From NCBI GenBank assembly GCA_963813815.1, contig CAWFAD010000009.1:6851-70850 (forward strand): a stretch of 64,000 nucleotides of DNA, read 5' to 3'. The position numbers were made by a program, and so were the translations under genes. Numbering within the stretch: the stretch's first letter is position 1; the number at the start of each line of letters is the position of its first letter. Positions 1 through 64,000 of the stretch are shown piece by piece. The stretch comes from an uncultured bacterium. Its GTDB lineage: Bacteria > Krumholzibacteriota > Krumholzibacteriia > Krumholzibacteriales > Krumholzibacteriaceae. The notes below the pieces were generated by a model. The model had not been told where the DNA came from, did no database searches, and saw only the letters and a list, made by a program, of their open reading frames with translations.

Positions 1-1989
1 CACGAGCATCGTCGACATTCACCCGGACGGCGCGCGAGCGCTCGTCATGAAGCACTACGAGGATCTATCGCAGCGCCCGTACGGCGAGAGCGAGGTGCAC
101 GTCGTCGACCTCGAGGACGGGAGCTCGGAGCTCATCTGGAAAGGCGGCTGGATCGACGACGTCTCGTATTCCCCGACGGGGGAACGATCCTGTTCACGGC
201 GGGCCCATCGGCCTTCGGAGAGGCCGGCGTCAAGGTCCCCGAGGGAATGACGCCGAACGAGTACGACGGGCAGCTCTACCTCTTCGACCCCGCGACGAAG
301 CGCTCGGAGCCCCTGACGAGGGATTTCGATCCCGCGGTCCGGCACGCGCACTGGTCGAAGGCGGACGGTAACATCTATATCGTCGCCGAGGACCGCTCGC
401 GCACCGGGCTCTACCGCTGCGACCCGAAAACGAAGGCCATCCGGAGCATCCGGACGCCCTTCGAGGTCTCGCCGGAGTTCGATTTCGCCCTCGATCGCCC
501 CGCGGCCGTTTTCGTCGGAAGCGGCGCCGTCGATCCTCCCCGTCTCTACGCGACCGACCTCCGGAAGGGCATCTCCCGAATGATATTCGATCCGAACGCC
601 GAGAGGTTCGCGAACGTGATCCAGGGAGACGTCGTGCCGTGGACCTTCACCGCCTCCTCCGGGAAAACGATCGACGGTCACTACTACCTGCCGCCCGGCT
701 TCGATCCCGCCGGGAAGTACCCCTGCATCGTTTACTACTACGGCGGCACCTCGCCCGTCGACCGCAGCTACGGCGGCCGCTATCCGAAAAATCTCTGGGC
801 GGCGCACGGCTACGTGGTCTACGTGCTGCAGCCGAGCGGAGCGACGGGCTACGGACAGGAGTTTTCCGCGTACCACGTGAACGACTGGGGCGCCGTCGCC
901 GCCGGCGAGGTCATCGAGGGCGCGAAGAAGTTCGTCGAAGCGCATCCGTGGGTCGACGGGACGCGGCTCGGCTGCATCGGCGCTTCCTTCGGGGGATTCA
1001 TGACCCAGCTCGTCATCACCCGGACGGACCTCTTCGCCGCCGCGGTCTCGCACGCGGGAATCAGCTTCATCGGAAGCTACTGGGGCGAGGGGTACTGGGG
1101 CTACTCGTACAACGCCGTCGCAGCCGCGGGCAGCTTCCCCTGGAACCGGCGTGACATCTACGTCGACCGAAGCCCCCTCTTCAACGCCGACAAGGTCACG
1201 ACCCCGCTCCTCCTCACCCACGGCACCGCGGACACGAACGTCCCGCCGGGGGAGAGCGAGCAGATGTTCACGGCCCTCAAGCTCCTCGGGAAGACGGTCG
1301 AGTACCTGCGGGTGGAGGGGCAGAATCACTTCGTGCTGGAGCGCCCCAAGCGCGAGCTCTGGTCGAAATCGATCATCGCGTGGTTCGACCGGTTCCTCAA
1401 GAACGAGCCGGAGTGGTGGCACGAGCTCTACCCGTCCGGCAAGGCCGAGGGCTCGCCCGGCGGCGAGGCCCCCGGCGCGGCCAAGAGGGAGCCCGCGGCG
1501 CCCCCGGCCCCCCTCGGCCCCACGGTCATCGAAAAGACGGACGGCTCGAAGGTCGTCCTCGGCGAGGTCGCGCGCCGGGATATCGCCGACAACCTCGCCG
1601 GCTGGGATGCGGAGTACTTCGACTACCGCCCGGACGAATCGCTCCTCGGCGAGATCGCCGGCCGGCTCGGCGGAATCGAGATAACCGTCGTTCTCGGCAC
1701 CTGGTGCGGCGACTCGCGCCGGGAGGTGCCCCGATTCTGGAAGATCGCGGACGCCGTCGGGCTGGATCCCTCGGCGCTCCGGATGTTCGCCGTCGAAAGC
1801 TCGCGCGCCAAACCCGACTCCATCCTCACGCAACCCCTCCTCGACTGGTCCCAGAGCGTTCGGGCATGGTACGGCGTCAAGGCGGTGGAGAGCATCATCG
1901 TGTTTCGGGGCGGCCGGGAGATCGGCCGGATAGTCGAGGCTCCGGCGGTGTCGATCGAGGCGGATTTGCTCGAAATATTGAAAAAATAG
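1..1989 (+). CDS. S9-family serine peptidase (prolyl oligopeptidase / acylaminoacyl-peptidase-like: beta-propeller + alpha/beta hydrolase) fused to a C-terminal thioredoxin-like domain; 5'-partial; apparent frameshift in a C4/G5 run at ~171-182
   Basis: PD40-like SPDG repeats; catalytic triad motifs GASFGGF (Ser), HGTADTNVP (Asp), GQNHF (His); linker SGKAEGSPGGEAPGAAKREPAAPP; C-terminal ~150 aa Trx-like fold with WCGDS (monothiol CxxS). The ORF 47-250 is the same gene in another frame (frameshift). Confidence 0.8.
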   Translation, partial: HEHRRHSPGRRASARHEALRGSIAAPVRRERGARRRPRGRELGAHLERRLDRRRLVFPDGGTILFTAGPSAFGEAGVKVPEGMTPNEYDGQLYLFDPATKRSEPLTRDFDPAVRHAHWSKADGNIYIVAEDRSRTGLYRCDPKTKAIRSIRTPFEVSPEFDFALDRPAAVFVGSGAVDPPRLYATDLRKGISRMIFDPNAERFANVIQGDVVPWTFTASSGKTIDGHYYLPPGFDPAGKYPCIVYYYGGTSPVDRSYGGRYPKNLWAAHGYVVYVLQPSGATGYGQEFSAYHVNDWGAVAAGEVIEGAKKFVEAHPWVDGTRLGCIGASFGGFMTQLVITRTDLFAAAVSHAGISFIGSYWGEGYWGYSYNAVAAAGSFPWNRRDIYVDRSPLFNADKVTTPLLLTHGTADTNVPPGESEQMFTALKLLGKTVEYLRVEGQNHFVLERPKRELWSKSIIAWFDRFLKNEPEWWHELYPSGKAEGSPGGEAPGAAKREPAAPPAPLGPTVIEKTDGSKVVLGEVARRDIADNLAGWDAEYFDYRPDESLLGEIAGRLGGIEITVVLGTWCGDSRREVPRFWKIADAVGLDPSALRMFAVESSRAKPDSILTQPLLDWSQSVRAWYGVKAVESIIVFRGGREIGRIVEAPAVSIEADLLEILKK

Positions 1990-2347
1990 CCCCCCCGGGA
2001 GGGGTGGGCCGGACCCCAAAAATATTGCTGGCATAAAAAAGGGTTTGCACGTATACTCATAACATACCGTTCTTGTCTGTGGAGGGCTTGCAAGAAAGAA
2101 AGTTACGGTTTCCAAGATCGCGTGATGCACAAGACCTATCGAGACGCTTCGCTCCTGCCTATCTAACTCACCGGGACATGCTTCTTCGATACTTCTCTTG
2201 TGATATCCATGCATCCCGCGCCGAATCCACAGCGCGGACGGCGACGGAGGAAACCGAACGAAGGGAGTGATGATCGTATTCGGCCTTAAGACTCGCAGTT
2301 TATCGTAGTTCGTTTGGTACCTATGTTCGCGAAAGGACTCTCTTCGT

Positions 2348-2698
2348 ATGGCTAAGAAGATTTACGTCGGCAACTTGTCATTCAATACGACGGACGATGA
2401 CCTCTCCAAGCTTTTCCAGCCGTTCGGCCAGGTAAGCTCGGCCCGCGTCATCACCGACAAGTTCACGAACCGCTCCCGCGGCTTCGGCTTCGTCGAGATG
2501 GATAACAGCGAGGAGGCCGACAAGGCCATCGCCGAGCTCAACGGCAAGAGCGTCGACGGACGCGCCCTCAAGGTCAACGAGGCGCAGCCGCGCGAGGACA
2601 AGCCGAGAGGCGGCGGCGGCGGCGGCTTCGGTGGCGGTGGAGGCTTCGGCGGCGGCGGCGGCGGCGGACGGAGAGGCGGCGGACGCGACCGCTTCTAA
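2348..2698 (+). CDS. RRM-type RNA-binding protein with Gly-rich C-terminal tail (Rbp / cold-shock-like glycine-rich RNA-binding protein), copy 1
   Basis: RNP-2 IYVGNL and RNP-1 RGFGFVEM motifs; GGGFGGGG tail ending RRGGGRDRF; RBS AAGGA upstream within conserved GCGAAAGGACTC motif. Confidence 0.9.
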   Translation: MAKKIYVGNLSFNTTDDDLSKLFQPFGQVSSARVITDKFTNRSRGFGFVEMDNSEEADKAIAELNGKSVDGRALKVNEAQPREDKPRGGGGGGFGGGGGFGGGGGGGRRGGGRDRF

Positions 2699-2797
2699 TC
2701 CGGTTCGGCGTTGCAAATAGATTTGGACTGAAAGGGCCCGGGAGCCTTATCCGGGCGCCGGGCCTAGTATTGCAGGAAGCGAAAGGATTCCGTGACC

Positions 2798-3229
2798 ATG
2801 GCCAAGAAGATCTATGTTGGCAACCTGTCGTTCAATACGACGGACGATGACCTCTCCAAGCTTTTCCAGCCGTTCGGCCAGGTGAGCTCGGCCCGCGTCA
2901 TCACCGACAAGTTCACGAACCGCTCCCGCGGTTTCGGATTCGTCGAAATGGATAAAAATGAAGAGGCCGACAAGGCCATCGCCGAGCTCAACGGCAAGAG
3001 CTCCGACGGACGGGCTCTCAAGGTGAGCGAAGCGCAGCCGCGCGAGGACAAGCCGAGAGGCGGCGGCGGCTTCGGTGGCGGTGGAGGTGGAGGCTTCGGT
3101 GGCGGTGGAGGATTCGGGGCGGCGGCGGCGGCGGACGGAGAGGCGGCGGACGCGACCGCTTCTAGGGCGCGCAACGGCGTCCTTTTTGAAATAGAAACGT
3201 TTTCAGCAGTCAGCGAAAGGACTCGATAG
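2798..3229 (+). CDS. RRM-type Gly-rich RNA-binding protein, copy 2; C-terminus frameshifted inside the GGC repeat (expected stop TAG at 3163-3165)
   Basis: 91% identical to copy 1 over the RRM; after GGGGFGGGGGFG the reading frame slips (GAAAAADGEAAD...) instead of RRGGGRDRF*. Confidence 0.8.
   Translation: MAKKIYVGNLSFNTTDDDLSKLFQPFGQVSSARVITDKFTNRSRGFGFVEMDKNEEADKAIAELNGKSSDGRALKVSEAQPREDKPRGGGGFGGGGGGGFGGGGGFGAAAAADGEAADATASRARNGVLFEIETFSAVSERTR
3052..3150 (+). repeat. GGC/GGT trinucleotide (poly-Gly coding) repeat tract; equivalent tracts at 2608-2690 and 3490-3600
   Basis: Runs of ggcggcggcggc / ggtggcggtgga visible in all three rbp copies; slippage-prone. Confidence 0.8.
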
Positions 3230-3231
3230 TA

Positions 3232-3615
3232 ATGGCAAAGAAGATTTACGTGGGCAACCTCTCGTTCAACACGACCGACGATCAGCTGAACCAGCTGTTT
3301 GCTCCGTACGGTCAGATCACCTCCGCCCGGGTCGTGATGGACAACTTCACGAGCCGCTCGAAGGGCTTCGGCTTCGTCGAGATGGAAAAGCCGGAAGAGG
3401 CCGACAAGGCCATCGCCGAGCTCAACGGCAAAGAGGTCGAGGGCCGGGCCCTCAAGGTGAGCGAAGCTCGTCCCCGCGAGGATAGGCCGAGAAGCGGCGG
3501 CAACCGCTTCGGCGGCAGCGGCGGTAGCGGCGGCGGCGGCGGCTTCGGTGGCGGTGGAGGCTTCGGCGGCGGCGGCGGCGGCGGACGGAGAGGCGGCGGA
3601 CGCGACCGCTTCTAG
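3232..3615 (+). CDS. RRM-type Gly-rich RNA-binding protein, copy 3
   Basis: IYVGNLSFNTTDDQL, KGFGFVEM, Gly-rich tail ending RRGGGRDRF*; same GCGAAAGGACTC leader motif at 3212-3224. Confidence 0.9.
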   Translation: MAKKIYVGNLSFNTTDDQLNQLFAPYGQITSARVVMDNFTSRSKGFGFVEMEKPEEADKAIAELNGKEVEGRALKVSEARPREDRPRSGGNRFGGSGGSGGGGGFGGGGGFGGGGGGGRRGGGRDRF

Positions 3616-3644
3616 CACGACGCCTGTCGACGGTTGAATACCGA

Positions 3645-3680
3645 GGGCGCGGGGATTTCGTTCCCCGCGCCCTTTCTTTT
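3645..3680 (+). terminator. Rho-independent terminator of the rbp array
   Basis: GGGCGCGGGGA-tttcgt-TCCCCGCGCCC stem followed by TTTCTTTT. Confidence 0.7.
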
Positions 3681-3694
3681 CGCCTTCGCCGCGC

Positions 3695-3730
3695 AAAAAA
3701 AAGGCCCCGCGGCTTTCGCCGCGAGGCCTT
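3695..3730 (-). terminator. Rho-independent terminator downstream of tRNA-Asp (minus strand)
   Basis: On the minus strand: AAGGCCTCGCGGC-gaaa-GCCGCGGGGCC followed by T8. Confidence 0.6.
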
Positions 3731-3736
3731 CGAGTC

Positions 3737-3816
3737 TGGCGGGGCCGACGAGATTCGAACTCGCGACCTCCTGCGTGACAGGCAGGCGTTCTAACCAAAC
3801 TGAACTACGACCCCGC
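3737..3816 (-). tRNA. tRNA-Asp: tRNA-Asp (anticodon GTC), CCA encoded
   Basis: The reverse complement reads GCGGGGTCGTAGTTCAGTTTGGTTAGAACGCCTGCCTGTCACGCAGGAGGTCGCGAGTTCGAATCTCGTCGGCCCCGCCA; cloverleaf with anticodon loop CTGTCAC and T-loop GGTTCGAATC. Confidence 0.9.
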
Positions 3817-3889
3817 TGATACGATCATTGTACGAGCAAGCGGCGGGCCGGAAAACGAAAAAAGCCGACACCCTCCGCCAGCTTAATCA

Positions 3890-3918
3890 TTTATAACAGA
3901 CAAAAAAGGGCCTGTCAA
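3890..3918 (-). promoter_or_regulatory. Sigma-70-like promoter for tRNA-Asp (minus strand): TTGACA-N17-TATAAA
   Basis: Reverse complement of 3890-3918 is TTGACAggcccttttttgtctgtTATAAA; the -35 lies 5 nt beyond the nagZ stop. Confidence 0.55.
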
Positions 3919-3921
3919 TCG

Positions 3922-5427
3922 CTATTTGGCGATCTCAACGCCGAGCAGATCGGCGGCCGCGTCGTAGAGGCCGTAGGTGACGACCGCCCGGGCACCCGGC
4001 GGCAGGAGATCGGCCGCGTAGGGCCACCCGGCGACGACGACGAGGCGGGCGCCGGCCGAAAGGCGCGCGATCGTCTCTCCGTCGAGGGGCCGGCGGTTGA
4101 GAAAGAACACTGCGTCGGCCGGCGCTTCGGGTCCGGCCGCGCCGGGAAAGACGCGGGATTCGAGGCCGGGAGGGGCGCCGGCGGCCTCTCCCTCCCGCGG
4201 ACCGTCCGGGCGCTCCGCCGCGCCGAGGCTCCGGAGCGATCGCGCGATGAACCTTCTCACGGGGAATCGCTCGAACTCGCCCCGCTCGGCGTGGAACACC
4301 GCTTTGAACGCGCCCGAGGGGAAGTCCGCTCCCGCGAAATCCCCGATGAGCCGGATCGACCTTCGGGCGATCTCCCCGTAGACCGACGAGTCGCCCGGAA
4401 GCTCGAACTCCCTCTCCCTCGCCGCGGCGGCTTCGATGAGCCGCCGCACGCGCGCCGCGGATACGTCCGCCGCGCCGCTCCATTCCTCGCTCCACAGCCC
4501 TTCCGCGGGCGCGTCGGATCCGGGCGACCGAAGGGCCTCGAAAACCTCGACCGCCGGCTTCGAGAAGAGCAATACGTCGCACCCGGCCTCGAGCGAGAGC
4601 CTGCAGACCTCCGGCAGCGAGCGCGCGACGGCCCTCGCCCCCTCCATCTCGAGGGCGTCGGTCATGACGACCCCGTCGAATCCGAGCTCGCGGCGGAGCA
4701 GCCCTCCGATGATCTCGGGATCGAGAGAGGCCGGAAGCGAGCGGTCCCTCGGAGCGACATGTCCCATCATGACGCTCTCGGCGCCCGCCGCCGCTCCACG
4801 CGCGAAGGGGCGAACGTCCGATTTGCGGAGCTCGTCCACGGTGGCGGCGAGCGTAACGAACGCGAGATGCGAGTCGACGGCCGTGGCTCCGTGCCCGGGA
4901 AAATGCTTGAGACAGGTGAGGACTCCCTCCCGCCGCGCGGCGCTCACGGCCACGGCCGTGAGGTTCGAGACGAGAGAAACGTCCTCGCCGAAGCTGCGCG
5001 AGCCGATGACGGGGTTCCTGCTCTCAGAGTTGACGTCGGCGACGGGGCCGAGCAGCATGTTCACGCCGCAGGACCGCAGACGCCGGGCGTTCTCGGCGAA
5101 GAGCCGCTCGCAGAGCTCGGCCTTCCCCGTCCGCGCGGCCGCCATCTGCGTCGGCGGCACGCCGATCGCCCGCGCGAGGACCGAGATGATCCCGCCCTCG
5201 TGATCCGCGGCGATGACCGGCACCGCGCCCCGGGAGTCCCGGAAGACGCGGCGGATATCCTGCGTGAGCTCCATGAGCGCTCTGGCGCCGGCCACGTTGC
5301 GGTCGAAGAGAATCACGCCCGCGACGGGGTAGCGGGAGAGAATGGAGCGCTCCTCGTCCGTGAGCGCCGGCCCGGCGAGGCCGACGACGCAATGAGGGGC
5401 TATCGTATGCAGCGACGCATCGGTCAT
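3922..5427 (-). CDS. nagZ: beta-N-acetylhexosaminidase NagZ (glycoside hydrolase family 3)
   Basis: GH3 N-terminal domain motifs incl. KHFPGHG, GFDGVVMTDALEM; 501 aa. Confidence 0.85.
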   Translation of the reverse strand: MTDASLHTIAPHCVVGLAGPALTDEERSILSRYPVAGVILFDRNVAGARALMELTQDIRRVFRDSRGAVPVIAADHEGGIISVLARAIGVPPTQMAAARTGKAELCERLFAENARRLRSCGVNMLLGPVADVNSESRNPVIGSRSFGEDVSLVSNLTAVAVSAARREGVLTCLKHFPGHGATAVDSHLAFVTLAATVDELRKSDVRPFARGAAAGAESVMMGHVAPRDRSLPASLDPEIIGGLLRRELGFDGVVMTDALEMEGARAVARSLPEVCRLSLEAGCDVLLFSKPAVEVFEALRSPGSDAPAEGLWSEEWSGAADVSAARVRRLIEAAAAREREFELPGDSSVYGEIARRSIRLIGDFAGADFPSGAFKAVFHAERGEFERFPVRRFIARSLRSLGAAERPDGPREGEAAGAPPGLESRVFPGAAGPEAPADAVFFLNRRPLDGETIARLSAGARLVVVAGWPYAADLLPPGARAVVTYGLYDAAADLLGVEIAK

Positions 5428-5430
5428 GTA

Positions 5431-6792
5431 TCACCGGTAGAGGGCGACGATCCGCGTTCCCGGGTAATAGTGCGCGATGATCTCCTCGCCCGAGTAGCCG
5501 AGCTCGGCCATGCGTATCGCTCCCGTCTGGCACATCCCGACGCCGTGGCCGTTGCCGCCGCCGAGGAGCTCGACGGAGGCCACGCGATCGCCCATGCGCG
5601 ACACCTCGACGTTGAAGAGGGTGCTCCGGAGGATGGCGTCGGAGTCGGGATCGGGTTTCAAGACCCATCTCGTCCGGTCCCCTTGAACCGTGAAGCTTCC
5701 GCGATCGGTCGCGATCTCGATCCCCGGAACCCTGCCGTCCCGGCCGCGGCCGAGCGGGCGGAGGTCGAGAAACTTGCCGACGTTCTTCGAGGAAGAGCCG
5801 AGCTCCCGGGGGATCGTTCGCCTGAGAATGCCGCCGAGAGAAGCCGCGCTCCAATGCACCCGCCACCGGAAATGCCGCGAGCCCCGGCAGAGCGACTCGC
5901 CGGGAGCCTCGGGAACCGTGTCCCGCACGCCGTAGAGGTATGGGTACGGCGTTTTCCACGGCCAGACGACGCGGATATCGGCGGTGTGCCCGCCGCAGCA
6001 AGCGCAGTAGAAGGCGCGCGCCGGCTCGCCCAGAAAGGCGCAGACGAGCCCCCGGGTCTCTTCGACGGCGCGATTGCCGGCCTCGCTCTCGCCCGAGACG
6101 CCTTTGTACACCTGATCCATCACCGTCGCGTTGAGATCGTAGAGCTCGCCGCTCTTTTCGCCGAGCTTGCTCAGGGCGTACGACCGGGCCGCGATCGCCT
6201 GCGCGCGGAACGCCTGATACTGCTCTTCCTTGAGATACCCGATCTCCGAGGGAAGCACGCCCTTGAGATACGCGTCTATGTCGAGGACGTTGATCGCCGC
6301 GACCCCCTTCTTCGACGCGACGAAGAGAATCTCTCCGCGATACATCTCGCCGTTGAGGGAAGAGACGTCGTTTCCTTCGGGGACGACGCGCAGCCGCCGG
6401 GCGGAGGCGATCCTGCGCCGCCCGTCGGAGAGCGCCACTTCGCCGTCCGCGAGGCGAACGGAGAGATCGCCCCCCCGCTCCGCGCGGACCGCGCTCCCGC
6501 CGGGAGAGTCGAGAACGGCCTCGTATGCCCCGGGAAGGTGAAGCCGAAGCGGGCCCCGGCCTTCGAGAACGAGAACACGCACGAGAGGAGGCCGTTCGAG
6601 GAGCGCCACTCCCTCGGGCTCCGGCGGCTCGATGACGACGGGAACCGCGATTTCCGCCGGAGGCGGCGCGGCGTCCGGCGCCTCGAGGGCGTCCGCCGGC
6701 GCATGGGCGGCCGGGCGCCTCTCGGCGCAGCCGGCCGCGAGCAGCGCGCATAAAAAGAACGCCGGCGCGAGACGGCGATCAAACGGTTTCAT
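5431..6792 (-). CDS. SpoIID/LytB-domain lipoprotein (amidase-enhancer / lytic transglycosylase-like)
   Basis: Lipobox LLAAGC; SpoIID-like core YQAFRAQAIAARSYAL ... GNGHGVGMCQTGA; stop overlaps nagZ start by 4 nt. Confidence 0.8.
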   Translation of the reverse strand: MKPFDRRLAPAFFLCALLAAGCAERRPAAHAPADALEAPDAAPPPAEIAVPVVIEPPEPEGVALLERPPLVRVLVLEGRGPLRLHLPGAYEAVLDSPGGSAVRAERGGDLSVRLADGEVALSDGRRRIASARRLRVVPEGNDVSSLNGEMYRGEILFVASKKGVAAINVLDIDAYLKGVLPSEIGYLKEEQYQAFRAQAIAARSYALSKLGEKSGELYDLNATVMDQVYKGVSGESEAGNRAVEETRGLVCAFLGEPARAFYCACCGGHTADIRVVWPWKTPYPYLYGVRDTVPEAPGESLCRGSRHFRWRVHWSAASLGGILRRTIPRELGSSSKNVGKFLDLRPLGRGRDGRVPGIEIATDRGSFTVQGDRTRWVLKPDPDSDAILRSTLFNVEVSRMGDRVASVELLGGGNGHGVGMCQTGAIRMAELGYSGEEIIAHYYPGTRIVALYR

Positions 6793-6850
6793 ACGCCCAT
6801 TTCCCGGAAATCATCGCTCCCCCGGCGAGCGTCGGCGCTCCGGCGCGCCC

Positions 6851-7561
6851 TCACCGCGGAAAGAAGAACTCCCCGCAGAGACACGACCTGCCGTCCGCGA
6901 CCGGGGAACGAAGCGTTTTGGCGGCGGAGGCTTTCCCGGCGCCCTTCTTCGCCGCGGCGGAGGGGGCGCGGCCGATGATCGTTCCATCGCTGAAAATCGC
7001 CTCGTTCGTGAGAAGCGCCACGGTGACAGCCTCCCGCGCCTCGTCCCCGACGGCGAATCGCTCGATCATCCCGCTCACGATCCCCTTGAGAAGCGGCTCC
7101 CGCACGGCGAGAAAGTCGCCGGCCGGGTCGTCCGTGCCGATGCGGAAGCGGCTCGCCACGACGCGGTCGGTCATTTCGCTCAGGCCCGCCGGATCCTCCG
7201 GGAACGCGTGCGGGCCTATCTCGAGACACTTGAGACCGATGATATCGATCTCCTCCCCCGCGGCGTCCGCGACGGCGAGCACCTCGTCGTAGAGCTTCGT
7301 AAGGTCGTGGAGGACGAGGAAGTTGATGCCGGCGAGCTCGTCCGAGCTGAACTTCTCCTTGCGCTCGAGAGCCCCGAGAGCGGCCTGGAGGTCGCGGTTC
7401 ACCCCGCGCGATTCGAAGCCGAGAACGGCGAGCACCGTTTCGTCCCCGCTGCCCGATACCTCGACGAGAACCGCGCCGAGCTTCCCCGGCGCGCTCCCCG
7501 TCTCCATGCCGATGATGAGCCGCTTCTCTTTCTTCCTGAGAGCATCGAGACGTTTTTTCAA
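6851..7561 (-). CDS. ASKHA-fold (sugar-kinase/actin-like) protein resembling the N-terminal part of anhydro-N-acetylmuramic acid kinase (AnmK); only ~237 aa; TTG start with GGAGG RBS
   Basis: GMETGSAPGKLGAVLVEV resembles the AnmK G(V)MSGTSLDGxDxALxEI phosphate-1 motif; EIDIIGLKCLEIGPH resembles DIVAIGCHGQTVWHEP; the conserved GGxGAPL region is lacking. Adjacent to nagZ/spoIID. Low certainty. Confidence 0.35.
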   Translation of the reverse strand: MKKRLDALRKKEKRLIIGMETGSAPGKLGAVLVEVSGSGDETVLAVLGFESRGVNRDLQAALGALERKEKFSSDELAGINFLVLHDLTKLYDEVLAVADAAGEEIDIIGLKCLEIGPHAFPEDPAGLSEMTDRVVASRFRIGTDDPAGDFLAVREPLLKGIVSGMIERFAVGDEAREAVTVALLTNEAIFSDGTIIGRAPSAAAKKGAGKASAAKTLRSPVADGRSCLCGEFFFPR

Positions 7562-7685
7562 CGAATACCTCCGGCTGATCCCGGGGTCGCTGACCGGAGC
7601 GCCCTTCGCCCCGCGGCGAAACGGGCGCTTCCGCTCGAGGCGATTGTACGGAAGGCCATCGGAGGAGGTAAAGATATTTTTACGG

Positions 7686-10600
7686 CTACTCGAGCTTGAC
7701 GATCTTCCCCTCGATATCGATGCTCCGTCCCCCGCGATCGACCCGCAGAACGTAGATGTAGGTTCCGTTCGCGACGCGGTCTCCCGCCAGATCGCGCCCG
7801 TCCCATACGATCGAATGGGGGCTGATGAAGCTCGCCGCGAGAAGATCTCCCGTCCCGAGGGCAAAGCTTCTCACGAGAACGCCGCTCACGTTGTAAATGT
7901 CGATGCGGCCGGCGTCGGCGGCGAGATTCATCGTGTAGACGATGTTGGTCTCGCCCCTGAACGGGTTCGGGAAGTTGAAAACGTCGACGACGAGCGCGTC
8001 CCCGGTGACGGCGAAGACGATGTCCCGCGAGAACTCCCCGGTCTTCACCGTGAAAACGCGCGTTCCCGCCGGGAGCGTGCGCTCGAAGGAGGCCTCCCAG
8101 CGGAGCGAGTCGGCCGGATCCGGGACGACGAAATGAACGCCGTCCTCCGGGATGCCGTCGATGGAAAGCGTCGGCGGAGACGCGAGATAGGCCGGGAAAT
8201 CCGCCGTGACGGTGAAGGTTCCCGTCGGCGGGCTCTCCACGCCCGGCAGTATCTCGAGGTAGTCGTTGTAAAAGAGACGAATCTGCGTCGCGATCGAGAC
8301 CTCGAGCCTCCCCGCCTCTTCCCCCTCCGGCGTCGCCACGCCCCACACGAGGAGCTCGTCGGCCGGATCGATCGTGTACCGCACGTCCGCCCGGTACGAG
8401 CGGGAGAAGGTCTCGTTCGTGTCGAGCAGCGCGGTGATCCCGAGCGAATCCGACCAGCTCTCGCCGTCGATCGCGAGGGAGACCGGCCCGATCGCGACGA
8501 CGTCGCTCGCGGTGAGGCGCAACGCCACCTCGTTCGTGCCGTTTCGGGCCCGGAGCGTTCCGGTTCCGACGGGCTCGAACCCCTCGCCCCAGTCCGCCTC
8601 GAGGCGGAGCAGCGGCGGGCCCGGATCCACCCGCAGCATGGGATCGCCGAGGAGATGGTAGCGCAGAATCTGATCGACCCCGAACGATGTCTGTCCCATG
8701 TGCTCGATCTCGGCCTGGGTAATCATCTCCCCGAGAATCCAGTGGGCCCCCGTGTACTCGTTGAGCGGCGCGACCGAATCGACGGGGGGGCGCTTGAACA
8801 CGTTCTCGATGAGACATTCGGCGAGCTCGGAGTTCTGCGAGAGGTACTCGAACGCGCCGCTCGCGTACGTGGAGATCGCGCCGCCGCCCGGCTTGAAGAG
8901 CAGCTGCTCGCTCATGCAGTCGCCCTGCTGCCCGACGTACGACGAGTAGGAGAGCTCCTGCCAGACGGAGAAATCGCTGATGTGGCAGCCGAACGCGCCG
9001 AAGACGAACGGAATGGCGGTCCGCAGGCTGTCGATGTCGTTGTAGAACTGGAGAGCGAAGGCCGACTCCGTCGTGAGGACGGCGCGGTTCGCGTGCCCCT
9101 GATACAGGTGCAGCAGACAGCCCCTGTTGAGCGCCGCGACGAGCGCCGGCGTGAACGTCCGGCGCGTCAGATCGCGGGCGCGCGAGAACACCTCGCTCCC
9201 GTATTCATCCAGATTGGGATGGGCGGGGGCCGTATAGGGAGCGAGAAAGAGCCGGTTGACCTCGAATCCTCCCGGGAGCGAGCGCTCGACGATGGCGCCG
9301 CAGGAATCGGTGCTCCACTCGAACTCGAGCTCGTACGGACGGTACCGGTAATCGCCGCCGGTACCCGACCAGGCGTCGTCCGAAAAGAGCACGACGCGCC
9401 GGCGCCAGAGGTCGTCCGGCTCGGCGCTCTCGTCGCGATAGAGCTTGGTGAGGAGGGCGCGCAGCTCCACGTCGCGCCCGACCGGGAACCGCCCGATGAA
9501 AACGTCCGGATAGGCGTCGGCGCCCGGATTGCCGTCGAGAAAGGCGTACCACTTGTCGGACGAAACGGTCTCGTCGTCGTACGATCCGGTGACGCTCTCC
9601 ACGTAGCTGTACGAGGGCACGTAATCGGGCGGAGAGCCGCGCAGATCTCCATCCGGGTAGGCATAGATACGCTTGTGATCCTCGCTCGCGTCCCCCACGA
9701 GCAGCACGTATTCGACGCCCCAGCGGTCGAAGGCGTCCTTGATGAATCGCTTGATCGCGGCCGCGTGCGGCCTGCCGCCGTTGTACTCGTCGAAGACGTC
9801 CTCGACGTCCGCGGTAAAGACGCGGTATCCCTGCGCCCTCCGCCAATCGACGTACTCTCCGATCCGCTGCAGGAAATCCCCGTGCGAGACGACGAGCGTT
9901 TGATAGCTCCCCGGCGTCGCGCGAAGCGCGGACGGCGCGTCCACCTCCGCCGCCCGAGCGGGAAACGCGGTTCCGGCGAGACCCCCGAGCGCGATGAAAC
10001 GGCGCGGCGAATAGCTCTCCTCGAGGTTGAGAGCGAGCTTCCACCCTCCGCTCCCGTCCTCCGCGAAATCGGACGCGCCGAGCTCGCGATACACGGGATG
10101 CCGCGCGTCGGTGATCTCGACGAGAAGGCCCGAGGAAACGGTGAATCCGGCTATTTCGATTCCCGCGGCTCCGCCCGCCGGATCGAGCGTGAACTCGAGT
10201 GCGTTCCCGCTCGCGACGAACCGGCCGGGATGCTCGACCGTAAAATCGTTCACGAGGTGCGCGAAGTCCGCGTCGCAGACGACGACGAGCTCGTTCTGGC
10301 CGTCGGCGAGCCAGATGGCCGGAAGGTCGGCGAAGTGAAAGGTCTTCGCCTCCTTGGCGCCGAAGCCTCCGGCGCCGATGAGATGCGTGCCGGCGCCGTT
10401 ACGCAGGCTGAAGGAAATCGTATGGTCGTAGCCGAGCCCGTCTCCCCCCTGGATCCTGATCGTGATCGCCCAAACCCCCGTCGAGGAGGGCTCGTGCAGA
10501 TCGAAGGGGATCGCGTACTCCCGGTAGTCCTTCCCCTTGCGAAAATAGAAATCGAATGTTCCCGGCACGGCGTTTTTCATGAACGCCGTGTCCTCGCGCT

Positions 10601-11735
10601 CCAGCTTCACGGCCCGGTACGACGAGACGGGGACCTCGTAGGAGGGGGCGAGCGGTATCCCGGAGCTCATGAGCGCGCCCGCCGAGCCCTCCTCGAGCCA
10701 GAGAACGTTGTCGCCGGTATAGAGAGCGTCCCGATCTCCCGCGAGCGAGTCGTCCTTGACGCCGAGCGCGTAGAAGTAGAGGCGATCGTCTCCGTCGAGC
10801 ACGCCGGCGCTTCCGCCCGCTCCCTCGCGCACGAGGAGCGGCACGTCGACCGCGCGAACGAAGCCGGGCGCCGCCGCGTCGTAGTAGCGCTTTCGGAGCG
10901 CAATCTCTCCCGGCGCGAGCCCCGGAGAGAGCCCCGCGGCGATGAGGGAGTCGGCGCGGATGACGTAGAGCCCCGTATCCGGCACGCGGAGCTTGAGGCA
11001 CTTCCCCTCGAGCGCCGGCGCGGCGGCGGCGAGCCCCGAGGGGAGAGGCAGACGATAGGCCGAAACGTCGGCGGGGTTGACGAGCAGGTTGCCGTAGAGC
11101 CGTTTCCATCCTCCCGAGAGGGGCGTCTCGACGGCCCCCGCTTCGCCGAGCGGCGCGCGCGGCGCCTCGAAGCTCACCGTGAGAAGGATGCGGCGGGCGA
11201 GGCGCGCCTCCCCCCGCTCGTCGATCGAGAGAGGATTCACCCTCACGGGGAGAACGCGCTGGCGTCCCATGAAGGACGGCTCGAGCGCCGAGGCGAGCGG
11301 CGGCGCGTCCCCCGCGCGCCACGGATCGGGCGGAAGGTATCGCTCGGACGAGGGGAGGCCGTCGCGCCCCTCGACGAGCCGCTCGCCGTACACGCGGGCG
11401 AGAGCCACGCGCCCGAGGCTCTCCTCCTCGAGCACGGAAAACGATAAACGCGAGGCGCCCGCGGCGGGTATCGCCACGTGATACGTCCTGCCGGGGAGCT
11501 CCGCCGCTCCCGGAGGCGAGAACGTTCCGAATCCGTCGATGAGAACCCGAACCGCCCCATCTTCCGCCCGCTCGATGCGGGGGGAGGGAATCGCGATCTC
11601 GAAGGTCAGCGAGCCGCGGCCCGACGAAACGAGACGGGCTCCCTCCGGGGAAGCCGCGGCGCGCCCCGGCATGGCGCACACGACAACGCAGAGGGCGCCT
11701 GCGACGAGCGCCGCTCGACTCACCTGTCCGATCAC
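7686..11735 (-). CDS. Large secreted peptidase C25 (gingipain-like) family protein with C-terminal FlgD-Ig / T9SS-type sorting-like domain
   Basis: Signal peptide ALVAGALCVVVCAMPGRAAA after GTG start with GAGGTGA RBS; C25 catalytic His (LYQGHANRAV) and Cys (FGAFGCHISDF) motifs; propeptide/Ig-like regions; CTD FNFPNPFRGETNIVY...GTYIYVLRVDRGG...KIVKLE. The upstream portion of the 1636-aa ORF belongs to a separate frameshifted small gene. Confidence 0.75.
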   Translation of the reverse strand: MIGQVSRAALVAGALCVVVCAMPGRAAASPEGARLVSSGRGSLTFEIAIPSPRIERAEDGAVRVLIDGFGTFSPPGAAELPGRTYHVAIPAAGASRLSFSVLEEESLGRVALARVYGERLVEGRDGLPSSERYLPPDPWRAGDAPPLASALEPSFMGRQRVLPVRVNPLSIDERGEARLARRILLTVSFEAPRAPLGEAGAVETPLSGGWKRLYGNLLVNPADVSAYRLPLPSGLAAAAPALEGKCLKLRVPDTGLYVIRADSLIAAGLSPGLAPGEIALRKRYYDAAAPGFVRAVDVPLLVREGAGGSAGVLDGDDRLYFYALGVKDDSLAGDRDALYTGDNVLWLEEGSAGALMSSGIPLAPSYEVPVSSYRAVKLEREDTAFMKNAVPGTFDFYFRKGKDYREYAIPFDLHEPSSTGVWAITIRIQGGDGLGYDHTISFSLRNGAGTHLIGAGGFGAKEAKTFHFADLPAIWLADGQNELVVVCDADFAHLVNDFTVEHPGRFVASGNALEFTLDPAGGAAGIEIAGFTVSSGLLVEITDARHPVYRELGASDFAEDGSGGWKLALNLEESYSPRRFIALGGLAGTAFPARAAEVDAPSALRATPGSYQTLVVSHGDFLQRIGEYVDWRRAQGYRVFTADVEDVFDEYNGGRPHAAAIKRFIKDAFDRWGVEYVLLVGDASEDHKRIYAYPDGDLRGSPPDYVPSYSYVESVTGSYDDETVSSDKWYAFLDGNPGADAYPDVFIGRFPVGRDVELRALLTKLYRDESAEPDDLWRRRVVLFSDDAWSGTGGDYRYRPYELEFEWSTDSCGAIVERSLPGGFEVNRLFLAPYTAPAHPNLDEYGSEVFSRARDLTRRTFTPALVAALNRGCLLHLYQGHANRAVLTTESAFALQFYNDIDSLRTAIPFVFGAFGCHISDFSVWQELSYSSYVGQQGDCMSEQLLFKPGGGAISTYASGAFEYLSQNSELAECLIENVFKRPPVDSVAPLNEYTGAHWILGEMITQAEIEHMGQTSFGVDQILRYHLLGDPMLRVDPGPPLLRLEADWGEGFEPVGTGTLRARNGTNEVALRLTASDVVAIGPVSLAIDGESWSDSLGITALLDTNETFSRSYRADVRYTIDPADELLVWGVATPEGEEAGRLEVSIATQIRLFYNDYLEILPGVESPPTGTFTVTADFPAYLASPPTLSIDGIPEDGVHFVVPDPADSLRWEASFERTLPAGTRVFTVKTGEFSRDIVFAVTGDALVVDVFNFPNPFRGETNIVYTMNLAADAGRIDIYNVSGVLVRSFALGTGDLLAASFISPHSIVWDGRDLAGDRVANGTYIYVLRVDRGGRSIDIEGKIVKLE

Positions 11736-11869
11736 GCGGGGTTCACCTCGTTTCCAGGGGCGCTGCGATGGAGAGCGCGGGAGACGGCGAGGAGCCGCCA
11801 TGTCCTGCATTGAATCTATTTTCCCGCTCCCGAAAAGACAAGCCGAAAATGGCGAAGGCCGAAAACGCC

Positions 11870-11895
11870 GATGGGGACCCATCAGGGTCCCCATC
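11870..11895 (-). terminator. Hairpin terminator after small secreted protein paralog 1
   Basis: GATGGGGACCC-atca-GGGTCCCCATC perfect 11-bp stem. Confidence 0.6.
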
Positions 11896-11927
11896 GGCTT
11901 CACTATGCGCACCGAGTAAGAGCGTTT

Positions 11928-12467
11928 AGAAAAGGCTCTTAATTGCGCCCCAGCTCGACTCTTCAGTCGCCACGCCGCACGGCTGGTTGAGATACAGCTG
12001 GGTGAGAATCGTGAGAGGATAAATCGGGATAACCGAGCTCGCAGCTCGCGATCTGGAGAAGGTAGGGCAGGCTGAGCGGCTTGCCTTCGACCTTGATGAT
12101 CGAGGCGGTCGGAGTCGCGATGCTCATGCAGGTAATCTTCTGCGCCCAGACCCAATCCATCCAGCAGCTCGCGTAGGACACGCTGATGCCGGCGGCCCAG
12201 TCGCCGAGGGTGAGGTTGATGTCGGGGTTCGTCGTCGTGCCCGTCGAAATGATCCCGGCCGGAAGGATGACACGGTACTCGGCGGCCCGAATGCCGGTGC
12301 CGTCCTGGTTGACCATGAACACGTAGCAGTCGAACGGCGTGTACATGCCGGTGGCTCACGGAGCACAGGCTGTGCGCCGCATCGCTGTAAAGCCCTACGT
12401 ATTTCGCTGCGTTCGCGGAGCCGGTGATGAGCAGAAGCATCGTTCCAAGGATGAGCGCCTTTTTCAT
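11928..12467 (-). CDS. Small secreted Cys-containing protein, paralog 1 (two apparent frameshifts in C-runs at ~12026-12029 and ~12348-12354)
   Basis: Signal peptide MKKALILGTMLLLITGSANA with GGAGG RBS; reconstructing two single-base indels restores ~75% identity to paralog 2, including the identical C-terminus SWGAIKSLF*. Confidence 0.6.
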
Positions 12468-12691
12468 GTTGTCTTTCCTCCGAACTAGTGTTGCGGCGAG
12501 CCGGTCTCTGATTCTGGCTGCCATGCTAACCAATTTATTTGTTCGCCGTTTCCTTTCCGGATTACTCCTTTCCGCCGTCAAGGCCGCTGAGCTCAATTGG
12601 TAGTTAACAAACCGCTATTTCTGACACACGACAATTGTACCATACCCGGGAAATTTTGTAAAGCGGCATGAGCGGGAAATGATAAAAAAAT

Positions 12692-12718
12692 GATGGGGAC
12701 CCAAATCGGATCCCCATC
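12692..12718 (-). terminator. Hairpin terminator after paralog 2
   Basis: GATGGGGA-cccaaatcgga-TCCCCATC; same stem as the paralog-1 terminator. Confidence 0.55.
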
Positions 12719-12744
12719 ATTATCAATCAGTTAGAGCCGCTGTC

Positions 12745-13278
12745 TTAGAAAAGGCTCTTTATCGCGCCCCAGCTCGTTTCCTCGGTGCCGATAACACACG
12801 AGCAGTTGAGGGCCAGGTGGTTGAGAACCTTGAGCGGGTAGATCGGGAAACCGAGCTCGCAGCTCGCGACCTGGAGGAAGTAGGGCAGGCTGAGCGGCTT
12901 GCCTTCGACCGTGATGAATCCCGGCGCCGCCACTCCGAGGCTCAGGCAGCTGATGTGCTGCGGCCACACCCACGTCTGCCAGCAGGTCATGAACGACACG
13001 CTGATGCCAGCGGCCCAGTCGCCGAGGGTGAGGTTGATGTCGGGGTTGGTCGTCGTGGCCGTCGAAATGATACCGGCCGGAAGAATGAGTCTGTACTCGG
13101 CCGCCTGAATGCCCCGCTCGGGATAGCTCATGAGAACCCAGCACTCGAAGGGCGTGTAGGGCATAACGGTCACGCTGCAGCTGACGCGGCCCGCGTCGGC
13201 GTAGAGACCGACGTACTGCGCGTTCGCGGCGCTCGCGAGGACGAGAATCGCGCTGGCAATCAAAAGCACCTTCTTCAT
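12745..13278 (-). CDS. Small secreted Cys-containing protein, paralog 2 (177 aa, unknown family)
   Basis: AAGGAG RBS; signal peptide MKKVLLIASAILVLASAANA; motifs GLYADAG, NPDINLTLGDWAAGISV, ASCELG shared with paralog 1. Confidence 0.65.
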   Translation of the reverse strand: MKKVLLIASAILVLASAANAQYVGLYADAGRVSCSVTVMPYTPFECWVLMSYPERGIQAAEYRLILPAGIISTATTTNPDINLTLGDWAAGISVSFMTCWQTWVWPQHISCLSLGVAAPGFITVEGKPLSLPYFLQVASCELGFPIYPLKVLNHLALNCSCVIGTEETSWGAIKSLF

Positions 13279-13417
13279 TTCCTTCAACTCCTTCTCTGCT
13301 TTTCGGTGAAGGTGGTTGGATGAGCGCGGATGCGCCCACCCAACCACAATCCCTACTTCATAACTCAACGACCCGATCCACGGTCTGCTTCTTGCGCTTC
13401 GATCTTCAGCGTTCGCC

Positions 13418-14083
13418 CTAGAAGCAGCGGTGCTGATAGTGCGTTCCCATGAGCGCGAAATCGCTCAGGTTGACCGTGTTGTCGTCGTTGAAATCGGCGC
13501 AGGCGTTGTAACCCGTGGCGCCGAGGCTCTTGTTGAACGTGGCGGCAAACGGAATGATATCGGACAGATCGTTCTTGCAGTCAGGCAAGCCGCCAGCACC
13601 GGTCATGTCCGGACCCTTCACGATGATAGCGATACAGAGCGGGTTCGGGTTCGGGCACGGTTTTGCCTTGATAACCTTGCCCTGAATGGCCCACCAAATA
13701 CCGGCTGTGAGAGAGCAACCGCCGCCGGCAACGCGACCGGTGAAGGTCGTGCGGCCGTTGATGCCCGTCAACGAATCGGCAACGACGGGCTGCGAGCACA
13801 GGCAGAACGACTTCGCTGCGTCGCACGAGTTCAGCCAGTAATCCGTCCAGGGAATGCCCTGAATCGCAAGGTTCGAGGCATCTCTCGCTTCGACCCAGAT
13901 GTAGTCTGCCGCGCCGCCGCAGGCAGTGCGGATGTACTCGAAATCGCCGGCCGGGCAAATCGAAAGCTTCATAGTCGTGCAGCTCACGCCAGCGTTGCTG
14001 TAACAGTCATCCACATCACCGGCAAAAGCGGAGGTTGCCATCAGGAGCATCAATGCGAAAGCAACCACTTTTCCTTTGAACAT
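13418..14083 (-). CDS. Secreted Cys-rich protein with dockerin-like Ca-binding motif at the C-terminus
   Basis: Signal peptide MFKGKVVAFALMLLMATSAFA; about 15 Cys; DFNDDNTVNLSDFALM matches the dockerin/EF-hand-like DxNxDxxVNxxD pattern. Confidence 0.55.
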   Translation of the reverse strand: MFKGKVVAFALMLLMATSAFAGDVDDCYSNAGVSCTTMKLSICPAGDFEYIRTACGGAADYIWVEARDASNLAIQGIPWTDYWLNSCDAAKSFCLCSQPVVADSLTGINGRTTFTGRVAGGGCSLTAGIWWAIQGKVIKAKPCPNPNPLCIAIIVKGPDMTGAGGLPDCKNDLSDIIPFAATFNKSLGATGYNACADFNDDNTVNLSDFALMGTHYQHRCF

Positions 14084-14360
14084 CGCGTTAACCTCCTAAA
14101 CCTCCTACAAAGGTTCGGGGACGTACAGAAACAGGCCTTGGGGGTAGCGTCAACCTCCTTCCGCCGGAACAGTGTTGGAGATACCATCACTTACTCGACA
14201 GGGGATATTTTATCATATGCGAAGCAATTATGTCAATGCCAAATGCCGGATTCGGGGGGCTCGCGCCCGGCCGCCCGGGGCTCGTCGAACCCCGGACGGC
14301 GGCGCATTCTAACCTATTGTGGAATAAGTAGATGGTTGGCGTTTGCCGGGGGTGGTCCGG

Positions 14361-17300
14361 CTATCCGGCGGCCCGCTCCCGCCGGCCGGCCACGGTCACC
14401 CCGTCAAATATTGTATAGGCCACCGGAACGATGAAAAGCGTAAAGAAGGCCGAAATGACGACGCCGCCTATTTGCACGACGGCCATCGGAGCCCGGAACT
14501 CGTACCCCGCCGCGCCGCCCACGATCTGCGGAATCATTCCCACGACGATCGCGAGGTTTGCCATGATGATCGGCCGCAGCCTCGTCGAGCATGCCTCGAG
14601 GAGCGCCTCCTTGATCTTTTTCCCCTGCGAGCGCAGCTGAGCCGTGTAGTCGAGCATGAGAATGGCGTTGTTGACGACGATGCCGGTGAGCATCACGACC
14701 GACATGAGCGAGAAGATGTTGATCGTCTGGCCGGAGAAAAACAGCGACACGGCCACGCCGATGAGGGCGAGGGGCAGCGTGAGCATGATCGTCACCGGAT
14801 GCACGAAGCTTTCCATGATGGCGGCCATCACGATGTAGAGGAGCACGATCGCGAGCACGAGGGCCGTGAAGATCGAGGCGAACGATTCGTCCTGCATCTC
14901 GGACATTCCTCCGTGGCGGACCGTGACGTCGCGCGGCACGCCCATCTCCGCGAGCTCCGCGTCGAAAAGGGCGCGGACCTCGCTCAGGGAGCCGGCGGCG
15001 ATGTTCGCGTTGACCGTAACGAGCCGCTGTTTGCTCTTGTGCTGTATCTGCGACTCTCCCGAGCGGACGGCGAGGTCGCCGATCTCCGAGAGCGGCACGT
15101 CTCCCGAGGACGTGGCGACCGGCATGTCGGCGATGAACGCGGGGTCGGCCCTATCCGAGGCCGCGAACTTGACCCAGATCTCGTACTCCTCACCCTTCTC
15201 CCGGTACGCCCCCGCCTCGATCCCCTCGTACGCGGCCCGCATGAGGCCGCCCATGGCGGACGCGCTCACGCCGCGCTCGGCGAGATCGTTGCGCCGGGGC
15301 GTGACGGCGATCTCGGGCTTGCCCGCCTCCCGGCTCGACTGAACCTCGACGAGGCCGGGAATGCGGCGCATGATGCGATAGACGGAATCGGCGACCGCGT
15401 CGAGATGGCGTTGATCCGAGGAGAGCACTTCGATGACGAAATCCGCCTCGCCCCCGCCGGAGAAGCCCGTCTCGGTCGAGAGCCGGATATCGGCGTCGGG
15501 AATCCCCGCGAGCGCGGGGCGAAGGACGTTGAGGAACTCGGTCGCGTGGAGCGACCGGCGCTCGGGAGGAACGAGCTGGGCGATGATGTCGGCGTCCTCG
15601 ACGCCCCGCTGCTGGCCGCCGATCTTGACGACCGTCCCCTCGATCTCCGGACGGGAGGCGAGAACCTCCTCGACGAAAGCGGCGGCTTCCCGCGTGCGCT
15701 CGATGCTCGTTCCCGGCGGGAGCTCGAGGGTAATGATGACGACGTTCTGGTCGACGCGCGGTATGAACTCGCCGCCCACGAATCCGAAGAGCAAGAGGGC
15801 CCCGGCGAAGATGATCGCGGTGGCGAGAATCGGCCATCGGCGCCGGTCGAGAAACCGCCCGAGGACGCGGCGGTAGCGCGCGGAAAGGGCGTCGTAGAAG
15901 CCGTCCCACTTCCGGCAGAGCGTCGCGAACCGCCCGCAGGCCGCGCCGCTGCGCTCCTGCGCCTGCGGCTTGATGAGGCGCGCCGAGAGCATCGGAACGA
16001 TCGTGTAGCTCACGACGATGGAAAAGATCGTCGCGTAAACGACCGTGAGGCCGAACTGGACGAAGAACCTCCCGATGATGCCGCTCATGAACGCGATCGG
16101 CGTGAAGACGACGATGTTCGTGAGCGTCGAGGCCGCGACCGCCACGGCGACCTCGGAGGTTCCCTTGACGGCCGCCTCCTCGGGATCCATGCCGAGGTGG
16201 ACGTGCCGGGTGATGTTCTCGATGATGACGATCGAATTCGTCACGAGCGTCCCGATCGAAATGCCGAGTCCGAGGAGCGACATGACGTTGAGCGAGAACC
16301 CGGACCGCTCCATGAGGAGGAAGGTCGCCACCACGGAGACGGGCATCGAAAGCGCCGCGACGAGCGTCTGCTGCCAGTTGTGGAGAAAGATGAGGAGGAG
16401 GAGCGCCGTGAGCACGATTCCGATCATCACGTTGCCGAGCACGTCGCTCACGGCCGCCTTGACGAAGGGAGCGGAGTCGTTCGTGATCTTGACGTCGATG
16501 TCGTCATCGAGCGTTTTCCGCAGCTCGTCGAGGGCGGCGTACACGTCTTCGGCGACCTGAACGGTGTTGCCGTCGGACCGCTTGATGATCGAGAGCCCGA
16601 TGACCGATTTGCCGTTGTACGTGGACGACTCCCGGAGCTCCTCGACCGTATCGAGCACCTCCGCCACCTCCGAGAGCGGCACGGTGCCGCCCGAGCGGAG
16701 CGGCAGCCGGAGCCCGGCGATCTCGCCGGGGCTCGACACCTCGCCCATCATGCGGAGCGTGATCTCTCGGGGGCCCCGCGTGATGTGTCCAGCGGGAACG
16801 TTCACGTTCTCGGCGGCGATCGCGCCGACGACGTCGAGAAGGCTCAGACCGTACGCGCGCAGCTTCGCCGGCGAAACCTCGACGCGGATCTGACGCTCGC
16901 GCTTGCCGGTGACGTCGACCGAGGCCACGCCGTTCACGCGGCTGAGGCGCTCCCGGATCACCTTGTCCGCCACCCGGTAGATATCCTCGAGCGGGCGCGG
17001 CGCGGAGACGGCGATCTCGATAACGGGGTAGGCGCTGAAGTCGAACTTGCTGATGGCCGACGCTTCGGCGTTCTCCGGCATGTCGTACTGGATCGCGTCG
17101 ACCTTGTCCTTCACGTCGATCGCGTCGAGGTCGACGTTGGTCTCGAGCTCGAACTCGATGAAGACCTGCGAGAGGTTCTCCTGCGAGATCGAGGTGAGGG
17201 TCTTCACGTTGGCGATCGTCGAGACGGCGTCCTCGATCTTCTTCGTGACCTGCGTCTCGACCTCGCCCGGCGAGGCCCCCGGGTAAACCGTCGTGACGAT

Positions 17301-17435
17301 AACGAAGGGAAACTCGATGTTCGGCATGAGCTCGATCGGCATGCGCCCGTACGAATAGAGTCCGAGCACGATGAACGCGAGCGTGATCATCGTCGTGAGG
17401 ACCGGGCGCTTGACGAAGATGCGAATGATGTTCAT
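14361..17435 (-). CDS. RND (HAE1/AcrB-family) efflux transporter, inner-membrane pump
   Basis: 1024 aa; 12-TM AcrB architecture; N-terminus MNIIRIFVKRPVLTTMITLAFIVLGLYSY. Confidence 0.9.
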   Translation of the reverse strand: MNIIRIFVKRPVLTTMITLAFIVLGLYSYGRMPIELMPNIEFPFVIVTTVYPGASPGEVETQVTKKIEDAVSTIANVKTLTSISQENLSQVFIEFELETNVDLDAIDVKDKVDAIQYDMPENAEASAISKFDFSAYPVIEIAVSAPRPLEDIYRVADKVIRERLSRVNGVASVDVTGKRERQIRVEVSPAKLRAYGLSLLDVVGAIAAENVNVPAGHITRGPREITLRMMGEVSSPGEIAGLRLPLRSGGTVPLSEVAEVLDTVEELRESSTYNGKSVIGLSIIKRSDGNTVQVAEDVYAALDELRKTLDDDIDVKITNDSAPFVKAAVSDVLGNVMIGIVLTALLLLIFLHNWQQTLVAALSMPVSVVATFLLMERSGFSLNVMSLLGLGISIGTLVTNSIVIIENITRHVHLGMDPEEAAVKGTSEVAVAVAASTLTNIVVFTPIAFMSGIIGRFFVQFGLTVVYATIFSIVVSYTIVPMLSARLIKPQAQERSGAACGRFATLCRKWDGFYDALSARYRRVLGRFLDRRRWPILATAIIFAGALLLFGFVGGEFIPRVDQNVVIITLELPPGTSIERTREAAAFVEEVLASRPEIEGTVVKIGGQQRGVEDADIIAQLVPPERRSLHATEFLNVLRPALAGIPDADIRLSTETGFSGGGEADFVIEVLSSDQRHLDAVADSVYRIMRRIPGLVEVQSSREAGKPEIAVTPRRNDLAERGVSASAMGGLMRAAYEGIEAGAYREKGEEYEIWVKFAASDRADPAFIADMPVATSSGDVPLSEIGDLAVRSGESQIQHKSKQRLVTVNANIAAGSLSEVRALFDAELAEMGVPRDVTVRHGGMSEMQDESFASIFTALVLAIVLLYIVMAAIMESFVHPVTIMLTLPLALIGVAVSLFFSGQTINIFSLMSVVMLTGIVVNNAILMLDYTAQLRSQGKKIKEALLEACSTRLRPIIMANLAIVVGMIPQIVGGAAGYEFRAPMAVVQIGGVVISAFFTLFIVPVAYTIFDGVTVAGRRERAAG

Positions 17436-17436
17436 C

Positions 17437-18552
17437 CTACCGGCCCTCCCCGCCCTTGACGATCTTGACGAGGTCGCCGTCCTCGAGCATGGTCTGGCCG
17501 AAGAGCACGACGCGGTCGCCGGCGCTCACGCCCGATCTGATCTCGACTTCGTCGGTGGTGCGGAGCCCCGGTTGCACCGCCCGCAGGCGCGCCACGGAGC
17601 GGGAGCTGTCGTCCTGCGCCACGACGTACACGTGCGGCTCGCCCCGCACCTCGAACAGGCTTTCCGCGGGGACCTTCACGACGCCTCTCCGGAAACCCGC
17701 GAGAACGTCGAACGAGAGAAGAATCCCCGGCATGAGCTTGCCGTTCGCGTTCGGAAACGAGGCCTCGCCGCGGACGAGGTGGCTCTCCGGATCGGCCGCC
17801 AGATCGAGCTTGCTGACGATCCCCGAGCCGGAGGCGCCGTTCGACGCGGAGCGCCAGACGGCCTTCTGTCCCCGCGCGAGGATCATCGCCTGACGGCTGC
17901 CGGCCTCGAAGCTCACGCGCACCGAGTCGGTGCGGGCCACCCACATGAGCGGCGAATAGGCGGGCGCCATCTCCCCTTCCTTCACGAGCACGATCGTGAC
18001 GATCCCGGCGTGCGTCGCGAGCAGGCTCGTGCTCTGCCGGGCGTTCGAGAGATCGGTCTTCGCGACCGCGACCGCGAGCTCCGCCTTTTCGAGCGCCTGC
18101 TGCGACACGGCCCCTTCCTTGAAGAGGTTTCGCATTCTCTCGACGTCGGCGAGGGCGTCCTGATACACGGCGAGGGAACGGTCGTAGGAGTGGAGCATCG
18201 GATTGGGCGCCGCCGTCTCGAGGCGAATGAGCACGTCCCCCTTCTTCACGCGGTCCCCCTCCCGCTTCGGCACGCCGACGATCGTGATCGAGTTCGTGGA
18301 GATCACGGGGTACTGCAGCGAGCCTTCGACGGTGCCGGCGAGGGTCGTCCACGAATCGAGATCGCCCGCCGCGGCGACGACGACCTCGACCGGCTTCCCA
18401 TCGCGCGCCTGAATCTCGGTGATGCTCGCGTAGCTCTTTCGCTCGCCGATCTGCAGAAACCGCAGAACGAAGATCATTGCGATGACGGCGACCGCGGCCG
18501 GCGCCGCCCAGCGGGCGAGCCCTCGTTTTCCGCCTCTCGACCGTTCTTCCAT
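17437..18552 (-). CDS. RND efflux membrane fusion protein (HlyD/AcrA family periplasmic adaptor)
   Basis: N-terminal TM anchor; lipoyl-like KKGDVLIRLE; beta-barrel/MP domains; AAGGAAG RBS. The 620-aa ORF extends upstream in frame but starts at MEERSRGG. Confidence 0.85.
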   Translation of the reverse strand: MEERSRGGKRGLARWAAPAAVAVIAMIFVLRFLQIGERKSYASITEIQARDGKPVEVVVAAAGDLDSWTTLAGTVEGSLQYPVISTNSITIVGVPKREGDRVKKGDVLIRLETAAPNPMLHSYDRSLAVYQDALADVERMRNLFKEGAVSQQALEKAELAVAVAKTDLSNARQSTSLLATHAGIVTIVLVKEGEMAPAYSPLMWVARTDSVRVSFEAGSRQAMILARGQKAVWRSASNGASGSGIVSKLDLAADPESHLVRGEASFPNANGKLMPGILLSFDVLAGFRRGVVKVPAESLFEVRGEPHVYVVAQDDSSRSVARLRAVQPGLRTTDEVEIRSGVSAGDRVVLFGQTMLEDGDLVKIVKGGEGR

Positions 18553-18632
18553 TCCTATTCTTCCTTTCGATAATGCCGGTTCGGCTTTCTTGCCCGCCGG
18601 AAACCGGCTCTGTTCATCCGGTGCGTCCGGCC

Positions 18633-20033
18633 TCATTTCGGGCCGGCGAGAGCTTCCGTTCCGACGGCGAGCTCGAGATACGCCTCGGCCATGCGCGATG
18701 AAAAGAGCGCCTCGACGAGCTGGGCCCGCGCCGTCGTCATCGCGAGCTCGGCGTCGAGCCGCTCGAGCGGGGTGGCGAGCCCGTTCGTGAGCCGCACGAG
18801 GGCGATCCGGTAGGTCTCCTCGGCGAGCGCCACCGATTCCTCGCGCCCCTCGAGCGCCGAAAGGGCGTTCTCGAGATTGCGGTACGATTGCCGCACGGCG
18901 AGGTCCTTGTCCCGCGTGACGCGCTCGAGCTCGAGCTCCGCGCCGCGCAGGTCGGCCGCGGCTTTTCCGATCTTTCCCTTGGCGCTGAATCCGTCGAATA
19001 TCGGTATCTGAAATCCTATCTGAACCGCTGCGGACTTGGCGACGAGGTCCTGAGGCGGCAGCCATTCGTTCGACCACTGGGTCTGCACCGCGTAGTAGGC
19101 GTCGAGGCTCAGCATCGGGTAGCGGTCGGCCTTCGCGATGCGCAGAAACTGTTTCTCGGCGCCGACGGCGCTCCGCAGGGCCTGAATCTCGGGGCTCGAA
19201 GCGAGCATCGCCGCGAGCACGGCGTCGATCCCCGCCGGAGGCGCGCCCGCGGAGAGCGAGTCGGTGAGCGTCACGGCATCCCCCGCGTCGATGCCGCACC
19301 GGCGGCGCAGCGTGAGGAGCGCCTGATCGTAATCGTTTCGCGCCTTGACGAGGGGCGCCTTCCGGTTCGCGAGCTCGACTTCGGCGCGCAGCCTGTCGTA
19401 CCGGCTCACGACTCCCTCGTCGAACCCGACGCGCGCGATGCGCGCCGCCTCGGCGACCGTTTCGGAGGCCTTCTCCTCGATGCGAAGAAGCTCGGCGGCG
19501 AGGAGAACGCCGTAGTACGCCTCCTTGACGCTGAACCGCACGTAATCCGACGCCGCGCTCTCCCGGTACCGGGCCGAGGCCAGATAGTGCTTCGCGGCCT
19601 CGAGCCCCGCCGACACGCGCCCGGCCGCCCAGAGCACTTGGCTCACGGAAGCGGCGGCCTGAAAGTCGTTGTCTTCCCCGATCTCGATCTTGACGGAGCC
19701 CGAGCCCTCCCCGAAGAACGCGGCCGGAAGGAAGAACGATGGCCGCAGGAGATTGCGCCCGTACTGCCCGGAAACCGACAGGTGCGGCAAGGCGTTCGCC
19801 CGCGCTTCCATGACCTGCCCCTCGGCTCCCGCCACCGCCTGCGTCACCTGCCGGAGCATCTCGTCGTTCTGGATGCCGAGATCGATCGCCTTCTCGAGGC
19901 CGAGGCTCATCTCCCCGGCGCCCGCCGAGGAGGGGCCCGGCCCGGCGAGTATCGCGCCGCCGATGAGAAGCGCCGCCGCGGCGCGCAACGGGGCGCCCCG
20001 CAGGCCGCTACGGCCGCCTGCTGTCACCGTCAT
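18633..20033 (-). CDS. TolC-like outer membrane efflux protein (OMF family)
   Basis: Signal peptide; two OEP repeats with coiled-coil regions (LELERVTRDKDLAVRQSYRNLENALSALEG...). Confidence 0.8.
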   Translation of the reverse strand: MTVTAGGRSGLRGAPLRAAAALLIGGAILAGPGPSSAGAGEMSLGLEKAIDLGIQNDEMLRQVTQAVAGAEGQVMEARANALPHLSVSGQYGRNLLRPSFFLPAAFFGEGSGSVKIEIGEDNDFQAAASVSQVLWAAGRVSAGLEAAKHYLASARYRESAASDYVRFSVKEAYYGVLLAAELLRIEEKASETVAEAARIARVGFDEGVVSRYDRLRAEVELANRKAPLVKARNDYDQALLTLRRRCGIDAGDAVTLTDSLSAGAPPAGIDAVLAAMLASSPEIQALRSAVGAEKQFLRIAKADRYPMLSLDAYYAVQTQWSNEWLPPQDLVAKSAAVQIGFQIPIFDGFSAKGKIGKAAADLRGAELELERVTRDKDLAVRQSYRNLENALSALEGREESVALAEETYRIALVRLTNGLATPLERLDAELAMTTARAQLVEALFSSRMAEAYLELAVGTEALAGPK

Positions 20034-20037
20034 TTCG

Positions 20038-20718
20038 TCATTCCTTTCCCTGAAGTTCCGGCCGCCCAAGAAGCGGCTCGATGATCAAACGGTCTATGAC
20101 CCCCGGAACGTCGTCGAAGCACTCGACGTTCCGCCGCGTCATGTACAAGTGCAGTAGCTCGTGCACGGCGCCCACGAGGATGGCCGCGAGCACGGCGGGA
20201 TCCATGCGCCGGACATCCCCCCGCTCCATCGCCTTCTTGCAGAGAACCTCTATTGTTTCGCGGTTTCGCTCGATCTCGCCGCGAATGCTCCCTTCGAGGT
20301 ATATCGGGCACTCCTTCGTGTAGATCAGGAAAAAGTCGAGGTGCTTCTTGAAATGCCTGATCGCCGCCGCCAGCCGGCACCGGAGCTGCTCGACGGGAGG
20401 GTCGTCCGGACGACAGGAGGCGTCCCCCTCGCGGCGCATCTCCTCCACGTATGTCTCGAGGAGCTTCCGGAATATTTCCTCTTTGCCGGTGAAGTACGAG
20501 TAGAGCTTTCCCACGGACATGTCGGCCCGATCCGCAATGTCCTTCATGCTCGTTTTCTGATACCCCTGATGGCCGATCAGTTCAACGGCGGAGGCGAGAA
20601 TGATCTCCCGGCATCTTCGACGCTCGCGGTCTCGTCGCGTGCTGTGGCTATCATCCCCCGCATGGAGCGCGCCCGACTTCACGATAGATCCTCCGGGTTC
20701 GGCCGATACCGGCGCCAT
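20038..20718 (-). CDS. TetR/AcrR-family transcriptional regulator, likely repressor of the downstream OMF-MFP-RND operon
   Basis: HTH ILASAVELIGHQGYQKTSMKDIADRADMSVGKLYSYFTGKEEIF; 4 nt from the OMF start. Confidence 0.8.
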   Translation of the reverse strand: MAPVSAEPGGSIVKSGALHAGDDSHSTRRDRERRRCREIILASAVELIGHQGYQKTSMKDIADRADMSVGKLYSYFTGKEEIFRKLLETYVEEMRREGDASCRPDDPPVEQLRCRLAAAIRHFKKHLDFFLIYTKECPIYLEGSIRGEIERNRETIEVLCKKAMERGDVRRMDPAVLAAILVGAVHELLHLYMTRRNVECFDDVPGVIDRLIIEPLLGRPELQGKE

Positions 20719-20796
20719 GAATACAAATTCGAAATATGAATATACATTCTGAATCGTAGTACGCAAGCAAAATACCAGCGGAGCCCGAATGCGCCG

Positions 20797-20822
20797 AGGG
20801 CGATGGATCATGCTCCATCGCC
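20797..20822 (-). terminator. Strong hairpin (10-bp stem) downstream of the ankyrin-MBL gene, in the TetR promoter region
   Basis: GGGCGATGGA-tcatgc-TCCATCGCCC. Confidence 0.45.
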
Positions 20823-20882
20823 CTCTATCCGCGGGTCACACCCTCACGTGGTGCTATCTATTCATTCGACAAGCTATTTCCT

Positions 20883-22814
20883 CTAAATACTCGACAGCTT
20901 GCCGTTCTTGTAGAGGAATCTGTCTCCCCGCGCCAGCGGAAGTCCCTGCGGCACGACGCACCCGGCCTTCCGCGCATCCCCCTCGAAGTCGTAGTAGCGC
21001 TTGCAGCTGCTGCCGCCGTGCATCGGAAAGATGCACTCGGGGCTCAGCTTGTTCACGGCGAAATAGACGCCTTTCTTGACGATCTCCTGATCGCCGAACC
21101 CGCACCCCGAGACGGGGAAGAACGCGAAATCGATCTCGCGGCCGAGCCCCGCGAGGTAATCGATCTCGGCGGCGTAGGCGCCGTCGACGTTGGCGTCGCG
21201 GTTATGATGGTCGCCCGAGTGCAGGAAGGTGACGCCGTCGACCGTGACGAGGAATCCGACGCCGGCGTCGGTCGAGCGGATCGCCGTCACGTCGATCCCG
21301 CCGATGCTCTTCGTTTGACGCGGATCGATGCGCTCGCACGCCACGTTCGTATCCGGCTCCTGCCCAAACACCCACGTGATGCCGTCGAGCCCCTCGTTCC
21401 ATTTGAAATTCGCCTTGTTGTAATGATCGACGTGCGACGTGTGCGAAACGAAAGCCGTCACCTTCTTGCCCCGCAGATCCCCGGGGTTGACGCAGCCGTT
21501 GAGAAGGCTCGGCGAATCGGGGGCGCGGCCGTCCTGAAAATAGTCGAAGATCATGACGTTGCTCTTCGTCTGCACGATCCAGCCGGAGTGACCCGTGTAG
21601 TATACGATCGCTTCTCCGTCGCCGAGCTTCTTCGAGAGGAGCGCGGCCGCCGAGGCTTCCTTGCCGGCGCCCTTTCCACCCTTCGCCTTGATGGCGCGCG
21701 CCACTGACGCGTTGCCGTGCCTCGCCGCGTAGTGGAGCGGCGTGTTTCCGAAGCGATCCTCGACGTTCAGGGACGCTCCCTTCTCGATGAGCAGCTCCGC
21801 GACGTCCCCATACCCCTTGGCCGCCGCCAGATGCAGCGCCGTGGCGCCGAAGTTGCCGTCGAGGGCGTCCATTTTCGCTCCCGCCGAAATGAGATATCGC
21901 GTTAAATCGGGGTTCCCCCGTTCGGCCGCGATGAGCAGAGGGGTGAGCCCCTCGTTGTTCACGAGATCGATCTCGCACCCTTTCTCCACGAGGAGCCGCG
22001 CGAGTTCGGCGCTGCCGCGATACGCGAGACGGTGCAGAGCGTTGTTGCCGAAAGGATCGACGCCTTTCGCGTCCGCTCCCCGCGCGAGGAGGAGCTCGAT
22101 GAGATCGCTCGATCCCGCGATCATGGACACCGCGAGCGGAGATTGACCGTTGTGGCTCGTTTCGTTCGGATCGGCGCCGTTGTCGAGGAGATAGGCGGCC
22201 ATCTCCGTCCGGCCGCGCATGGCGGCCGCTACGAGTGGCGTGTTGCCGAACTGATCGCAGCCGGCGGCGAGAGAAGCCCCATTCGACACGAGCTCCTTGA
22301 GGGCGGCGACGTCGCCGCGATAGCAGGCGAAATGAACGAGCGACGATCCCTGCGTCGTCCGGTCGTCGAGCTTTCCGCCCTTCGAGGCGAGATAGCGCAC
22401 CAGCTCGAACCTGCCGCGCGAACCGGCGAACAGCACGGCGGTCATGCCGTTATCGTCCTTCGAGTTTATATCGACCCCACGCGAGAGAATAAGATCCAAT
22501 ATCTCCCGGCTTTCGCCGCATGCCGCCAGATGCAACGCGTTGCTGTTCTCGTTGTCGCCGAGATTCGGGTCGGCGCCCCTGTCGAGAAGAAGACGCGCGG
22601 CCTCCACGTTGCCGATGATGATCGCCACGTGAAGCGGCGGGTTGCCGTCCGCGTCTTTGAGACCGAGAACGGATTTGTCGGCCGCGACGAGACGCTCGAT
22701 CGTCCCGACGTCCCCGAGGCGGACCGCCTCGTGGATCTCTCCCGCCATGAGCCCGGCGGCCGAGCCGAGAACGGCGAGAGCGAGCAAACATATACGCATG
22801 ATACGCATGGGCAC
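20883..22814 (-). CDS. Secreted ankyrin-repeat protein fused to a C-terminal metallo-beta-lactamase-fold hydrolase domain
   Basis: Signal peptide MRICLLALAVLGSAAG; about 10 ANK repeats (DADGNPPLHVAIIIGNVEAARLLLDRGADPN, etc.); MBL motifs SHTSHVDH and SGDHHNRD. Confidence 0.8.
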   Translation of the reverse strand: MPMRIMRICLLALAVLGSAAGLMAGEIHEAVRLGDVGTIERLVAADKSVLGLKDADGNPPLHVAIIIGNVEAARLLLDRGADPNLGDNENSNALHLAACGESREILDLILSRGVDINSKDDNGMTAVLFAGSRGRFELVRYLASKGGKLDDRTTQGSSLVHFACYRGDVAALKELVSNGASLAAGCDQFGNTPLVAAAMRGRTEMAAYLLDNGADPNETSHNGQSPLAVSMIAGSSDLIELLLARGADAKGVDPFGNNALHRLAYRGSAELARLLVEKGCEIDLVNNEGLTPLLIAAERGNPDLTRYLISAGAKMDALDGNFGATALHLAAAKGYGDVAELLIEKGASLNVEDRFGNTPLHYAARHGNASVARAIKAKGGKGAGKEASAAALLSKKLGDGEAIVYYTGHSGWIVQTKSNVMIFDYFQDGRAPDSPSLLNGCVNPGDLRGKKVTAFVSHTSHVDHYNKANFKWNEGLDGITWVFGQEPDTNVACERIDPRQTKSIGGIDVTAIRSTDAGVGFLVTVDGVTFLHSGDHHNRDANVDGAYAAEIDYLAGLGREIDFAFFPVSGCGFGDQEIVKKGVYFAVNKLSPECIFPMHGGSSCKRYYDFEGDARKAGCVVPQGLPLARGDRFLYKNGKLSSI

Positions 22815-22904
22815 CCCTTTCTTTATAAAGGGATATACGACGCGAGCTCACAAAAGTGCCGCGATACCTCAAAAATGAGGAAACAATTGTGGACGGTCGA
22901 GCGT

Positions 22905-22940
22905 ACTACTGTTAAGTTAGCGATAGTGTTAAATTAACAA
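22905..22940 (+). promoter_or_regulatory. Candidate PadR operator: inverted repeat TGTTAA-A-TTAACA with adjacent direct TGTTAAG copy
   Basis: ctGTTAAGttagcgatagTGTTAAaTTAACAat lies 20-55 nt upstream of the padR TTG start. Confidence 0.4.
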
Positions 22941-22960
22941 TATTCGGTGGAGGTGCGCAA

Positions 22961-23329
22961 TTGATTGAAAAACCGCCGGATAAGAAGTTCCAGAAGGAGC
23001 TCAACGCCGGGACCGCCGCGCTCGTGCTCCTCGGAGTCCTCGAGAGGAGCCGCGAGCCGATGTACGGGTATCAGCTCGCGAAGCTCATCTCCTCGTCGAG
23101 CGACGAGACGCCGATGATGAAGCAGGGCGCCCTGTACCCGGTGCTCCGCTCCCTCGAGCGGAGCGGCCTGCTCGAGAGCTCCGTCGAAACCTCCGTCTCC
23201 GGTCCGCCCCGCCGGTACTACGTCATAACCGGGGCGGGGCGCGAAACGCTCGCGCGCTGGATCGAGATGTGGAAGGGAAGCAGGGATTTCGTCGACTCGA
23301 TTCTCAGGGGGGTGCACGATGAATCATGA
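22961..23329 (+). CDS. PadR-family transcriptional regulator (TTG start)
   Basis: Winged HTH GYQLAKLISSSSDETPMMKQGALYPVLRSLERSGLLES; GGAGG RBS. Confidence 0.85.
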   Translation: MIEKPPDKKFQKELNAGTAALVLLGVLERSREPMYGYQLAKLISSSSDETPMMKQGALYPVLRSLERSGLLESSVETSVSGPPRRYYVITGAGRETLARWIEMWKGSRDFVDSILRGVHDES

Positions 23330-24203
23330 GATTGGGGAGTACTTGGAAAGGCTCAAGGCCGCGCTCCGGGGAGCCGACCCGGCGACGATCCAGGACGCCC
23401 TCGCCGACGCCGAAGAGCATCTCACCTTGGCTGCGCAGCGGGAGAGCGCCGGCGGAGAGGCCCGCTCGTTCGAGGGAATCATCGCGGAATACGGATCGCC
23501 CGAGGAAATCGCCTCGGCCTATCGCGAGCTCGAGGCGAAAAGCCCCGTGCCGTTCCCGGCCATCGCGCCCGCCGCGAACGGCCGCTCCTTCTGGAAGAGG
23601 TTTTTCGGCGTCACCGTCGATCTGCGGGCGTACGCCGCGCTCATCTATCTCTTCGCGTCGATCGCGCTCGGCGTTCTCTACTTCACGATCGCCACGACGG
23701 GCGTCAGCCTGTCGCTCGGTCTCATCGTCCTCATCATAGGCGTTCCCTTCGCCGTCGGATTCCTCACCTCGGTGCGCGGGATAGCCGTCCTCGAGGGGCG
23801 CATCGTCGAGGTCCTCCTCGGCGTGCGCATGCCGCGATTGCCGGTATTTCTGCGGAAGGACCTCAAGTGGCATCAGAGAATCGGAAAGATCTTCTCCGAC
23901 AGGAGCACGTGGACCGCGCTGCTCTATCTCGTGCTCATGCTCCCCCTCGGGATCGTCTACTTCACGCTGGCGATCGTGCTGCTGACGATCTCCCTCGCCC
24001 TATTCGTTTCGCCATTCTACCTGTACGTGCTGGGGTTCCCGCTCTACGAGATGAACCGGTACGCGTACTTCCCTCCGGGATGGATGCTGCCGCTCTTCGT
24101 CGCGGCGGGGGCTCTCCTTTTCATCCTGACGCTCCATTTCGCGAAATGGCTCGGCGGAGTCCACGGCCGGTACGCGAAGGCGATGCTCGTGAAGACGGAA
24201 TAA
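23319..24203 (+). CDS. PadR-associated membrane protein (DUF1700/HAAS-like N-terminal helical domain plus multi-TM region)
   Basis: ATGA overlap with padR; N-terminus MNHEIGEYLERLKAALRGADPATIQDALADAEEHL typical of DUF1700; about 4 TM helices. Confidence 0.55.
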   Translation: MNHEIGEYLERLKAALRGADPATIQDALADAEEHLTLAAQRESAGGEARSFEGIIAEYGSPEEIASAYRELEAKSPVPFPAIAPAANGRSFWKRFFGVTVDLRAYAALIYLFASIALGVLYFTIATTGVSLSLGLIVLIIGVPFAVGFLTSVRGIAVLEGRIVEVLLGVRMPRLPVFLRKDLKWHQRIGKIFSDRSTWTALLYLVLMLPLGIVYFTLAIVLLTISLALFVSPFYLYVLGFPLYEMNRYAYFPPGWMLPLFVAAGALLFILTLHFAKWLGGVHGRYAKAMLVKTE

Positions 24204-24262
24204 AGGGCCTCCGCGACCCGCTCCGAATGCGGGCCGATAAATGGCATTCTGATCTCGGGAAA

Positions 24263-24277
24263 ATGGCATTTTGCCAT
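24263..24277 (+). promoter_or_regulatory. Perfect palindrome ATGGCA-ttt-TGCCAT upstream of GAF gene 1; preceded by direct repeat AAATGGCATT at 24237
   Basis: Visible in sequence, ~215 bp upstream of the sigma-54 -24 element; candidate enhancer/UAS. Confidence 0.35.
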
Positions 24278-24490
24278 GGGCGAGGGCGCTCAGGTCCGCG
24301 CGCGGGCGGGCCCGGGGCGGCGCCGCCCGCCGCAATCGACGGCGCCTTCGGGACCCCAAAGACGCAACCCATTGCCAATTAGTCAATTAGAGGCCAAAGC
24401 GGCGTCCGAGGGGACGCCGGGAAACGCTCCCCGCCGCGCGGGCCATCGTCCCGTCCGGCGGGGTCGCGGCCCGGCGTTTCGAACCATTCT

Positions 24491-24505
24491 TGGCACCAGT
24501 GTTGC
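24491..24505 (+). promoter_or_regulatory. Sigma-54 (RpoN) promoter, -24/-12: TGGCACcagtgTTGC
   Basis: Exact match to the TGGCAC-N5-TTGC consensus, ~50 nt upstream of the GAF gene 1 start. Confidence 0.75.
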
Positions 24506-24567
24506 GTTCACCGTTCATTGGAGGCAACACGGGCCGCCCACCGGGGCGCGGCGCCGGTTGAATAACC

Positions 24568-25503
24568 ATGAATGAACCGCTTTCGAGGAACGGGGATTGC
24601 ATTCCGATGCCGGAAAGTCATGACGCCGAAGGCGTGGATTCCGGCGACGCTCCGCGGATCTCGCGGAGCCGGCAGCTCTATAGCAGCATCTGGCACAACT
24701 GGCTCATGCTCATCTCGGTGATGTGCATCTCGACGTTCGGTCTCGTCGCCGCGATCCCGCCGCTTCTCGGCGGGCCGGCCGCGACGGAGTGGCCGTGGGC
24801 GATGACCGATCGATTCCTGCTCGTCGCGCTCTCTCTCCTCGTGCTGGGGGCCGCCGCATACCTCACCCGTCATCAGCGGCGCATCATAGAGCTCCACCGC
24901 GAGCTCACTATCCTCCGCGAGGATTCGGACAAGCTGATCCGCCAGCATACGACGAGGCTCTTCGCGCTCTCGAGCATCAATCGCATGATCAGCGTCGAAA
25001 CGGACCTCCAGAAGGTCTTCGACCGAATCACCAAGATGTGCGTCGAGAACTTCAACTGCCATCGAGCCTCGCTCATGTTGCACGACGCGGACGGCGGCGA
25101 CCTGATCATCCGATCGGTATGCGGCCAATCGAACGCTGGCATGCTGAACACCCGGCAACGAATTGGAGACGGGATCGCCGGATATGCCGCCGAGCGTCGC
25201 AAATCGGTGCTCATCTCGAGACCGGCCGATTCGACCCGATACTCCGGCCTCGAGCTCAAGGACCCCTCCCTCACTTCCGCCATGGTCGTTCCGATCGTCG
25301 TTCGGGATGAGCTCGTCGGCGTCATCAATGTCAGCAGCCGTTCGGCCGATACCGTCTACGACGATAACGACCTCCTCATGCTCGAGGCCTTCGCCTCGTG
25401 CGCCGGCGCATGCATCCGGCATACGGAGCATGTGAACTGGATGCGGCACATGGTGCCGCAGCTCTGCGGCGAGGTGGGCGACGACGCGGCGCGGGAGAGA
25501 TGA
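24568..25503 (+). CDS. Membrane-anchored GAF-domain protein (2 TM + GAF, no output domain), paralog 1
   Basis: TM helices WHNWLMLISVMCISTFGLVAAIPPLL and LLVALSLLVLGAAAYL; GAF core ...RIGDGIAGYAAERRKSVLIS...MVVPIVVRDELVGVINVSS. Confidence 0.75.
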   Translation: MNEPLSRNGDCIPMPESHDAEGVDSGDAPRISRSRQLYSSIWHNWLMLISVMCISTFGLVAAIPPLLGGPAATEWPWAMTDRFLLVALSLLVLGAAAYLTRHQRRIIELHRELTILREDSDKLIRQHTTRLFALSSINRMISVETDLQKVFDRITKMCVENFNCHRASLMLHDADGGDLIIRSVCGQSNAGMLNTRQRIGDGIAGYAAERRKSVLISRPADSTRYSGLELKDPSLTSAMVVPIVVRDELVGVINVSSRSADTVYDDNDLLMLEAFASCAGACIRHTEHVNWMRHMVPQLCGEVGDDAARER

Positions 25504-25597
25504 TCGCCCGGCCGGCGCCGACGAACCCGTCGATGATCGTTCCGCGAGCAACCGTCTCGGGCCCCCCGCGCATGGCGGCATTCCGACCGAAGGCGAA

Positions 25598-25610
25598 TGG
25601 CAATTTGCCA
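25598..25610 (+). promoter_or_regulatory. Palindrome TGGCA-att-TGCCA (same TGGCA-N3-TGCCA core as 24264-24276)
   Basis: Visible in sequence, in the 740-bp intergenic region between the two GAF paralogs. Confidence 0.3.
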
Positions 25611-26168
25611 GAAAGAACCGCGCGTCGCGACTCGCGGACCGGGCGCAAGGGTGCTCGGACCGGCGCGATCCAAGAATTCGCGGCGGCCGATAGCGGCGCG
25701 CTGTCGTCTCCCGTGGACGACAAACGGCGACACCCCGCGAGACTGCCATGGAAACCGCGCGCCGAAGCACCGATGCCGCACGGGAAGGCGGGCGACCCAT
25801 CCGAGCGGATGCACGAGCGATGAAAGAGCCTTCCGTATACGCGGAATCGAGGATCGTACCGCCGCGGATAGGGGCGCGCCGGGCGCCATTCATGGGTTGA
25901 TAGACCTGTGTTTCATGCTCGTCCTCGTGTCAACGGCCGCGACGCGAATTATTTGACGATATATTGGGCGATTGTTCCCGACTATTCCGCATACGTCCCC
26001 CGATTGTAAAGAGCCGGCGACACTCTCGACATACCTGTAAACGAATCCGGTGCCGAACCGTTGACAAGGGCCCTAAAACAGGGCGGCGGACAGTCAAGAA
26101 ACGCCGACGCTCCGCGCCGTTTGCGCCTCGCCCCGACCGCGCGGCGGCGCCGGGCCGCGGGCCGCCTT

Positions 26169-26183
26169 TGGCACCAGTGTTGC
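26169..26183 (+). promoter_or_regulatory. Sigma-54 promoter, second copy: TGGCACcagtgTTGC
   Basis: Identical 15-mer to 24491-24505, ~62 nt upstream of the GAF gene 2 start. Confidence 0.75.
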
Positions 26184-26245
26184 GTTTGCCGTCCGTCGGA
26201 GGCGACACGGGCCGCCCGCTGCGGCGCGGCAACGGTTGGAGAACG

Positions 26246-27184
26246 ATGAACGAGTCGATTTCGAGGGATACGGAACGCACGGCCATGACGCAGGACGATC
26301 ACGCCGGCGGCGGCGGGGGATGCGGCGACGCGCCGCAGAACGCGCGGAGCCGTCAGCTCTATCGCAGCATCTGGCACAACTGGCTCATGCTCGCGTCCGT
26401 GCTGTGCATATCGACGTTCGGCCTCGCCGCCGCGATCCCGCCTCTCCTCAGCGGGGAAGGGGTGACGCGGTGGCCGTGGGGGATAACCGATCGAGCGCTG
26501 CTCGTGGCGCTCTCGCTCCTCGTCATCGCGGCCGTCGCCTACCTCACCGATCAGCAGAGGCGCGTCATCGCGATGCACGGCGAGATCACCATTCTCCGCG
26601 AGGAGTCGGACAGGCGGATTCGCCAGCATACGACGAGACTCTTCGCGCTTTCGAACATCAGCCGCATGATCAGCGTCGAAACGGACCTTCACAATATCTT
26701 CGATCGAATCACCCGGATGTGCGTCGAGACCTTCAGCTGCTATCGGGCCTCGCTCATGCTGTACGACGCCAAACGCGAAGACCTCGCCGTCCGATCGGTG
26801 TGCGGGCACTCGGACGCGGGAATACTGAACGCACGGCAGCGGATCGGGGAGGGGATCGCTGGCTATGCCGCCAAGCGTCGCGAACCGATACTCCTCTCCG
26901 GCCCTGCCGATTCGACCCGATACCCCGGTCTCGAGCTCAAGGATCCGTCCCTGACCTCCGCCATGGTCGTGCCGATCATCGTCCGGGACGAGCTCGTCGG
27001 GGTTCTCAACGTGAGCAGCCGCTCTCCGGAGGTCGTCTACGACAAGAACGACCTCCTCGCCCTCGAGGGCTTCGCCTCGAGCGCCGGCGCCTGCATCCGG
27101 CATACCGAGCACGTGAACTGGATGCGGCACATGGTGCCGCAGCTCTGCGGCGAGGGGCGAGGCGACCCGGCGCGGACGCGCTGA
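26246..27184 (+). CDS. Membrane-anchored GAF-domain protein, paralog 2 (~80% identical to paralog 1)
   Basis: Same architecture and near-identical C-terminus (...CIRHTEHVNWMRHMVPQLCGE); preceded by the same CGGTTG..ATGAA leader. Confidence 0.75.
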   Translation: MNESISRDTERTAMTQDDHAGGGGGCGDAPQNARSRQLYRSIWHNWLMLASVLCISTFGLAAAIPPLLSGEGVTRWPWGITDRALLVALSLLVIAAVAYLTDQQRRVIAMHGEITILREESDRRIRQHTTRLFALSNISRMISVETDLHNIFDRITRMCVETFSCYRASLMLYDAKREDLAVRSVCGHSDAGILNARQRIGEGIAGYAAKRREPILLSGPADSTRYPGLELKDPSLTSAMVVPIIVRDELVGVLNVSSRSPEVVYDKNDLLALEGFASSAGACIRHTEHVNWMRHMVPQLCGEGRGDPARTR

Positions 27185-27282
27185 TCGCCGGGCCCGGCGG
27201 CGCGCGCCGGACGAAATTACCGATTACGCGGGAGCATTGGAAACCACACTCCTCCCTGCCGCCCCCGAACGACGCGGGAAGC

Positions 27283-27326
27283 GGCAGGGATCTCCCGCTT
27301 TTGGCGGCAGGGATTTCCCGCTTTTG
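27283..27326 (+). repeat. Tandem direct repeat (2 x ~22 bp) GGCAGGGATYTCCCGCTTTTG, each unit with an internal GGGA-N2-TCCC dyad and T-run (terminator-like)
   Basis: Visible in sequence ~100 nt downstream of the GAF gene 2 stop. Confidence 0.5.
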
Positions 27327-27452
27327 ACGGCCGCCCGATTTTTCCCCGCAGCGCCGCGCATTCTCCGTTGACAGCTCGATCGGTTTACCTTTCAATGAAG
27401 GCGGGGCAATGGATCATCCCATTCGGCGCGGCCCGCAGGCCGCGAAGGGACC

Positions 27453-28262
27453 GTGCGGATCTTCGATTTCGAAAGAATCGCGCGAAGCGACCGCACCGCG
27501 GAGCGGTATCTCCTCGACTCAATCGTCAAGACGGGCCCCATCGCCTGTCCCCAATGCCGGGCGGAGAAGCTGTACGCCATCGAGGGCGGAGCGCGCCGCA
27601 GATGCGTCCGTTGCGGACACTCGTTTCATCCATGGAACGGCCGCTGGATCGGCGAGGTGAAGATCTCCGCGAAAAAATGGCTCTGGATAGTGAAGTTCTT
27701 CGAGCTCGAGATGCCCGCATCGAAAATCAGCGCTGAAACCGGCGTCAGCTATCCCACCTGCCTCAAGGCTCTCAACGTCGTCAGACGATCTCTCGCCGCT
27801 CCCGCCGCGGACGAGGTGCTCGACCGCTCTCCGGCGGCCGGAACCGAGCCGGTCATCGGCACGCTCGAGACCCGCGACGGCGGCGCCGAGATTTATGGAG
27901 CCGTTTCGCCGGAGGCCATCCGGTGCATTCTGCGGATGGCCGGCGGCTACCTCGTCGCGGTCGATCGCTCGCTCGCCTACGCGAGCATGCACTACCGCGG
28001 GCAGGAGCTCGCGATCGTCGACAAGGGCGATAGATTCCCGTTCTGGCGCGTGTACTGCTCGGGCAAGCCGGGCGTCTGGCATGCCGCGAAGACCGGCCTC
28101 GTCCGGCACCACGGCGTCTCCGGCGCGAAGCTTCCGCTCTACATCCGGGAGATGGAGTTCCGGTACCTCAACCGCCACCGAGACCTCTTTGACCTCATCG
28201 TGGAGCGGATCTGCGGCCCCGCGGCGCCGGCGGACCGGAGTTTGGCTTTGATTTCGGTCTGA
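27453..28262 (+). CDS. IS1595-family (ISXO2-like) transposase-like protein, probably degenerate/truncated (GTG start)
   Basis: N-terminal transposase zinc-ribbon CPQCRAEKLYAIEGGARRRCVRCGH followed by HTH-like KKWLWIVKFFELEMPASKISAETGVSYPTCLKAL; DDE region weak (IGTLETRDGG instead of VEIDETYIGG); 269 aa. Confidence 0.5.
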   Translation: MRIFDFERIARSDRTAERYLLDSIVKTGPIACPQCRAEKLYAIEGGARRRCVRCGHSFHPWNGRWIGEVKISAKKWLWIVKFFELEMPASKISAETGVSYPTCLKALNVVRRSLAAPAADEVLDRSPAAGTEPVIGTLETRDGGAEIYGAVSPEAIRCILRMAGGYLVAVDRSLAYASMHYRGQELAIVDKGDRFPFWRVYCSGKPGVWHAAKTGLVRHHGVSGAKLPLYIREMEFRYLNRHRDLFDLIVERICGPAAPADRSLALISV

Positions 28263-28286
28263 GGCTCTGCTACGTTCGCGGCGGCG

Positions 28287-29264
28287 ATGAGATTCAAGAA
28301 ACCCTTCATAGTCCTGAACGCGGCGGCGGGCAGGGGCTCGTCCGGCGAGGCCCGGGCCGCCCTCGTCCGGCATTTCGCCGCGGCGGGCGGCGATGCGCCA
28401 ATCCACGAAGCCGCCCATGGCGAGCGGATCGACGAAACCGTCCGCGCGGCCGTCGCGGGCGGATGCGACGTCGTCGTCGCGGCGGGGGGCGACGGAACCG
28501 TCTCGGCCGCCATGACGGGAGTGGCCGGAACCGCGATCCCGCTCGGGATCGTCCCCACCGGGACCACGAACCTCATCGCCCGCGAGCTCGGCATTCCCCT
28601 CGATCCGGCGGCCGCCGCCGCGCTCGCCGCGAGCGGCGACGCGACGCGGAGCATCGACGGCATGGCGATCGCGGGCCGCCACTATTTCCTGCAGGTGGGG
28701 GTGGGACTCACGGCGCTCGCCGTCGACGGAGCGACGCGCGAGCTCAAGAGCCGCTTCGGCGTCCTCGCCTACGTCGGGACGGCCGCGCGGCGCCTCGTCG
28801 GGCTTCGCCCGAGCCGCCTCGAGATCGAGGTGGACGGAGAAACGCATCGCGTTCACTCGATCGAAGCGACCGTCGCCAACAACGGCATCCTCGCGAGGGC
28901 GTTCTTCCGCAAGGGCCCCGACGTCCGCATGGACGACGGACGGCTCGACGTGTGCGTGCTCGTCACGAGGACGCTGCTCGACTACCCGCGGCTCGCCTTC
29001 GACCTCGTCACCGGCCGCCACGGCGCGCCGGGCGTTCTCTTCCTCGCCGCCGGGCGCAGCGTCGCGATACGGAGCCGGACGCCGCTCGTCGTCCAGGCGG
29101 ACGGCGACCTCATCGGCACGACGCCGGTCGAGATCGAGGTCGTTCCCCGCGCCGTCACGGTCATCGCTCCGGAGGCGCTCGAGAGGGCCGCCGAGCGGCC
29201 TCTCGCCCGCTCTCTCATTCTCGATCCGTACCTCGCCGATCTCAGGAAGCAATGGAGCACCTGA
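28287..29264 (+). CDS. YegS/BmrU-like lipid kinase (diacylglycerol kinase catalytic domain family)
   Basis: DAGK_cat motifs VVVAAGGDGTVS and PLGIVPTGTTN. Confidence 0.8.
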   Translation: MRFKKPFIVLNAAAGRGSSGEARAALVRHFAAAGGDAPIHEAAHGERIDETVRAAVAGGCDVVVAAGGDGTVSAAMTGVAGTAIPLGIVPTGTTNLIARELGIPLDPAAAAALAASGDATRSIDGMAIAGRHYFLQVGVGLTALAVDGATRELKSRFGVLAYVGTAARRLVGLRPSRLEIEVDGETHRVHSIEATVANNGILARAFFRKGPDVRMDDGRLDVCVLVTRTLLDYPRLAFDLVTGRHGAPGVLFLAAGRSVAIRSRTPLVVQADGDLIGTTPVEIEVVPRAVTVIAPEALERAAERPLARSLILDPYLADLRKQWST

Positions 29265-29397
29265 CCGGGGGCGAACCTCCCGGAACGCACTGGCGGGTGG
29301 CGCTCTCCCGGCCGGTGTGCTATCTTTCTTGCCGCCCGATCCGCGCGGCGCGCGCCGCGCGGGAAAACCCACCGGCACGACGAGAAAGAGAGAGGTC

Positions 29398-30381
29398 ATG
29401 GCTGATCTATCGACGAAATACCTGGGGCTCCGGCTCGCCAACCCCTTCATCGTCGCGAGCTGCGGCCACACGAAGACCGTCGAGGGCGTCCAGAAGTGTG
29501 CCGAGGGCGGCGCCGGCGCCGTCGTCCTCAAGTCCCTCTTCGAGGAGCAGATCCTCGCCGACATGCGCCAGAGCGAAATCCAGAAGGAGCAGCTCTGGCA
29601 TCCCGAGGCGCTCGATTACGTGCAGCGGATGGGGCTCGAGCTCGGTCCCGCCGAATACCTTCGGCTCGTGCGGGGCGCCAAGAAGGCCGTATCGATCCCC
29701 GTCATCGCGAGCCTCCACTGCGTGACGCCGAATCTCTGGATCGACTACGCGCGCAAGATCGCCGACGCCGGGGCCGACGCGATCGAGCTCAACATCTCCC
29801 TCATGCCGAGCGACCCGAAGCGGACCCCCGCCGACATCGAGAAACGGCACCTCGACATCGTCGAGGGGGCCGTTCGCGCGGTCGGGATTCCCGTGGCCGT
29901 GAAGATCGGCCCGAGCTTCACGTCGATCGCGTACATGGCGAACGAGATCTGGAAGCGCGGAGCCTCCTCTCTCGTGCTCTTCAACCGCTTCTACCAGTTC
30001 GACGTCGATCTCGAGAAGCTCGAGCTGCGGGGCGCCTACCGCCTCAGCACGCCGTTCGAGATCGCCCTGCCGCTGCGATGGATCGCGCTCCTCTCGGGCA
30101 GGGTGCAATGCGACCTCTCCGCCTCGACCGGCGTCCATGACGCCTCCGGGGCGATCAAGATGCTGCTCGCGGGAGCGACCACCGTTCAGCTCTGCTCGAC
30201 CCTCTACCTCAAGGGCCTCGGACAGATCGCCGTCATCCGGGACGGAGTCTCTATGTGGATGGACGCCCACGGCATGAAATCGCTCGACGGCATGCGGGGG
30301 AGCATGAGCCAGATGCGGAGCGGCGCCCCGGAGCTCTACGAACGCCTCCAGTACATCAAGGCGCTCGTCGGAATCGACTAG
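29398..30381 (+). CDS. Dihydroorotate dehydrogenase-like (class 1 DHOD / dihydropyrimidine dehydrogenase PreA-like) TIM-barrel flavoprotein
   Basis: GLRLANPFIVASCGHT, IPVIASL, ELNISLM, VAVKIGPSF; RBS GAGAGAGG. Confidence 0.65.
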   Translation: MADLSTKYLGLRLANPFIVASCGHTKTVEGVQKCAEGGAGAVVLKSLFEEQILADMRQSEIQKEQLWHPEALDYVQRMGLELGPAEYLRLVRGAKKAVSIPVIASLHCVTPNLWIDYARKIADAGADAIELNISLMPSDPKRTPADIEKRHLDIVEGAVRAVGIPVAVKIGPSFTSIAYMANEIWKRGASSLVLFNRFYQFDVDLEKLELRGAYRLSTPFEIALPLRWIALLSGRVQCDLSASTGVHDASGAIKMLLAGATTVQLCSTLYLKGLGQIAVIRDGVSMWMDAHGMKSLDGMRGSMSQMRSGAPELYERLQYIKALVGID

Positions 30382-30417
30382 AGGACCGGACACCCGAACC
30401 GAGGAGGATCGCGGATC

Positions 30418-32517
30418 ATGAAATGCCTGTCCGTGCTCGCCCTGTTGCTCTGTCTCGCGGTTTCGGCCGCGCGGACGGAAACGAACCCCCTGATCGAGGA
30501 ATGGAAGACCCCCTTCGGCGCGCCGCCCTTCGATCGAATCCAGAACGCGCACTACGCGCCGGCCGTCCGAGAGGCGATGCGCCGGCAGCGGGAGGCGATC
30601 GCCGTCATCGCGGCCGATCCGGCGGCGCCGACCTTCGTCAATACGATCGCGGCTCTCGAGCGGAGCGGCGAGCTCCTCGCCCGAGTCGGCAACGTCTTCC
30701 GTTCGATGATCTCGGCGAACACGAGCGACGAGATACAAGGGATCGCGCGCGAGCTCGCCCCCGAGCAATCCGCGCACGCTGACGCGATCCTCTTCGATGC
30801 GGGGCTCTTCGCGAGGATCAAGGTCGTCTACGACTCGCGGGACGGGCTCTCCCTCTCGCCCGAAGAGCGGCGACTCCTCGACCTGACGTACCGCACGTTC
30901 GTCCGGGGCGGCGCCCTTCTCGACGAAACGAAGAAAAAACGGCTCGCCGGGATCAACGAGGAGCTCTCGCTCCTCGGCCTCCGCTTCGCGGAGAACCTGC
31001 TCGAGGAAACGAACAAGTTCGAGCTCGTCATCGATTCGAAGAGCGATCTCGCGGGCCTTCCCCCCTCCGCGGTGGAGGCGGCGGCGGAGGCGGCCGCGCG
31101 GCGCGGCCGCCCCGGGGCGTGGATCTTCACCCTCCACAAGCCGAGCCTCGTGCCCTTCCTCCAGTACGCCGAGCGGCGCGATCTGCGGGAGAGGATATTC
31201 AAGGGATACGTCGGGCGGGGCGACAACGGCGGCGAGCTCGACAACAACGCCCTGTGCTCCCGCATCGCCGCGCTGCGGGCCGAGCGCGCGAAGCTGCTGG
31301 GGTACGAGACGCACGCGCATTACGTACTCGAGGAGAACATGGCGAAGGAGCCGAAGCGCGTGTACGAGTTCCTCGACCAGCTCTGGACCCCCGCCCTCGC
31401 CCGCGCGAAGGACGAAACGAGAGCGCTCCAGGCCATCATCGACAAGGAAGGGGGCGCGTTCAAGCTCGAGCCGTGGGACTGGTGGTACTACGCCGAGAAG
31501 CTCCGCAAGGCCGAGTACGAGCTCGACGACGAGATGCTCCGCCCGTACTTTCAGCTCGAGAACGTCATCGCGGGCGCCTTCGGCGTCGCGACGAAGCTCT
31601 GGGGAATCACCCTGAGCGAGCTCTCCGGCATGCCCGTCTACAACGACGAGGTCCGGGTCTACGAGGTCAAGGAAGCGGACGGAAGCCATATCGGAGTCCT
31701 CTACACCGATTACTTCCCTCGCGAGAACAAGCGGGGCGGGGCCTGGTGCGGCGAGTTCCGCGGCGGGTCCGCGATGGACGGCGTCCCCGTGACCCCGATC
31801 ATCACGAACTGCGGGAACTTCACCCGCCCGTCGGGAGAAACCCCCTCGCTCCTCAACTTCGACGAGGTCACGACGCTCTTCCACGAGTTCGGCCACGCCC
31901 TGCACGGGCTCTTGACCGAATGCGTCTATCCGACCCTCGCGGGAACGGCGGTCGCGACTGATTTCGTCGAGCTTCCCTCGCAGATCATGGAGAACTGGGC
32001 GCTCCAACCCGAGGTGCTGCGCTCGTACGCCCGGCACTACGAAACGGGCGAGACGATCCCGCCGGCGCTCGTCGACAGGATCAAGAAATCGGGCTTCTTC
32101 AATCAGGGATTCGCCACGGTCGAGTACCTCGCGGCGTCCTACCTCGACATGGACTGGCACACGCTCGGCGAGCCGAAGGAGCGCGACGCGGCGGCGTTCG
32201 AAGCGGCCTCGCTCGGACGGATCGGCCTCATCCCCGAGATCGTGACGCGGTACCGGAGCCCCTATTTCAACCACGTTTTCGGCGGGGGCGGGGGATACGC
32301 GGCGGGCTACTACAGCTACATCTGGGCCGAAGTCCTCGACGCCGACGCCTTTCAGGCGTTCGAGGAGACGAGCCTCTTCGACCGCGCCGCCGCGGAGTCG
32401 TTCCGGAAGAACATTCTCGCGATGGGCGGGGCGGCCGATCCGATGGAGCTCTACAAGCGATTCCGCGGCCGCGAGCCGAGGATCGAGCCGATTCTCGAGC
32501 GGCGGGGCCTGAAATAG
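30418..32517 (+). CDS. M3-family zinc metallopeptidase (peptidyl-dipeptidase Dcp / oligopeptidase A-like), secreted
   Basis: Signal peptide MKCLSVLALLLCLAVSAA; HEFGHALHG zinc motif; 699 aa. Confidence 0.85.
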   Translation: MKCLSVLALLLCLAVSAARTETNPLIEEWKTPFGAPPFDRIQNAHYAPAVREAMRRQREAIAVIAADPAAPTFVNTIAALERSGELLARVGNVFRSMISANTSDEIQGIARELAPEQSAHADAILFDAGLFARIKVVYDSRDGLSLSPEERRLLDLTYRTFVRGGALLDETKKKRLAGINEELSLLGLRFAENLLEETNKFELVIDSKSDLAGLPPSAVEAAAEAAARRGRPGAWIFTLHKPSLVPFLQYAERRDLRERIFKGYVGRGDNGGELDNNALCSRIAALRAERAKLLGYETHAHYVLEENMAKEPKRVYEFLDQLWTPALARAKDETRALQAIIDKEGGAFKLEPWDWWYYAEKLRKAEYELDDEMLRPYFQLENVIAGAFGVATKLWGITLSELSGMPVYNDEVRVYEVKEADGSHIGVLYTDYFPRENKRGGAWCGEFRGGSAMDGVPVTPIITNCGNFTRPSGETPSLLNFDEVTTLFHEFGHALHGLLTECVYPTLAGTAVATDFVELPSQIMENWALQPEVLRSYARHYETGETIPPALVDRIKKSGFFNQGFATVEYLAASYLDMDWHTLGEPKERDAAAFEAASLGRIGLIPEIVTRYRSPYFNHVFGGGGGYAAGYYSYIWAEVLDADAFQAFEETSLFDRAAAESFRKNILAMGGAADPMELYKRFRGREPRIEPILERRGLK

Positions 32518-32552
32518 GGAGCGGCCGGCGGCCCGAGCCCGGAGGAAACGCG

Positions 32553-33239
32553 ATGATATCGTGGATACCGTTCGGCTGTTTGCCGTTCGTCGTTCTCATC
32601 GGTCTCGTCGTTCTCTTTCCGATCATGCTCGCCGATCTCATGGCGACCGCTCTCGGAAAGCTCGGGCTCGGCGCCGCCCAATCGCTCCTCGTCATGCTGG
32701 CGATGCTCGCCGGCGGGCTCGTGAACATTCCCGTGCGGAAGATTCCGCGCGTGCTCTCGGTCGACGCCAAACCGCCCGGGCTCTACGGGTTCGAGCGTCT
32801 CTTTCCGGGCCTTTTCCGCGAGAGCCCCTACACGGTCATCGCGGTGAACGTCGGCGGCTGCGTCATCCCCTGCGCGATCGTGGCGTACGAGCTCGTCCGC
32901 ATCGCCTCGCGAGGTCCGGCCGCGCTCTGGCTCACGCTGCTCGCGGTCCTCATCAACGCGGCCGTCTGTTTCCGGCTCGCCCGCCCCGTGCCGAACGTCG
33001 GCATAGCTCTTCCCGCGATCATTCCGGCGCTCGTGTCGGCGGCGAGCGCGTACCTCCTCGTGCGGGATTTCGCCCCTCCCGTCGCGTTCACGGCGGGGGT
33101 GCTCGGGACGCTCATCGGCGCCGACATCCTGCATCTGCGCTCCATCGGCAGGATCAGCACGGGAATGGCGAGCATCGGGGGCGCCGGCACCTTCGACGGC
33201 ATCGTGCTCTCGGGGCTCGCCGCCACGCTCCTCTCCTGA
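32553..33239 (+). CDS. DUF1614 family integral membrane protein
   Basis: Multi-TM; conserved GGCVIPCAI segment. Confidence 0.55.
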   Translation: MISWIPFGCLPFVVLIGLVVLFPIMLADLMATALGKLGLGAAQSLLVMLAMLAGGLVNIPVRKIPRVLSVDAKPPGLYGFERLFPGLFRESPYTVIAVNVGGCVIPCAIVAYELVRIASRGPAALWLTLLAVLINAAVCFRLARPVPNVGIALPAIIPALVSAASAYLLVRDFAPPVAFTAGVLGTLIGADILHLRSIGRISTGMASIGGAGTFDGIVLSGLAATLLS

Positions 33240-33249
33240 AAAAAAAGAC

Positions 33250-33292
33250 CCGGCTGCCGGATCCGCCGCGGATTCGACAGCCGGGGTCTCCT
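33250..33292 (-). terminator. Terminator hairpin with T8 on the minus strand, downstream of the 33319-35568 gene
   Basis: AAAAAAAA-GACCCGGCTG...CAGCCGGGGTC on the plus strand. Confidence 0.5.
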
Positions 33293-33318
33293 GGGAGCCG
33301 AGTCGTCCGGGATTCGCT

Positions 33319-35568
33319 CTACCGGACGAGCGTGATCTTTTGCGTCAGCGCGAAATCCCCCGCCTCGAGGCGGCAGAAGTATAGACCGCTCGCGAGCCCG
33401 GTCGCCGTCCAGCGCACGACGTGTTCGCCCGCGGGCCGTATCTCGTCGACGAGCACCGCCACGAGCCGCCCCGAAACGTCGAAGACGGAGATGCGGACTC
33501 TCCCGCTCTCGGGCAGCCAGTACGACACGCTCGTCGAAGGATTGAACGGGTTCGGCGACGCCGCGTTGAGACGGGGCTTGCGATCGCGATACCGGTCCTC
33601 CCTGTCGGGATTCCCGACGAAGACGACGCAGTCCCCGGCCTCGAACGCCGTGCCGTCGGCGAGCGAGCCGGTGAGCGTCAGCGCGCGCGTTTCGCCCCGA
33701 ACGAGCGGTCCCGCCGCGGCGAGCGCGAGGGCGATCTCCTGATTGCTGAACTTGAGCGAGAGATCGAGGTAGCCGTCGCCGCCGTCGGTCGTGCACGCGC
33801 ACGGGGAGGCATCCGCGACCGGCCGCGAGACGTCCTCGTACTGCGCTTCCTTGTCGAGGGGCGCCACCCCCTCGAGACGCACCGTGGCGATATCGATGTC
33901 GCCCGCGTCGAAGCCCTCGCCCCCGAGTATCGCCACCGGCAGCACGCCGCCCTTCTTCGGGTTGTCGCCGGCCGCGAAATCGAGCGCGATCATGTTGAAT
34001 GGATTGGGACAGGAGCCCGGACGGATGTCCATCCCGGCTTCGATGACGAGCGGCTCCCCGAGCGCCCAATGAACCTGCGTCTCGTCGCCGCCGACGCCGG
34101 TCCTGAAGAGGAGGCTGTCGGCTGCGTCGTAGAGGCAGGTCGCGAGATACGTCTCTTCCCTCTCGCAATCGGCGTTGACCCACGCGATCGCGCCCGCGGG
34201 GACGTCGATGGGAGTCGCGAGCTCCGGCCGGCATTTGTCCACGACGACGCCCGCCGCGGGGCCGTACACGGGCGACTCTCTCCCGTCGATCCCGGTCATG
34301 GCGTTTCGATCGACGTCGTACCACGTTCCGTCGTAGAGACGCTGCGCGCTCGCGGCGTTCTCGAGCATTCCCGCGAGGCCGGCTCCGGCGACGAATCCGA
34401 AGCTCAGCTCGATCGACTCTCCGGGCCGGAGCCTCGGGAAGGGTCCCACGCTCATGAGCCCGCGGTAATCCCCCGGAGCGAGGAGGTTCCTGTCGATGCG
34501 CCCCGACGCCAGCACCTCGTAGCGCTGAAAATCGTTCGCGGGGTCCCCGCCGTTTTCGTACGGCTGAGTGCCGCTCATGACGCGGTAGGTTCGAACCTTC
34601 ACCTGGGCGGGAGCCGAGATCCCGAGCGGATCGACGGTATGCCCGAGAAGCATGCAACCGAGATACCCCGGCGTCTTGCCGGCGTCTCCATCGGCGTCGT
34701 AACCGTACATGACGTTGAGCGACGCGGGGCCGATATCGGTGCACTTCGGCCCGAACCAGGAGCTGATGAGGTCATCCGTCCAGTAGTCGGCGGTGGTTCG
34801 CGCTCCCGCGTCGAAATCCGCGAAGAGCCCGAGGTACATCTGCTCGATCGCCACATCCCCCCTGTTGGTGATTTTCAGGGTGACCCCGACGAAATCGTCG
34901 AAGCGCGGATCGTCCCACTGGTAGCTCTCCTGCTCCACGACGATGCCGAGCGGTCTGTGCTGGGGATACAGCTGCGCGGACGCCGGCTCGTAATCGTTGT
35001 ACCAGCTCGTGAACATCTGCTTCGAGATCGCGGCGAAATCCTCGTCGACGAAGCCGTCGCCGTCGTTGTCGCGCCCGTCGAGGCGATCCTCGTCGATCGA
35101 TCCGTCGCGGTCGTCGTCCGCGCCGGGAAACGGAAAGCGGGCGCCGCCCGGGGCGCCGGCATACGTCCGATAGATGATGTCGATCGGATCGGCGGTCGGT
35201 CTGAGCTCCATCTCGAACAGGGAAGTCGATACGGATGGAACCCCGCCCACGATCCCTCCGATCCAGACACCGGCCGCGTAGAGATACTCGACGCCGCTCC
35301 CCGCCGGCCACTCGGCCGATGGAGCGAACGAAAATGGAAACGTCGCCGACGGCATCGAACCGAAGAGGCCCCAGTTGCTCATGTGCATCCGGAGCATCCC
35401 GGCGTCGTGAACGAAGCTCCCGTCGAGAACGAGCGCGCGAGCCGGATCGGCGAGGTCCTTGTCCGCGGGCTCGACGGCCGCCTCCCGCGCGAGCGCGCGG
35501 TCCGCCGCGACCTGAAGCATGACGATGAAAATGAGCGCGATGCCGAGAATCAGCGTGCGTTTCTTCAT
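33319..35568 (-). CDS. Secreted protein with Asp-rich Ca-binding (thrombospondin-type-3-like) repeats and C-terminal FlgD-Ig / T9SS-type sorting-like domain
   Basis: Signal peptide MKKRTLILGIALIFIVMLQVAA; DDDRDGSIDEDRLDGRDNDGDGFVDED; CTD SPNPFNPSTSVSYWLPESGRVRISVFDVSGRLVAVLVDE...GLYFCRLEAGDFALTQKITLVR. Confidence 0.65.
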   Translation of the reverse strand: MKKRTLILGIALIFIVMLQVAADRALAREAAVEPADKDLADPARALVLDGSFVHDAGMLRMHMSNWGLFGSMPSATFPFSFAPSAEWPAGSGVEYLYAAGVWIGGIVGGVPSVSTSLFEMELRPTADPIDIIYRTYAGAPGGARFPFPGADDDRDGSIDEDRLDGRDNDGDGFVDEDFAAISKQMFTSWYNDYEPASAQLYPQHRPLGIVVEQESYQWDDPRFDDFVGVTLKITNRGDVAIEQMYLGLFADFDAGARTTADYWTDDLISSWFGPKCTDIGPASLNVMYGYDADGDAGKTPGYLGCMLLGHTVDPLGISAPAQVKVRTYRVMSGTQPYENGGDPANDFQRYEVLASGRIDRNLLAPGDYRGLMSVGPFPRLRPGESIELSFGFVAGAGLAGMLENAASAQRLYDGTWYDVDRNAMTGIDGRESPVYGPAAGVVVDKCRPELATPIDVPAGAIAWVNADCEREETYLATCLYDAADSLLFRTGVGGDETQVHWALGEPLVIEAGMDIRPGSCPNPFNMIALDFAAGDNPKKGGVLPVAILGGEGFDAGDIDIATVRLEGVAPLDKEAQYEDVSRPVADASPCACTTDGGDGYLDLSLKFSNQEIALALAAAGPLVRGETRALTLTGSLADGTAFEAGDCVVFVGNPDREDRYRDRKPRLNAASPNPFNPSTSVSYWLPESGRVRISVFDVSGRLVAVLVDEIRPAGEHVVRWTATGLASGLYFCRLEAGDFALTQKITLVR

Positions 35569-35743
35569 ATCGATAGCCCCCCTTTTCCTCCAGACGGATC
35601 GACGGCCTCTATCTCGAATGCGACGAGGCGCCGCATTACATTATAGCAGAAGGGGAGGACGCGGTTTTGTGCGGGGGGGTCTCCTGCCTTCAATATGAAG
35701 ATCGGAAAGGCCTCGCGGCAAGCGATTCCTCGGGCCGCCGCCG

Positions 35744-36796
35744 CTACTTCTCGAAGAGCTTCAGGTACTTTCCGTACCCCTCTTTTTCGAGATCTTCCCG
35801 GGGAATGAACCGGAGCGACGCGGAGTTGACGCAGTAGCGGAGATTCGTCGGCTTCGGCCCGTCCGGGAAAACGTGTCCGAGGTGCGAGTCGCCGGCGGCG
35901 CTCCGCACCTCGACGCGAGCCATGCCGTGGCTTGTGTCCGGCCGCTCGACGACGCTCGCCGGCTCGATCGGCTTCGTGAAGCTCGGCCAGCCCGTGCCGC
36001 TGTCGAACTTGTCGCGCGAGCTGAAGAGCGGCTCTCCCGACACGGCGTCGACGTAGATCCCCTCGCGGTGGTTGTCCCAGTAGGCGTTCGCGAAGGGCGT
36101 CTCGGTGCCGCAGAGCTGCGTCACCCGGTACTGCTCGGTGTCGACGCCGCGCGGCACGGTCGCGCCGTTCTTCCAGGCGTCCTTGATGAACCGGTCGCGC
36201 CCCGAGCCCTCGCGGTAGAGACGGTAGTTGACCGAGCACGTCCGGTGGTAGTCCTGATGGTACTCTTCCGCCTCGAAGAACTCTTCCGCGGGACGGATGG
36301 CGGTCACGATCGGCCGGTCGAAAATTCCCGAGGCCTCGAGGGCGGCTTTCGAGCGCGCGGCGAGACGCTTCTGCTCCTCGTCGTGATAGAAGATGACGCT
36401 TCGATACTGCGGACCGCGGTCGGCGAACTGTCCGAGCGCGTCCGTGGGATCGACGTGCTTCCAGTACACCTCGAGCAGGTCCTCGTAGCTCGCCTTCGAC
36501 GGATCGTAGTGAACCTGCACCGCCTCCACGTGCCCCGTCGTCCCGGCGCACACCTGCTGGTAGGTCGGCCGCGGCACGCTGCCGCCGGTATATCCCGAAA
36601 CAGCCTTGACGACGCCGGGAACCTTGTCGAACTCGGCCTCCGTGCACCAGAAGCAGCCTCCGGCGAACGTGGCGACCTTCTCGGCAATTGCAGCATCGGC
36701 CATATTCGAACGTCCTCCTCCCCATCCCGTCGCCGCGTGGGCGCCGAGGACGGCGAATGCGATCATGAGAGCCCGTCGTATCGAGATTCGCGCCAT
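35744..36796 (-). CDS. msrAB: Secreted bifunctional peptide-methionine sulfoxide reductase MsrA-MsrB fusion
   Basis: Signal peptide; MsrA GCFWC; Msr[24 protein letters not shown]; GGAGG RBS. Confidence 0.85.
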
Positions 36797-36828
36797 AGCG
36801 TACCTCCCCGCTCCGGCATCCATGGCGG

Positions 36829-38070
36829 CTAGATCATCCTCCTCAGACGAACGGCCATCTCGCTCTCCTCCTCGCCGCGTTTCACGGTGAGGCGCACGGT
36901 CTCTCCGTCCCGCTGGAGGTAATCCCGAAGGCCGTCCTTCGTGTAGGACGCCGGCGGGCGGCCGTCGATCGCCGTTACGAGGTCGCCCTCTTTGACGCCC
37001 GCCTCGGCGGCCGGCGAGCCCTCGTAGATCGCAAAGACCCTGTACGCGTCGAACCGCTCGCCCTCCATGACGAAGCGTATGCCGCACATGTCGAACTCGA
37101 AGGGAGCTGCGAAGGCGCCGTTTTTCTCGAGAACGATCTGCGATCTCTTGTAGTCGAGCACGAGGGTGAACCGGCTCAATATGTCGGCGCCGATGATTCC
37201 CGAAAAATCGGGAGACGCGAGCACCCCCGTCGTGTCGGTCGAGAAATCGACGACGGGATTCTCGATGCGCTGAGAGCCGATACGGATCTCCTTCACGCGG
37301 CCGATGACGCCGCGGCTGAGGCCGCCGAGGCCGAACCCCGTCACACCCGTCACGGTCGCCGGGCTTTGGCCCGCGAGCCCGTGCTCCTTCGAGAATGGAG
37401 TGTTGAAGAGGGTCATCCGGACGCCCGTGTCGAGCATCATGAAAGCGCTCACGGGCTCGTCCGCGCCGTACGGCACGAGCCCCACCTCGAGAAAGAGGTA
37501 ACCGCCCATCACCTGCACGGGGATTCGCTCGCCGGGTCCCTCGTACTCGTAGGACGTGGCGTCGTGGAACGCGAGCTTCGCGCGCTCGTAATCGATCACC
37601 GTCACGAGCGTCGAGAGCAGGTCTCCGCCGACGAGTCCGTCCTTGCGCTTTCCCCAATGGGGGTCCATCCGGTGGAGCGGAATGCCCGCGACGATGCGCG
37701 GATCGAAGGCGAGCCCCTCGAGCGCGACGGCGGCGGAATCGACCCGGAAGATGTCGACCGCGTCCTCTCCCGCGCCGCCCCCCTTCATGAGGAGCGACTG
37801 GCGCAGCCCGATGAGAGAGGCGACCGAGTAATCGAGCGCGGAGAGCGCCCCCGCCCCCGTGTCGAGCACGAACGTGAAGGGGCCGACCCCGTTGACCGAG
37901 GCCGGCAGGTACACGATCCGGTCGAAAAGCTCCATGCCGGCGACCTCGACGCTCTTCCCGCGCTCGAACCGCGGGACGGCCGCGGGCTGTTCGAGCTGGG
38001 CCCGCGCGGACGCGCCGCACAGGATGACGGAGAGACAGATGACGCACACAAACGCTGCCGCCGACTTCAT
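36829..38070 (-). CDS. Secreted retropepsin-like aspartic protease (two DTG-type lobes) with C-terminal PDZ domain
   Basis: [10 protein letters not shown] and [12 protein letters not shown]; [23 protein letters not shown]; signal peptide. Confidence 0.65.
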
Positions 38071-38216
38071 GAGACGCCCTCCTTCGAACCCGAGTTCCCC
38101 GCGACCAGCCGAAACCAGAAACTTTTCGCCTGGACATGCATATGAATAATAGAGAATTTATGGTACCTTGTGAATCTGTTTCAAACGCGCCACGACGAAC
38201 GATTGGAACGTAATCT

Positions 38217-39410
38217 ATGAAAAGACCCGTCGTTATCATCCCGCTCGTCATCCTCGCCGCCGCGCTCGCCGTGCGCATCGGCTTCTTTCTGGCCAAGGGC
38301 TCCGGGGACGCGGGGAGAGGCGAGCTTCCTCCCGTGGCGGTCGAGGTGGACAGCGTCCGTTTCGGGCCCATCGAAGAGGTCCGCGAGTTCACCGGGTCCG
38401 TCTTTCCCTACAACCAATATATCGTCGCGCCGAAGGTGTCCGGGCGCCTCGTCGAGATCCGCAAGCGCATCGGCGATAGAGTTCGCGCGGGCGAGCTCAT
38501 CGCCCGCATCGACGACGCCGAGTTCCTGCAGGCTCTCCGGGAGGCCGAGGCGAACCTCAAGATCGCGGTGGCCTCGGTCGCCGAGGCCGAGAGCCAGCTC
38601 GAGCTCGCGAGGGATCAGAAGGAGCGGATGGAATCGCTCAGCGAGAAGGACCTCGCCTCCTCCGCCGAGCTCGACGCGGCGCTCACCGATTTCGCGGCGA
38701 AGCGGTCGCGCCACGAGCTCTCCCGCGCGCAGGTGGAGCAGCGCGAGGCGGCGCGCGAGGCGGCGCGCATCCGTCTCGGGTACACGAGGCTCTCCGCGAC
38801 GCGGGCCGGATACGTCGGCGAGAGGTTCGTCGACGAAGGGGCGCTCCTCGCTCCGAACGCCGCCATCGTTTCCGTCATCGAGATCGGCTCGGTGATCGTG
38901 CGGACCGCCGTCACCGAGCGGGATTACCGCCTCGTGAAACCGGGGCAGACCGCGGAGGTGCTCGTCGAAGCTCTTCCCGAGCGGACCTTTGCGGGGCGCG
39001 TCTCCCGCATAGCTCCGATGCTCCGGGAGACCTCCCGCATGGCCGAGCTCGAGGTGGAGGTCCCGAACGCCGGGCTCCTCCTCAAACCGGGCATGTTCGC
39101 GCGGATTCGAGTCATGATCGCCTCGCGCGACAGGGCGCAGGTCGTCCCGAGCCGGTCCGTCGTGAGCACCGCCGCGGGAACCGGGCTCTTCGTCGTTCGC
39201 GACGGCGAGAGCGTGGCCCGCTTCGTTCCGGCCGAGATCGGAATCGCGACGCCGGATCTCGTCGAGGTCGTCTCCCCCGTGCTCGACGGGCGCGTGGTCA
39301 CCCTCGGGCAGCACCTCCTCGCCGACGGCAGCCCCGTGCTGCTCCCCGGAGGCTCGCCGGCCGGCGCGGGAGCCCCCGATGCGCCGGAGGGCGAGAAGGC
39401 GGGCCGATGA
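38217..39410 (+). CDS. RND efflux membrane fusion protein (HlyD/AcrA family), second system
   Basis: TM anchor; lipoyl motif; coiled coil; overlaps the downstream RND start by 4 nt. Confidence 0.85.
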
Positions 39411-42400
39411 ACCTCGCGCGGGGACCGATCGAGCGTCCCATCCTCACGGCGATCATCTACCTCGTCGTCATCACGCTCGGCATCGTTTCGTGGAGCCGCC
39501 TCTCGATCGACCTCATGCCCGAGGTCACCTACCCCACGATCTCCGTCATCACGAGCTACGGCAACGTCGGCCCCGAGGAGATGGAGGAGTCGGTCACCCG
39601 GCCGATCGAGGAAGCGCTCGCGGCGGTGCAAGGAGTGGAGGAGATCACGTCGGTCTCCACCGAGGGAACGAGCCAGGTGCGGGTCTCCTTCTCGTGGGGA
39701 ACCGACCTCGACGTCGCGGCGAACGACATCCGCGACCGCATCGACCGCGTGCTCGGGCAGCTCCCCGAGGACATCACGCGCCCGATGATCCGCAAGTTCG
39801 ACCTCTCAGCGTTTCCGATCATGATGATCGGGCTCTCGGGCGATTTGAACCCCCTCGACCTGCGGCGCATCGCCGAGGATCAGGTGAAATACCGCCTCGA
39901 GCGCGTGCCCGGGGTGGCCTCCGTCGACATACGGGGCGGCCTCTACCGCGAGATCCACGTCAACCTGCGCGCCGCCAAGCTCAAGGCGATCGGCATTTCG
40001 ACGGAAGCGGTCCTCGCCGCGCTCCGGAACGAAAACCGCAACGTCCCGGCCGGGCTCTACGAGCAGGGGAACCTCGAGGTCCTCGTGCGGACGCAGGGCG
40101 AGTACCGCGATCTCGACGAGATCCGCAACACGGTCGTCGCCATGCGCGGGGGCTCGCCGGTCCGCGTCGGGGACATCGCGAGCGTCGAGGACTCATGGGA
40201 GGAGGTCCGCCAGATCGTCCGCATCGACGGACGCCCGGGGCTTCGCGTGTCGGTGAGCAAGCAGTCCGGAGCCAACACGGTCGCCGTCGCCGAGGGCGTG
40301 CGCGCCGAGATCGCCCGCATCAACCGCGACATCCCGCAGCTCGAACTCACCCCCCTCATGGACAGCTCGACGTACATCGAGCGATCGATCGGCAACACGG
40401 GCCTGACGCTCCTTCTCGGCGGAGCGCTCGCGATTCTCATACTCTTTCTCTTTCTCCGCAACGTGTCGAGCACGCTCATCATATCGACCGCCATTCCCAT
40501 CTCGATCATCGCCACCTTCGCTCTCATGTACTTCGGCGGCTTCACGCTCAACATCATCACCTTCGGCGGCCTCGCGCTCGGCATCGGCATGCTCGTCGAC
40601 AACGCGATCGTCGTGCTCGAGAACATCTACCGGCACCGCGAGGCGGGCGCCTCGCCCGTTCAGAGCGCGATGGACGGCACGGCCGAGGTCTGGTCGGCCA
40701 TCCTCGCGAGCACGCTGACGACGCTCGTCGTCTTTTTTCCCGTCGTCTTCATCCGCGGCATGTCGGGGATCATGTTTCAACAGATGGCGCTCGTCGTGAG
40801 CTTTTCGCTCCTCTGCTCGCTCATCGTGGCGCTCACGCTCGTCCCGATGCTCGCCTCCCGCTTTCTCCGGTTCCAGAGCGCCGAGCACTACCGGAACGAG
40901 AGCCGCCTCCACCGCGTCTACGCGCGGAGCGAGGAGACGTTCCGCCGCGTCGAGGAGCTCTACTCGCGGCTCCTCACCTGGGCGCTCGGACGCAAGCGCC
41001 TCGTGGTGTTCGCCATGTTCGGCCTCTTCGCGCTCTCCCTCGTGCTCATCCGGTTCGTCGGCGTCGAGCTCATGCCCGCGGCGGACGAGGGCGAGGTGCG
41101 CGTCAGCCTCGAGATGGCGGTCGGCACCAAGCTCGCGCTCATGGACGAGACGACGCGCGCGGTCGAGGATATCATCCGGGAGAAGGTGCCCGAGATGACC
41201 TCCATCGTTTCCTTCGCCGGAAGCGGCGGGTGGGGCGCCTCGGGGGGCCACACGGCCGAGATCCGCATGAGCCTCGCGCCGCGCGGCGAGCGGAGGCGCA
41301 GCAGCGAGCAGGTGGCGAACGATCTGCGGCGCGCGCTCGCCGGTCTACCCGGGGTCACGGTCCGCACGAGGGCGGGGCAGGGGCTCTTCATCCTCCGCAT
41401 GGGCGCCCAGTCGCAAACCGCGCTCACGCTCGAGGTCCGCGGCTACGACCTCGAGACGGCGCACGCGCTCGCGCGGCGGGTGAACGAGGTCGTCGGCGGC
41501 GTCCGGGGCATCACCGATACGCGGATCAGCCGCGAGGAGGGAAACCCCGAGCGCACCGTGCGGATCAATCGCGCCAAGGCCGCCGATCTCGGGCTCGGCG
41601 TCTCGCGCGTCGGCGACGCCCTCGAGACGGCCGTCGGCGGCACCCGCGCCTCCATCTTCCGCGAGGGCGGCAAGCAGTACAACATCCTGCTGCGGCTCGC
41701 CGAGGAAGACCGCAAGAGCCTCGGCGACATTCTCGATCTCACCGTCGTCAACAGCCGCGGCGAGCCCGTCGTGCTCCGCAACGTCGTCGAGGCCGAGCAG
41801 GACGAGGGTCCCGTCCGGATCGAGCGAAAGGACCAGGAGCGCATCATCACGATCGAGGCGAACTACACCGGCCGCGACATGGGCTCGATCATCCGCGACG
41901 TTCGGCGCGAGCTGCGCGCGGTGCCGGTGCCGAAGGATTTCGCGGTTCTTTTCGGCGGCGACTACGAAGAGCAGCAGAAGGCCTTCCGCGAGCTCCTCAC
42001 CGGCCTCGTGCTCGCCATTTTCCTCGTCTACATGGTCATGGCGGGACAATTCGAGTCGTGGCGCGACCCGCTCGTCGTGCTCTTCTCGATACCGATGGCG
42101 GTCATCGGCGTCACGATCGTCATGATACTCACCGGCACCATCTTCAGCATGCAGGCCTTCATCGGGTGCATCATGCTCGCCGGCATCGTCGTCAACAACG
42201 CGATCCTGCTCGTCGACTACACGAACCGGCTCCGCCGCATCGACGGGATGGAGCTCGACGAGGCGATACGCACGGCCGGATCGCGGCGCCTCCGCCCCAT
42301 CCTCATGACCACCCTCACGACGGTTCTCGGCCTTCTCCCCCTCTCCTTCGGCCTCGGCGAGGGAGGCGAGGCGCAGGCGCCTCTCGCCCGCGTCGTGATC

Positions 42401-42502
42401 GGAGGGCTTCTCAGCTCCTCGCTCATCACCCTCGTGCTCGTGCCCGTCGTGTACGCGGTTTTCGAGAAGAGACTCAAGCGGAAATCGAACGTCGGATCGT
42501 AA
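39407..42502 (+). CDS. RND (AcrB/HAE1-family) efflux transporter, second system (no adjacent OMF)
   Basis: 1031 aa, typical AcrB TM/porter topology. Confidence 0.9.
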
Positions 42503-42519
42503 GTCGGCGCCGCCGGGCC

Positions 42520-43758
42520 CTACGGTTGCCGGTATACCCGCCAGAGGAGCGCCGCGTTTTCGTCGCCGTCCGTAAAGAGACGAATGGCGTTCTCTCCGAC
42601 CTTCACGAGCCCGTCGCGCAGCCGCACCGTCCGCGGGGCGAAGCCGGCCGAGTCATACGGAGCGCGCCGGTACTCGAACGCGAGCTCCCCGTTGATCCAC
42701 GCCGCGGCCGTGTCGACGACGGCCGGAAGGGGCCACTCGAAGGGCGGCGGCGCGACGTCGAGATAGTACGAATACACGACCGTCAGAAGCGACGGCGGAC
42801 TGACGAAGGTCGCGTTGAGCTCGAAGCTCGTGACGGTTGCCGGCCCCACGAGAACCGGCCCGAAGAGAACCTCGGGAACGGGCGCCAGAATCGGGAAGAG
42901 CCCGAAATGCGCGCTCACGTAGTTCTGAACGACGCCGTCGCGCTCGACGAGGGTGACGAGCAGCGGATTGGCGGTCGTCACCTCCCAGACGTCCTCGCGG
43001 GCGGCGACCATGACCTTGTACACTCCCGCCGCGAGCCCCCCGAAACGGTACCGGCCGAGCGAGTCCGTCCGCGAGAGAAGCATGACCGTACCGGTCGAGA
43101 GGGGCTGCTCGATGGCGACCGTGATGCCCGGGATGCCCGGCTCCTGCACGCCGTCGCAGCGATCGAACTCGCCGTCTCGATCGGCGTCGAGATACACGAT
43201 CCCGTAGATCGTACCCTCCCCCTCGGCGGGCCCGACGTCGATCCGGTATCCGATGGCGAACGACCGCGCCGTGACCGTGTGGAACTTCATCGCGACCGGA
43301 GCCGTGCGCTCCTCGGGCGAGAAGAGATCGTCATCGCCGAGCGCGTCGCTGAAATCGTAGAACGGAAATCCGTCGGGCGAGCTTCCGTCGGGCCGGACGA
43401 CCGCGATGTCCGCCGGCGCGACGCTCGTGATGACGAAACGAATCGGCGCCGGAATGACGACGAGGCTCCTGTTCACGAGCTCGACGTCGAACGAAACGAT
43501 CCCCGTCTCCTCGTCGAACGCGAGGTCCTTCGCCCAGATTTCGATGCGCCCGGGCGTCAGCTCGGCGTTCGACACCGAACCGAGGAGAAAATCGCCCGGC
43601 GTCTCGGGATCGATCGCGCCGGTTCCGGAGAGGTCGCCCACGATCTCGTCGTAGAGGATCGACGACTCCTGATCGCATGAGAGCGTAAAGACCAGCGTCG
43701 CCGAAAGCAGCAGGAGAACGATGAGCGAGGCGATGGAGAAACGATTGTGACGCGCCAT
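42520..43758 (-). CDS. Lipoprotein with SdrD-B-like / Cna-B-type (carboxypeptidase-regulatory-like) Ca-binding domain
   Basis: GGAGGT RBS; lipobox LVFTLSC; GIVYLDADRDGEFDRCDGVQEPGIPGITVAI...GRYRFGGLAAGVYKVMV. Confidence 0.55.
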   Translation of the reverse strand: MARHNRFSIASLIVLLLLSATLVFTLSCDQESSILYDEIVGDLSGTGAIDPETPGDFLLGSVSNAELTPGRIEIWAKDLAFDEETGIVSFDVELVNRSLVVIPAPIRFVITSVAPADIAVVRPDGSSPDGFPFYDFSDALGDDDLFSPEERTAPVAMKFHTVTARSFAIGYRIDVGPAEGEGTIYGIVYLDADRDGEFDRCDGVQEPGIPGITVAIEQPLSTGTVMLLSRTDSLGRYRFGGLAAGVYKVMVAAREDVWEVTTANPLLVTLVERDGVVQNYVSAHFGLFPILAPVPEVLFGPVLVGPATVTSFELNATFVSPPSLLTVVYSYYLDVAPPPFEWPLPAVVDTAAAWINGELAFEYRRAPYDSAGFAPRTVRLRDGLVKVGENAIRLFTDGDENAALLWRVYRQP

Positions 43759-43902
43759 GGCTGGCACCTCCGGAACGGCGGGTTTTCTCGAGGAGTCTCT
43801 CCATAAACATAGCACGAGCGCCGGCGGATTCAAAGAGGCTCTGCCGCCCGCCGCGTCCGCGTTCTTGACCGGGGCGGCCGATTCGGGTATACCAAAGGCG
43901 CC

Positions 43903-45072
43903 ATGAGCGGCAAACGCGCGATCTTCCAGAACCTTCTCCTCTTCTTCGGCGGGCTCGCCGCGGCCGTGCTCCTCTGCGAGGCGGCGCTCCGGATCGCGGA
44001 TTTCTCCTCCCCGCATTTCTACACGTTCGACGACACCGTTGGCCATCGCCTGCTCCCCGGCGCCCGCGGGTGGTACCGCGGGGAGGGACACGCGCTCGTC
44101 GAGATAAACGGCGACGGTCTCCGCGACCGGGAGCACGCGATCGCGAAGCCTCCGAACACGCTCCGGATCGCCGTGCTCGGCGATTCCTTCGCCGAGGCGC
44201 TGCAGGTCTCGCGCGAGGAGGCCTTCTGGGCGGTCATGGAGCGGCGGCTCGATTCCTGCATGGCGACCCGCGGCGCGCGCGTCGAGGCGTTGAACTTCGG
44301 CGTGTCGGGCTACGGGACGACCGAGGAGCTTCTCACGCTCCGCGACCGGGTCTGGAAATACGACCCCGACATCGTGCTTCTCGCCTTTCTCACGGCGAAC
44401 GACGTGCAGGATAACTCGAAGCGCCTCCAGCCTCCGGGCTACCCCCGCCCCTACTTCGTCGCGAGCGGCGACTCGCTCGCGCTCGACCTGTCGTTTCGAG
44501 ACGACCCGGCCTACCGGCGAAAATCGGGAGCGCTCTGGCCCGTTCGTCTCGCCCTCATGCGCTGGTCGCGGACGTATCAGCTTCTCGTCCGCGTCCTGAA
44601 GCGCGCCAAGGCCCCGAACCGCGCGCCTTCCGGAGTCGCCGGCGACGAGCCCGGGCTCGAGATCGCCGTCTACGCGGAGCCCTCGACCGGCGAATGGCGC
44701 GAGGCGTGGGCGATAACGGAGGGCGTTCTGAAATCGATGCGGGACGAGGCCGCCTCGCACGGCGCTCGGCTCGTCGTCGCCACGCTCTCGAACGGCATCC
44801 AGGTTCATCCCGACGCCGAGGCCCGGCGACGGTTCATGGAGCGTTACGGGCTCGAGGAGCTCTTCTACCCCGACGAGCGGATCGCGCGGTTCTGCGAGGC
44901 GCAAGGGATCGAGGTCGTCACGCTCGCGCCGCCCCTCCGGCGGTACGCCGAGGAGCGCGGAGCGTTTCTGCACGGTTTCGAGGGCCATCCGCCGGGCACG
45001 GGCCACTGGAACGTCGAGGGGCACCGGGCCGCGGGAACGTTCATCGCCGATTATCTCTGTCGGGCCGAATAA
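43903..45072 (+). CDS. SGNH/GDSL-family hydrolase with N-terminal TM anchor
   Basis: Block I RIAVLGDSFAE; block III/V consistent (..GHPPGTGHW). Confidence 0.6.
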   Translation: MSGKRAIFQNLLLFFGGLAAAVLLCEAALRIADFSSPHFYTFDDTVGHRLLPGARGWYRGEGHALVEINGDGLRDREHAIAKPPNTLRIAVLGDSFAEALQVSREEAFWAVMERRLDSCMATRGARVEALNFGVSGYGTTEELLTLRDRVWKYDPDIVLLAFLTANDVQDNSKRLQPPGYPRPYFVASGDSLALDLSFRDDPAYRRKSGALWPVRLALMRWSRTYQLLVRVLKRAKAPNRAPSGVAGDEPGLEIAVYAEPSTGEWREAWAITEGVLKSMRDEAASHGARLVVATLSNGIQVHPDAEARRRFMERYGLEELFYPDERIARFCEAQGIEVVTLAPPLRRYAEERGAFLHGFEGHPPGTGHWNVEGHRAAGTFIADYLCRAE

Positions 45073-45135
45073 GCGGGCGTTCGCCCCTGTAATCCGCTAG
45101 TATAGAGACGTCATTCGCCAACAAAGGAGGCTGCT

Positions 45136-46035
45136 ATGCTGTATTTTGTCATCGGAGCCGTCGTCCTCTTCCTGTTTCTCGTCGGCGTCAGGGTCGTGCG
45201 GCCGACCCACCGCGGGCTCATCGAGCGGATGGGAAAATACCAGCGGTTCGCCCAGCCGGGCTTTCACTGGGTCATTCCGATCGTCGAGCGGATGATCAGG
45301 GTCAACGTCACCGAGCAGATGATCGACGCCGAGCCGCAGGAGATCATCACGAACGACAACCTCAACGCTCGGGTCGACGCGCAGGTCTACTTCAAGGTGA
45401 AGGCCGACGAGGAGAGCGTGAAGTCCTCGCAGTACAACGTCAACAGCTACGAGTACCAGATCGTGAACCTCGCCCGCACGACGCTGCGCAACATCATCGG
45501 CACGCTCACGCTGAAGTCCGCGAACAGCGAGCGCAACAGGATCAACGGCGACCTCCTCTCGACGCTGGCCCACGAAACGCAAAGCTGGGGCATGGAGATC
45601 GTGCGCACCGAGCTCAAGGAGATCGACCCGCCGAAGGACGTGCAGGAGACGATGAACAAGGTCGTGAAGGCCGAGAACGAGAAGGTCGCCTCGCTCGATT
45701 TCGCGAACGCGCGGGAGCGCGAGGCCGACGGTATGAAGCGCGCCGAGATCAAGAAGGCCGAGGGAATCAAGCAGGGGCAGATCCTTCAGGCCGAGGGCCA
45801 GGCGGAGGCGATCCGGCTCGTCAACGAGGCCGCGAACAAGTATTTCATCGGGAACGCCCAGCTTCTGAGAAAGCTCGAGACGGTCGAGCGTTCGCTCAAA
45901 GACAACGCCAAGATCGTCATCCCGGCCGAATCGGAGCTCGTGAACGTCATCGGCGATCTCTCGGGCGTGCTGCCGCTTCGCCGCGGCGAGCGCGAGGAGC
46001 GCGCCGAGCAGCGCGAGCCCGGCCGGCAGGCGTAA
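45136..46035 (+). CDS. SPFH/band-7 (stomatin/prohibitin-like) membrane protein
   Basis: N-terminal TM; SPFH core RGLIERMGKYQRFAQPGFHWVIPIVE...; AAAGGAGG RBS. Confidence 0.85.
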   Translation: MLYFVIGAVVLFLFLVGVRVVRPTHRGLIERMGKYQRFAQPGFHWVIPIVERMIRVNVTEQMIDAEPQEIITNDNLNARVDAQVYFKVKADEESVKSSQYNVNSYEYQIVNLARTTLRNIIGTLTLKSANSERNRINGDLLSTLAHETQSWGMEIVRTELKEIDPPKDVQETMNKVVKAENEKVASLDFANAREREADGMKRAEIKKAEGIKQGQILQAEGQAEAIRLVNEAANKYFIGNAQLLRKLETVERSLKDNAKIVIPAESELVNVIGDLSGVLPLRRGEREERAEQREPGRQA

Positions 46036-46102
46036 CGCGCCGAAGAAATCTCCCGCCGTATCGAGCAAGGGCCGCCGTGCGCGACAGCCGCGCACGGCGG
46101 CC

Positions 46103-46507
46103 TCACCGTCGCTTCCACTGATATCGTTTCAAATCGATCCCGCCGTCGGCGTCGAACCTCACGCCTTCGATCTCGAGTCTCACGCGCTGCTCGTCCTCTC
46201 CGTCGGGATCAATCGAACCGAGGCTGATGCGCCCCCTCGCGTTTACGACGCGGTGCCACGGCACGTCCGATCCTGCCGGCAGGGCGTGCAGCGCATACCC
46301 CACGCGCCGGGCGTGCCCGGGGATGCCCGCGAGCTCGGCGATCTGCCCGTACGTCGCCACGCGCCCGCGCGGTATGCGGCGGACGAGCGAGTAAACGTCT
46401 TCATAGCTGCTGCTCATAATTTGTTCGCGCGCCTGGCGCCAGTATGGGGAAGCGGCGGCTCGGCCATCAAGGGCAATCTGGCATCCGTCGAAAGTCGGCT
46501 TGCGCAA
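46103..46507 (-). CDS. Alkyltransferase-like (ATL) protein: MGMT/Ogt DNA-binding domain with Trp replacing the active-site Cys (PWHRV)
   Basis: YGQIAELAG...PWHRVVNARG; the same PCHRV-to-PWHRV substitution as E. coli YbaZ / S. pombe Atl1. Confidence 0.7.
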   Translation of the reverse strand: MRKPTFDGCQIALDGRAAASPYWRQAREQIMSSSYEDVYSLVRRIPRGRVATYGQIAELAGIPGHARRVGYALHALPAGSDVPWHRVVNARGRISLGSIDPDGEDEQRVRLEIEGVRFDADGGIDLKRYQWKRR

Positions 46508-46614
46508 CCCGCCGCAACTTATTATTATTCGCCGAGTCTACGAGAACTCGGGCCGCGGGTTTCCGGGCCCGGTTCTGTTTTTTTATGGTCTTCCGAGCGG
46601 CGGTTCGTGCCAGT

Positions 46615-48528
46615 ATGACGTCGGTCAAACACATACGCAACCTCGCGATCATCGCGCATATCGATCACGGCAAGACGACGCTCATCGACTCCATCTTTCG
46701 CGCGACCCGCACGTTCCGCGACAACGAGCAGGTCGCCGAGCGCCTCATGGACAACAACGACCTCGAGCGCGAGCGCGGCATCACGATCCGGGCCAAGCAC
46801 TGCACGGTCAACTGGAACGGATACCTCATCAACATCATCGACACGCCGGGGCACGCCGATTTCTCGGGCGAGGTCGAGCGGGTGCTCTCGATGGTCGACG
46901 CGGTTCTCTTGCTCGTCGACGCCAACGAGGGGCCGATGCCGCAGACCCGGTACGTGCTCATGCGCTCGCTGCGGCTCGGACTCCGACCCATCGTCATCGT
47001 CAACAAGGTCGATCGCCCGCACGCGCGCCCCGATCACACGCTGAACAAAACGTTCGACCTCTTCCTCGACCTCGGCGCGAGCGACGAGCAGGCGCACTTC
47101 CCCGTTCTCTACGGCTCGGGGCTCGACGGCTGGCTCGTGCGGGACCTCGAGAAGGACGCGCACGAAGGCATGGACGCTCTCTTCGAAACGATCGTCGAGC
47201 ACGTGAAGCCCCCGAAGGTCGACCGGCATGGCCCCTTTCTCATGCAGGTGAGCACGCTCGCCTGGAGCGACTACATAGGCCAGATCGGCTGCGGCCGCGT
47301 GCTGCGCGGCACGCTCGCGAAGGGCGGCGAGTTCACGCGGTTCGTGACGCGTTGGAAGAACGCCGCCGATCAGGACGCCGGCTGGGACGTGACGGGCGCG
47401 GCCAAGGAAAAGAGCGTGCAGCTCTGGGTGACCCGCGGCCTGCAGCGCGTCGAAGTGGACTCCATCAGCGCGGGCGATATCGTCTGGCTCGCCGGGCCGC
47501 GCGAGATCGGCATCGGAGACACCTTCTCGACCATCGAAGACCCCGCGGCGGCTCTCAAGCCCCTCGAGATCGAGGAGCCGACGGTGTCGATGTTCTTTCT
47601 CGTCAACACGGGGCCCTTCTCGGGAAACGACGGCACGGCCATCACGCTGCGACAGCTCAAGGAGCGCCTCCAGCGGGAGCTGCGCACCAACGTGGCGCTC
47701 CGCATGGAGGATCTCGGACGATCCGACGGCGTAAAGGTGCTCGGCCGGGGCGAGCTGCACCTCGCCATTCTCATCGAGGAGATGCGGCGCGAGGGGCTCG
47801 AGATCTGCGTCTCCCGCCCCGAGGTCATCACGCACCGCGACGCGGACGGCAACCTTCTCGAGCCGATCGAGCAGCTCATCATCGACGTCCCCGGCGAGCA
47901 TCAGGGGATCATCATCGAGAAGCTCGCGCGCCGCAAGGCGGAGCTTCGAACCGTCGAGAACTCGGGCGCCGCGGTCGTGCGGATCGAGTTCGAGATACCG
48001 ACCCGCGGGCTCATCGGATACCGGTCCGAGTTTCTGACGGACACCCGCGGCCTCGGAATCATGTCCTCCCGCTTCCTCGCGTACGGGCCCTGGCGGGGCG
48101 AGATCGCCTCGCGCAACCGCGGCTCGCTCGTGAGCATCGCCACGGGATCGGCGACGGGGTACTCGATCGAAGCGCTCCAGGAGCGCTCGGTGATCTTCGT
48201 GCAGCCGGCCGAAAAGGTCTACACCGGGCAGGTCGTGGGCGAGAACTCGCGGGGCGACGATATGGAGTGCAATCCGACGAAGCAAAAGCACCTCACGAAC
48301 CACCGCTCCTCCACGAAGGACATCGCGGTCGCGATCAACGTGCCGCGCTCGATGTCGCTCGAGCAGGCGCTCGGTTGGATCGCCGCCGATGAGCTCGTGG
48401 AAGTCACGCCGAAGGCGATTCGGATGCGCAAGGCGATACTCGACGCCCTGCAGAGAAAACGCTCGCAGAAGACGCAGAACGCCTCCGCGAGGGAGATCGG
48501 CGCGCCGCCGGTTCAGCCGGCCGCCTGA
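46615..48528 (+). CDS. typA: Translational GTPase TypA/BipA
   Basis: G1 [10 protein letters not shown]3 DTPGHADF, G4 NKVD; EF-G-like domains; 637 aa. Confidence 0.9.
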
Positions 48529-48540
48529 TCCAACGACCCT

Positions 48541-50896
48541 CTACAGCCTGAAGAAATACTGCATTTTGAAAAACAGGTGCCACTCGGTCGGCTCGAAGCC
48601 TTGATGGGGATTCCCGGGTTCGGGGCCGAAGCGCGCGAAATCGAAATAGTTCGATCCGCCGCCGACGTAGAAAACGCTGAACGGGTTGATCTGGTACGTG
48701 AGCAGCGGCTCGACGTCGAGATCGCCCGTGAAATCGTCGTACTGAACGACGAACCGAAGAAACAGCTCGCGATTGAACTGATAGTTGATCCGCGTTCTCA
48801 GTATATAGCCGTCGAACACCTCTTCGCCCGTGTCCTTGCGGGAGAGCTCTGAATAGGTGAGGATCGGCTCTACCACGAGCCGCTGAGCGAGCTTGATCGT
48901 GGCCCAGGCATCGACGTGGGAGCCCTCTCCCAGCGCGGGAGGGCTTTCCGTGCGGGCTATCCTGTCTCCCAGGCCCAGCCAGAATCCGCACTGAAGATTG
49001 TCGCTGAAGGCGGTTCTCATCTCCGTGTAGAACAGCCGTATATCGTCGAAAAAGACTTCCCGGAAGCGCTCGGCGTAGAAATCGTACCCCACCATCACGC
49101 TGGTTTGCCGCTTGAACACCACCTCCACCCAGTTTTCCACCGACTGGGCCTTGTAGACGCTGAACGCGTTCCATCTCCGGCTGTACTCGTTCGTCGGGAT
49201 GATCTCGTCGAGCCACCGGTTGTCCAGGTAGAACACGTACGAGTTGCTCCATTCGACGCGGCGGTCGCTGTTGCGGAACACGAACCCGTTGTCCGCGCGA
49301 AAGGTCGGGCTCGAATCCCAGAAATCGAGGCTCGACCGCCAGCGCCGCGCGTCGCGTTCGAGGCCCACGTACGCTCCGTACCCCGTGTACGATTCGCCGT
49401 CGAGCGCGACGGTGTAATCCCCGCGGTCGAAGGTGGCGTCTCCGGCGTCCTCGACGAGCGCGGGATTGTCGGGCTCGCGCGTGATGCTCAGAAGCCCCTG
49501 TGTCTTCAGCGCGTAGTTCTGCTTGAAACGTACCAAGCCGTCGAGTCCCGCGACGGTTCCCGAGCCGCCGTCGTCGTACCCTCGGCTCGTCGCGACCGCG
49601 CCGAGATAGCTATCGTCCTTGAACGACCTGCGGAAACGCACGATGCCGCACGTGCTCTTGCCCGCGTCCGCCACGAGGCTGTATTCCTCAAAGGGGAGAA
49701 TGAGGGGCGTATGCTCGTCCCTCGCCGCCAGAGCGACGAATCCCGTCTTGCTCGTCCTTCCCGTGACCTTGGCCGCGAGCGACGGATCGTTGATGGTTCG
49801 CGTGTACACCGCGTTCCACCAGGTTCGGAAGAGATCGCTCCCCTCCTGAAAGAACGGCCTCCGCTCCGGAAAGAAAAGGGCGAAGGTCGTGTTCACGTCA
49901 ATCTGGGCGACGTCGGATTCGACCTGGCTGAAATCGGGATTGAGAGCGAGCTCGGCCCCGACGCTCGAGCTGATGCCGTAGCGGATGCCGAGAGACGGAT
50001 CGACGTCGAAATCGCGATTGTCGAATCCCGAGTCGGGATCCTCGCCGTCGCGAAGCGCTCCCGATTGCGAGCCGACGATCGTGGGAAGGAACTCGAACGA
50101 GCTTCCGGGCCGGACTCCGCTGATGCCGCTCAGCGTTCCCAGCTGGCAGAGAATGCAGGGGTTGTCGCGGAGCACCGCGGCCCACGAGTAGCTCCTCCTG
50201 CTGTCGCGCGGGTGATTGCGCCAGAAGGTGATGCGCCAGCTCTGATCTTCGCGGTCCGGGAATCTGAGGCTCTTGAACGGAATGGCGATCTCCACCTGAT
50301 AGCCGTCGGGCGTAATCCGCCCGGCGGAATCGAACACGACGTCGAATCCCAGGTCTTCATACCCCTTTCCTGATGGCCTGGCCGCCGGCTCCGTACTCGA
50401 CGTCCGAGCCCTCGTCCTCTTCCGAAAGCGTCCACCGCTTGTCCCCCTGGATGCCGAGCGGGTTGACGAACAGCTCGTACGCCCAGGCGGTGTTGTCGTA
50501 CGTGTCGAGGATGATGCCGACGTAGTCGTCGTTGAATATTTCGTCGCGGGCCCGCAACGTCGCCCGAATCGCCGAAGGATCGTCATGGGCGAAAAAGGCG
50601 ATATACAAGCGGCTCCGGTCGTAGGTCACGAGAACCTCGGTGTCGGCCTGGGGCCGCACCTGATCTCCGGGGGAGATTTCGGCGAAATTGCCCGCGCGGG
50701 CGGCGTTCTTCCATCCGTCGTCGTCGAGGAGCCCGTCGATGCGGATAGCGCCATCGATCGGCGCGACGCGAAGCGCCGGCCGCACGTTCGGGCTGAACGA
50801 AGCGGCCTCCTCGCCCGCGACCGCGACGGAGGATAAAACTCCAAGCGCCGCGCAAAACGCAAGAATACTTCTCAAAGGACAACGCCTCATCTGCAT
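48541..50896 (-). CDS. DUF5916 / CBM9-like-domain outer-membrane beta-barrel-type protein (C-terminal Phe); frameshift in a C4/G4 run at ~50362
   Basis: The 189-aa ORF (50357-50926: signal peptide + CBM9-like domain ...DDYVGIILDTYDNTAWAYELFVNPLG) and the 681-aa ORF (...SAGRITPDGYQVEIAIPFKSLRF...YFFRL*) are one gene; removing 1 nt rejoins them. Confidence 0.5.
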
Positions 50897-51089
50897 ATAA
50901 ATAGAAATGCGGATAGATCCTGGCACCGTCCCCAGTCTGGCCGATTCGCCGGAAGCGTGTCAATAGTTTTAGGAGCGCGGCTCGCGAAAGCGCATTTGAC
51001 ACATGTGTCAACATTTGTTAACGTAGTCGCCAGGCGATAGCTCCAACGCACAGCTTCTCCACTGCATCCGACCGGCAGAGGTCTCGCCC

Positions 51090-53697
51090 ATGGACTCTCT
51101 CGTCGGCAAAATCGTCTCGCACTACAGAATCATCGAGAGAATCGGCGCCGGCGGCATGGGCGTCGTGTACAAGGCCGAGGACACGAAGCTCGGCCGCACC
51201 GTCGCCCTCAAGTTTTTGCCCCCCGAGATGACCCGCGACCGCAAGGCCAAGGAGCGCTTCGTGGCCGAGGCGCGGGCGGCCTCCGCGATAGAGCATTCCA
51301 ACATCTGCACGATATTCGAGGTCGACGAGATCGAGGACGACCGGATATTCATCTCGATGGCCTATTACCAGGGCAAGACGCTGAGAGAGCGCATCGCCGA
51401 GGGGCCGCTCGGGCTCGCGGAAGCGCTCGACGTCGCCTCGCAGACCGCCCACGGGCTCGCCAAGGCCCACGCCCACGGGATCGTGCACAGGGACATCAAA
51501 CCGGGCAACATTTTCCTCACGGATGACGGCGCGGTGAAGATCGTCGACTTCGGGCTCGCCAAGCTCGCCGGGCAGGCGAGGCTCACGACCTCGGGGAAAA
51601 CGATGGGCACCGTCTCGTACATGTCCCCCGAGCAGGCGCGGGGCGAGGAGACGGGCCCCCGGACGGACGTCTGGGCCTTGGGAGTCGTGCTCTACGAAAT
51701 GGTGACGGGCGAGCTGCCGTTTCGGGGCGACTACGACGTCGCGGTCATCTACTCGATCTTGAACGAGACGCCCCCGGCGATGAGCGCCGTCCGCCCCGGC
51801 ATACCGGAGGAGCTCGAGAAGATCGTCGAGAAGGCGCTCGCGCGCGACGAGGCCGGGCGCTACGAGGACGCGGGCGCGCTCCATTCGGATCTCGCCGCGC
51901 TCAAACAGCAGCTCGATTTCAGCACGTTCACGGGCGCGCACGAGTGGAATTTCAAAGGCGGGAAAAGGAGGCGGATAATGGCTCTCGTGGGCGCGGCGGT
52001 CGCCGTCGCGGCCCTCGCCGTCGTCTGGCGGACCGCGGGCGAAAGGCGAGGCCCCGCGCCCGGGCTGCCCGGTCAGGCCCGCAAGGTCACGAGCGGCGAC
52101 GCATGGCAGGGCGATCCCGCCCTCTCGCCGGACGGAAGCAGAATCGCGTACTCCTCGGACGAATCAGGCAACAAAGACATCTACATCACGAACGCGAGCG
52201 GAGAGAGCAACCTGAGGCTCACGAACGACCCCGCTCCCGATTATTACCCGGCGTGGTTTCCCGACGGAGAGGCGATCGTCTTCGTCTCGGAGCGGAGCGG
52301 CATCCCCTCGATCTGGAAAATGAGCTCGCTCGGTGGCGGCGCCACCTTGCTCGTCGAGAACGCCATCGATCCCGCGATATCGCCCGATGGCGCGCGGATC
52401 GCGTTCACGACGCTCTTGCCGGGAGGGGATCAGTTCATCGCCGTCGCTTCGCTCGCCGATGCCGGAAAGGTGACGCTTCTCACGGGGCCGTCGGACGGGC
52501 TGTGGGACCACCGAAAGCCGGCGTGGTCTCCCGACGGAAGAACGATCTGCTACGCCAGCGCGGCAGGACCTCTGGACCGTATCCGCTTCGGGCGGTCCGG
52601 CCATGCGTCTGACGAGAGAGGGGGAGAACGACACGAGCCCCGCGTGGTCGAGCGACGGCAAGCGCGTGTACTTCTCCTCCGAGCGCGAAGGGACGCTCGC
52701 CCTTTGGCGCATCGACGTCAGGGGGGCCGCGCTCACGAGGCTCACGCAGGGACCGGGGTACGAGTACGACCCGAGCGTCAGCGGGGACGGCTCGCGAATC
52801 GCCTACGCGACGCGGAGAGAGCCGGGGGCGCTGTACCTCAGGGATATGAGGGCGAAGACGGACACGAAGCTCGCCGGGATACGGGGCGACTGTCTCGCCG
52901 CCATCGCGCCGGACGGGAGCAAAATCGTGTTCGCGTCGGATCGCGGAGGCGTGATGTTCGATCTCTGGATGCAGCCGCTCGAAGGCGGACTCCCCTCGGG
53001 GCAGCCGCAGCGCCTCACCGAGGACTCGGCGCACGCCTCGTGCCCGATGTTCTCGCCCGACGGCAAGTGGATCGCGTACTACCGGCTTCTCGGCGAGCAG
53101 CGCGACGTCTATACGATTTCGGCCTCGGGCGGCCAGCCGATCAGGTTCACCGACGATCCCGCGTCCGACGTCCAGCCGGCGTGGTCTCCGGACGGCTCCA
53201 AGATCGCTTTCGCCTCGGAGCGCGGCGGCCGCTTCGACATCTGGATCGCTCCGGTGGCCGAGGGACGACCCACCGGCCCGCCGCTGCGCCTCACGAGCGC
53301 TCCCGCGGACGCCATCGCTCCCGTCTGGTCGCCCGATGGAACGCGCATCGCGTACGTCGGCGACACCGAGAGCGGCCCCGACGTCTGGATCGTGCCGGCG
53401 GACGGCAAGGCGCCGGGGAAAAGAATCACATCGGGGGCGAACGTGGAGACGGTTCGGTGGGACCCCCTCGCCGGGGCGCTCCTCGCGAGCGGAAGATGGG
53501 GCGAGGACGAGCTGAGCATTCGCCGGGTCTCGCCCGAAGGAGGGGCGGTTTCGCCGATCGATCCGCCCATCGTTCTCGGCCCCGCGCCGACGACCGCGTT
53601 ATTCGACGTCACGCTCGACGGAGGTCTCGTGCTCTTTCCTCGCGAGAACAAGCGGGGAAACATTTGGGCGCACGAGGCGAAGAAGGGAACGTTCTGA
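51090..53697 (+). CDS. Ser/Thr protein kinase - TM - TolB-like (PD40/WD40 beta-propeller) fusion; frameshift at ~52563-52572
   Basis: Hanks kinase motifs GAGGMGVVYKA, HRDIKPGN, DFGLA, SPEQ; TM IMALVGAAVAVAALAVVW; 10+ PD40 repeats (SPDGSRIAY, WSPDGSKIAF...). Continues in ORF 52603-53697 after a 1-nt shift. Confidence 0.8.
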
Positions 53698-53720
53698 CTC
53701 TGACGAAAAGGAGGGACGAC

Positions 53721-54146
53721 ATGGTAGCGCGAAAACCGGCGCCCCGGGCTCTGGCCGCGAGGCGCGAGACGCGGAAGGCGCTCTTGGAGGCGCTCGCCTC
53801 CATCCGCGCGGCGAAGAGGGCCATCGTCAAGACGGGAGCGATGAGGACGACCGTCTACCCCGCGGTATTCCCGCCGCAGACGCCGACGAGCGTTTGCAAG
53901 ACGATCACCACGGATTCCATCGTCCTGAACCCGCCCTACGTGCCGTTCACCAAGTGCAGGGCCTTCTATCCTCCGAGGGTTCCGTTCAAAATATGCGGCA
54001 TTCCGCCGCGTGGGATCGATGTGACGAGGGAAGATTTCAGGAAGGGGCTCGAGGCGATCGAGCTGTGGATACGGTACGTGCAGAAGGTCTTCGACACGGC
54101 CGCTTCGAAGAGACCGGCGCTGCCCAAACCGAAAGCCCGGCGGTAA
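53721..54146 (+). CDS. Small (141 aa) Pro/Cys-repeat protein: candidate RiPP precursor or rSAM substrate (three PPxxPxxxC repeats)
   Basis: Strong GGAGGG RBS; helical N-terminal region; core PPQTPTSVC / PPYVPFTKC / PPRVPFKIC (53871-54020); 15 nt upstream of the rSAM/SPASM gene. Confidence 0.55.
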   Translation: MVARKPAPRALAARRETRKALLEALASIRAAKRAIVKTGAMRTTVYPAVFPPQTPTSVCKTITTDSIVLNPPYVPFTKCRAFYPPRVPFKICGIPPRGIDVTREDFRKGLEAIELWIRYVQKVFDTAASKRPALPKPKARR

Positions 54147-54161
54147 GGGCGGCGGAAGAGC

Positions 54162-55385
54162 ATGTCCCCCCTCGAGCGTATCGAGGCGCTCACCCTCATC
54201 CTCACGTCGCGCTGCAACATGCGCTGCGCCTACTGCTACCAGAGCGCGAAACGGCCGGCGAGCGCGTCGTGGAGGACGATCGGCGCCGCGATCGACCTCG
54301 CGATGGACGGCGGGCGCGGGGAGATCGACATCGGGTTCTGCGGGGGCGAGCCGCTTCTCGAGTTTCCCCTCATGCGACGCGCGGTCGCGCGCGCCGAGGG
54401 GAAGCGGCCGGGCGGACGGGGCGCGACGTACTACATCAGCACGAACGGCACGCTCCTCACTGAGGAGATCGCCGCCTTTCTCGAAGAGCATCGCTTCGAG
54501 ACGCAGATCAGCTTCGACGGCGTCGCGGCCGCTCAGGACCTTCGAGGACGCGGCACCTTCCGGACTCTCGACCGGCTGCTCGCGCGGTTGCGAATAAGGC
54601 ACGCCGGGTTCTACGAGAGCAACGTCTCGATCGCCCTCACCGTGACCCCGCGCAACCTCGCGCAGCTCGCCGAGTCGGTCTCCTACTTTCTCGACATGGG
54701 CGCGTCGAGAATCGTGATCGCGCCGGCCATCGCCTCGGACGCCGAGTGGAGCGACGATCTCATGGGCGGGCTCGACGCGCAGCTCGCCTCGGCGTTCGAG
54801 AGAAGCCTCGCGTACTACGAGGAAACGGGAGAGATACCGGTTCAAATGTTTCGCGGCGGGGACGCGCCCTCGAGCGCGCCGAGAGGGCGGCCACTCTGCG
54901 GCGCCGCTCGCGCGGCGGGCATCACGGTCGACGTCGACGGCGAGGTCTACGGATGCTCCATGTTCGCTCGCTCCTACCTCGACGTCGAATCGCCGCTCCT
55001 TCGCGCGTGCGTGGAGGCGATGCGCCTCGGGAGGATCGACGATCCCGGTCTCTCCCGCCGCCTCGCCTCCCACCCCGCGGCGGTGCGGCGGGCGGGGATA
55101 TTCCACCGCAAGGACCGAAAGCGCTCGGCGCACGCGAGGTGCGCCGAGTGCCGCTATCTCGATCGCTGCTTCGTCTGCCCCGCGTGCATCGCCTTCGCGC
55201 CCGGGAACGGCGACCCCGACAGGATCTCGGACTTCTGCTGCGCCTTTAATCAAGCGGCGCTGAAATATCAGGACCGCTTCCCGCGCGAGGCGGCGGCCGG
55301 CGACGCGCTCCTCGCGCCCCCCGGCGCCGCGGCCGAGATGGAGCGCTGGAGGATTCTCGCCGGCGGAGCGCCGCGCCCCGCATAG
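54162..55385 (+). CDS. Radical SAM enzyme with C-terminal SPASM domain (anSME / peptide-maturase-like)
   Basis: CNMRCAYC (CxxxCxxC) cluster; GGEPLL SAM-binding motif; C-terminal Cys cluster CAECRYLDRCFVCPAC. Confidence 0.85.
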   Translation: MSPLERIEALTLILTSRCNMRCAYCYQSAKRPASASWRTIGAAIDLAMDGGRGEIDIGFCGGEPLLEFPLMRRAVARAEGKRPGGRGATYYISTNGTLLTEEIAAFLEEHRFETQISFDGVAAAQDLRGRGTFRTLDRLLARLRIRHAGFYESNVSIALTVTPRNLAQLAESVSYFLDMGASRIVIAPAIASDAEWSDDLMGGLDAQLASAFERSLAYYEETGEIPVQMFRGGDAPSSAPRGRPLCGAARAAGITVDVDGEVYGCSMFARSYLDVESPLLRACVEAMRLGRIDDPGLSRRLASHPAAVRRAGIFHRKDRKRSAHARCAECRYLDRCFVCPACIAFAPGNGDPDRISDFCCAFNQAALKYQDRFPREAAAGDALLAPPGAAAEMERWRILAGGAPRPA

Positions 55386-55495
55386 CCCGCATCCTCGTAG
55401 CCCGCATCCACTTCAAAGCCCGCTCATTCGACGATATTTGGCGGATGCGACATATGGTATCCTGCATCCGCACGATGCGAGAAAGGAGCGCCGCT

Positions 55496-57794
55496 TTGAA
55501 ACGACATGGTCCTCACGGCTCAATCGTCGCGGCCGCCGCGGCCGCGTTGCTGCTCGTCTCGTTCGCCTCGGCGCCGGGACGCGCGGGCGAGGTCTCCTCG
55601 CTCGCCATCGAGAACGGCGTCATCCGCTGCTCGATCGAGCTCGAGCGAGGCGCGCTTCGATCCGAGCGCATCGAGCTTCTGCCGGGAGAGTCTCGGGGGC
55701 GAGGCGCGGGCGCGCTTCCCGCGATCGAGCTCGACGCGGATTTCGCGATCGACGTCATGTACACGGACTGGTCGGCGCCGGGCAAGATCGACAACGCCGA
55801 CAACCCCGTCCTCCTCTCGAAATCGAGCTTCACGGTCCTCTCGAGCGAGACGCGCGAAGAGGGGGGCGCCAAGGAGCTCACGCTCCTCTGCCGCGGAGCG
55901 GATCATCCGATCGAGCTTCGTATCACTTACCGCCTCGAGCCCGAGGCCTTCTACGTAAAGCGCTGCATCGCCGTGCGCGACACGACGTCCGGCCGCCATT
56001 TCTTGAGGCGGCTCTGGCCGAGGAGCGGCGAGGTCCGCGGAATCGCCTCGATCGTGAAGCCGGGCGGCTTCGGCCAGCCCGTCGCGGCGCTTCATTCCAA
56101 GGGGCGGGGCCTTCTTCGGCGTCGAGTACCCGGCCGCCGAGAACCATATCGAAGCCGCGGCAGGCGGGAGATACACCCTCCGCTGCGGGCAGGAGCACGG
56201 CGCGATCATCGGCCGGGACTGGCTCGCGAGCGACTGGGTCGTCGCGGGCCTCTCGCCCGACGGGCACGTGAAGCGATGGTTCTTCGAGTACCTCGACCGC
56301 GTGCGCGTCGCGCCGCTTCGCCCCTACGCCCTCTACAACACGTGGTACGACCTCCGCTCCCCCGAGTACCCGAAATGGTCCGCCGATCGCGTCATGAGCG
56401 AGGCGACGTGCCTCGCGATGGCCCGCGTTCTCCGCGAGCAGATGGAGCGGCACGGCATCCGTCTCGACGCCTTCGTGCTCGACGACGGCTGGGACGTCTA
56501 CGAGAGCGATTGGGTCATTCGAAAGAAGCAGTGGCCGGCGGGCTTCAAGCCGCTCTCCGACGAGCTCGCGAAGTCAGGCACGAGCCTCGGCGTCTGGTTC
56601 GGGCCGACGGGAGGCTACTGTTCCACGAGAGCGCCTCTCGTGGATGAAAGCGCACGGCTACGAGACCGTGGGGGATATGCTCTGCGTCGCGGGCGGGAAA
56701 TACGGCGGCGCTCCTTCGCCGCCGCGTCGAGCGATCTCGTCGAGCGCGACGGCGTCGGATATTTCAAATGGGATGGAATTCAGTTCTCGTGCAGCGAGCC
56801 GGGCCACGGACATCCGACGGACGTCTACTCCCGCAGGGCCGTCATGGAGTCCGTGGCCGCCATGTGCCGCGCCGTGCGCGAGAGGCGGCCGGACATTTTT
56901 CTCAATATCTCGTCGGGCACGTGGCTCAGCCCGTGGTGGGTGCGCTACGCGAACACGATCTGGATGCAGGGGATGGACTACGGCTTCGCCGACGTGCCGT
57001 CCATGAGCCGGCGCGACGGCTCCATCACGTACCGCGACTTCGTGCTCTACGACGACTTCCGCGTGCAGGACCGGTGGTTTCCCATCGCGAACCTCATGAC
57101 CCACGGCATCATCAAGGGAAAGGATTTCTCGGTCGGCGTCGAGAGCGAGCCGCTCGACAAGTTCACCGACGACGTGCTCCTCTACTTCGCGCGAGGCGTC
57201 GCCGATGTACGAGCTCTACATCTCCCCCGACATCCTGAGCGAGGGAGAATGGGCCTCGATCTCGAGGTCGATGGCGTGGGCGCGCGACCGTTTCCCGATC
57301 CTCATGAGCACGAGATGGTGGGCGGGAATCCCATGAAGGGGGAGCCGTACGCGTACGTCCACTTCAAGGGCTCGCGAGGAATCGTCGCCGCGCGAAACCC
57401 CGTCATGCGGCCCGCGGCCATCGAGGTCGGGCTCGAGACCGCGCACGGCCTCGACGCCGGGGCCTCCTCCCTCGTGCTCGAGCGCGTCTATCCGACGCGC
57501 TGGATCTCGCCGAGGCTCCACCGGGCGGGAGAGCGGATCGACATCGCGCTCGACGGATTCGAAACGGCCGTCTACGAAATCTATCCGCTGGGCGAGGCGA
57601 CGGAGCCGCTCGTCGCGGGGGTCGTCTTCGACGTCGTCTCGGAAACTGAAACGCGGCGCGTCATACGCTATCGCGACGCCTCGGCCAAGGCCACCGTGCT
57701 CAATCCGGCGTCCGTCGTCTCGGCGACCCACGAGGAAAGCCCGCGGCGGTCAAGCGAATCCCCTTCGCCCGCGACAGGGCGATCGATCTCGTGA
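55496..57794 (+). CDS. Secreted GH-D-clan alpha-galactosidase-like glycoside hydrolase (GH27/GH36-like), disrupted by at least 4 frameshifts (possible pseudogene or error-dense region)
   Basis: TTG start with AAGGAG RBS and signal peptide; motifs AFVLDDGWD, GVWFGP, YFKWDG, NISSGTWLSPWW. Reading frame switches at ~56105 (GGGGCGGGG), ~56600-56650, ~56770 and ~57790; a C-terminal extension is possibly present to ~58250. Confidence 0.45.
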
Positions 57795-58257
57795 GCGGCG
57801 TCTCTCTCGCGCCCGATAAGGCGGACGGATCGAAGGCGGCGGTGCGCTGCGAGGTATCGCCGGATGCGGCGGGCGCGACGCTCGCGATCCTCCTCTCCCC
57901 CGCCGAGAGCTGCACGGCGAAGGAGAAGCCCGCGCTCGCGGTCGAGCTCGACGGCGCCGCGATCGAGGCCGGCACCGAGCCGCAGGAGAGGGGCTCGCAG
58001 TGGTGGACGCTCCCGATACCGACCGGACGCCACGAGGCGCTCCTGCGCGTGAAGCCCGGAGCGGGGGACGGCGAATGGAGAGGCTCGATGCAGGTCTGGC
58101 TCGTCGCGATGGAGAAGCGCGCGGGGCGCGAGATCGTCCTCGAGCTCGCGAATCCGCCGCGGGCGAGACCGCTCCCGCCCCGGCCGTGGGAGCCCGGAGA
58201 AACGCGCCGGAATATTCCGCTCGGAGAGGCGCGAACTTCCGGCAAAGGAGAGCCCGC

Positions 58258-59000
58258 GTGGATATTCGCGGACGAGATCGTAGTCGCGTCAAGGGCCGCG
58301 TCATCGTCGAGGTTTGCCTCGACTCGGTCGAGTCGGCCGTCGCGGCCCGCGACGGAGGAGCCGACCGCATCGAGCTCTGCTCCGACCTCGCGAGCGGGGG
58401 ACGACGCCGAGCGCCGGATTGATCGAGGAGGTGCGCGCCGCCTGCGGCATCCTCCTTCACGTGCTCATCCGCCCGAGACTCGGGGACTTCCTCTACTCCC
58501 GCGAGGAGCTTCGCGTCATGGAGCGCGACATCGAGAGCGCGAAGCGGGCCGGCGCGGACGCGGTCGTTCTCGGCGTGCTCGACCGCGACCGATCGGTCGA
58601 TAGCTCCCGCGCTCGCGCCCTCATCGAGCTCGCCCGCCCCATGCGAGCGACGTTCCACCGGGCGTTCGACGCCGCGCGCGATCCGCTCGCCGCGCTCGAA
58701 GACGTGATCGAGGCGGGCGCCGAGACGCTCCTCACGTCCGGACAACGCCCCACGGCCCAAGAGGGCGCCGGAGCTCATCGCCGGATCTCGTCCGGCGCTC
58801 GGCCGGCCGCCTCGAGATCATGGCCGGCGCCGGGCTCACGGCGGCGAACGCCGCGCGCGTGCTCGGAAGCCACGGGGGTTCGGGCAATTGCACGTGGGAG
58901 GAGGCGTGAGCCGGGTGGAAACGAGCGACGCGCCCGCTCTTCTCGTCGACGCGGCGCATCGTGACGACCGAGGCGGTGCGATCCTTCCGCGCCGCTCTGC
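58258..59000 (+). CDS. cutC: Copper homeostasis protein CutC, with about 3 frameshifts (~58420, ~58760, ~58885)
   Basis: GTG start with AAAGGAG RBS; [28 protein letters not shown], ...[14 protein letters not shown]..., [25 protein letters not shown] spread over three frames. Confidence 0.6.
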
Positions 59001-59227
59001 GAGCGTAGCTTCGAGCGCCGGGCGCGCTCGGGATCGCGCCCGAGCGGTCTCAGGCCCCTTTCTCCCGCTCCTTGAGCCGCCGGAACATCTCTCTTATGTC
59101 GAGCTGAGCCGCGGATCGCCACGTAGACGGTGACGGTCGAGTACCACACGAGAACGGCGATCGTGAGGAGCCCCCAGAAGGGATGGTCTTTCAGCATTTC
59201 AACGAGCATCATGAGCGCTTCCCCCGC

Positions 59228-60803
59228 TCAGGCCCGCTTCGCCGCGGGCTTCAGGAGCGATCCGACGACCATCGCCACGGCGACCGCGGCGTAGGTCCCG
59301 ATGTTGACGAAATTGTCGCCGATATGGTATCTCGCCCAGCCCATCGTCTGCGTCAAGGACCCGGCCGTCCTCGCATGACCTCGCCGCCCGGCCTCGTCGA
59401 GAAGCGGCACCGTCGACCTGCACGAAGATATTCAAGCGCAGCGACAGCACCGGCAGCGCCGCGCCGATGACGATCGCCGCGATCGCGCCCCAGCTGTTCG
59501 CCCGCTTCCAGTAGCAGCAGGTGATGAGCAGCACCGACATGCTCGCGAGATAGATCGTGCCCGTCGTCTGGCAGTACTCCCAGAGGTTTCCCTCGAGCTT
59601 GTACCAGAGCCCCCAGAAGAGGAGAAAGACGCCGATTATGGCGATGATGCACCGGTTCCAGAGGATGCCCTTCTTCTCCGACCAGGGTTTCCTCCTGCGG
59701 AGCGGCGCGAGGATATCGTTGTAGATGACGCTCCCCCACGTGAGCATGTAGGAGGAGTCGGTGCTCATGTCGGCCGCGAGCATCGCCGCGACGAGGAGCC
59801 CCATCATGCCGGCGGGAAGAATCTGGCTCAGAAGATACGGCATGGCGAAAAGAGAGCCGTCCCTCTCGCCGAACTGGAGGCCGATGCGCGCGAGCACGTC
59901 GGGAGCGACCATGGCGAGAGCGGCGATGCCCCAGATCGCCGGGATCACCCAGCGCGCCACGAAGAAGAAGGCCGTTCCCGTGTAGACCCGCCGGCCCGTC
60001 GCGCTGTCCTTCGCCGCGAGGAGCCGCGCGATGATCGTCTGCCACGTGAGGACGGCCGCCGTGTTCGTGAGAATGTTCGAGAGGACAAACGGCCACCCGA
60101 GCCCCGGAGCCACGAACGGGTTGAAGCCCCCCGCGCCGTAGCTCGCGCCGACGGTGGCCGTGAGCCTGCTCCACCCCACGGCGCCGAGAATGAGGAACGT
60201 CACGACGAGGAGCCCCGCGCTCATCACGACGAACTGGAGAAAGTCCGTCACGAGCACGGAGAGCATGCCGCCGAGAATCGTGTACACCATGACGGCGAGA
60301 AGGAGGACGGTCATGGCGAGCTCGAGATACTCGAGGTTCATGCCGGTCGCGACCACGAGAAACTGCCCGCCGACCCGGAGAAAGACCCCCATGTTGAGAA
60401 GCCCGCCGAGAACGATCACGACGCCCGCGAGCCAGCGGACGAAGGGGCCGAACCGCTGCTCGAAGAGCTCCGGGATCGTCATGACGTTCGAGTCGCGGAG
60501 CGGCTTCACGCAGAATCCCGTGTATCCCACGAGGAACATTGCCGCGCACTGGCAGAGCCCCGGGATCGTCCCGGCGAAGCCGCGGGTGTATCCGGCCTGC
60601 GCCGTGTACATGCAGGTCACGATGCCGAACTCGGTCGCGGCCAGGGAGGCGATGCCGAGGTAGACGTTCATCTCGCGGCCGGCCACGATGAAGTGCTCCA
60701 CCTTGACCACGTACTTGCGGACCATGACGCCCGCGACCATCGTGGCGAGGAGGTAGAGCCCGACGATGCCGCCGTCGATGAGCATGTTGAAGTCGCTGTT
60801 CAT
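59228..60803 (-). CDS. Sodium:solute symporter family (SSF) transporter; frameshift near 59410-59420
   Basis: 13-TM SSF-like sequence MNSDFNMLIDGGIVGLYLLATMVAG...; the C-terminal TM is encoded in ORF 59228-59410 in another frame. Confidence 0.7.
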
Positions 60804-60835
60804 GGAACCCGCCGCGGCGCAGGAGCGGCCCGAAT

Positions 60836-61688
60836 CACCCGTTCTTGCGCTCCGGATAAAACTCGACCTTCTCGTCGAGCATGCGTAGGTGCACCGTATC
60901 GCGTCCGCGGTCCCGACGAGCTTGAGCTCGCCCCTCCCGATCCGCGTTCTCTTGAGAAGGCCCTCTCTCAGCAGCCTTTCCTGCAGCAGCGTCGTCCTTC
61001 TCGTGGAGTAGATCCTCTCGGGATACACGTATGAGCTCACGACGATGGTCTCCCCTTGGTAGCTCACGACCTTCGCCGGAAGGGGCTTCTCGGTGTAGAG
61101 CGGCACGGACAGCCTATCCCTGATGAGGTGCTCGATATGGTGGAAGAAGGTGAAGGGAAAGGCCACGTCGTAGAACAGGACCTTCCCGTTGAGCGTTTTG
61201 AGCTTGTCGAAGGGGCTTCCTTCGCCGCATGGATAGACGCACCTCTCGTGCCCTTCGACGATCCAGGCGCTCTTCTCTCCGAAGGCGAGAATGGGATGGA
61301 CCGGGTTCAGACTTCTCATCACGCCGTTTCTTCTTCTAAAGAGCTCCGATATGAGACCCATCATCGACGGCGTCTTCCTCACGTCGAACGTCGGTTGCGT
61401 CATCAGATACTCCAAGGAGGAGGAGCCGTAGGGCAAGGAGACCATGAGAAGGTTGCCGCTCGGCCCGACCGCCTCGAGCAGGCACTCGATAATGTCCTGC
61501 GCGGCGCCCTTGAAGCCGTTGTTGCTCTTGAACGAGCTGTGCACCATCACCGTATCCCCGGGAGCCACTCCGACCTTTCGAAGCGCCGCCATGAACGCGC
61601 CTTTGTCGTAGCCGAAGAAGCGATCGGCGATCATTTTGTCCAGCTTGTTATAGCGCCTCTTTATCGCGAGCTTCCTCTTGACGCTCAT
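60836..61688 (-). CDS. AAC(3)-family aminoglycoside N3-acetyltransferase-like protein; frameshift at ~60890 so the ORF reads through into the SSF gene
   Basis: GDTVMVHSSFKS...LLEAVGPSGNLLMV...; natural C-terminus ...DTVHLRMLDEKVEFYPERKNG* found in the -1 frame; lower GC than the bulk of the window. Confidence 0.55.
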
Positions 61689-61806
61689 GTTGCGCCATAT
61701 CCAGCTCTGGGCGATGACTTTCTTCAGCAACTCGCACCCCTTTGGCTCTAGCTCGAAACCGCTTTCCTCGAATCTTCTCTGAATATCGTTCTCGCCGCGT
61801 TCTCGC

Positions 61807-62821
61807 TCAGTATCCGTATGCAAGCGCATCGTCGGATTTCACGCCCGCTCGCTCGAGGGCGTACAGCAACCGCATGCCCATCGCGATCTCGCTCGCGTAG
61901 AGCGCGTCGGACCCGAAGAGCACCCTCTCAGGCTCCACATTGGTCAGAAGCGCCACAATGGCGCTCTCTTGAAGCCCCGATATGTCGATGTGCACGTTCC
62001 CATAGGCGCGGAGCAGCTTCTTCAAAGCGGGGACGACCGCGTCGTCGATTTCCGATGGAGTCATTCCATAGGCGCCTCCATGGGCGATTATCACCGGCGA
62101 GGACGACTGGAAATCGATGTCCGCGAGATTCGACATTTCCGCGAAATGCGCGTTCGCGTCGCCGAGGATCTCGCTTCTGCCGCCATGAATGACGACGGGA
62201 AGGCCGAGGCCGCCGCTCGCCGCGACGATGCATTCGACCCGTTCCTTCCCCTCGGGAGCGGCCAGATCGATTCTCGGTGACGTTCGGATGGATCTTGACC
62301 GCGACGATGCCGTAGTCCTCGACCTGGCCCTTTAAATACGAGGCGACATCTTCGTTTCTCACCGTGTTGGGAACGGCGCCGGCGAGCCGAAAGCGATCGT
62401 CGCCCTTGAACATCCGGAACGACGCGTCCATCTGCTCATCCATCGTTCCCGTCGCCGGGGCCACCGGCAGGAGCAGCGCCTTGTCTATGCCCAGAATATC
62501 GAAATAGTCCCCGAACACCTTGGGGCCCGTGTGGGAGTAGATCCGGCGAAGCATCATCGGCAGTATCCGCCGGTACTCCTTCGCCGCGTAGTTCGCGTCC
62601 TTCTCCTCATGCCCCTGCTTGAAATCGGCCAAGGAAGGGCTTCGATACGCCGCCGTGCCGAGCCCGAACAACCCCTTGGCCTCCGGGCGCTCCTCGTAGC
62701 TATGCACCCCGAAGATGACTTCCGTCGGATGCACGTGCGCATCGTACGTCTTGAAGGCCTTGTGGACCTCCTTGAGCTTCCCGATGTACCTGTCGATGTC
62801 TTTGTTCCAGGGAGGAGTCAT
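61807..62821 (-). CDS. Amidohydrolase-2-family TIM-barrel metal-dependent hydrolase; frameshift between ~62140 and 62280
   Basis: YDAHVHP at the N-terminus (ORF 61928-62821) and LFGSDALY at the C-terminus (ORF 61807-62136) in different frames. Confidence 0.55.
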
Positions 62822-62841
62822 TGCACCTGAGCGATAGGGAG

Positions 62842-64000
62842 CTATCGCGGATTCGCGAACGTTTTCATCAGCTTCTGCCGGTCGACTTTTCCGTTTTCCG
62901 TTCTCGGCAGCTTCTTCAAAGCTTGAAATTTCGTCGGAAGCATGTACTTGGGCACTCTCTTTTTCAGCTCCTCGAGAATGCCCTCCACATCCGGCTCCCC
63001 GTCCGACTCGATGAAGGCCACTATCTCCGGATTGTCCTCGGCCGCCCCTTGGGCCGCGATGACCGCCGCGTCCTTGACGCGCGGCAGAGACTGAAGCGCA
63101 TGCTCGATTTCGCCGAGCTCGATCCGATAGCCCTGGTACTTTATCTGAGTGTCCTTCCGCCCGATGAAGACGTAGTTGCCGTCCGGCATCTGCTTCACGA
63201 GGTCGCCGGTTTTATAGATGATGTCCGTGCCGGAGCTACTCAGCGGATTCTGTATGAAATATTCCTTCGTCCGCTCGGCGTCGTTCCAGTAGCCACGGCT
63301 CAGCGACGAGCCCCTGATAAAGAGCTCCGCCGCCTCGCCGGGCTTCGCCAAGCTCCCGTCCTCGTGCAGGGCGAATATCTCCGTGTTGGCGCAGGCCTTT
63401 CCGATGGGAATGGGAACCTGGGGGTCCGAGGGAACATCCTCGATCCTGTAGCACGTCGATATCCCGGTGCACTCCGTCGGCCCGTAGGCGTTGAAGAACT
63501 TCTTCTCGGGACACTTTCTCATCCACTCGATGAGGTACTTGGTCGGCAGGTTCTCGCCGCTGAAGATGACCTTCTCGAGGCTCTTCATCTTATCCGGATA
63601 AGGTCCCCCGACGTTCACGATGTACGAGAGGAGCGACGATACGCCCTTCCATATCGTGATCCCCCTCTTCTCGATGAGCTCGACGAGTCGTATGGGGAAT
63701 ATGAGGAGCTGCTCCGGAACCAGCGTGAGGCTCGCTCCGGTCTGCAGCGGGCAGAAGACATCGAATATCGACATGTCGAAGTGAAGAGGCGAGGTGCTGA
63801 GCACGTTGTCTCTCGAGCCGATTTGAAAATAGTCGACGGCCCACGCGATGTAGTTGAACACGTTCAAATGCGAGATCATGACGCCCTTGGGCTTGCCCGT
63901 CGATCCCGAGGTGTAGAGAATGTAGGCGATATCCTCGTCGATATTGAGATACTCTGGCTCGCTCGCGTCTTCCCCGTCGTCCTGGGCGTCCAGAACCGCG
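62842..64000 (-). CDS. AMP-binding adenylation-domain protein (NRPS-like / acyl-CoA-synthetase superfamily), 3'-complete, runs off the window end
   Basis: A3 YTSGSTGKPKGV (from 63900-64000), A5 NAYGPTEC, A7 YKTGD, A8 GRKDTQIKYQGYRIELGEIE, A10 PKYMLPTKF...LPRTENGKVDR; ~47-50% GC. Confidence 0.8.
   Translation of the reverse strand, partial: AVLDAQDDGEDASEPEYLNIDEDIAYILYTSGSTGKPKGVMISHLNVFNYIAWAVDYFQIGSRDNVLSTSPLHFDMSIFDVFCPLQTGASLTLVPEQLLIFPIRLVELIEKRGITIWKGVSSLLSYIVNVGGPYPDKMKSLEKVIFSGENLPTKYLIEWMRKCPEKKFFNAYGPTECTGISTCYRIEDVPSDPQVPIPIGKACANTEIFALHEDGSLAKPGEAAELFIRGSSLSRGYWNDAERTKEYFIQNPLSSSGTDIIYKTGDLVKQMPDGNYVFIGRKDTQIKYQGYRIELGEIEHALQSLPRVKDAAVIAAQGAAEDNPEIVAFIESDGEPDVEGILEELKKRVPKYMLPTKFQALKKLPRTENGKVDRQKLMKTFANPR

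What the first reader, a model, noticed from the sequence alone, without database searches (positions are those of the whole stretch)
51090..55385. Candidate undescribed RiPP-like / protein-maturation locus: Ser/Thr kinase-TolB fusion, PPxxPxxxC-repeat protein, radical-SAM/SPASM enzyme
Three genes are tightly linked, with 23-nt and 15-nt intergenic gaps and strong RBSs. The first is a transmembrane Hanks kinase with a periplasmic TolB-like beta-propeller. The second is a 141-aa protein whose centre carries three evenly spaced Pro-rich, Cys-containing repeats. The third is an anSME-like rSAM with a full SPASM cluster. Enzymes with a SPASM domain typically install crosslinks or modify Cys/Ser in short repeated motifs of a co-encoded substrate. 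I do not recognise this repeat (PPxxPxxxC) or the kinase-TolB pairing from any characterised RiPP class (sactipeptides, ranthipeptides/SCIFF, streptide, PQQ, mycofactocin, anSME-type).
Basis: partly seen in the sequence, partly recalled or inferred. Interest (0 to 1): 0.85.

Follow-up and report, generated by a model that had tools for sequence, protein, structure and literature searches.

The report
Kinase-linked radical-SAM small-protein maturation cassette
A receptor protein kinase, a small cysteine/proline-rich protein and a radical-SAM enzyme form a three-gene unit that recurs in many uncultured soil and sediment bacteria and matches no described family, so it is probably an unstudied protein-modification system tied to signalling.

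Summary
The three genes are real and tightly packed. Two corrections apply. The kinase–propeller gene is broken in this sequence by one extra base near 52557, probably an assembly error. The three PPxxPxxxC units are not evenly spaced.

The radical-SAM enzyme belongs to a large family (652 homologs). In 51 of 52 related loci with enough upstream DNA it follows a transmembrane Ser/Thr kinase with PD40 propellers. A small Cys-containing gene almost always lies between them, and no other neighbour is conserved.

The small proteins are hypervariable. They share a ~35-residue helix and a Pro-flanked or C-terminal Cys core that is often repeated, and the core type tracks the enzyme's phylogeny. PPxxPxxxC is the local version of this core.

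No Pfam, NCBIfam, PADLOC or literature match exists for the small protein or the cassette. The enzyme fails the anSME, PapB and SCIFF-maturase thresholds. It has a SPASM fold with seven conserved Cys in the 3+4 scheme of the thioether synthases CteB and PapB, and no RRE domain.

Best reading: the enzyme modifies the partner's Cys, most likely as a thioether, and the product works with the kinase. The chemistry and the kinase's role are inferred, not shown. I rate it a new variant of a known kind, interest about 0.7.

The parts
51090..52556 (+). First part (frame 0) of the receptor Ser/Thr kinase gene. It holds the Hanks kinase domain (about 51123-51866), a TM-like segment (about 51975-52028) and the first PD40 repeats.
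   Evidence: Pfam Pkinase 171 bits and PD40 105 bits. Catalytic motifs and the hydrophobic segment were found. It is 78% identical to the intact L001 ortholog over residues 1-490.
52557..52557 (+). Single extra base ('a') that shifts the kinase-propeller gene from frame 0 to frame +1. It is probably an assembly indel.
   Evidence: tblastn of the intact 864-aa L001 ortholog switches frame here; CYA|ARQDLW is continuous in the ortholog. Other genes in the window, such as CutC, are also split between frames.
52558..53697 (+). Second part (frame +1) of the same gene: extracytoplasmic PD40 (TolB-like) beta-propeller repeats, ending at the stop codon 53695-53697.
   Evidence: Pfam PD40 191 bits in 6 stretches. 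The TolB equivalog scores 173.8 bits, below its 343 cut-off. It is 64% identical to L001 residues 470-864.
53706..53715 (+). Shine-Dalgarno region (aaaaGGAGGg) of the small-protein gene.
   Evidence: Read directly from the sequence; the GGAGG ends 6 nt before the ATG at 53721.
53721..54146 (+). Gene for the 141-aa small Cys/Pro-rich protein, the putative substrate of the rSAM. It has three Cys, at positions 59, 79 and 92.
   Evidence: The ORF is listed. Sixteen family members align along the full length, and an identical copy exists in an independent assembly. No Pfam or NCBIfam hit. The AF2 model shows two confident helices flanking a low-confidence loop.
53742..53831 (+). N-terminal basic helix of the small protein (aa 8-37).
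   Evidence: AF2 pLDDT 87-94. The conserved consensus is TRKALMEALRAIREARKS.
53871..53897 (+). Core unit 1, PPQTPTSVC (aa 51-59).
   Evidence: Regex match; P51, P52 and C59 are nearly invariant in the clade alignment.
53931..53957 (+). Core unit 2, PPYVPFTKC (aa 71-79).
   Evidence: Regex match; it aligns with the PPxxPxFIC units of the relatives.
53970..53996 (+). Core unit 3, PPRVPFKIC (aa 84-92), followed by GIPP. This is the best-conserved unit.
   Evidence: One search gives the match. P85, P88 and C92 are invariant or nearly invariant. This unit is the only one kept in the shorter paralogs.
54015..54122 (+). Family-defining amphipathic helix (aa 99-134: VTREDFRKGLEAIELWIRYVQKVFD...), the proposed recognition element.
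   Evidence: hhalign gives 92% probability (E 5.9e-7) against the N-terminal helix of the divergent CPPP-type partners. AF2 pLDDT 88-92.
54162..55385 (+). Gene for the radical-SAM/SPASM enzyme (407 aa). The CxxxCxxC motif is at 54213-54236. The SPASM Cys (C246, C265, C327, C330, C336, C339, C360) lie within 54897-55241.
   Evidence: Pfam Radical_SAM 50 bits. The best NCBIfam hit is PapB at 135.6 bits, below the 340 cut-off. 652 homologs. Invariant Cys are listed. The AF2 model has pLDDT 83. The nearest folds are CteB, anSME, ChlB and TigE at about 18% identity.

Best explanation
This is a conserved three-gene operon. It encodes (1) a single-pass receptor Ser/Thr kinase with extracytoplasmic PD40 beta-propellers, (2) one or two small cytoplasmic proteins and (3) an RRE-less radical-SAM/SPASM enzyme.

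The small protein has a conserved amphipathic helix of about 35 residues and a hypervariable, Pro-flanked Cys core. In this window the core is three PPxxPxxxC units in a flexible loop between two helices.

Proposed mechanism:
- The rSAM enzyme docks on the conserved helix.
- It presents the core Cys thiolate to the open coordination site of auxiliary cluster 1.
- It abstracts a hydrogen atom with the 5'-deoxyadenosyl radical.
- It forms a Cys-S-to-carbon (thioether) crosslink at each core unit, as CteB, Tte1186 and PapB do.
- Because no acceptor side chain is conserved, the acceptor is most likely a backbone C-alpha or a neighbouring Pro or aliphatic carbon.
- The modified protein then acts together with the co-transcribed kinase. 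With no signal peptide, exporter or protease in the cassette, it is more likely the kinase's cytoplasmic partner or substrate than a secreted ligand.

Shown by the data: the conserved cassette, the partner family, the Cys/Pro core with co-evolution, and the enzyme's fold and cluster scheme.

Inferred only: that the small protein is the substrate, that the reaction is a thioether, and what the kinase does.
For: Cassette:
- The same kinase-PD40, small ORF, rSAM order is found at 35-72% rSAM identity in Acidobacteriota (including Vicinamibacteria), Ca. Eiseniibacteriota and Fibrobacteraceae MAGs and in about 80 metagenome contigs.
- PD40 ends 190-830 nt upstream of the rSAM, on the same strand, in 51 of 52 loci.
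- No other flanking gene family is found in more than 6 of 42 loci.
- No + strand terminator-like site falls inside or between the three genes.

Partner protein:
- Among 62 non-redundant partners, Cys followed by a Pro-rich stretch or by the C-terminus occurs in 33 of 62, against 9.2±2.7 in shuffles.
- 29 of 62 have a single Cys.
- Tandem core repeats occur in several lineages.
- The shared helix is supported by hhalign at 92% probability.
- Core type follows the rSAM clades.

Enzyme:
- CxxxCxxC plus seven invariant SPASM Cys.
- The profile alignment shows two Cys in the AC1 segment, as in CteB. anSMEcpe's extra Cys and its Asp277 are absent.
- PMC10177961 states that CteB, PapB and Tte1186 have a three-Cys AC1 with an open site that contacts the substrate Cys.
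- Most of the top NCBIfam similarities are Cys-directed or thioether-forming maturases: PapB, CcpM, QhpD and the SCIFF maturase.
- The closest solved fold is CteB.

Kinase:
- All 28 cassette kinases examined keep the catalytic Asp, the Asn and DFG, and all have a TM-like segment.
Against: - There is no experimental evidence of any modification.
- The nearest solved relatives are only about 18% identical. They carry out four different chemistries: thioether (CteB), formylglycine (anSME), cyclophane (ChlB) and TigE's reaction. Homology therefore cannot fix the reaction.
- No acceptor residue is conserved.
- The Pfam SPASM model scores below threshold.
- One locus (L108) has the rSAM after a GGDEF-EAL protein with no small ORF.
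- The link to the kinase is purely genomic.
- The kinase gene is frameshifted in this window.
Confidence: 0.55

Rival explanations
1. The chemistry is anSME-like rather than thioether. The enzyme oxidises the single conserved Cys of the small protein to C-alpha-formylglycine, or another Cys-only product, and creates a reactive aldehyde on a small scaffold protein.
For: - Nearly half of the partners have only one Cys, and no acceptor residue is conserved.
- Pro is frequent at +2 and +3 after the Cys, which resembles the sulfatase C-x-P-x-R motif.
- The enzyme has no N-terminal RRE and has anSME-like overall architecture, with TM-score 0.74-0.76 normalised to anSMEcpe.
- anSME acts on proteins rather than on leader-bearing peptides (PMC10114670).
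Against: - The anSME equivalog scores 56.4 bits against a cut-off of 349.
- The family lacks the extra AC1 Cys of anSMEcpe and the Asp that follows the YPC Cys.
- No Arg is conserved at +4.
- The higher-scoring HMM similarities are to thioether-type maturases.
Confidence: 0.2
2. This is a secreted RiPP pheromone system. The small protein is a precursor whose modified core is cleaved, exported by unlinked machinery and sensed outside the cell by the PD40 propellers of the co-encoded kinase, forming an autocrine or quorum-sensing loop.
For: - The kinase's sensor domain is extracytoplasmic, and beta-propellers of this type bind peptides (established knowledge of TolB and the prolyl-oligopeptidase family).
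- The cores are hypervariable, repeated and sometimes duplicated, attached to a conserved recognition helix. This is typical of RiPP precursors.
- Core type diversifies clade by clade.
- NCBIfam already holds a kinase family named for its association with a RiPP system (TOMM system kinase/cyclase, listed).
Against: - The partners read have no signal peptide or hydrophobic N-terminus.
- No transporter or protease is conserved in 42 flanks.
- The window clade's protein is predicted to be a two-helix hairpin with the core in an internal loop and the conserved helix after the core.
- Many partners carry polybasic tails.
Confidence: 0.2
3. The small protein is not the rSAM's substrate. It is a kinase adaptor or regulator, and the rSAM modifies something else, such as the kinase or a metabolite, or is merely co-regulated.
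For: - The association is only genomic.
- One locus has the rSAM without a small ORF.
- The enzyme lacks a recognisable RRE.
Against: - A Cys in a biased Pro/Gly context is the one universal feature of otherwise hypervariable partners.
- Core type co-varies with the rSAM clade.
- The small gene sits immediately upstream of the rSAM with a 15-nt gap.
- The open AC1 site is the feature that binds substrate Cys in the thioether-forming homologs.
Confidence: 0.1
4. The enzyme is an ordinary anaerobic sulfatase-maturating enzyme serving a sulfatase encoded elsewhere, as the automatic JGI name 'AslB' suggests.
For: - JGI auto-annotation names many homologs 'sulfatase maturation enzyme AslB'.
- The fold resembles anSMEcpe.
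Against: - The enzyme scores 56 bits against a cut-off of 349 for TIGR03942.
- None of 52 contexts has a sulfatase beside the rSAM. Instead there is an obligate kinase and small-protein context.
- A genuine anSME-sulfatase pair was seen only in a 27%-identical outgroup, L018.
- The Cys and Asp signature differs from anSME.
Confidence: 0.03
5. The cassette is an anti-phage defence system built from a kinase and a radical-SAM enzyme.
For: PADLOC kinase models (PD-T4-6, mad6) and viperin models give hits.
Against: - The hits cover only the generic kinase domain and the generic rSAM core.
- The small protein has no hit.
- The kinase is a membrane receptor with a large periplasmic sensor.
- The flanks are housekeeping or variable genes, not defence islands.
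Confidence: 0.03

Closest known systems
Thioether-forming rSAM/SPASM maturases CteB and Tte1186 (SCIFF) and PapB (ranthipeptide, freyrasin)
   Same: - They share the rSAM core plus a SPASM domain.
- They share the seven-Cys scheme: AC1 with three Cys and an open site, AC2 with four.
- Their substrates contain Cys, often as repeated core motifs.
- PapB is the best HMM hit and CteB is the best solved-structure hit.
   Different: - Identity is only about 18%, and the enzyme scores far below every equivalog cut-off.
- There is no N-terminal RRE-type extension. The CxxxCxxC motif starts at residue 18, against C104 in CteB and C119 in PapB.
- The SPASM motif is Cx2Cx5Cx2C, with about 62 residues between C265 and C327.
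- The substrates are 35-184-aa proteins with a Pro-flanked single Cys and no CX3D/E or SCIFF pattern.
- The family is obligately linked to a receptor kinase.
Anaerobic sulfatase-maturating enzyme (anSMEcpe, AtsB/AslB type)
   Same: - Both have an RRE-less rSAM/SPASM architecture of similar length.
- Both act on a Cys in a protein.
- Pro often follows the target Cys.
   Different: - It fails the TIGR03942 cut-off (56 vs 349 bits).
- It lacks the eighth Cys and the Asp277 equivalent.
- It has no sulfatase partner and no CxPxR motif.
QhpD/QhpC (thioether crosslinks in a small protein subunit of quinohemoprotein amine dehydrogenase)
   Same: An rSAM/SPASM enzyme modifies Cys residues of a small co-encoded protein that stays a functional protein rather than becoming a released peptide. 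QhpD is among the top HMM similarities at 86.5 bits (PMC10114670).
   Different: - It scores far below the cut-off of 453 bits.
- No dehydrogenase subunits are present.
- The partner family is different, and the cassette has a kinase context.
RiPP systems with dedicated signalling partners (for example the NCBIfam 'TOMM system kinase/cyclase fusion protein', or streptococcal RaS-RiPPs under Rgg/SHP control)
   Same: A peptide-modification cassette is genomically coupled to a signalling protein (family name listed; PMC13361665 title).
   Different: - The kinase here is a transmembrane Hanks kinase with PD40 propellers.
- It is the first gene of the same operon in essentially every member of the family.
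- The modifying enzyme is an rSAM, not a cyclodehydratase.
- This comparison rests on family names and titles only. It was not tested here.

Membership tests
Radical SAM superfamily (PF04055) | CxxxCxxC motif and a Pfam score above the gathering threshold | tested here: met
   Scores 50.0 bits against GA 29.5. C18, C22 and C25 are at least 90% conserved in 30 homologs.
SPASM domain (PF13186) | Pfam score above the gathering threshold | tested here: not met
   Scores 16.9 bits against GA 21.5. The likely cause is a family-specific insertion of about 62 residues between C265 and C327.
SPASM domain (structural definition) | Seven or eight conserved C-terminal Cys able to bind two auxiliary clusters, plus the SPASM fold | tested here: met
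   C246, C265, C327, C330, C336, C339 and C360 are invariant. The AF2 model (pLDDT 83) matches CteB and anSMEcpe over about 385 columns with TM 0.65-0.75.
Anaerobic sulfatase maturase (TIGR03942) | Equivalog score of at least 349 bits | tested here: not met
   Scores 56.4 bits.
Anaerobic sulfatase maturase (TIGR03942) | Cognate sulfatase with a C/S-x-P-x-R motif; fully Cys-ligated AC1 and the catalytic Asp after the third AC1 Cys | tested here: not met
   No sulfatase lies beside the rSAM in any of 52 contexts. L018 serves as a positive control with CTPTR. Only two Cys occur in the AC1 segment and no Asp follows C265.
PapB-type ranthipeptide maturase (NF047865) | Equivalog score of at least 340 bits | tested here: not met
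   Scores 135.6 bits, the best of all NCBIfam hits.
PapB-type ranthipeptide maturase (NF047865) | Precursor with CX3D/E motifs | tested here: not met
   The window protein's Cys contexts are CKTIT, CRAFY and CGIPP. The family-wide context is Pro-rich or C-terminal.
PapB/CteB/Tte1186 thioether synthases | AC1 bound by three Cys (open site for the substrate Cys) and AC2 bound by four | tested here: met
   Seven invariant Cys align to the CteB pattern. The reference scheme comes from PMC10177961. Cluster occupancy itself cannot be tested here.
SCIFF maturase (TIGR03974) | Equivalog score of at least 425 bits and a SCIFF precursor | tested here: not met
   Scores 54.4 bits. The partners have one to a few Cys and no SCIFF pattern.
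RRE-dependent RiPP rSAM enzymes | N-terminal PqqD-like RiPP recognition element before the rSAM core | tested here: not met
   CxxxCxxC starts at residue 18, and the model begins directly with the barrel strand. The CteB alignment starts at CteB residue 90.
RiPP (general definition) | Gene-encoded precursor with a conserved recognition region and a variable core next to the modifying enzyme | tested here: met
   A shared helix accompanies hypervariable, repeated Cys cores that co-vary with the enzyme.
RiPP (general definition) | Leader removal and export (dedicated protease or transporter) and an actual post-translational modification | tested here: inconclusive
   No protease or transporter is conserved in 42 flanks. 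The modification cannot be tested with these tools.
Hanks-type Ser/Thr protein kinase (PF00069) | Pkinase domain with the catalytic motifs | tested here: met
   Scores 171 bits. GAGGMGVV, VALK, HRDIKPGN, DFG and SPE are present. The gene is interrupted by a 1-nt frameshift further downstream.
TolB (TIGR02800) | Equivalog score of at least 343 bits | tested here: not met
   The two halves score 122.9 and 173.8 bits. The domain is a PD40-repeat propeller (PF07676, 191 bits), not TolB itself.

The most novel reading that the evidence does not exclude
A previously unrecognised signalling device. A radical-SAM enzyme installs a new type of crosslink at Cys-Pro cores, for example a Cys thioether to a proline or backbone carbon, in a dedicated small protein. 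That protein is the cognate partner (ligand, substrate or regulator) of a bacterial receptor Ser/Thr kinase. The enzyme, the core and the kinase diversify together across Acidobacteriota, Eiseniibacteriota and related uncultured phyla.
Probability: 0.3. Interest if true: 0.85.

Novelty: new variant of a known kind. Interest (0 to 1): 0.7.

Why it matters
Radical-SAM/SPASM enzymes paired with small Cys-containing partners are a known source of new peptide chemistry. This family adds several things.

- It is large: 652 homologs were scored in one search.
- It is absent from Pfam, NCBIfam, PADLOC and the searchable literature.
- It lacks the usual RRE domain.
- Its substrate family has a recognition helix that can sit before or after the core.
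- It is almost obligately co-encoded with a receptor Ser/Thr kinase.

If the small protein is indeed modified, the cassette offers two leads. One is a tractable route to a possibly new Cys/Pro crosslink. The other is a rare clue to the function of one of the many orphan PD40-type Hanks kinases of soil bacteria such as Acidobacteriota, whose ligands and substrates are largely unknown. The two-gene pair at 53721-55385 is small enough for direct heterologous testing.

Tried and rejected
- The word-index search with the 141-aa protein found only itself. The exhaustive HMMER search and a profile search were needed to find relatives.
- The genome-contig scan with the full-length rSAM alignment chose generic CxxxCxxC and GGEPLL patterns. 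It returned mostly unrelated rSAM enzymes, and only L007 and L008 were family members. For the metagenome scan this was fixed by submitting only the family-specific C-terminal region.
- The window's own rSAM is not on record in the gene-position index, so the source organism could not be named.
- A GC3 frame-plot meant to count frameshifts across the window was not decisive. Family hits on split ORFs were used instead.
- Promoter, terminator and Rfam scans gave nothing informative.
- PADLOC gave only generic kinase and viperin-core hits.
- Seven literature searches and four in-paper term searches found no description of the cassette.
- The idea that the chemistry links two Cys was rejected because 29 of 62 partners have a single Cys.
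- A triceptide-type aromatic crosslink was considered because ChlB is a structural neighbour and [FY]PP occurs in the window's clade. It was set aside as the general reaction because aromatic residues are not conserved in the CPPP-type and C-terminal-Cys partners.
- A conserved Thr at the start of the shared helix was considered as a phospho-acceptor. It is present in only about 60% of the divergent partners and may simply cap the helix, so no claim is made.

Full report
**1. Observation**

The ORF table and the raw sequence confirm two of the three genes as described. The 141-aa ORF lies at 53721-54146. It has GGAGG 6 nt before its ATG and starts 23 nt after the upstream stop. The 407-aa ORF lies at 54162-55385, 15 nt further on.

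The first gene is not intact in this sequence. The kinase part reads in frame 0 and the PD40 part in frame +1. Aligning the intact 864-aa ortholog of locus L001 to the window shows the frame switch at CYA|ARQDLW, which corresponds to one extra 'a' at about 52557. Frame 0 stays open by chance in this 66-68% GC DNA as far as 54146. This creates a spurious 1018-aa ORF that runs into the small gene.

Several neighbouring genes are also split between frames. CutC profile positions 31-156 lie in one ORF and its N-terminus lies in another. The DUF5916-like and melibiase-like genes also appear as overlapping ORF pairs. The window is therefore indel-prone, and the kinase frameshift is most likely an assembly artefact, although a real pseudogene cannot be excluded.

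The kinase domain has all catalytic motifs and is followed by a hydrophobic segment at about residues 296-313 and then by PD40 repeats.

The small protein contains exactly three PPxxPxxxC matches, at aa 51-59, 71-79 and 84-92. None of 200,000 shuffles gave even two matches. The offsets are 20 and 13 residues, so the units are not evenly spaced.

**2. Is the arrangement conserved?**

The rSAM has 652 homologs with E <= 1e-10 among the candidates scored, and the top 120 are 42-68% identical.

Contexts of four homologs on long contigs (68%, 63%, 48% and 44% identity) all show kinase-PD40, then one or two small ORFs, then the rSAM. These include a Vicinamibacteria MAG and a complete Ca. Eiseniibacteriota genome. 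Two more genomes, an Acidobacteriota MAG and a Fibrobacteraceae MAG, show the same layout.

A metagenome scan seeded with only the family-specific C-terminal region returned 80 further loci. tblastn analysis of all 88 loci gave these results:
- Of 52 loci with more than 900 nt upstream of the rSAM, 51 have a PD40 propeller ending 190-830 nt upstream on the same strand.
- The kinase domain is found wherever about 3 kb of upstream sequence is available.
- The one exception, L108, has a GAF-GGDEF-EAL signalling protein in that position and no small ORF.

A census of all ORFs within 4 kb on either side found no other family in more than 6 of 42 loci. The conserved unit is therefore exactly three genes, with no dedicated protease or transporter. 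No + strand terminator-like site falls inside or between the three genes, and no Rfam family is present.

**3. The small protein**

The window's protein has no Pfam or NCBIfam match. An exhaustive HMMER search of 1.84 billion cluster representatives found six relatives, and a profile search found 16. All are unnamed or 'hypothetical'. An independent assembly holds a 100% identical copy.

The clade alignment shows these elements in order:
- a basic N-terminal helix;
- one to three [FY]PPxxPxxxC units, of which the last, FPPRVPxxIC, is the best conserved;
- a PPxP stretch;
- a conserved helix (VT+xDFxxGLxxIExWxRYLxKVxD);
- a basic tail.

AlphaFold2 predicts two confident helices (aa 8-37 and 103-128, pLDDT 87-94) joined by a low-confidence loop that carries the repeats.

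In the wider family the partner is hypervariable, ranging from 35 to 184 aa. Typical cores are GGNCPPP, DGCPPP, four tandem GCPPP units (L105), two FGRAC units (L097), three LPPC units (L091), LPGxLCQP, or a C-terminal Cys such as GSNC, GKGC or RSC.

Tested against shuffles, a Cys followed by at least two Pro within four residues, or lying at the C-terminus, occurs in 33 of 62 partners. Shuffles give 9.2±2.7, with a maximum of 21 in 500. The pattern PP-x(2-8)-C occurs in 24 of 62 against 7.2±2.4. Twenty-nine of 62 partners have a single Cys.

A profile-profile comparison aligns the window clade's C-terminal helix (aa 99-134) with the N-terminal helix of the CPPP-type partners at 92% probability, E 5.9e-7. 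This is therefore one family defined by that helix. The core lies before the helix in the window's clade and after it elsewhere.

None of ten divergent partners matches a curated family. Core type follows the rSAM phylogeny, which is the pattern expected of an enzyme and its substrate.

**4. The enzyme**

Pfam recognises the radical-SAM core. The SPASM model is sub-threshold at 16.9 against 21.5 bits. Thirty homologs share an invariant set of seven C-terminal Cys: C246, C265, C327, C330, C336, C339 and C360.

The best NCBIfam hit is the PapB ranthipeptide maturase at 135.6 bits against a cut-off of 340. It is followed by the nif11-type maturase, CcpM, QhpD, HxsB and others. anSME scores 56.4 against 349 and the SCIFF maturase 54.4 against 425. 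The enzyme is thus a member of none of them.

The AF2 model is confident (pLDDT 83, pTM 0.83). Its nearest solved folds are all at about 18% identity:
- CteB, TM 0.65-0.69;
- anSMEcpe, TM 0.66-0.76;
- ChlB, a triceptide cyclophane synthase;
- TigE.

The CxxxCxxC motif starts at residue 18, so there is no N-terminal RRE domain, as in anSME.

The profile alignment shows two Cys in the AC1 segment (MCG...DVDGxVYGC), like CteB (GCGSGH...GDIYPC). anSMEcpe has an extra Cys there (SCGMNGTCTC) and an Asp after the YPC Cys, and this family has neither. PMC10177961 states that CteB binds AC1 with three Cys and AC2 with four. It also states that PapB and Tte1186 share this scheme, and that the open AC1 site contacts the substrate Cys. 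The family here has exactly that 3+4 arrangement.

**5. Most likely mechanism**

What is shown is a co-inherited operon of a receptor kinase, a partner protein and an rSAM/SPASM enzyme. The partner's only universal features are the helix and a Pro-flanked or C-terminal Cys.

What is inferred is as follows:
- The enzyme binds the helix.
- The core Cys ligates the open AC1 site.
- A thioether is formed to a nearby carbon.

Because no acceptor side chain is conserved, the acceptor would be a backbone C-alpha (sactionine-like) or an adjacent Pro or aliphatic carbon.

Cys-only oxidation to formylglycine is the main chemical rival. It fits the single Cys, the Pro at +2/+3 and the RRE-less architecture. 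The cluster and Asp signature and the HMM scores count against it.

The role of the kinase is unknown. The partners lack a signal peptide, no exporter or protease is conserved, the window's partner is predicted to be a helical hairpin, and many partners have polybasic tails. These points favour a cytoplasmic partner or substrate over a secreted ligand, but the latter is not excluded.

All 28 cassette kinases examined keep the catalytic Asp, the Asn and DFG, and all have a TM-like segment. Nine of them replace the catalytic-loop Lys (HRDxK) with Thr, Ser or Asn.

**6. Comparison with what is known, and novelty**

The system works like the Cys-directed rSAM/SPASM maturases: CteB and Tte1186, PapB, and QhpD acting on the small protein QhpC. 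It fails every membership threshold tested. It differs from them in several ways:
- it has no RRE;
- its SPASM spacing is modified;
- it has a new partner family whose helix can lie on either side of the core;
- it is almost obligately coupled to a PD40-type Hanks kinase.

It is not a sulfatase maturase. The JGI label 'AslB' is a generic automatic name, and a genuine anSME-sulfatase pair was seen only in a 27%-identical outgroup. PADLOC gives only generic domain hits.

Seven full-text searches and term searches inside four relevant papers found no description of the cassette or of its motifs. The papers searched in this way included the 15,000-enzyme RiPP-rSAM compendium PMC10288494. The library does not hold all subscription-journal papers, so a prior description cannot be fully excluded.

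**7. Verdict**

The finding is real, conserved and not explained by any known family. I classify it as a new variant of a known kind: rSAM/SPASM maturation of a small Cys-bearing partner, here wired to a receptor kinase. The chemistry and the biology remain to be shown. Interest is 0.7.

Noticed in passing
window 58000-58964 (+); 48541-50926 (-); 55445-57794 (+); 59199-61829 (-): Several genes next to the locus are split between overlapping ORFs in different frames. CutC has its N-terminus in one frame and profile positions 31-156 in another. The DUF5916-like and melibiase-like genes are split as well. One ORF reads as an aminoglycoside N-acetyltransferase fused to a sodium:solute symporter. 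This suggests an indel-prone assembly, possibly from long reads.
   Followed up: partly
window 51090-54146 (+): Frame 0 has no stop codon for 1018 codons. It fuses the kinase N-terminus, out-of-frame propeller sequence and the 141-aa gene into one spurious ORF, a high-GC artefact that automatic gene callers could mis-annotate.
   Followed up: yes
L108 22-3020: The one exception to the kinase rule. Here a family rSAM starts directly after a GAF-GGDEF-EAL (cyclic-di-GMP) signalling protein with no small ORF, and it is followed by an unrelated gene. The rSAM is thus paired with a different kind of signalling protein.
   Followed up: partly
L001 5202-5504 and 5554-5985; L089; L160 1573-1818 and 1832-1990: Some loci carry two paralogous small partner genes in tandem. 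In L001 these are a 100-aa single-unit form and a 143-aa three-unit form. This resembles RiPP clusters that have multiple precursors.
   Followed up: partly
L004, L101, L105, L121, L125, L134, L138, L147, L151 (kinase catalytic loop): Nine of 28 cassette kinases have HRDx[T/S/N]PxN instead of the canonical HRDxKxxN. They lose the catalytic-loop Lys but keep the Asp, the Asn and DFG. They lie outside the window's clade, and most have partners with the helix placed before the core.
   Followed up: partly
L018 6004-7134 and downstream: A 27%-identical rSAM relative sits next to a sulfatase carrying the CTPTR motif. It is a genuine anSME-sulfatase pair and served as a positive control.
   Followed up: partly
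window 54957-55142 (rSAM residues 266-326): The family has about 62 residues between SPASM Cys265 and Cys327. CteB has about 38 between the equivalent Cys (C362 and C400). The segment holds conserved motifs (MRxGxxxDP...AGIFHxKxxKYSSYGRC). It may replace the missing RRE as a docking surface, and it probably explains the sub-threshold Pfam SPASM score.
   Followed up: no
window 46444-48528 (+) and L001 535-2448: A BipA/TypA GTPase gene lies upstream of the kinase gene both in the window and in the close relative L001. In the window a DUF5916-like gene on the opposite strand sits between them. This local synteny is limited to close relatives.
   Followed up: no
L120, L137, L138, L131, L105 (C-termini of the small partners): Many partners end in polybasic tails, such as KKKKKKKGK or KTKKKKK, right after the CPPP core. 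The tails are unexplained; they could bind membrane or nucleic acid.
   Followed up: no

Follow-up and report, generated by a model that had tools for sequence, protein, structure and literature searches.

The window analysed here, a 64,000-nucleotide stretch of a contig from an uncultured bacterium of the Krumholzibacteriaceae, contains a compact cassette of three genes, all on the forward strand. The first (51090..53697) encodes a receptor-type Ser/Thr kinase with a Hanks domain, one transmembrane segment and PD40/TolB-like beta-propellers (Pfam Pkinase 3.9e-50, PD40 1.3e-57). It is followed after 23 nt by a small gene (53721..54146; 141 aa plus stop), whose product is the putative substrate or precursor of the adjoining enzyme, and after a further 15 nt by a gene for a radical SAM (rSAM)/SPASM enzyme of 407 aa without an N-terminal RRE (54162..55385), as assigned by NCBIfam, Pfam, a PDB profile search and an AF2 model. 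In the window, the kinase gene carries a 1-nt frameshift near position 52560 (52559-52561), where the sequence has an extra g. When an intact 867-aa orthologue from locus L089 was compared with the window by tblastn, its residues 1-489 matched one frame and residues 490-867 the next, and the true kinase frame stops at the TGA at 53695-53697.

Because of this frameshift, a single 1018-aa ORF covers 51090..54146, and the small ORF could on that account be viewed as a non-coding artefact, namely the tail of a high-GC ORF that shares the frame of the kinase N-terminus; long spurious ORFs are indeed frequent in high-GC DNA. The original prediction had itself raised the alternative of an out-of-frame kinase artefact, which is refuted by several features of the locus. 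The kinase changes frame at ~52560 and ends at 53697, and the segment 52603-53697, read in the frame of the small ORF, has a GC3 of 0.57, a non-coding pattern, whereas the small ORF itself reaches 0.83 in its own frame, compared with 0.86-0.88 in the neighbouring genes. Moreover, the small ORF possesses its own ATG and, 5 nt upstream of it, a Shine-Dalgarno site read from the sequence (AAGGAGGG, 53708..53715, forward strand), and at many orthologous loci the kinase and the small protein are encoded as separate genes. The artefact explanation thus retains a practically negligible probability, and 53721..54146 is a genuine gene, with protein homologues (P0122-P0126; E 2.9e-27 to 1.4e-11) and positional orthologues in all cassettes.

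Translation of this gene bears out the earlier description of a PP-x2-P-x3-C motif occurring three times, with three Cys residues that are the only ones in the protein; the sequence statements of the original prediction all hold on checking. The first unit, F-PPQTPTSVC, lies at 53868..53897 (aa 50-59, with PP from 53871 and aa 51), the second, N-PPYVPFTKC, at 53928..53957 (aa 70-79, with PP from 53931 and aa 71), and the third, Y-PPRVPFKIC, at 53967..53996 (aa 83-92, with PP from 53970 and aa 84). Directly after the third unit, the residues GIPPRGID extend to position 54020; the first five of them form a trailing half-repeat, GIPPR (53997..54011, aa 93-97), which resembles the opening of a fourth, Cys-less unit and reads GIPPV, GNPPK, DFPPK, HLPPV, TIPPE or DPPK in orthologues. 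In composition-preserving shuffles of the 141-aa protein (n=200,000), one copy of PP..P...C arose in 0.45% of cases and three copies in none, and a six-frame translation of the entire window revealed one single-copy occurrence of PP-x2-P-x3-C elsewhere. Alignment of the small proteins delimits a basic Pro/Lys/Arg-rich tail at the C-terminus (54108..54143, aa 130-141). No family better than E = 0.1 was detected for the small protein in Pfam or NCBIfam, and a PADLOC scan was also empty. A Tat/Sec signal peptide was considered and rejected, as the N-terminus is amphipathic and charged and lacks a hydrophobic core, and so were heme-regulatory CP motifs, as Pro rarely follows Cys.

The AF2 model of the small protein, built on an alignment of 9 sequences, agrees with the helical flanks anticipated earlier, placing one helix on either side of the core with block pLDDT values of about 81-95. 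The N-terminal helix (53742..53831, aa 8-37; block pLDDT 86-95) is amphipathic and is conserved in alignments as a leader-like element, while the C-terminal helix (54027..54107, aa 103-129; block pLDDT 81-90) begins with a T-x-x-D N-cap and contains an I-E-x-W-x-x-Y motif. Short strands are predicted at aa 42-45 and 99-102, and the Pro/Cys core has a pLDDT <50, so modelled that it is probably a disordered, proline-rich loop of ~55 residues; the two flanking helices may pack as a hairpin. A Foldseek search of this model against the PDB returned no significant match, the best being a prefoldin-like helix/beta/helix topology with E > 5. Of all elements, the C-terminal helix persists best into distant clades, and the HMM of the close clade aligns weakly there in loci L088, L098 and L087. 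The architecture originally proposed, a real ORF adjoining an rSAM/SPASM gene and bearing a Cys-containing repeat core between helical flanks, is therefore supported.

Comparison of family loci shows the same gene order, from the PD40 kinase through one or more small ORFs to the rSAM gene, in every locus with upstream sequence, across rSAM identities from ~73% to 35%, and the cassette was found in MAGs labelled Acidobacteriota, Eiseniibacteriota and Fibrobacteraceae. A full-length kinase orthologue lies directly upstream in 22/22 family loci having upstream sequence (tblastn), and the small ORF adjoins the rSAM gene in all family loci examined, for which 24 distinct small proteins were tabulated. 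The rSAM enzyme has at least 652 homologues. A contig profile search with the full-length rSAM alignment favoured generic patterns (CNLRCxYCY, GGEPLLEFP), and the taxonomic spread is consequently poorly sampled. Among the matches listed by this search, L005 and L006 are the family members, and no such upstream kinase accompanies the other, generic rSAM loci, three of which have kinase-domain matches elsewhere in the locus. The receptor kinase, which the original prediction did not include, is an obligate part of the module.

For the small protein, a word-indexed homology search recovered nothing beyond the query, and the same type of search with a 13-sequence profile added one sequence to those already known; P0122-P0127 were recovered by exhaustive search of representative sequences. 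In the close clade, the repeat takes the form [YFH]PP[RQH]VPxx[IV]C and is present in 1, 2 or 3 copies (25 instances in 11 proteins), which answers the earlier suggestion to examine orthologues for repeat number: orthologues retain the repeat and differ in how often it occurs. In these repeats, conservation of PP and Cys is 100%, the residue at -1 is aromatic in 21/22, and Pro occupies unit position +4 in 19/22. One locus carries two tandem precursor genes. The cores of distant clades differ, comprising 24-aa PPC repeats, QVDHTCGxxPP repeats, a single GIPVC and others, with at least one Cys in or beside a Pro-containing non-helical stretch in each and at least one flanking helix usually kept. 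Small-protein length ranges from 76 to 157 aa across the family and from 100 to 157 aa in the close clade, and most clades have helices on both sides of the core. Searches of the distant positional homologues with the close-clade HMM gave sub-threshold matches alone, confined to the C-terminal helix, so that position and architecture are the grounds for relating close to distant small proteins. Divergence is faster in the small protein than in the enzyme (~50% vs 66% identity), with dN/dS of 0.4-0.7. Accordingly, a small gene stands beside a maturase, its helices are conserved and its core varies by clade yet always contains Cys; judged from these alignments, a hypervariable Cys core combined with a less variable recognition region and a conserved enzyme is the pattern typical of RiPP precursors. 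No protease, transporter or exporter is conserved in the cassette among the family loci examined, which makes a released peptide product doubtful, and any leader removal may be carried out by generic cellular proteases.

The enzyme encoded downstream has the hallmarks of an rSAM/SPASM maturase. Its CX3CX2C motif at aa 18-25 (C18, C22 and C25) is invariant in 24 family members, Pfam detects Radical_SAM (PF04055, 5e-13), and seven SPASM Cys residues are likewise invariant in the family (C246-X13-G260-X4-C265, C327-X2-C330-X5-C336-X2-C339, C360), giving a family total of exactly 3+7 invariant Cys. The sequence matches the seven-Cys SPASM motif CX9-15GX4C - gap - CX2CX5CX3C - gap - C, which binds two auxiliary clusters, except that the last spacing is X2 vs the canonical X3. 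The score with the Pfam SPASM model falls below threshold (16.9 vs 21.5 bits), but the AF2 model of the enzyme (pLDDT 80.9) can be aligned with CteB and anSME, both SPASM enzymes, over 380-390 columns. The best NCBIfam match is PapB (NF047865), with 135.6 bits over residues 7-295, below its cutoff of 340, followed by Nif11-rSAM (102), CcpM (89) and QhpD (86.5 bits); the top matches are Cys-thioether or Cys-peptide maturases. The SCIFF maturase model TIGR03974 scores 54.4 bits and does not reach its cutoff of 425. By profile search, the closest PDB structure is CteB (5wgg, 4.3e-27), with an alignment beginning at CteB residue 91, and Foldseek likewise ranks CteB (7e-15) before anSME (2e-12), with TM scores that overlap (0.62-0.68 vs 0.64-0.67), so that CteB-like and anSME-like enzymes are not told apart by the fold search. 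The enzyme is thus closest to thioether-forming maturases, to PapB by HMM and to CteB by structure.

The Aux-I loop aligns like that of CteB (CG...C), with one Cys where anSME has two. In anSME, the clusters are fully Cys-ligated by C255, C261, C276 and C330, whereas Aux I of CteB leaves a site open to which the substrate Cys binds (PMC6231123). The absent Cys would leave a comparable open Aux-I site in the present enzyme, as far as sequence alignment can indicate, although a non-Cys ligand such as that of PqqE would void this reasoning. These observations bear on the view that the chemistry is anSME-like, in which the repeat Cys would be oxidised to C-alpha-formylglycine or otherwise dehydrogenated and no cross-link would form. 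The enzyme resembles anSME/AslB in acting, by hypothesis, on Cys of a protein substrate, in likewise lacking an RRE, in having a similar length and in superposing on anSME nearly as well as on CteB; the target would be a Cys near prolines, and JGI automatic annotation labels many family members as 'sulfatase maturation enzyme AslB'. However, the score with the anaerobic sulfatase maturase model TIGR03942 is 56.4 bits, well under that for PapB and short of the cutoff of 349; no family member has the Cys with which anSME completes Aux I, the pattern being seven invariant SPASM Cys here and eight Cys (including C255/C261) there; and none of the loci examined contains a linked sulfatase gene. In addition, C/S-x-P/A-x-R is absent from all three repeats (CKTIT, CRAFY, CGIPPR), and no conserved copy follows the last Cys. 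The earlier hint that CGIPPR resembles the CxPxR sulfatase motif fails as well: Pro stands at +3/+4 and Arg at +5, out of register with a motif that has them at +2 and +4, orthologues do not keep the Arg (CGIPPV, CGNPPK, CDFPPK, CHLPPV, CTIPPE), and neither of the other two Cys of the protein has the motif. Sulfatase-type chemistry is accordingly improbable.

Comparison with established systems further delimits the family. PapA is reported to carry a short repeated motif with one Cys each, and PapB to form one thioether per repeat (PMC9413430). For PapB and related enzymes, Sec-for-Cys substrates together with EPR or EXAFS have reportedly served to probe ligation to Aux I (PMC10177961). The PapB/PapA system (freyrasin, a ranthipeptide) shares with the present cassette the best-scoring curated enzyme family and a substrate with a short repeated one-Cys motif, but the score is far under the family cutoff, the CX3D/E acceptor is absent (no conserved Asp/Glu at a fixed offset from Cys in 25 instances), the precursor of the close clade is a protein of 100-157 aa with helical flanks on both sides, and the linkage to a receptor kinase is obligate. 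More generally, no acidic, Thr or Asn acceptor occurs at a fixed offset from Cys among the 25 repeat instances, in contrast to the substrates of PapB (CX3D) and NxxcB. CteB, the SCIFF thioether synthase acting on CteA (PDB 5wgg/5why), is the closest solved structure by both profile and fold and shares the seven-Cys SPASM pattern and the two-Cys Aux-I loop, implying an open Aux-I site; it differs in having an N-terminal RRE of ~90 residues, whereas the present enzyme begins at the rSAM core. SCIFF precursors also differ from the small protein, being ~45 aa long with six Cys. QhpD, likewise an rSAM/SPASM enzyme, introduces several intramolecular thioethers at Cys residues of QhpC, a small protein that remains a protein and is not cut to a peptide. 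This system (the quinohemoprotein amine dehydrogenase gamma subunit) resembles the present one in providing the fourth-best NCBIfam match and in lacking a dedicated leader protease, but the score is under the cutoff of 453, Qhp dehydrogenase genes are absent here, kinase linkage is absent there, and QhpC differs in its Asp/Glu acceptors and its CTQ cofactor. Finally, Nif11/NHLP precursors similarly combine a long conserved helical recognition region with a hypervariable Cys core, and a Nif11-associated rSAM maturase is the second-best match, but the small protein lacks sequence similarity to Nif11 or NHLP leaders and in most clades its core is flanked by helices on both sides.

On this evidence, we favour, with a probability of roughly 60%, an uncharacterised rSAM-modified peptide or protein that carries one Cys-centred cross-link per repeat and is genetically tied to kinase signalling. 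Adjacency and co-conservation, both circumstantial, lead us to infer that the small protein is the substrate of the neighbouring enzyme; thioether formation is the presumptive chemistry, and any acceptor residue is equally presumptive, as is any role of the kinase. In the proposed mechanism, two amphipathic helices of the 141-aa protein would flank a Pro-rich loop in which one Cys closes each [YFH]PP[RQH]VPxx[IV]C unit. Because the enzyme lacks an RRE, recognition would probably proceed via this helical scaffold, chiefly the helix after the last Cys, and the enzyme would act once per repeat, at the Cys. A CteB/PapB-like reaction appears most likely, whereby the Cys thiolate would bind the open iron site of auxiliary cluster I and the 5'-deoxyadenosyl radical would then abstract hydrogen from a nearby residue to give a C-S thioether, with one small ring per repeat as the outcome.

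A different possibility is that the cross-link does not involve sulfur, for example a triceptide-like cyclophane formed from the Y/F/H at the start of the unit, or that the enzyme performs epimerisation or methylation, with the Cys serving for metal binding or a disulfide. The aromatic residue that precedes PP in 21/22 canonical repeats would fit such chemistry, and the cyclophane-forming maturases AmcB and YhhB are among the weaker NCBIfam matches (48 and 43 bits). Nevertheless, thioether-type maturases score two to three times above these, the aromatic is replaced by Asn in one repeat of the window, and it is lost in distant clades (KPPC, LLPPC, QVDHTCG, GIPVC) in which Cys is always present, leaving only a slim chance for a non-sulfur product.

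How the kinase is connected to this chemistry is suggested by gene organization. The gene pair forms the downstream part of a three-gene operon whose first gene specifies a transmembrane Ser/Thr kinase carrying PD40 propellers in the periplasm, and an operon headed in this way makes it most likely that the modified protein belongs to the signalling pathway of the kinase, as a ligand, substrate or regulator, and is not an exported antibiotic of the classical kind. A class III/IV lanthipeptide-type role for the kinase was rejected, as its Hanks domain is accompanied by a transmembrane segment and a propeller and not by lyase or cyclase domains; a defence-system reading was also set aside, the PADLOC matches of the kinase (PD-T4-6) and of the rSAM core (pVip) being generic domain matches. 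Conceivably, the small protein instead serves the kinase as a proline-rich adaptor, a regulator or a phosphorylation substrate, while the rSAM enzyme modifies the kinase or another target. PPxxP segments are typical protein-protein interaction ligands, the kinase is linked to the small gene as tightly as the rSAM gene is, the cassette lacks an RRE, protease or exporter, and the C-terminal helix opens with a Thr that hardly varies within the close clade. That Thr, however, sits at a helix N-cap (T-x-x-D/E) and is lost in several clades, and the sole feature common to the otherwise unrelated cores is a Pro-adjacent Cys in variable copy number, the signature of a Cys-directed SPASM maturase substrate. 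An adaptor function that displaces the substrate function is therefore rather unlikely, and the two roles are not mutually exclusive. Returning to the rSAM-substrate reading, its furthest extension is that the cassette represents a new type of self-contained signalling module, in which an RRE-independent rSAM enzyme would cross-link a Pro/Cys loop and the product would serve as the ligand, intracellular substrate or regulator of the kinase; this proposal is tentative, being one that we hold as possible and not as probable.

Radical SAM/SPASM maturases of Cys-containing peptides are well known. In the present case, there is no curated model for the enzyme clade or the small protein, and no description of the cassette was found in the searchable literature. 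Since the enzyme lacks an RRE domain, the family falls outside data sets built on RRE association (PMC10288494). The substrate architecture is also unusual, comprising a protein of 76-157 aa whose core in most clades lies between two helices and, in the clade of the window, consists of a variable number of Pro/Cys repeats. For enzymology, the family would show how a SPASM enzyme recognises its substrate without an RRE and which carbon joins Cys in a proline-rich context. To our knowledge, the signals of beta-propeller receptor kinases are largely unknown. The invariant kinase linkage suggests a regulatory or signalling role and not an antibiotic one, and it offers a testable handle on the stimuli sensed by beta-propeller receptor kinases in Acidobacteriota and related phyla. 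If the signalling-module proposal is true, it would provide the first case of an rSAM-modified peptide or protein hard-wired into Ser/Thr-kinase signalling, and with it a candidate ligand class for these receptor kinases.

The small ORF at 53721..54146 (+), 426 nt long and encoding the 141-aa product MVARKPAPRALAARRETRKALLEALASIRAAKRAIVKTGAMRTTVYPAVFPPQTPTSVCKTITTDSIVLNPPYVPFTKCRAFYPPRVPFKICGIPPRGIDVTREDFRKGLEAIELWIRYVQKVFDTAASKRPALPKPKARR, contains the region 53871-54020, in which a triple Pro/Cys repeat had been predicted, and its translation bears this out: PP-x2-P-x3-C occurs on the + strand at residues 51-59 (nt 53871-53897), 71-79 (nt 53931-53957) and 84-92 (nt 53970-53996), and the protein has no Cys besides the three of the repeats. 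Three motif copies arose in 0 of 200,000 composition-preserving shuffles of this protein and one copy in 0.45%, while six-frame translation of the whole window yielded the motif at only one other place, as a single copy. The original prediction also allowed for an out-of-frame artefact of the upstream kinase gene. The small ORF does form the tail of a long ORF at 51090..54146, but this 1018-aa ORF is an accidental read-through created by a frameshift in the upstream kinase gene (51090..53697 (+)): in a tblastn comparison of an intact 867-aa orthologous kinase with the window, residues 1-489 fall in one frame and residues 490-867 in the next, with an extra g at the frame switch (52559-52561) and the kinase stop TGA at 53695-53697. 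The small ORF has its own Shine-Dalgarno site, AAGGAGGG (53708-53715 (+), 5 nt from the ATG at 53721), and a GC3 of 0.83 in its own frame (flanking genes, 0.86-0.88), compared with 0.57 and a non-coding pattern when that frame is extended upstream over 52603-53697. The artefact reading is therefore refuted, and the small ORF is a genuine gene.

Two neighbouring genes are broken in a similar manner. The melibiase-like gene at 55496-58240 switches frame near 56100-56130 and near 57732 relative to its intact 923-aa orthologue (L108:4259-7030, in a locus retrieved for comparison), and the upstream DUF5916 gene falls into two pieces, 48541-50586 and 50357-50926. Since three otherwise intact genes, including the kinase gene, are affected, these single-base frameshifts look like indel errors of long-read assembly rather than biology or pseudogenisation. 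Given such errors, an 875-aa ORF at 59199-61829 (-), in which a domain resembling aminoglycoside 3-N-acetyltransferases (PF02522, 5.9e-42) occurs together with one of the sodium:solute symporter type (PF00474, 2.8e-37), could be a fusion of an unusual kind or two genes joined by a frameshift. ARAGORN also reports an unusually long tRNA-Arg(ACG) of 93 nt at 43148-43240 (-), for which Rfam gives no tRNA at gathering score; tRNA-Asp at 3737-3814 is the sole tRNA in the window found by both.

The small gene lies 23 nt downstream of the kinase gene and 15 nt upstream of the radical SAM (rSAM)/SPASM gene (54162..55385 (+)). The kinase combines a Hanks domain, one transmembrane segment and PD40/TolB-like propellers (Pkinase 3.9e-50, PD40 1.3e-57). 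Wherever a family locus extends far enough upstream, the three genes of this cassette keep their order and strand, across rSAM identities to the window's enzyme of about 73% down to 35% and across soil, sediment and freshwater metagenomes as well as MAGs labelled Acidobacteriota (L005), Eiseniibacteriota (L088) and Fibrobacteraceae (L006). In a tblastn screen, a full-length kinase was directly upstream in 22 of 108 fetched loci, all 22 being family members; among the other loci that came from a broad contig scan for rSAM genes, three showed only partial kinase-domain matches, away from this position, and all others showed none. Kinase divergence broadly follows that of the rSAM enzyme, with kinase/rSAM identities of 68%/53% in L085, 51%/44% in L088, 43%/42% in L005 and 42%/35% in L006. 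The small gene is thus strictly coupled genetically to an RRE-less SPASM enzyme and a receptor kinase.

Beyond these three genes nothing is constant across loci, including any protease, exporter or RRE/PqqD protein. The cassette is flanked by BipA, DUF5916, melibiase-like and CutC genes in the window, and by genes for ankyrin-repeat proteins, sigma-54 regulators, Omp85, peptidase M64 and others elsewhere. Some synteny reaches past the core within the close lineage, because a melibiase-like gene (~920 aa) directly follows the rSAM gene in both the window (55496-58240 (+)) and L108 (4259-7030; rSAM 55% identical), and BipA lies upstream of the kinase in both the window (46444-48528) and L001. 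Directly upstream of the cassette, L002 (1-1843) and L004 (1-1849) encode a further Ser/Thr kinase of ~913 aa (kinase + TPR) as well as an 87-89-aa ORF that has no annotation; downstream of it they encode a 334-338-aa protein that matches no Pfam domain, together with a sigma-54 response regulator and a histidine kinase of the FG-GAP/HAMP type. A large ankyrin-repeat protein (~616 aa) adjoins the cassette in two loci of different sub-clades, downstream in L001 (6173-8026 (-)) and upstream in L085 (1-678 (-)).

A word-indexed homology search with the small protein returned only itself; an exhaustive search of 1.84 billion cluster representatives recovered six relatives (P0122-P0127, E 2.9e-27 to 8.6e-5), and the gene directly upstream of each rSAM homologue was also read. 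Within the clade whose rSAM enzymes are at least 60% identical to that of the window, every tabulated member carries the motif, and its copy number varies, so that the refuting condition originally set, a repeat not kept in orthologues, does not hold: three copies occur in the window, P0122, P0123/L107, P0124, L001b/L091 and L089/L090, two in P0125 and P0126, and one in L001a, L002/L003, L004, L103/L104 and L105/L106. L001 has tandem small genes between kinase and rSAM genes, one with a single repeat (100 aa, L001:4202-4504) and one with three (143 aa, L001:4554-4985). Across 25 instances in 11 proteins, the repeat follows the consensus [YFH]-P-P-[RQH]-V-P-x-x-[IV]-C with invariant PP and C; of 22 canonical units, 21 have the aromatic residue and 19 the third Pro, and an x-x-P-P after the last Cys begins a further unit lacking Cys. 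The small protein evolves fast yet under constraint, as its orthologues show dN/dS of 0.4-0.7 at ~50% amino-acid identity. The gene is real and conserved, and its Pro/Cys units vary in number.

In clades where rSAM identity falls to 35-55%, the gene at the same position encodes proteins of 76-143 aa without significant sequence similarity to the small protein of the window, most of which retain at least one helix beside a Pro/Cys segment. Their cores include three 24-aa repeats each ending in PPC (L085/L094), two QVDHTCGxxPP units plus EHIC (L088), NPFPVPC ... NPPNIEC (L086b), GIPVC (L096), GPARPYLC (L098), EPPMGERC (L006), a single helix, then QCPPGK and a tail rich in Lys (L087), and a long coiled coil ending at the C-terminus in PGPPPPPVLGDAC or LPLAGGEC (L099/L100). 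The only constant of these cores is at least one Cys in or beside a proline-containing non-helical stretch, and the best-kept sequence element is the helix after the core, which reads T-x-x-D-[FIV]-x-x-[AG]-L-x-x-[IM]-E-x-W-x-x-[YL]. With its enzyme conserved, its recognition region semi-conserved and its Cys-bearing core hypervariable, the family follows the usual logic of RiPP precursors.

The expectation of helical flanks agrees with an AlphaFold2 model of the small protein (9-sequence alignment; mean pLDDT 68, pTM 0.51), which predicts helices at residues 8-37 and 103-129 (block pLDDT ~81-95), short strands at 42-45 and 99-102, and a very low-confidence core (48-63, 65-80 and 82-93 at pLDDT <50). 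The model is consistent with a helical hairpin, its helices presumably packed together, that displays the Pro/Cys repeats on a long, flexible loop. Foldseek found no significant match in the PDB (best, a prefoldin-like topology, E > 5), and the protein matches no Pfam, NCBIfam or PADLOC family.

The rSAM enzyme (407 aa) starts straight at the rSAM core, whose CX3CX2C spans residues 18-25, and has no N-terminal RRE, its profile alignment to CteB beginning at CteB residue 91. Its best NCBIfam model is that of PapB ranthipeptide maturases (135.6 bits, cutoff 340), followed by Nif11-peptide rSAM (102), CcpM (89), QhpD (86.5) and HxsB (86); anSME scores 56.4 and SCIFF maturase 54.4 bits. As no equivalog cutoff is reached, it belongs to no curated family. 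The family is large, with at least 652 90%-identity clusters at E <= 1e-10, and the matches listed (120 of these clusters) share 42-68% identity with the enzyme of the window, the coverage being near-full for nearly all. The AlphaFold2 model (pLDDT 80.9, pTM 0.81) best matches CteB (E 7e-15, TM 0.62-0.68), followed by anSME (2e-12, TM 0.64-0.67), TigE, ChlB and SkfB; fold alone does not tell the chemistries apart. The cysteine pattern is more informative: 24 family members share exactly ten invariant Cys, of which three belong to the rSAM motif and seven to the SPASM motif (C246, C265, C327, C330, C336, C339, C360), and the Aux-I loop aligns in the CteB manner (C-G-...-G-x4-C), whereas anSME carries an extra Cys there (SSSCGMNGTCTC...C). 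Aux I of anSME is fully ligated by C255, C261, C276 and C330, while CteB, with seven SPASM Cys, keeps an Aux-I site open, at which a substrate Cys binds (PMC6231123). The family therefore looks like a thioether synthase binding substrate Cys at Aux I, with a non-Cys ligand as in PqqE also possible. Both its closest characterised relatives and its cluster-ligand pattern are those of Cys-thioether synthases. The earlier hint of anSME-like chemistry, drawn from a loose resemblance to the sulfatase CxPxR motif and implying formylglycine formation on the repeat Cys, is disfavoured, as the substrate motif is missing from the repeats, the eighth SPASM Cys is missing from the family, the anSME model score is low and no sulfatases occur at the loci.

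The enzyme would bind the helical scaffold, chiefly through the helix after the core, with the proline-rich loop threaded through its active site and one Cys-centred cross-link formed per unit, in all likelihood a thioether bond with a carbon close by. No Asp, Glu, Asn or Thr occupies a fixed offset from the Cys in the close-clade repeat instances; within the unit, the prolines, the Val or Ile and the aromatic residue are the best-conserved candidate acceptors. Modification without sulfur, as a cyclophane or otherwise, is unlikely, since more distant clades always keep a Cys but not the aromatic position. Because no dedicated protease or exporter was seen, the product may remain a small cross-linked protein or large peptide acting in the pathway of the kinase. 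That the small protein is instead a kinase adaptor or substrate left unmodified by the rSAM enzyme is less likely, and a role in the kinase pathway is compatible with a dual function.

We infer that the system is a putative rSAM/SPASM-modified Cys peptide or protein. Its proposed mode of action comes closest to PapB/PapA, with a single thioether for each repeated motif, and to QhpD/QhpC, with several thioethers installed in a small protein that stays a protein. CteB is the nearest likeness of the enzyme core, and anSME likewise lacks an RRE; the system falls outside the membership of all four. No description of the cassette was found in the literature searched or in curated libraries, and RRE-centred rSAM compendia would omit it by design (PMC10288494). 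Its unusual features are the helices on both sides of the core in most clades, the apparent recognition of substrate without an RRE, and the unvarying association with a PD40-propeller Ser/Thr kinase. This uncharacterised family is solidly established and comes with a testable signalling hypothesis, its chemistry and function being putative.
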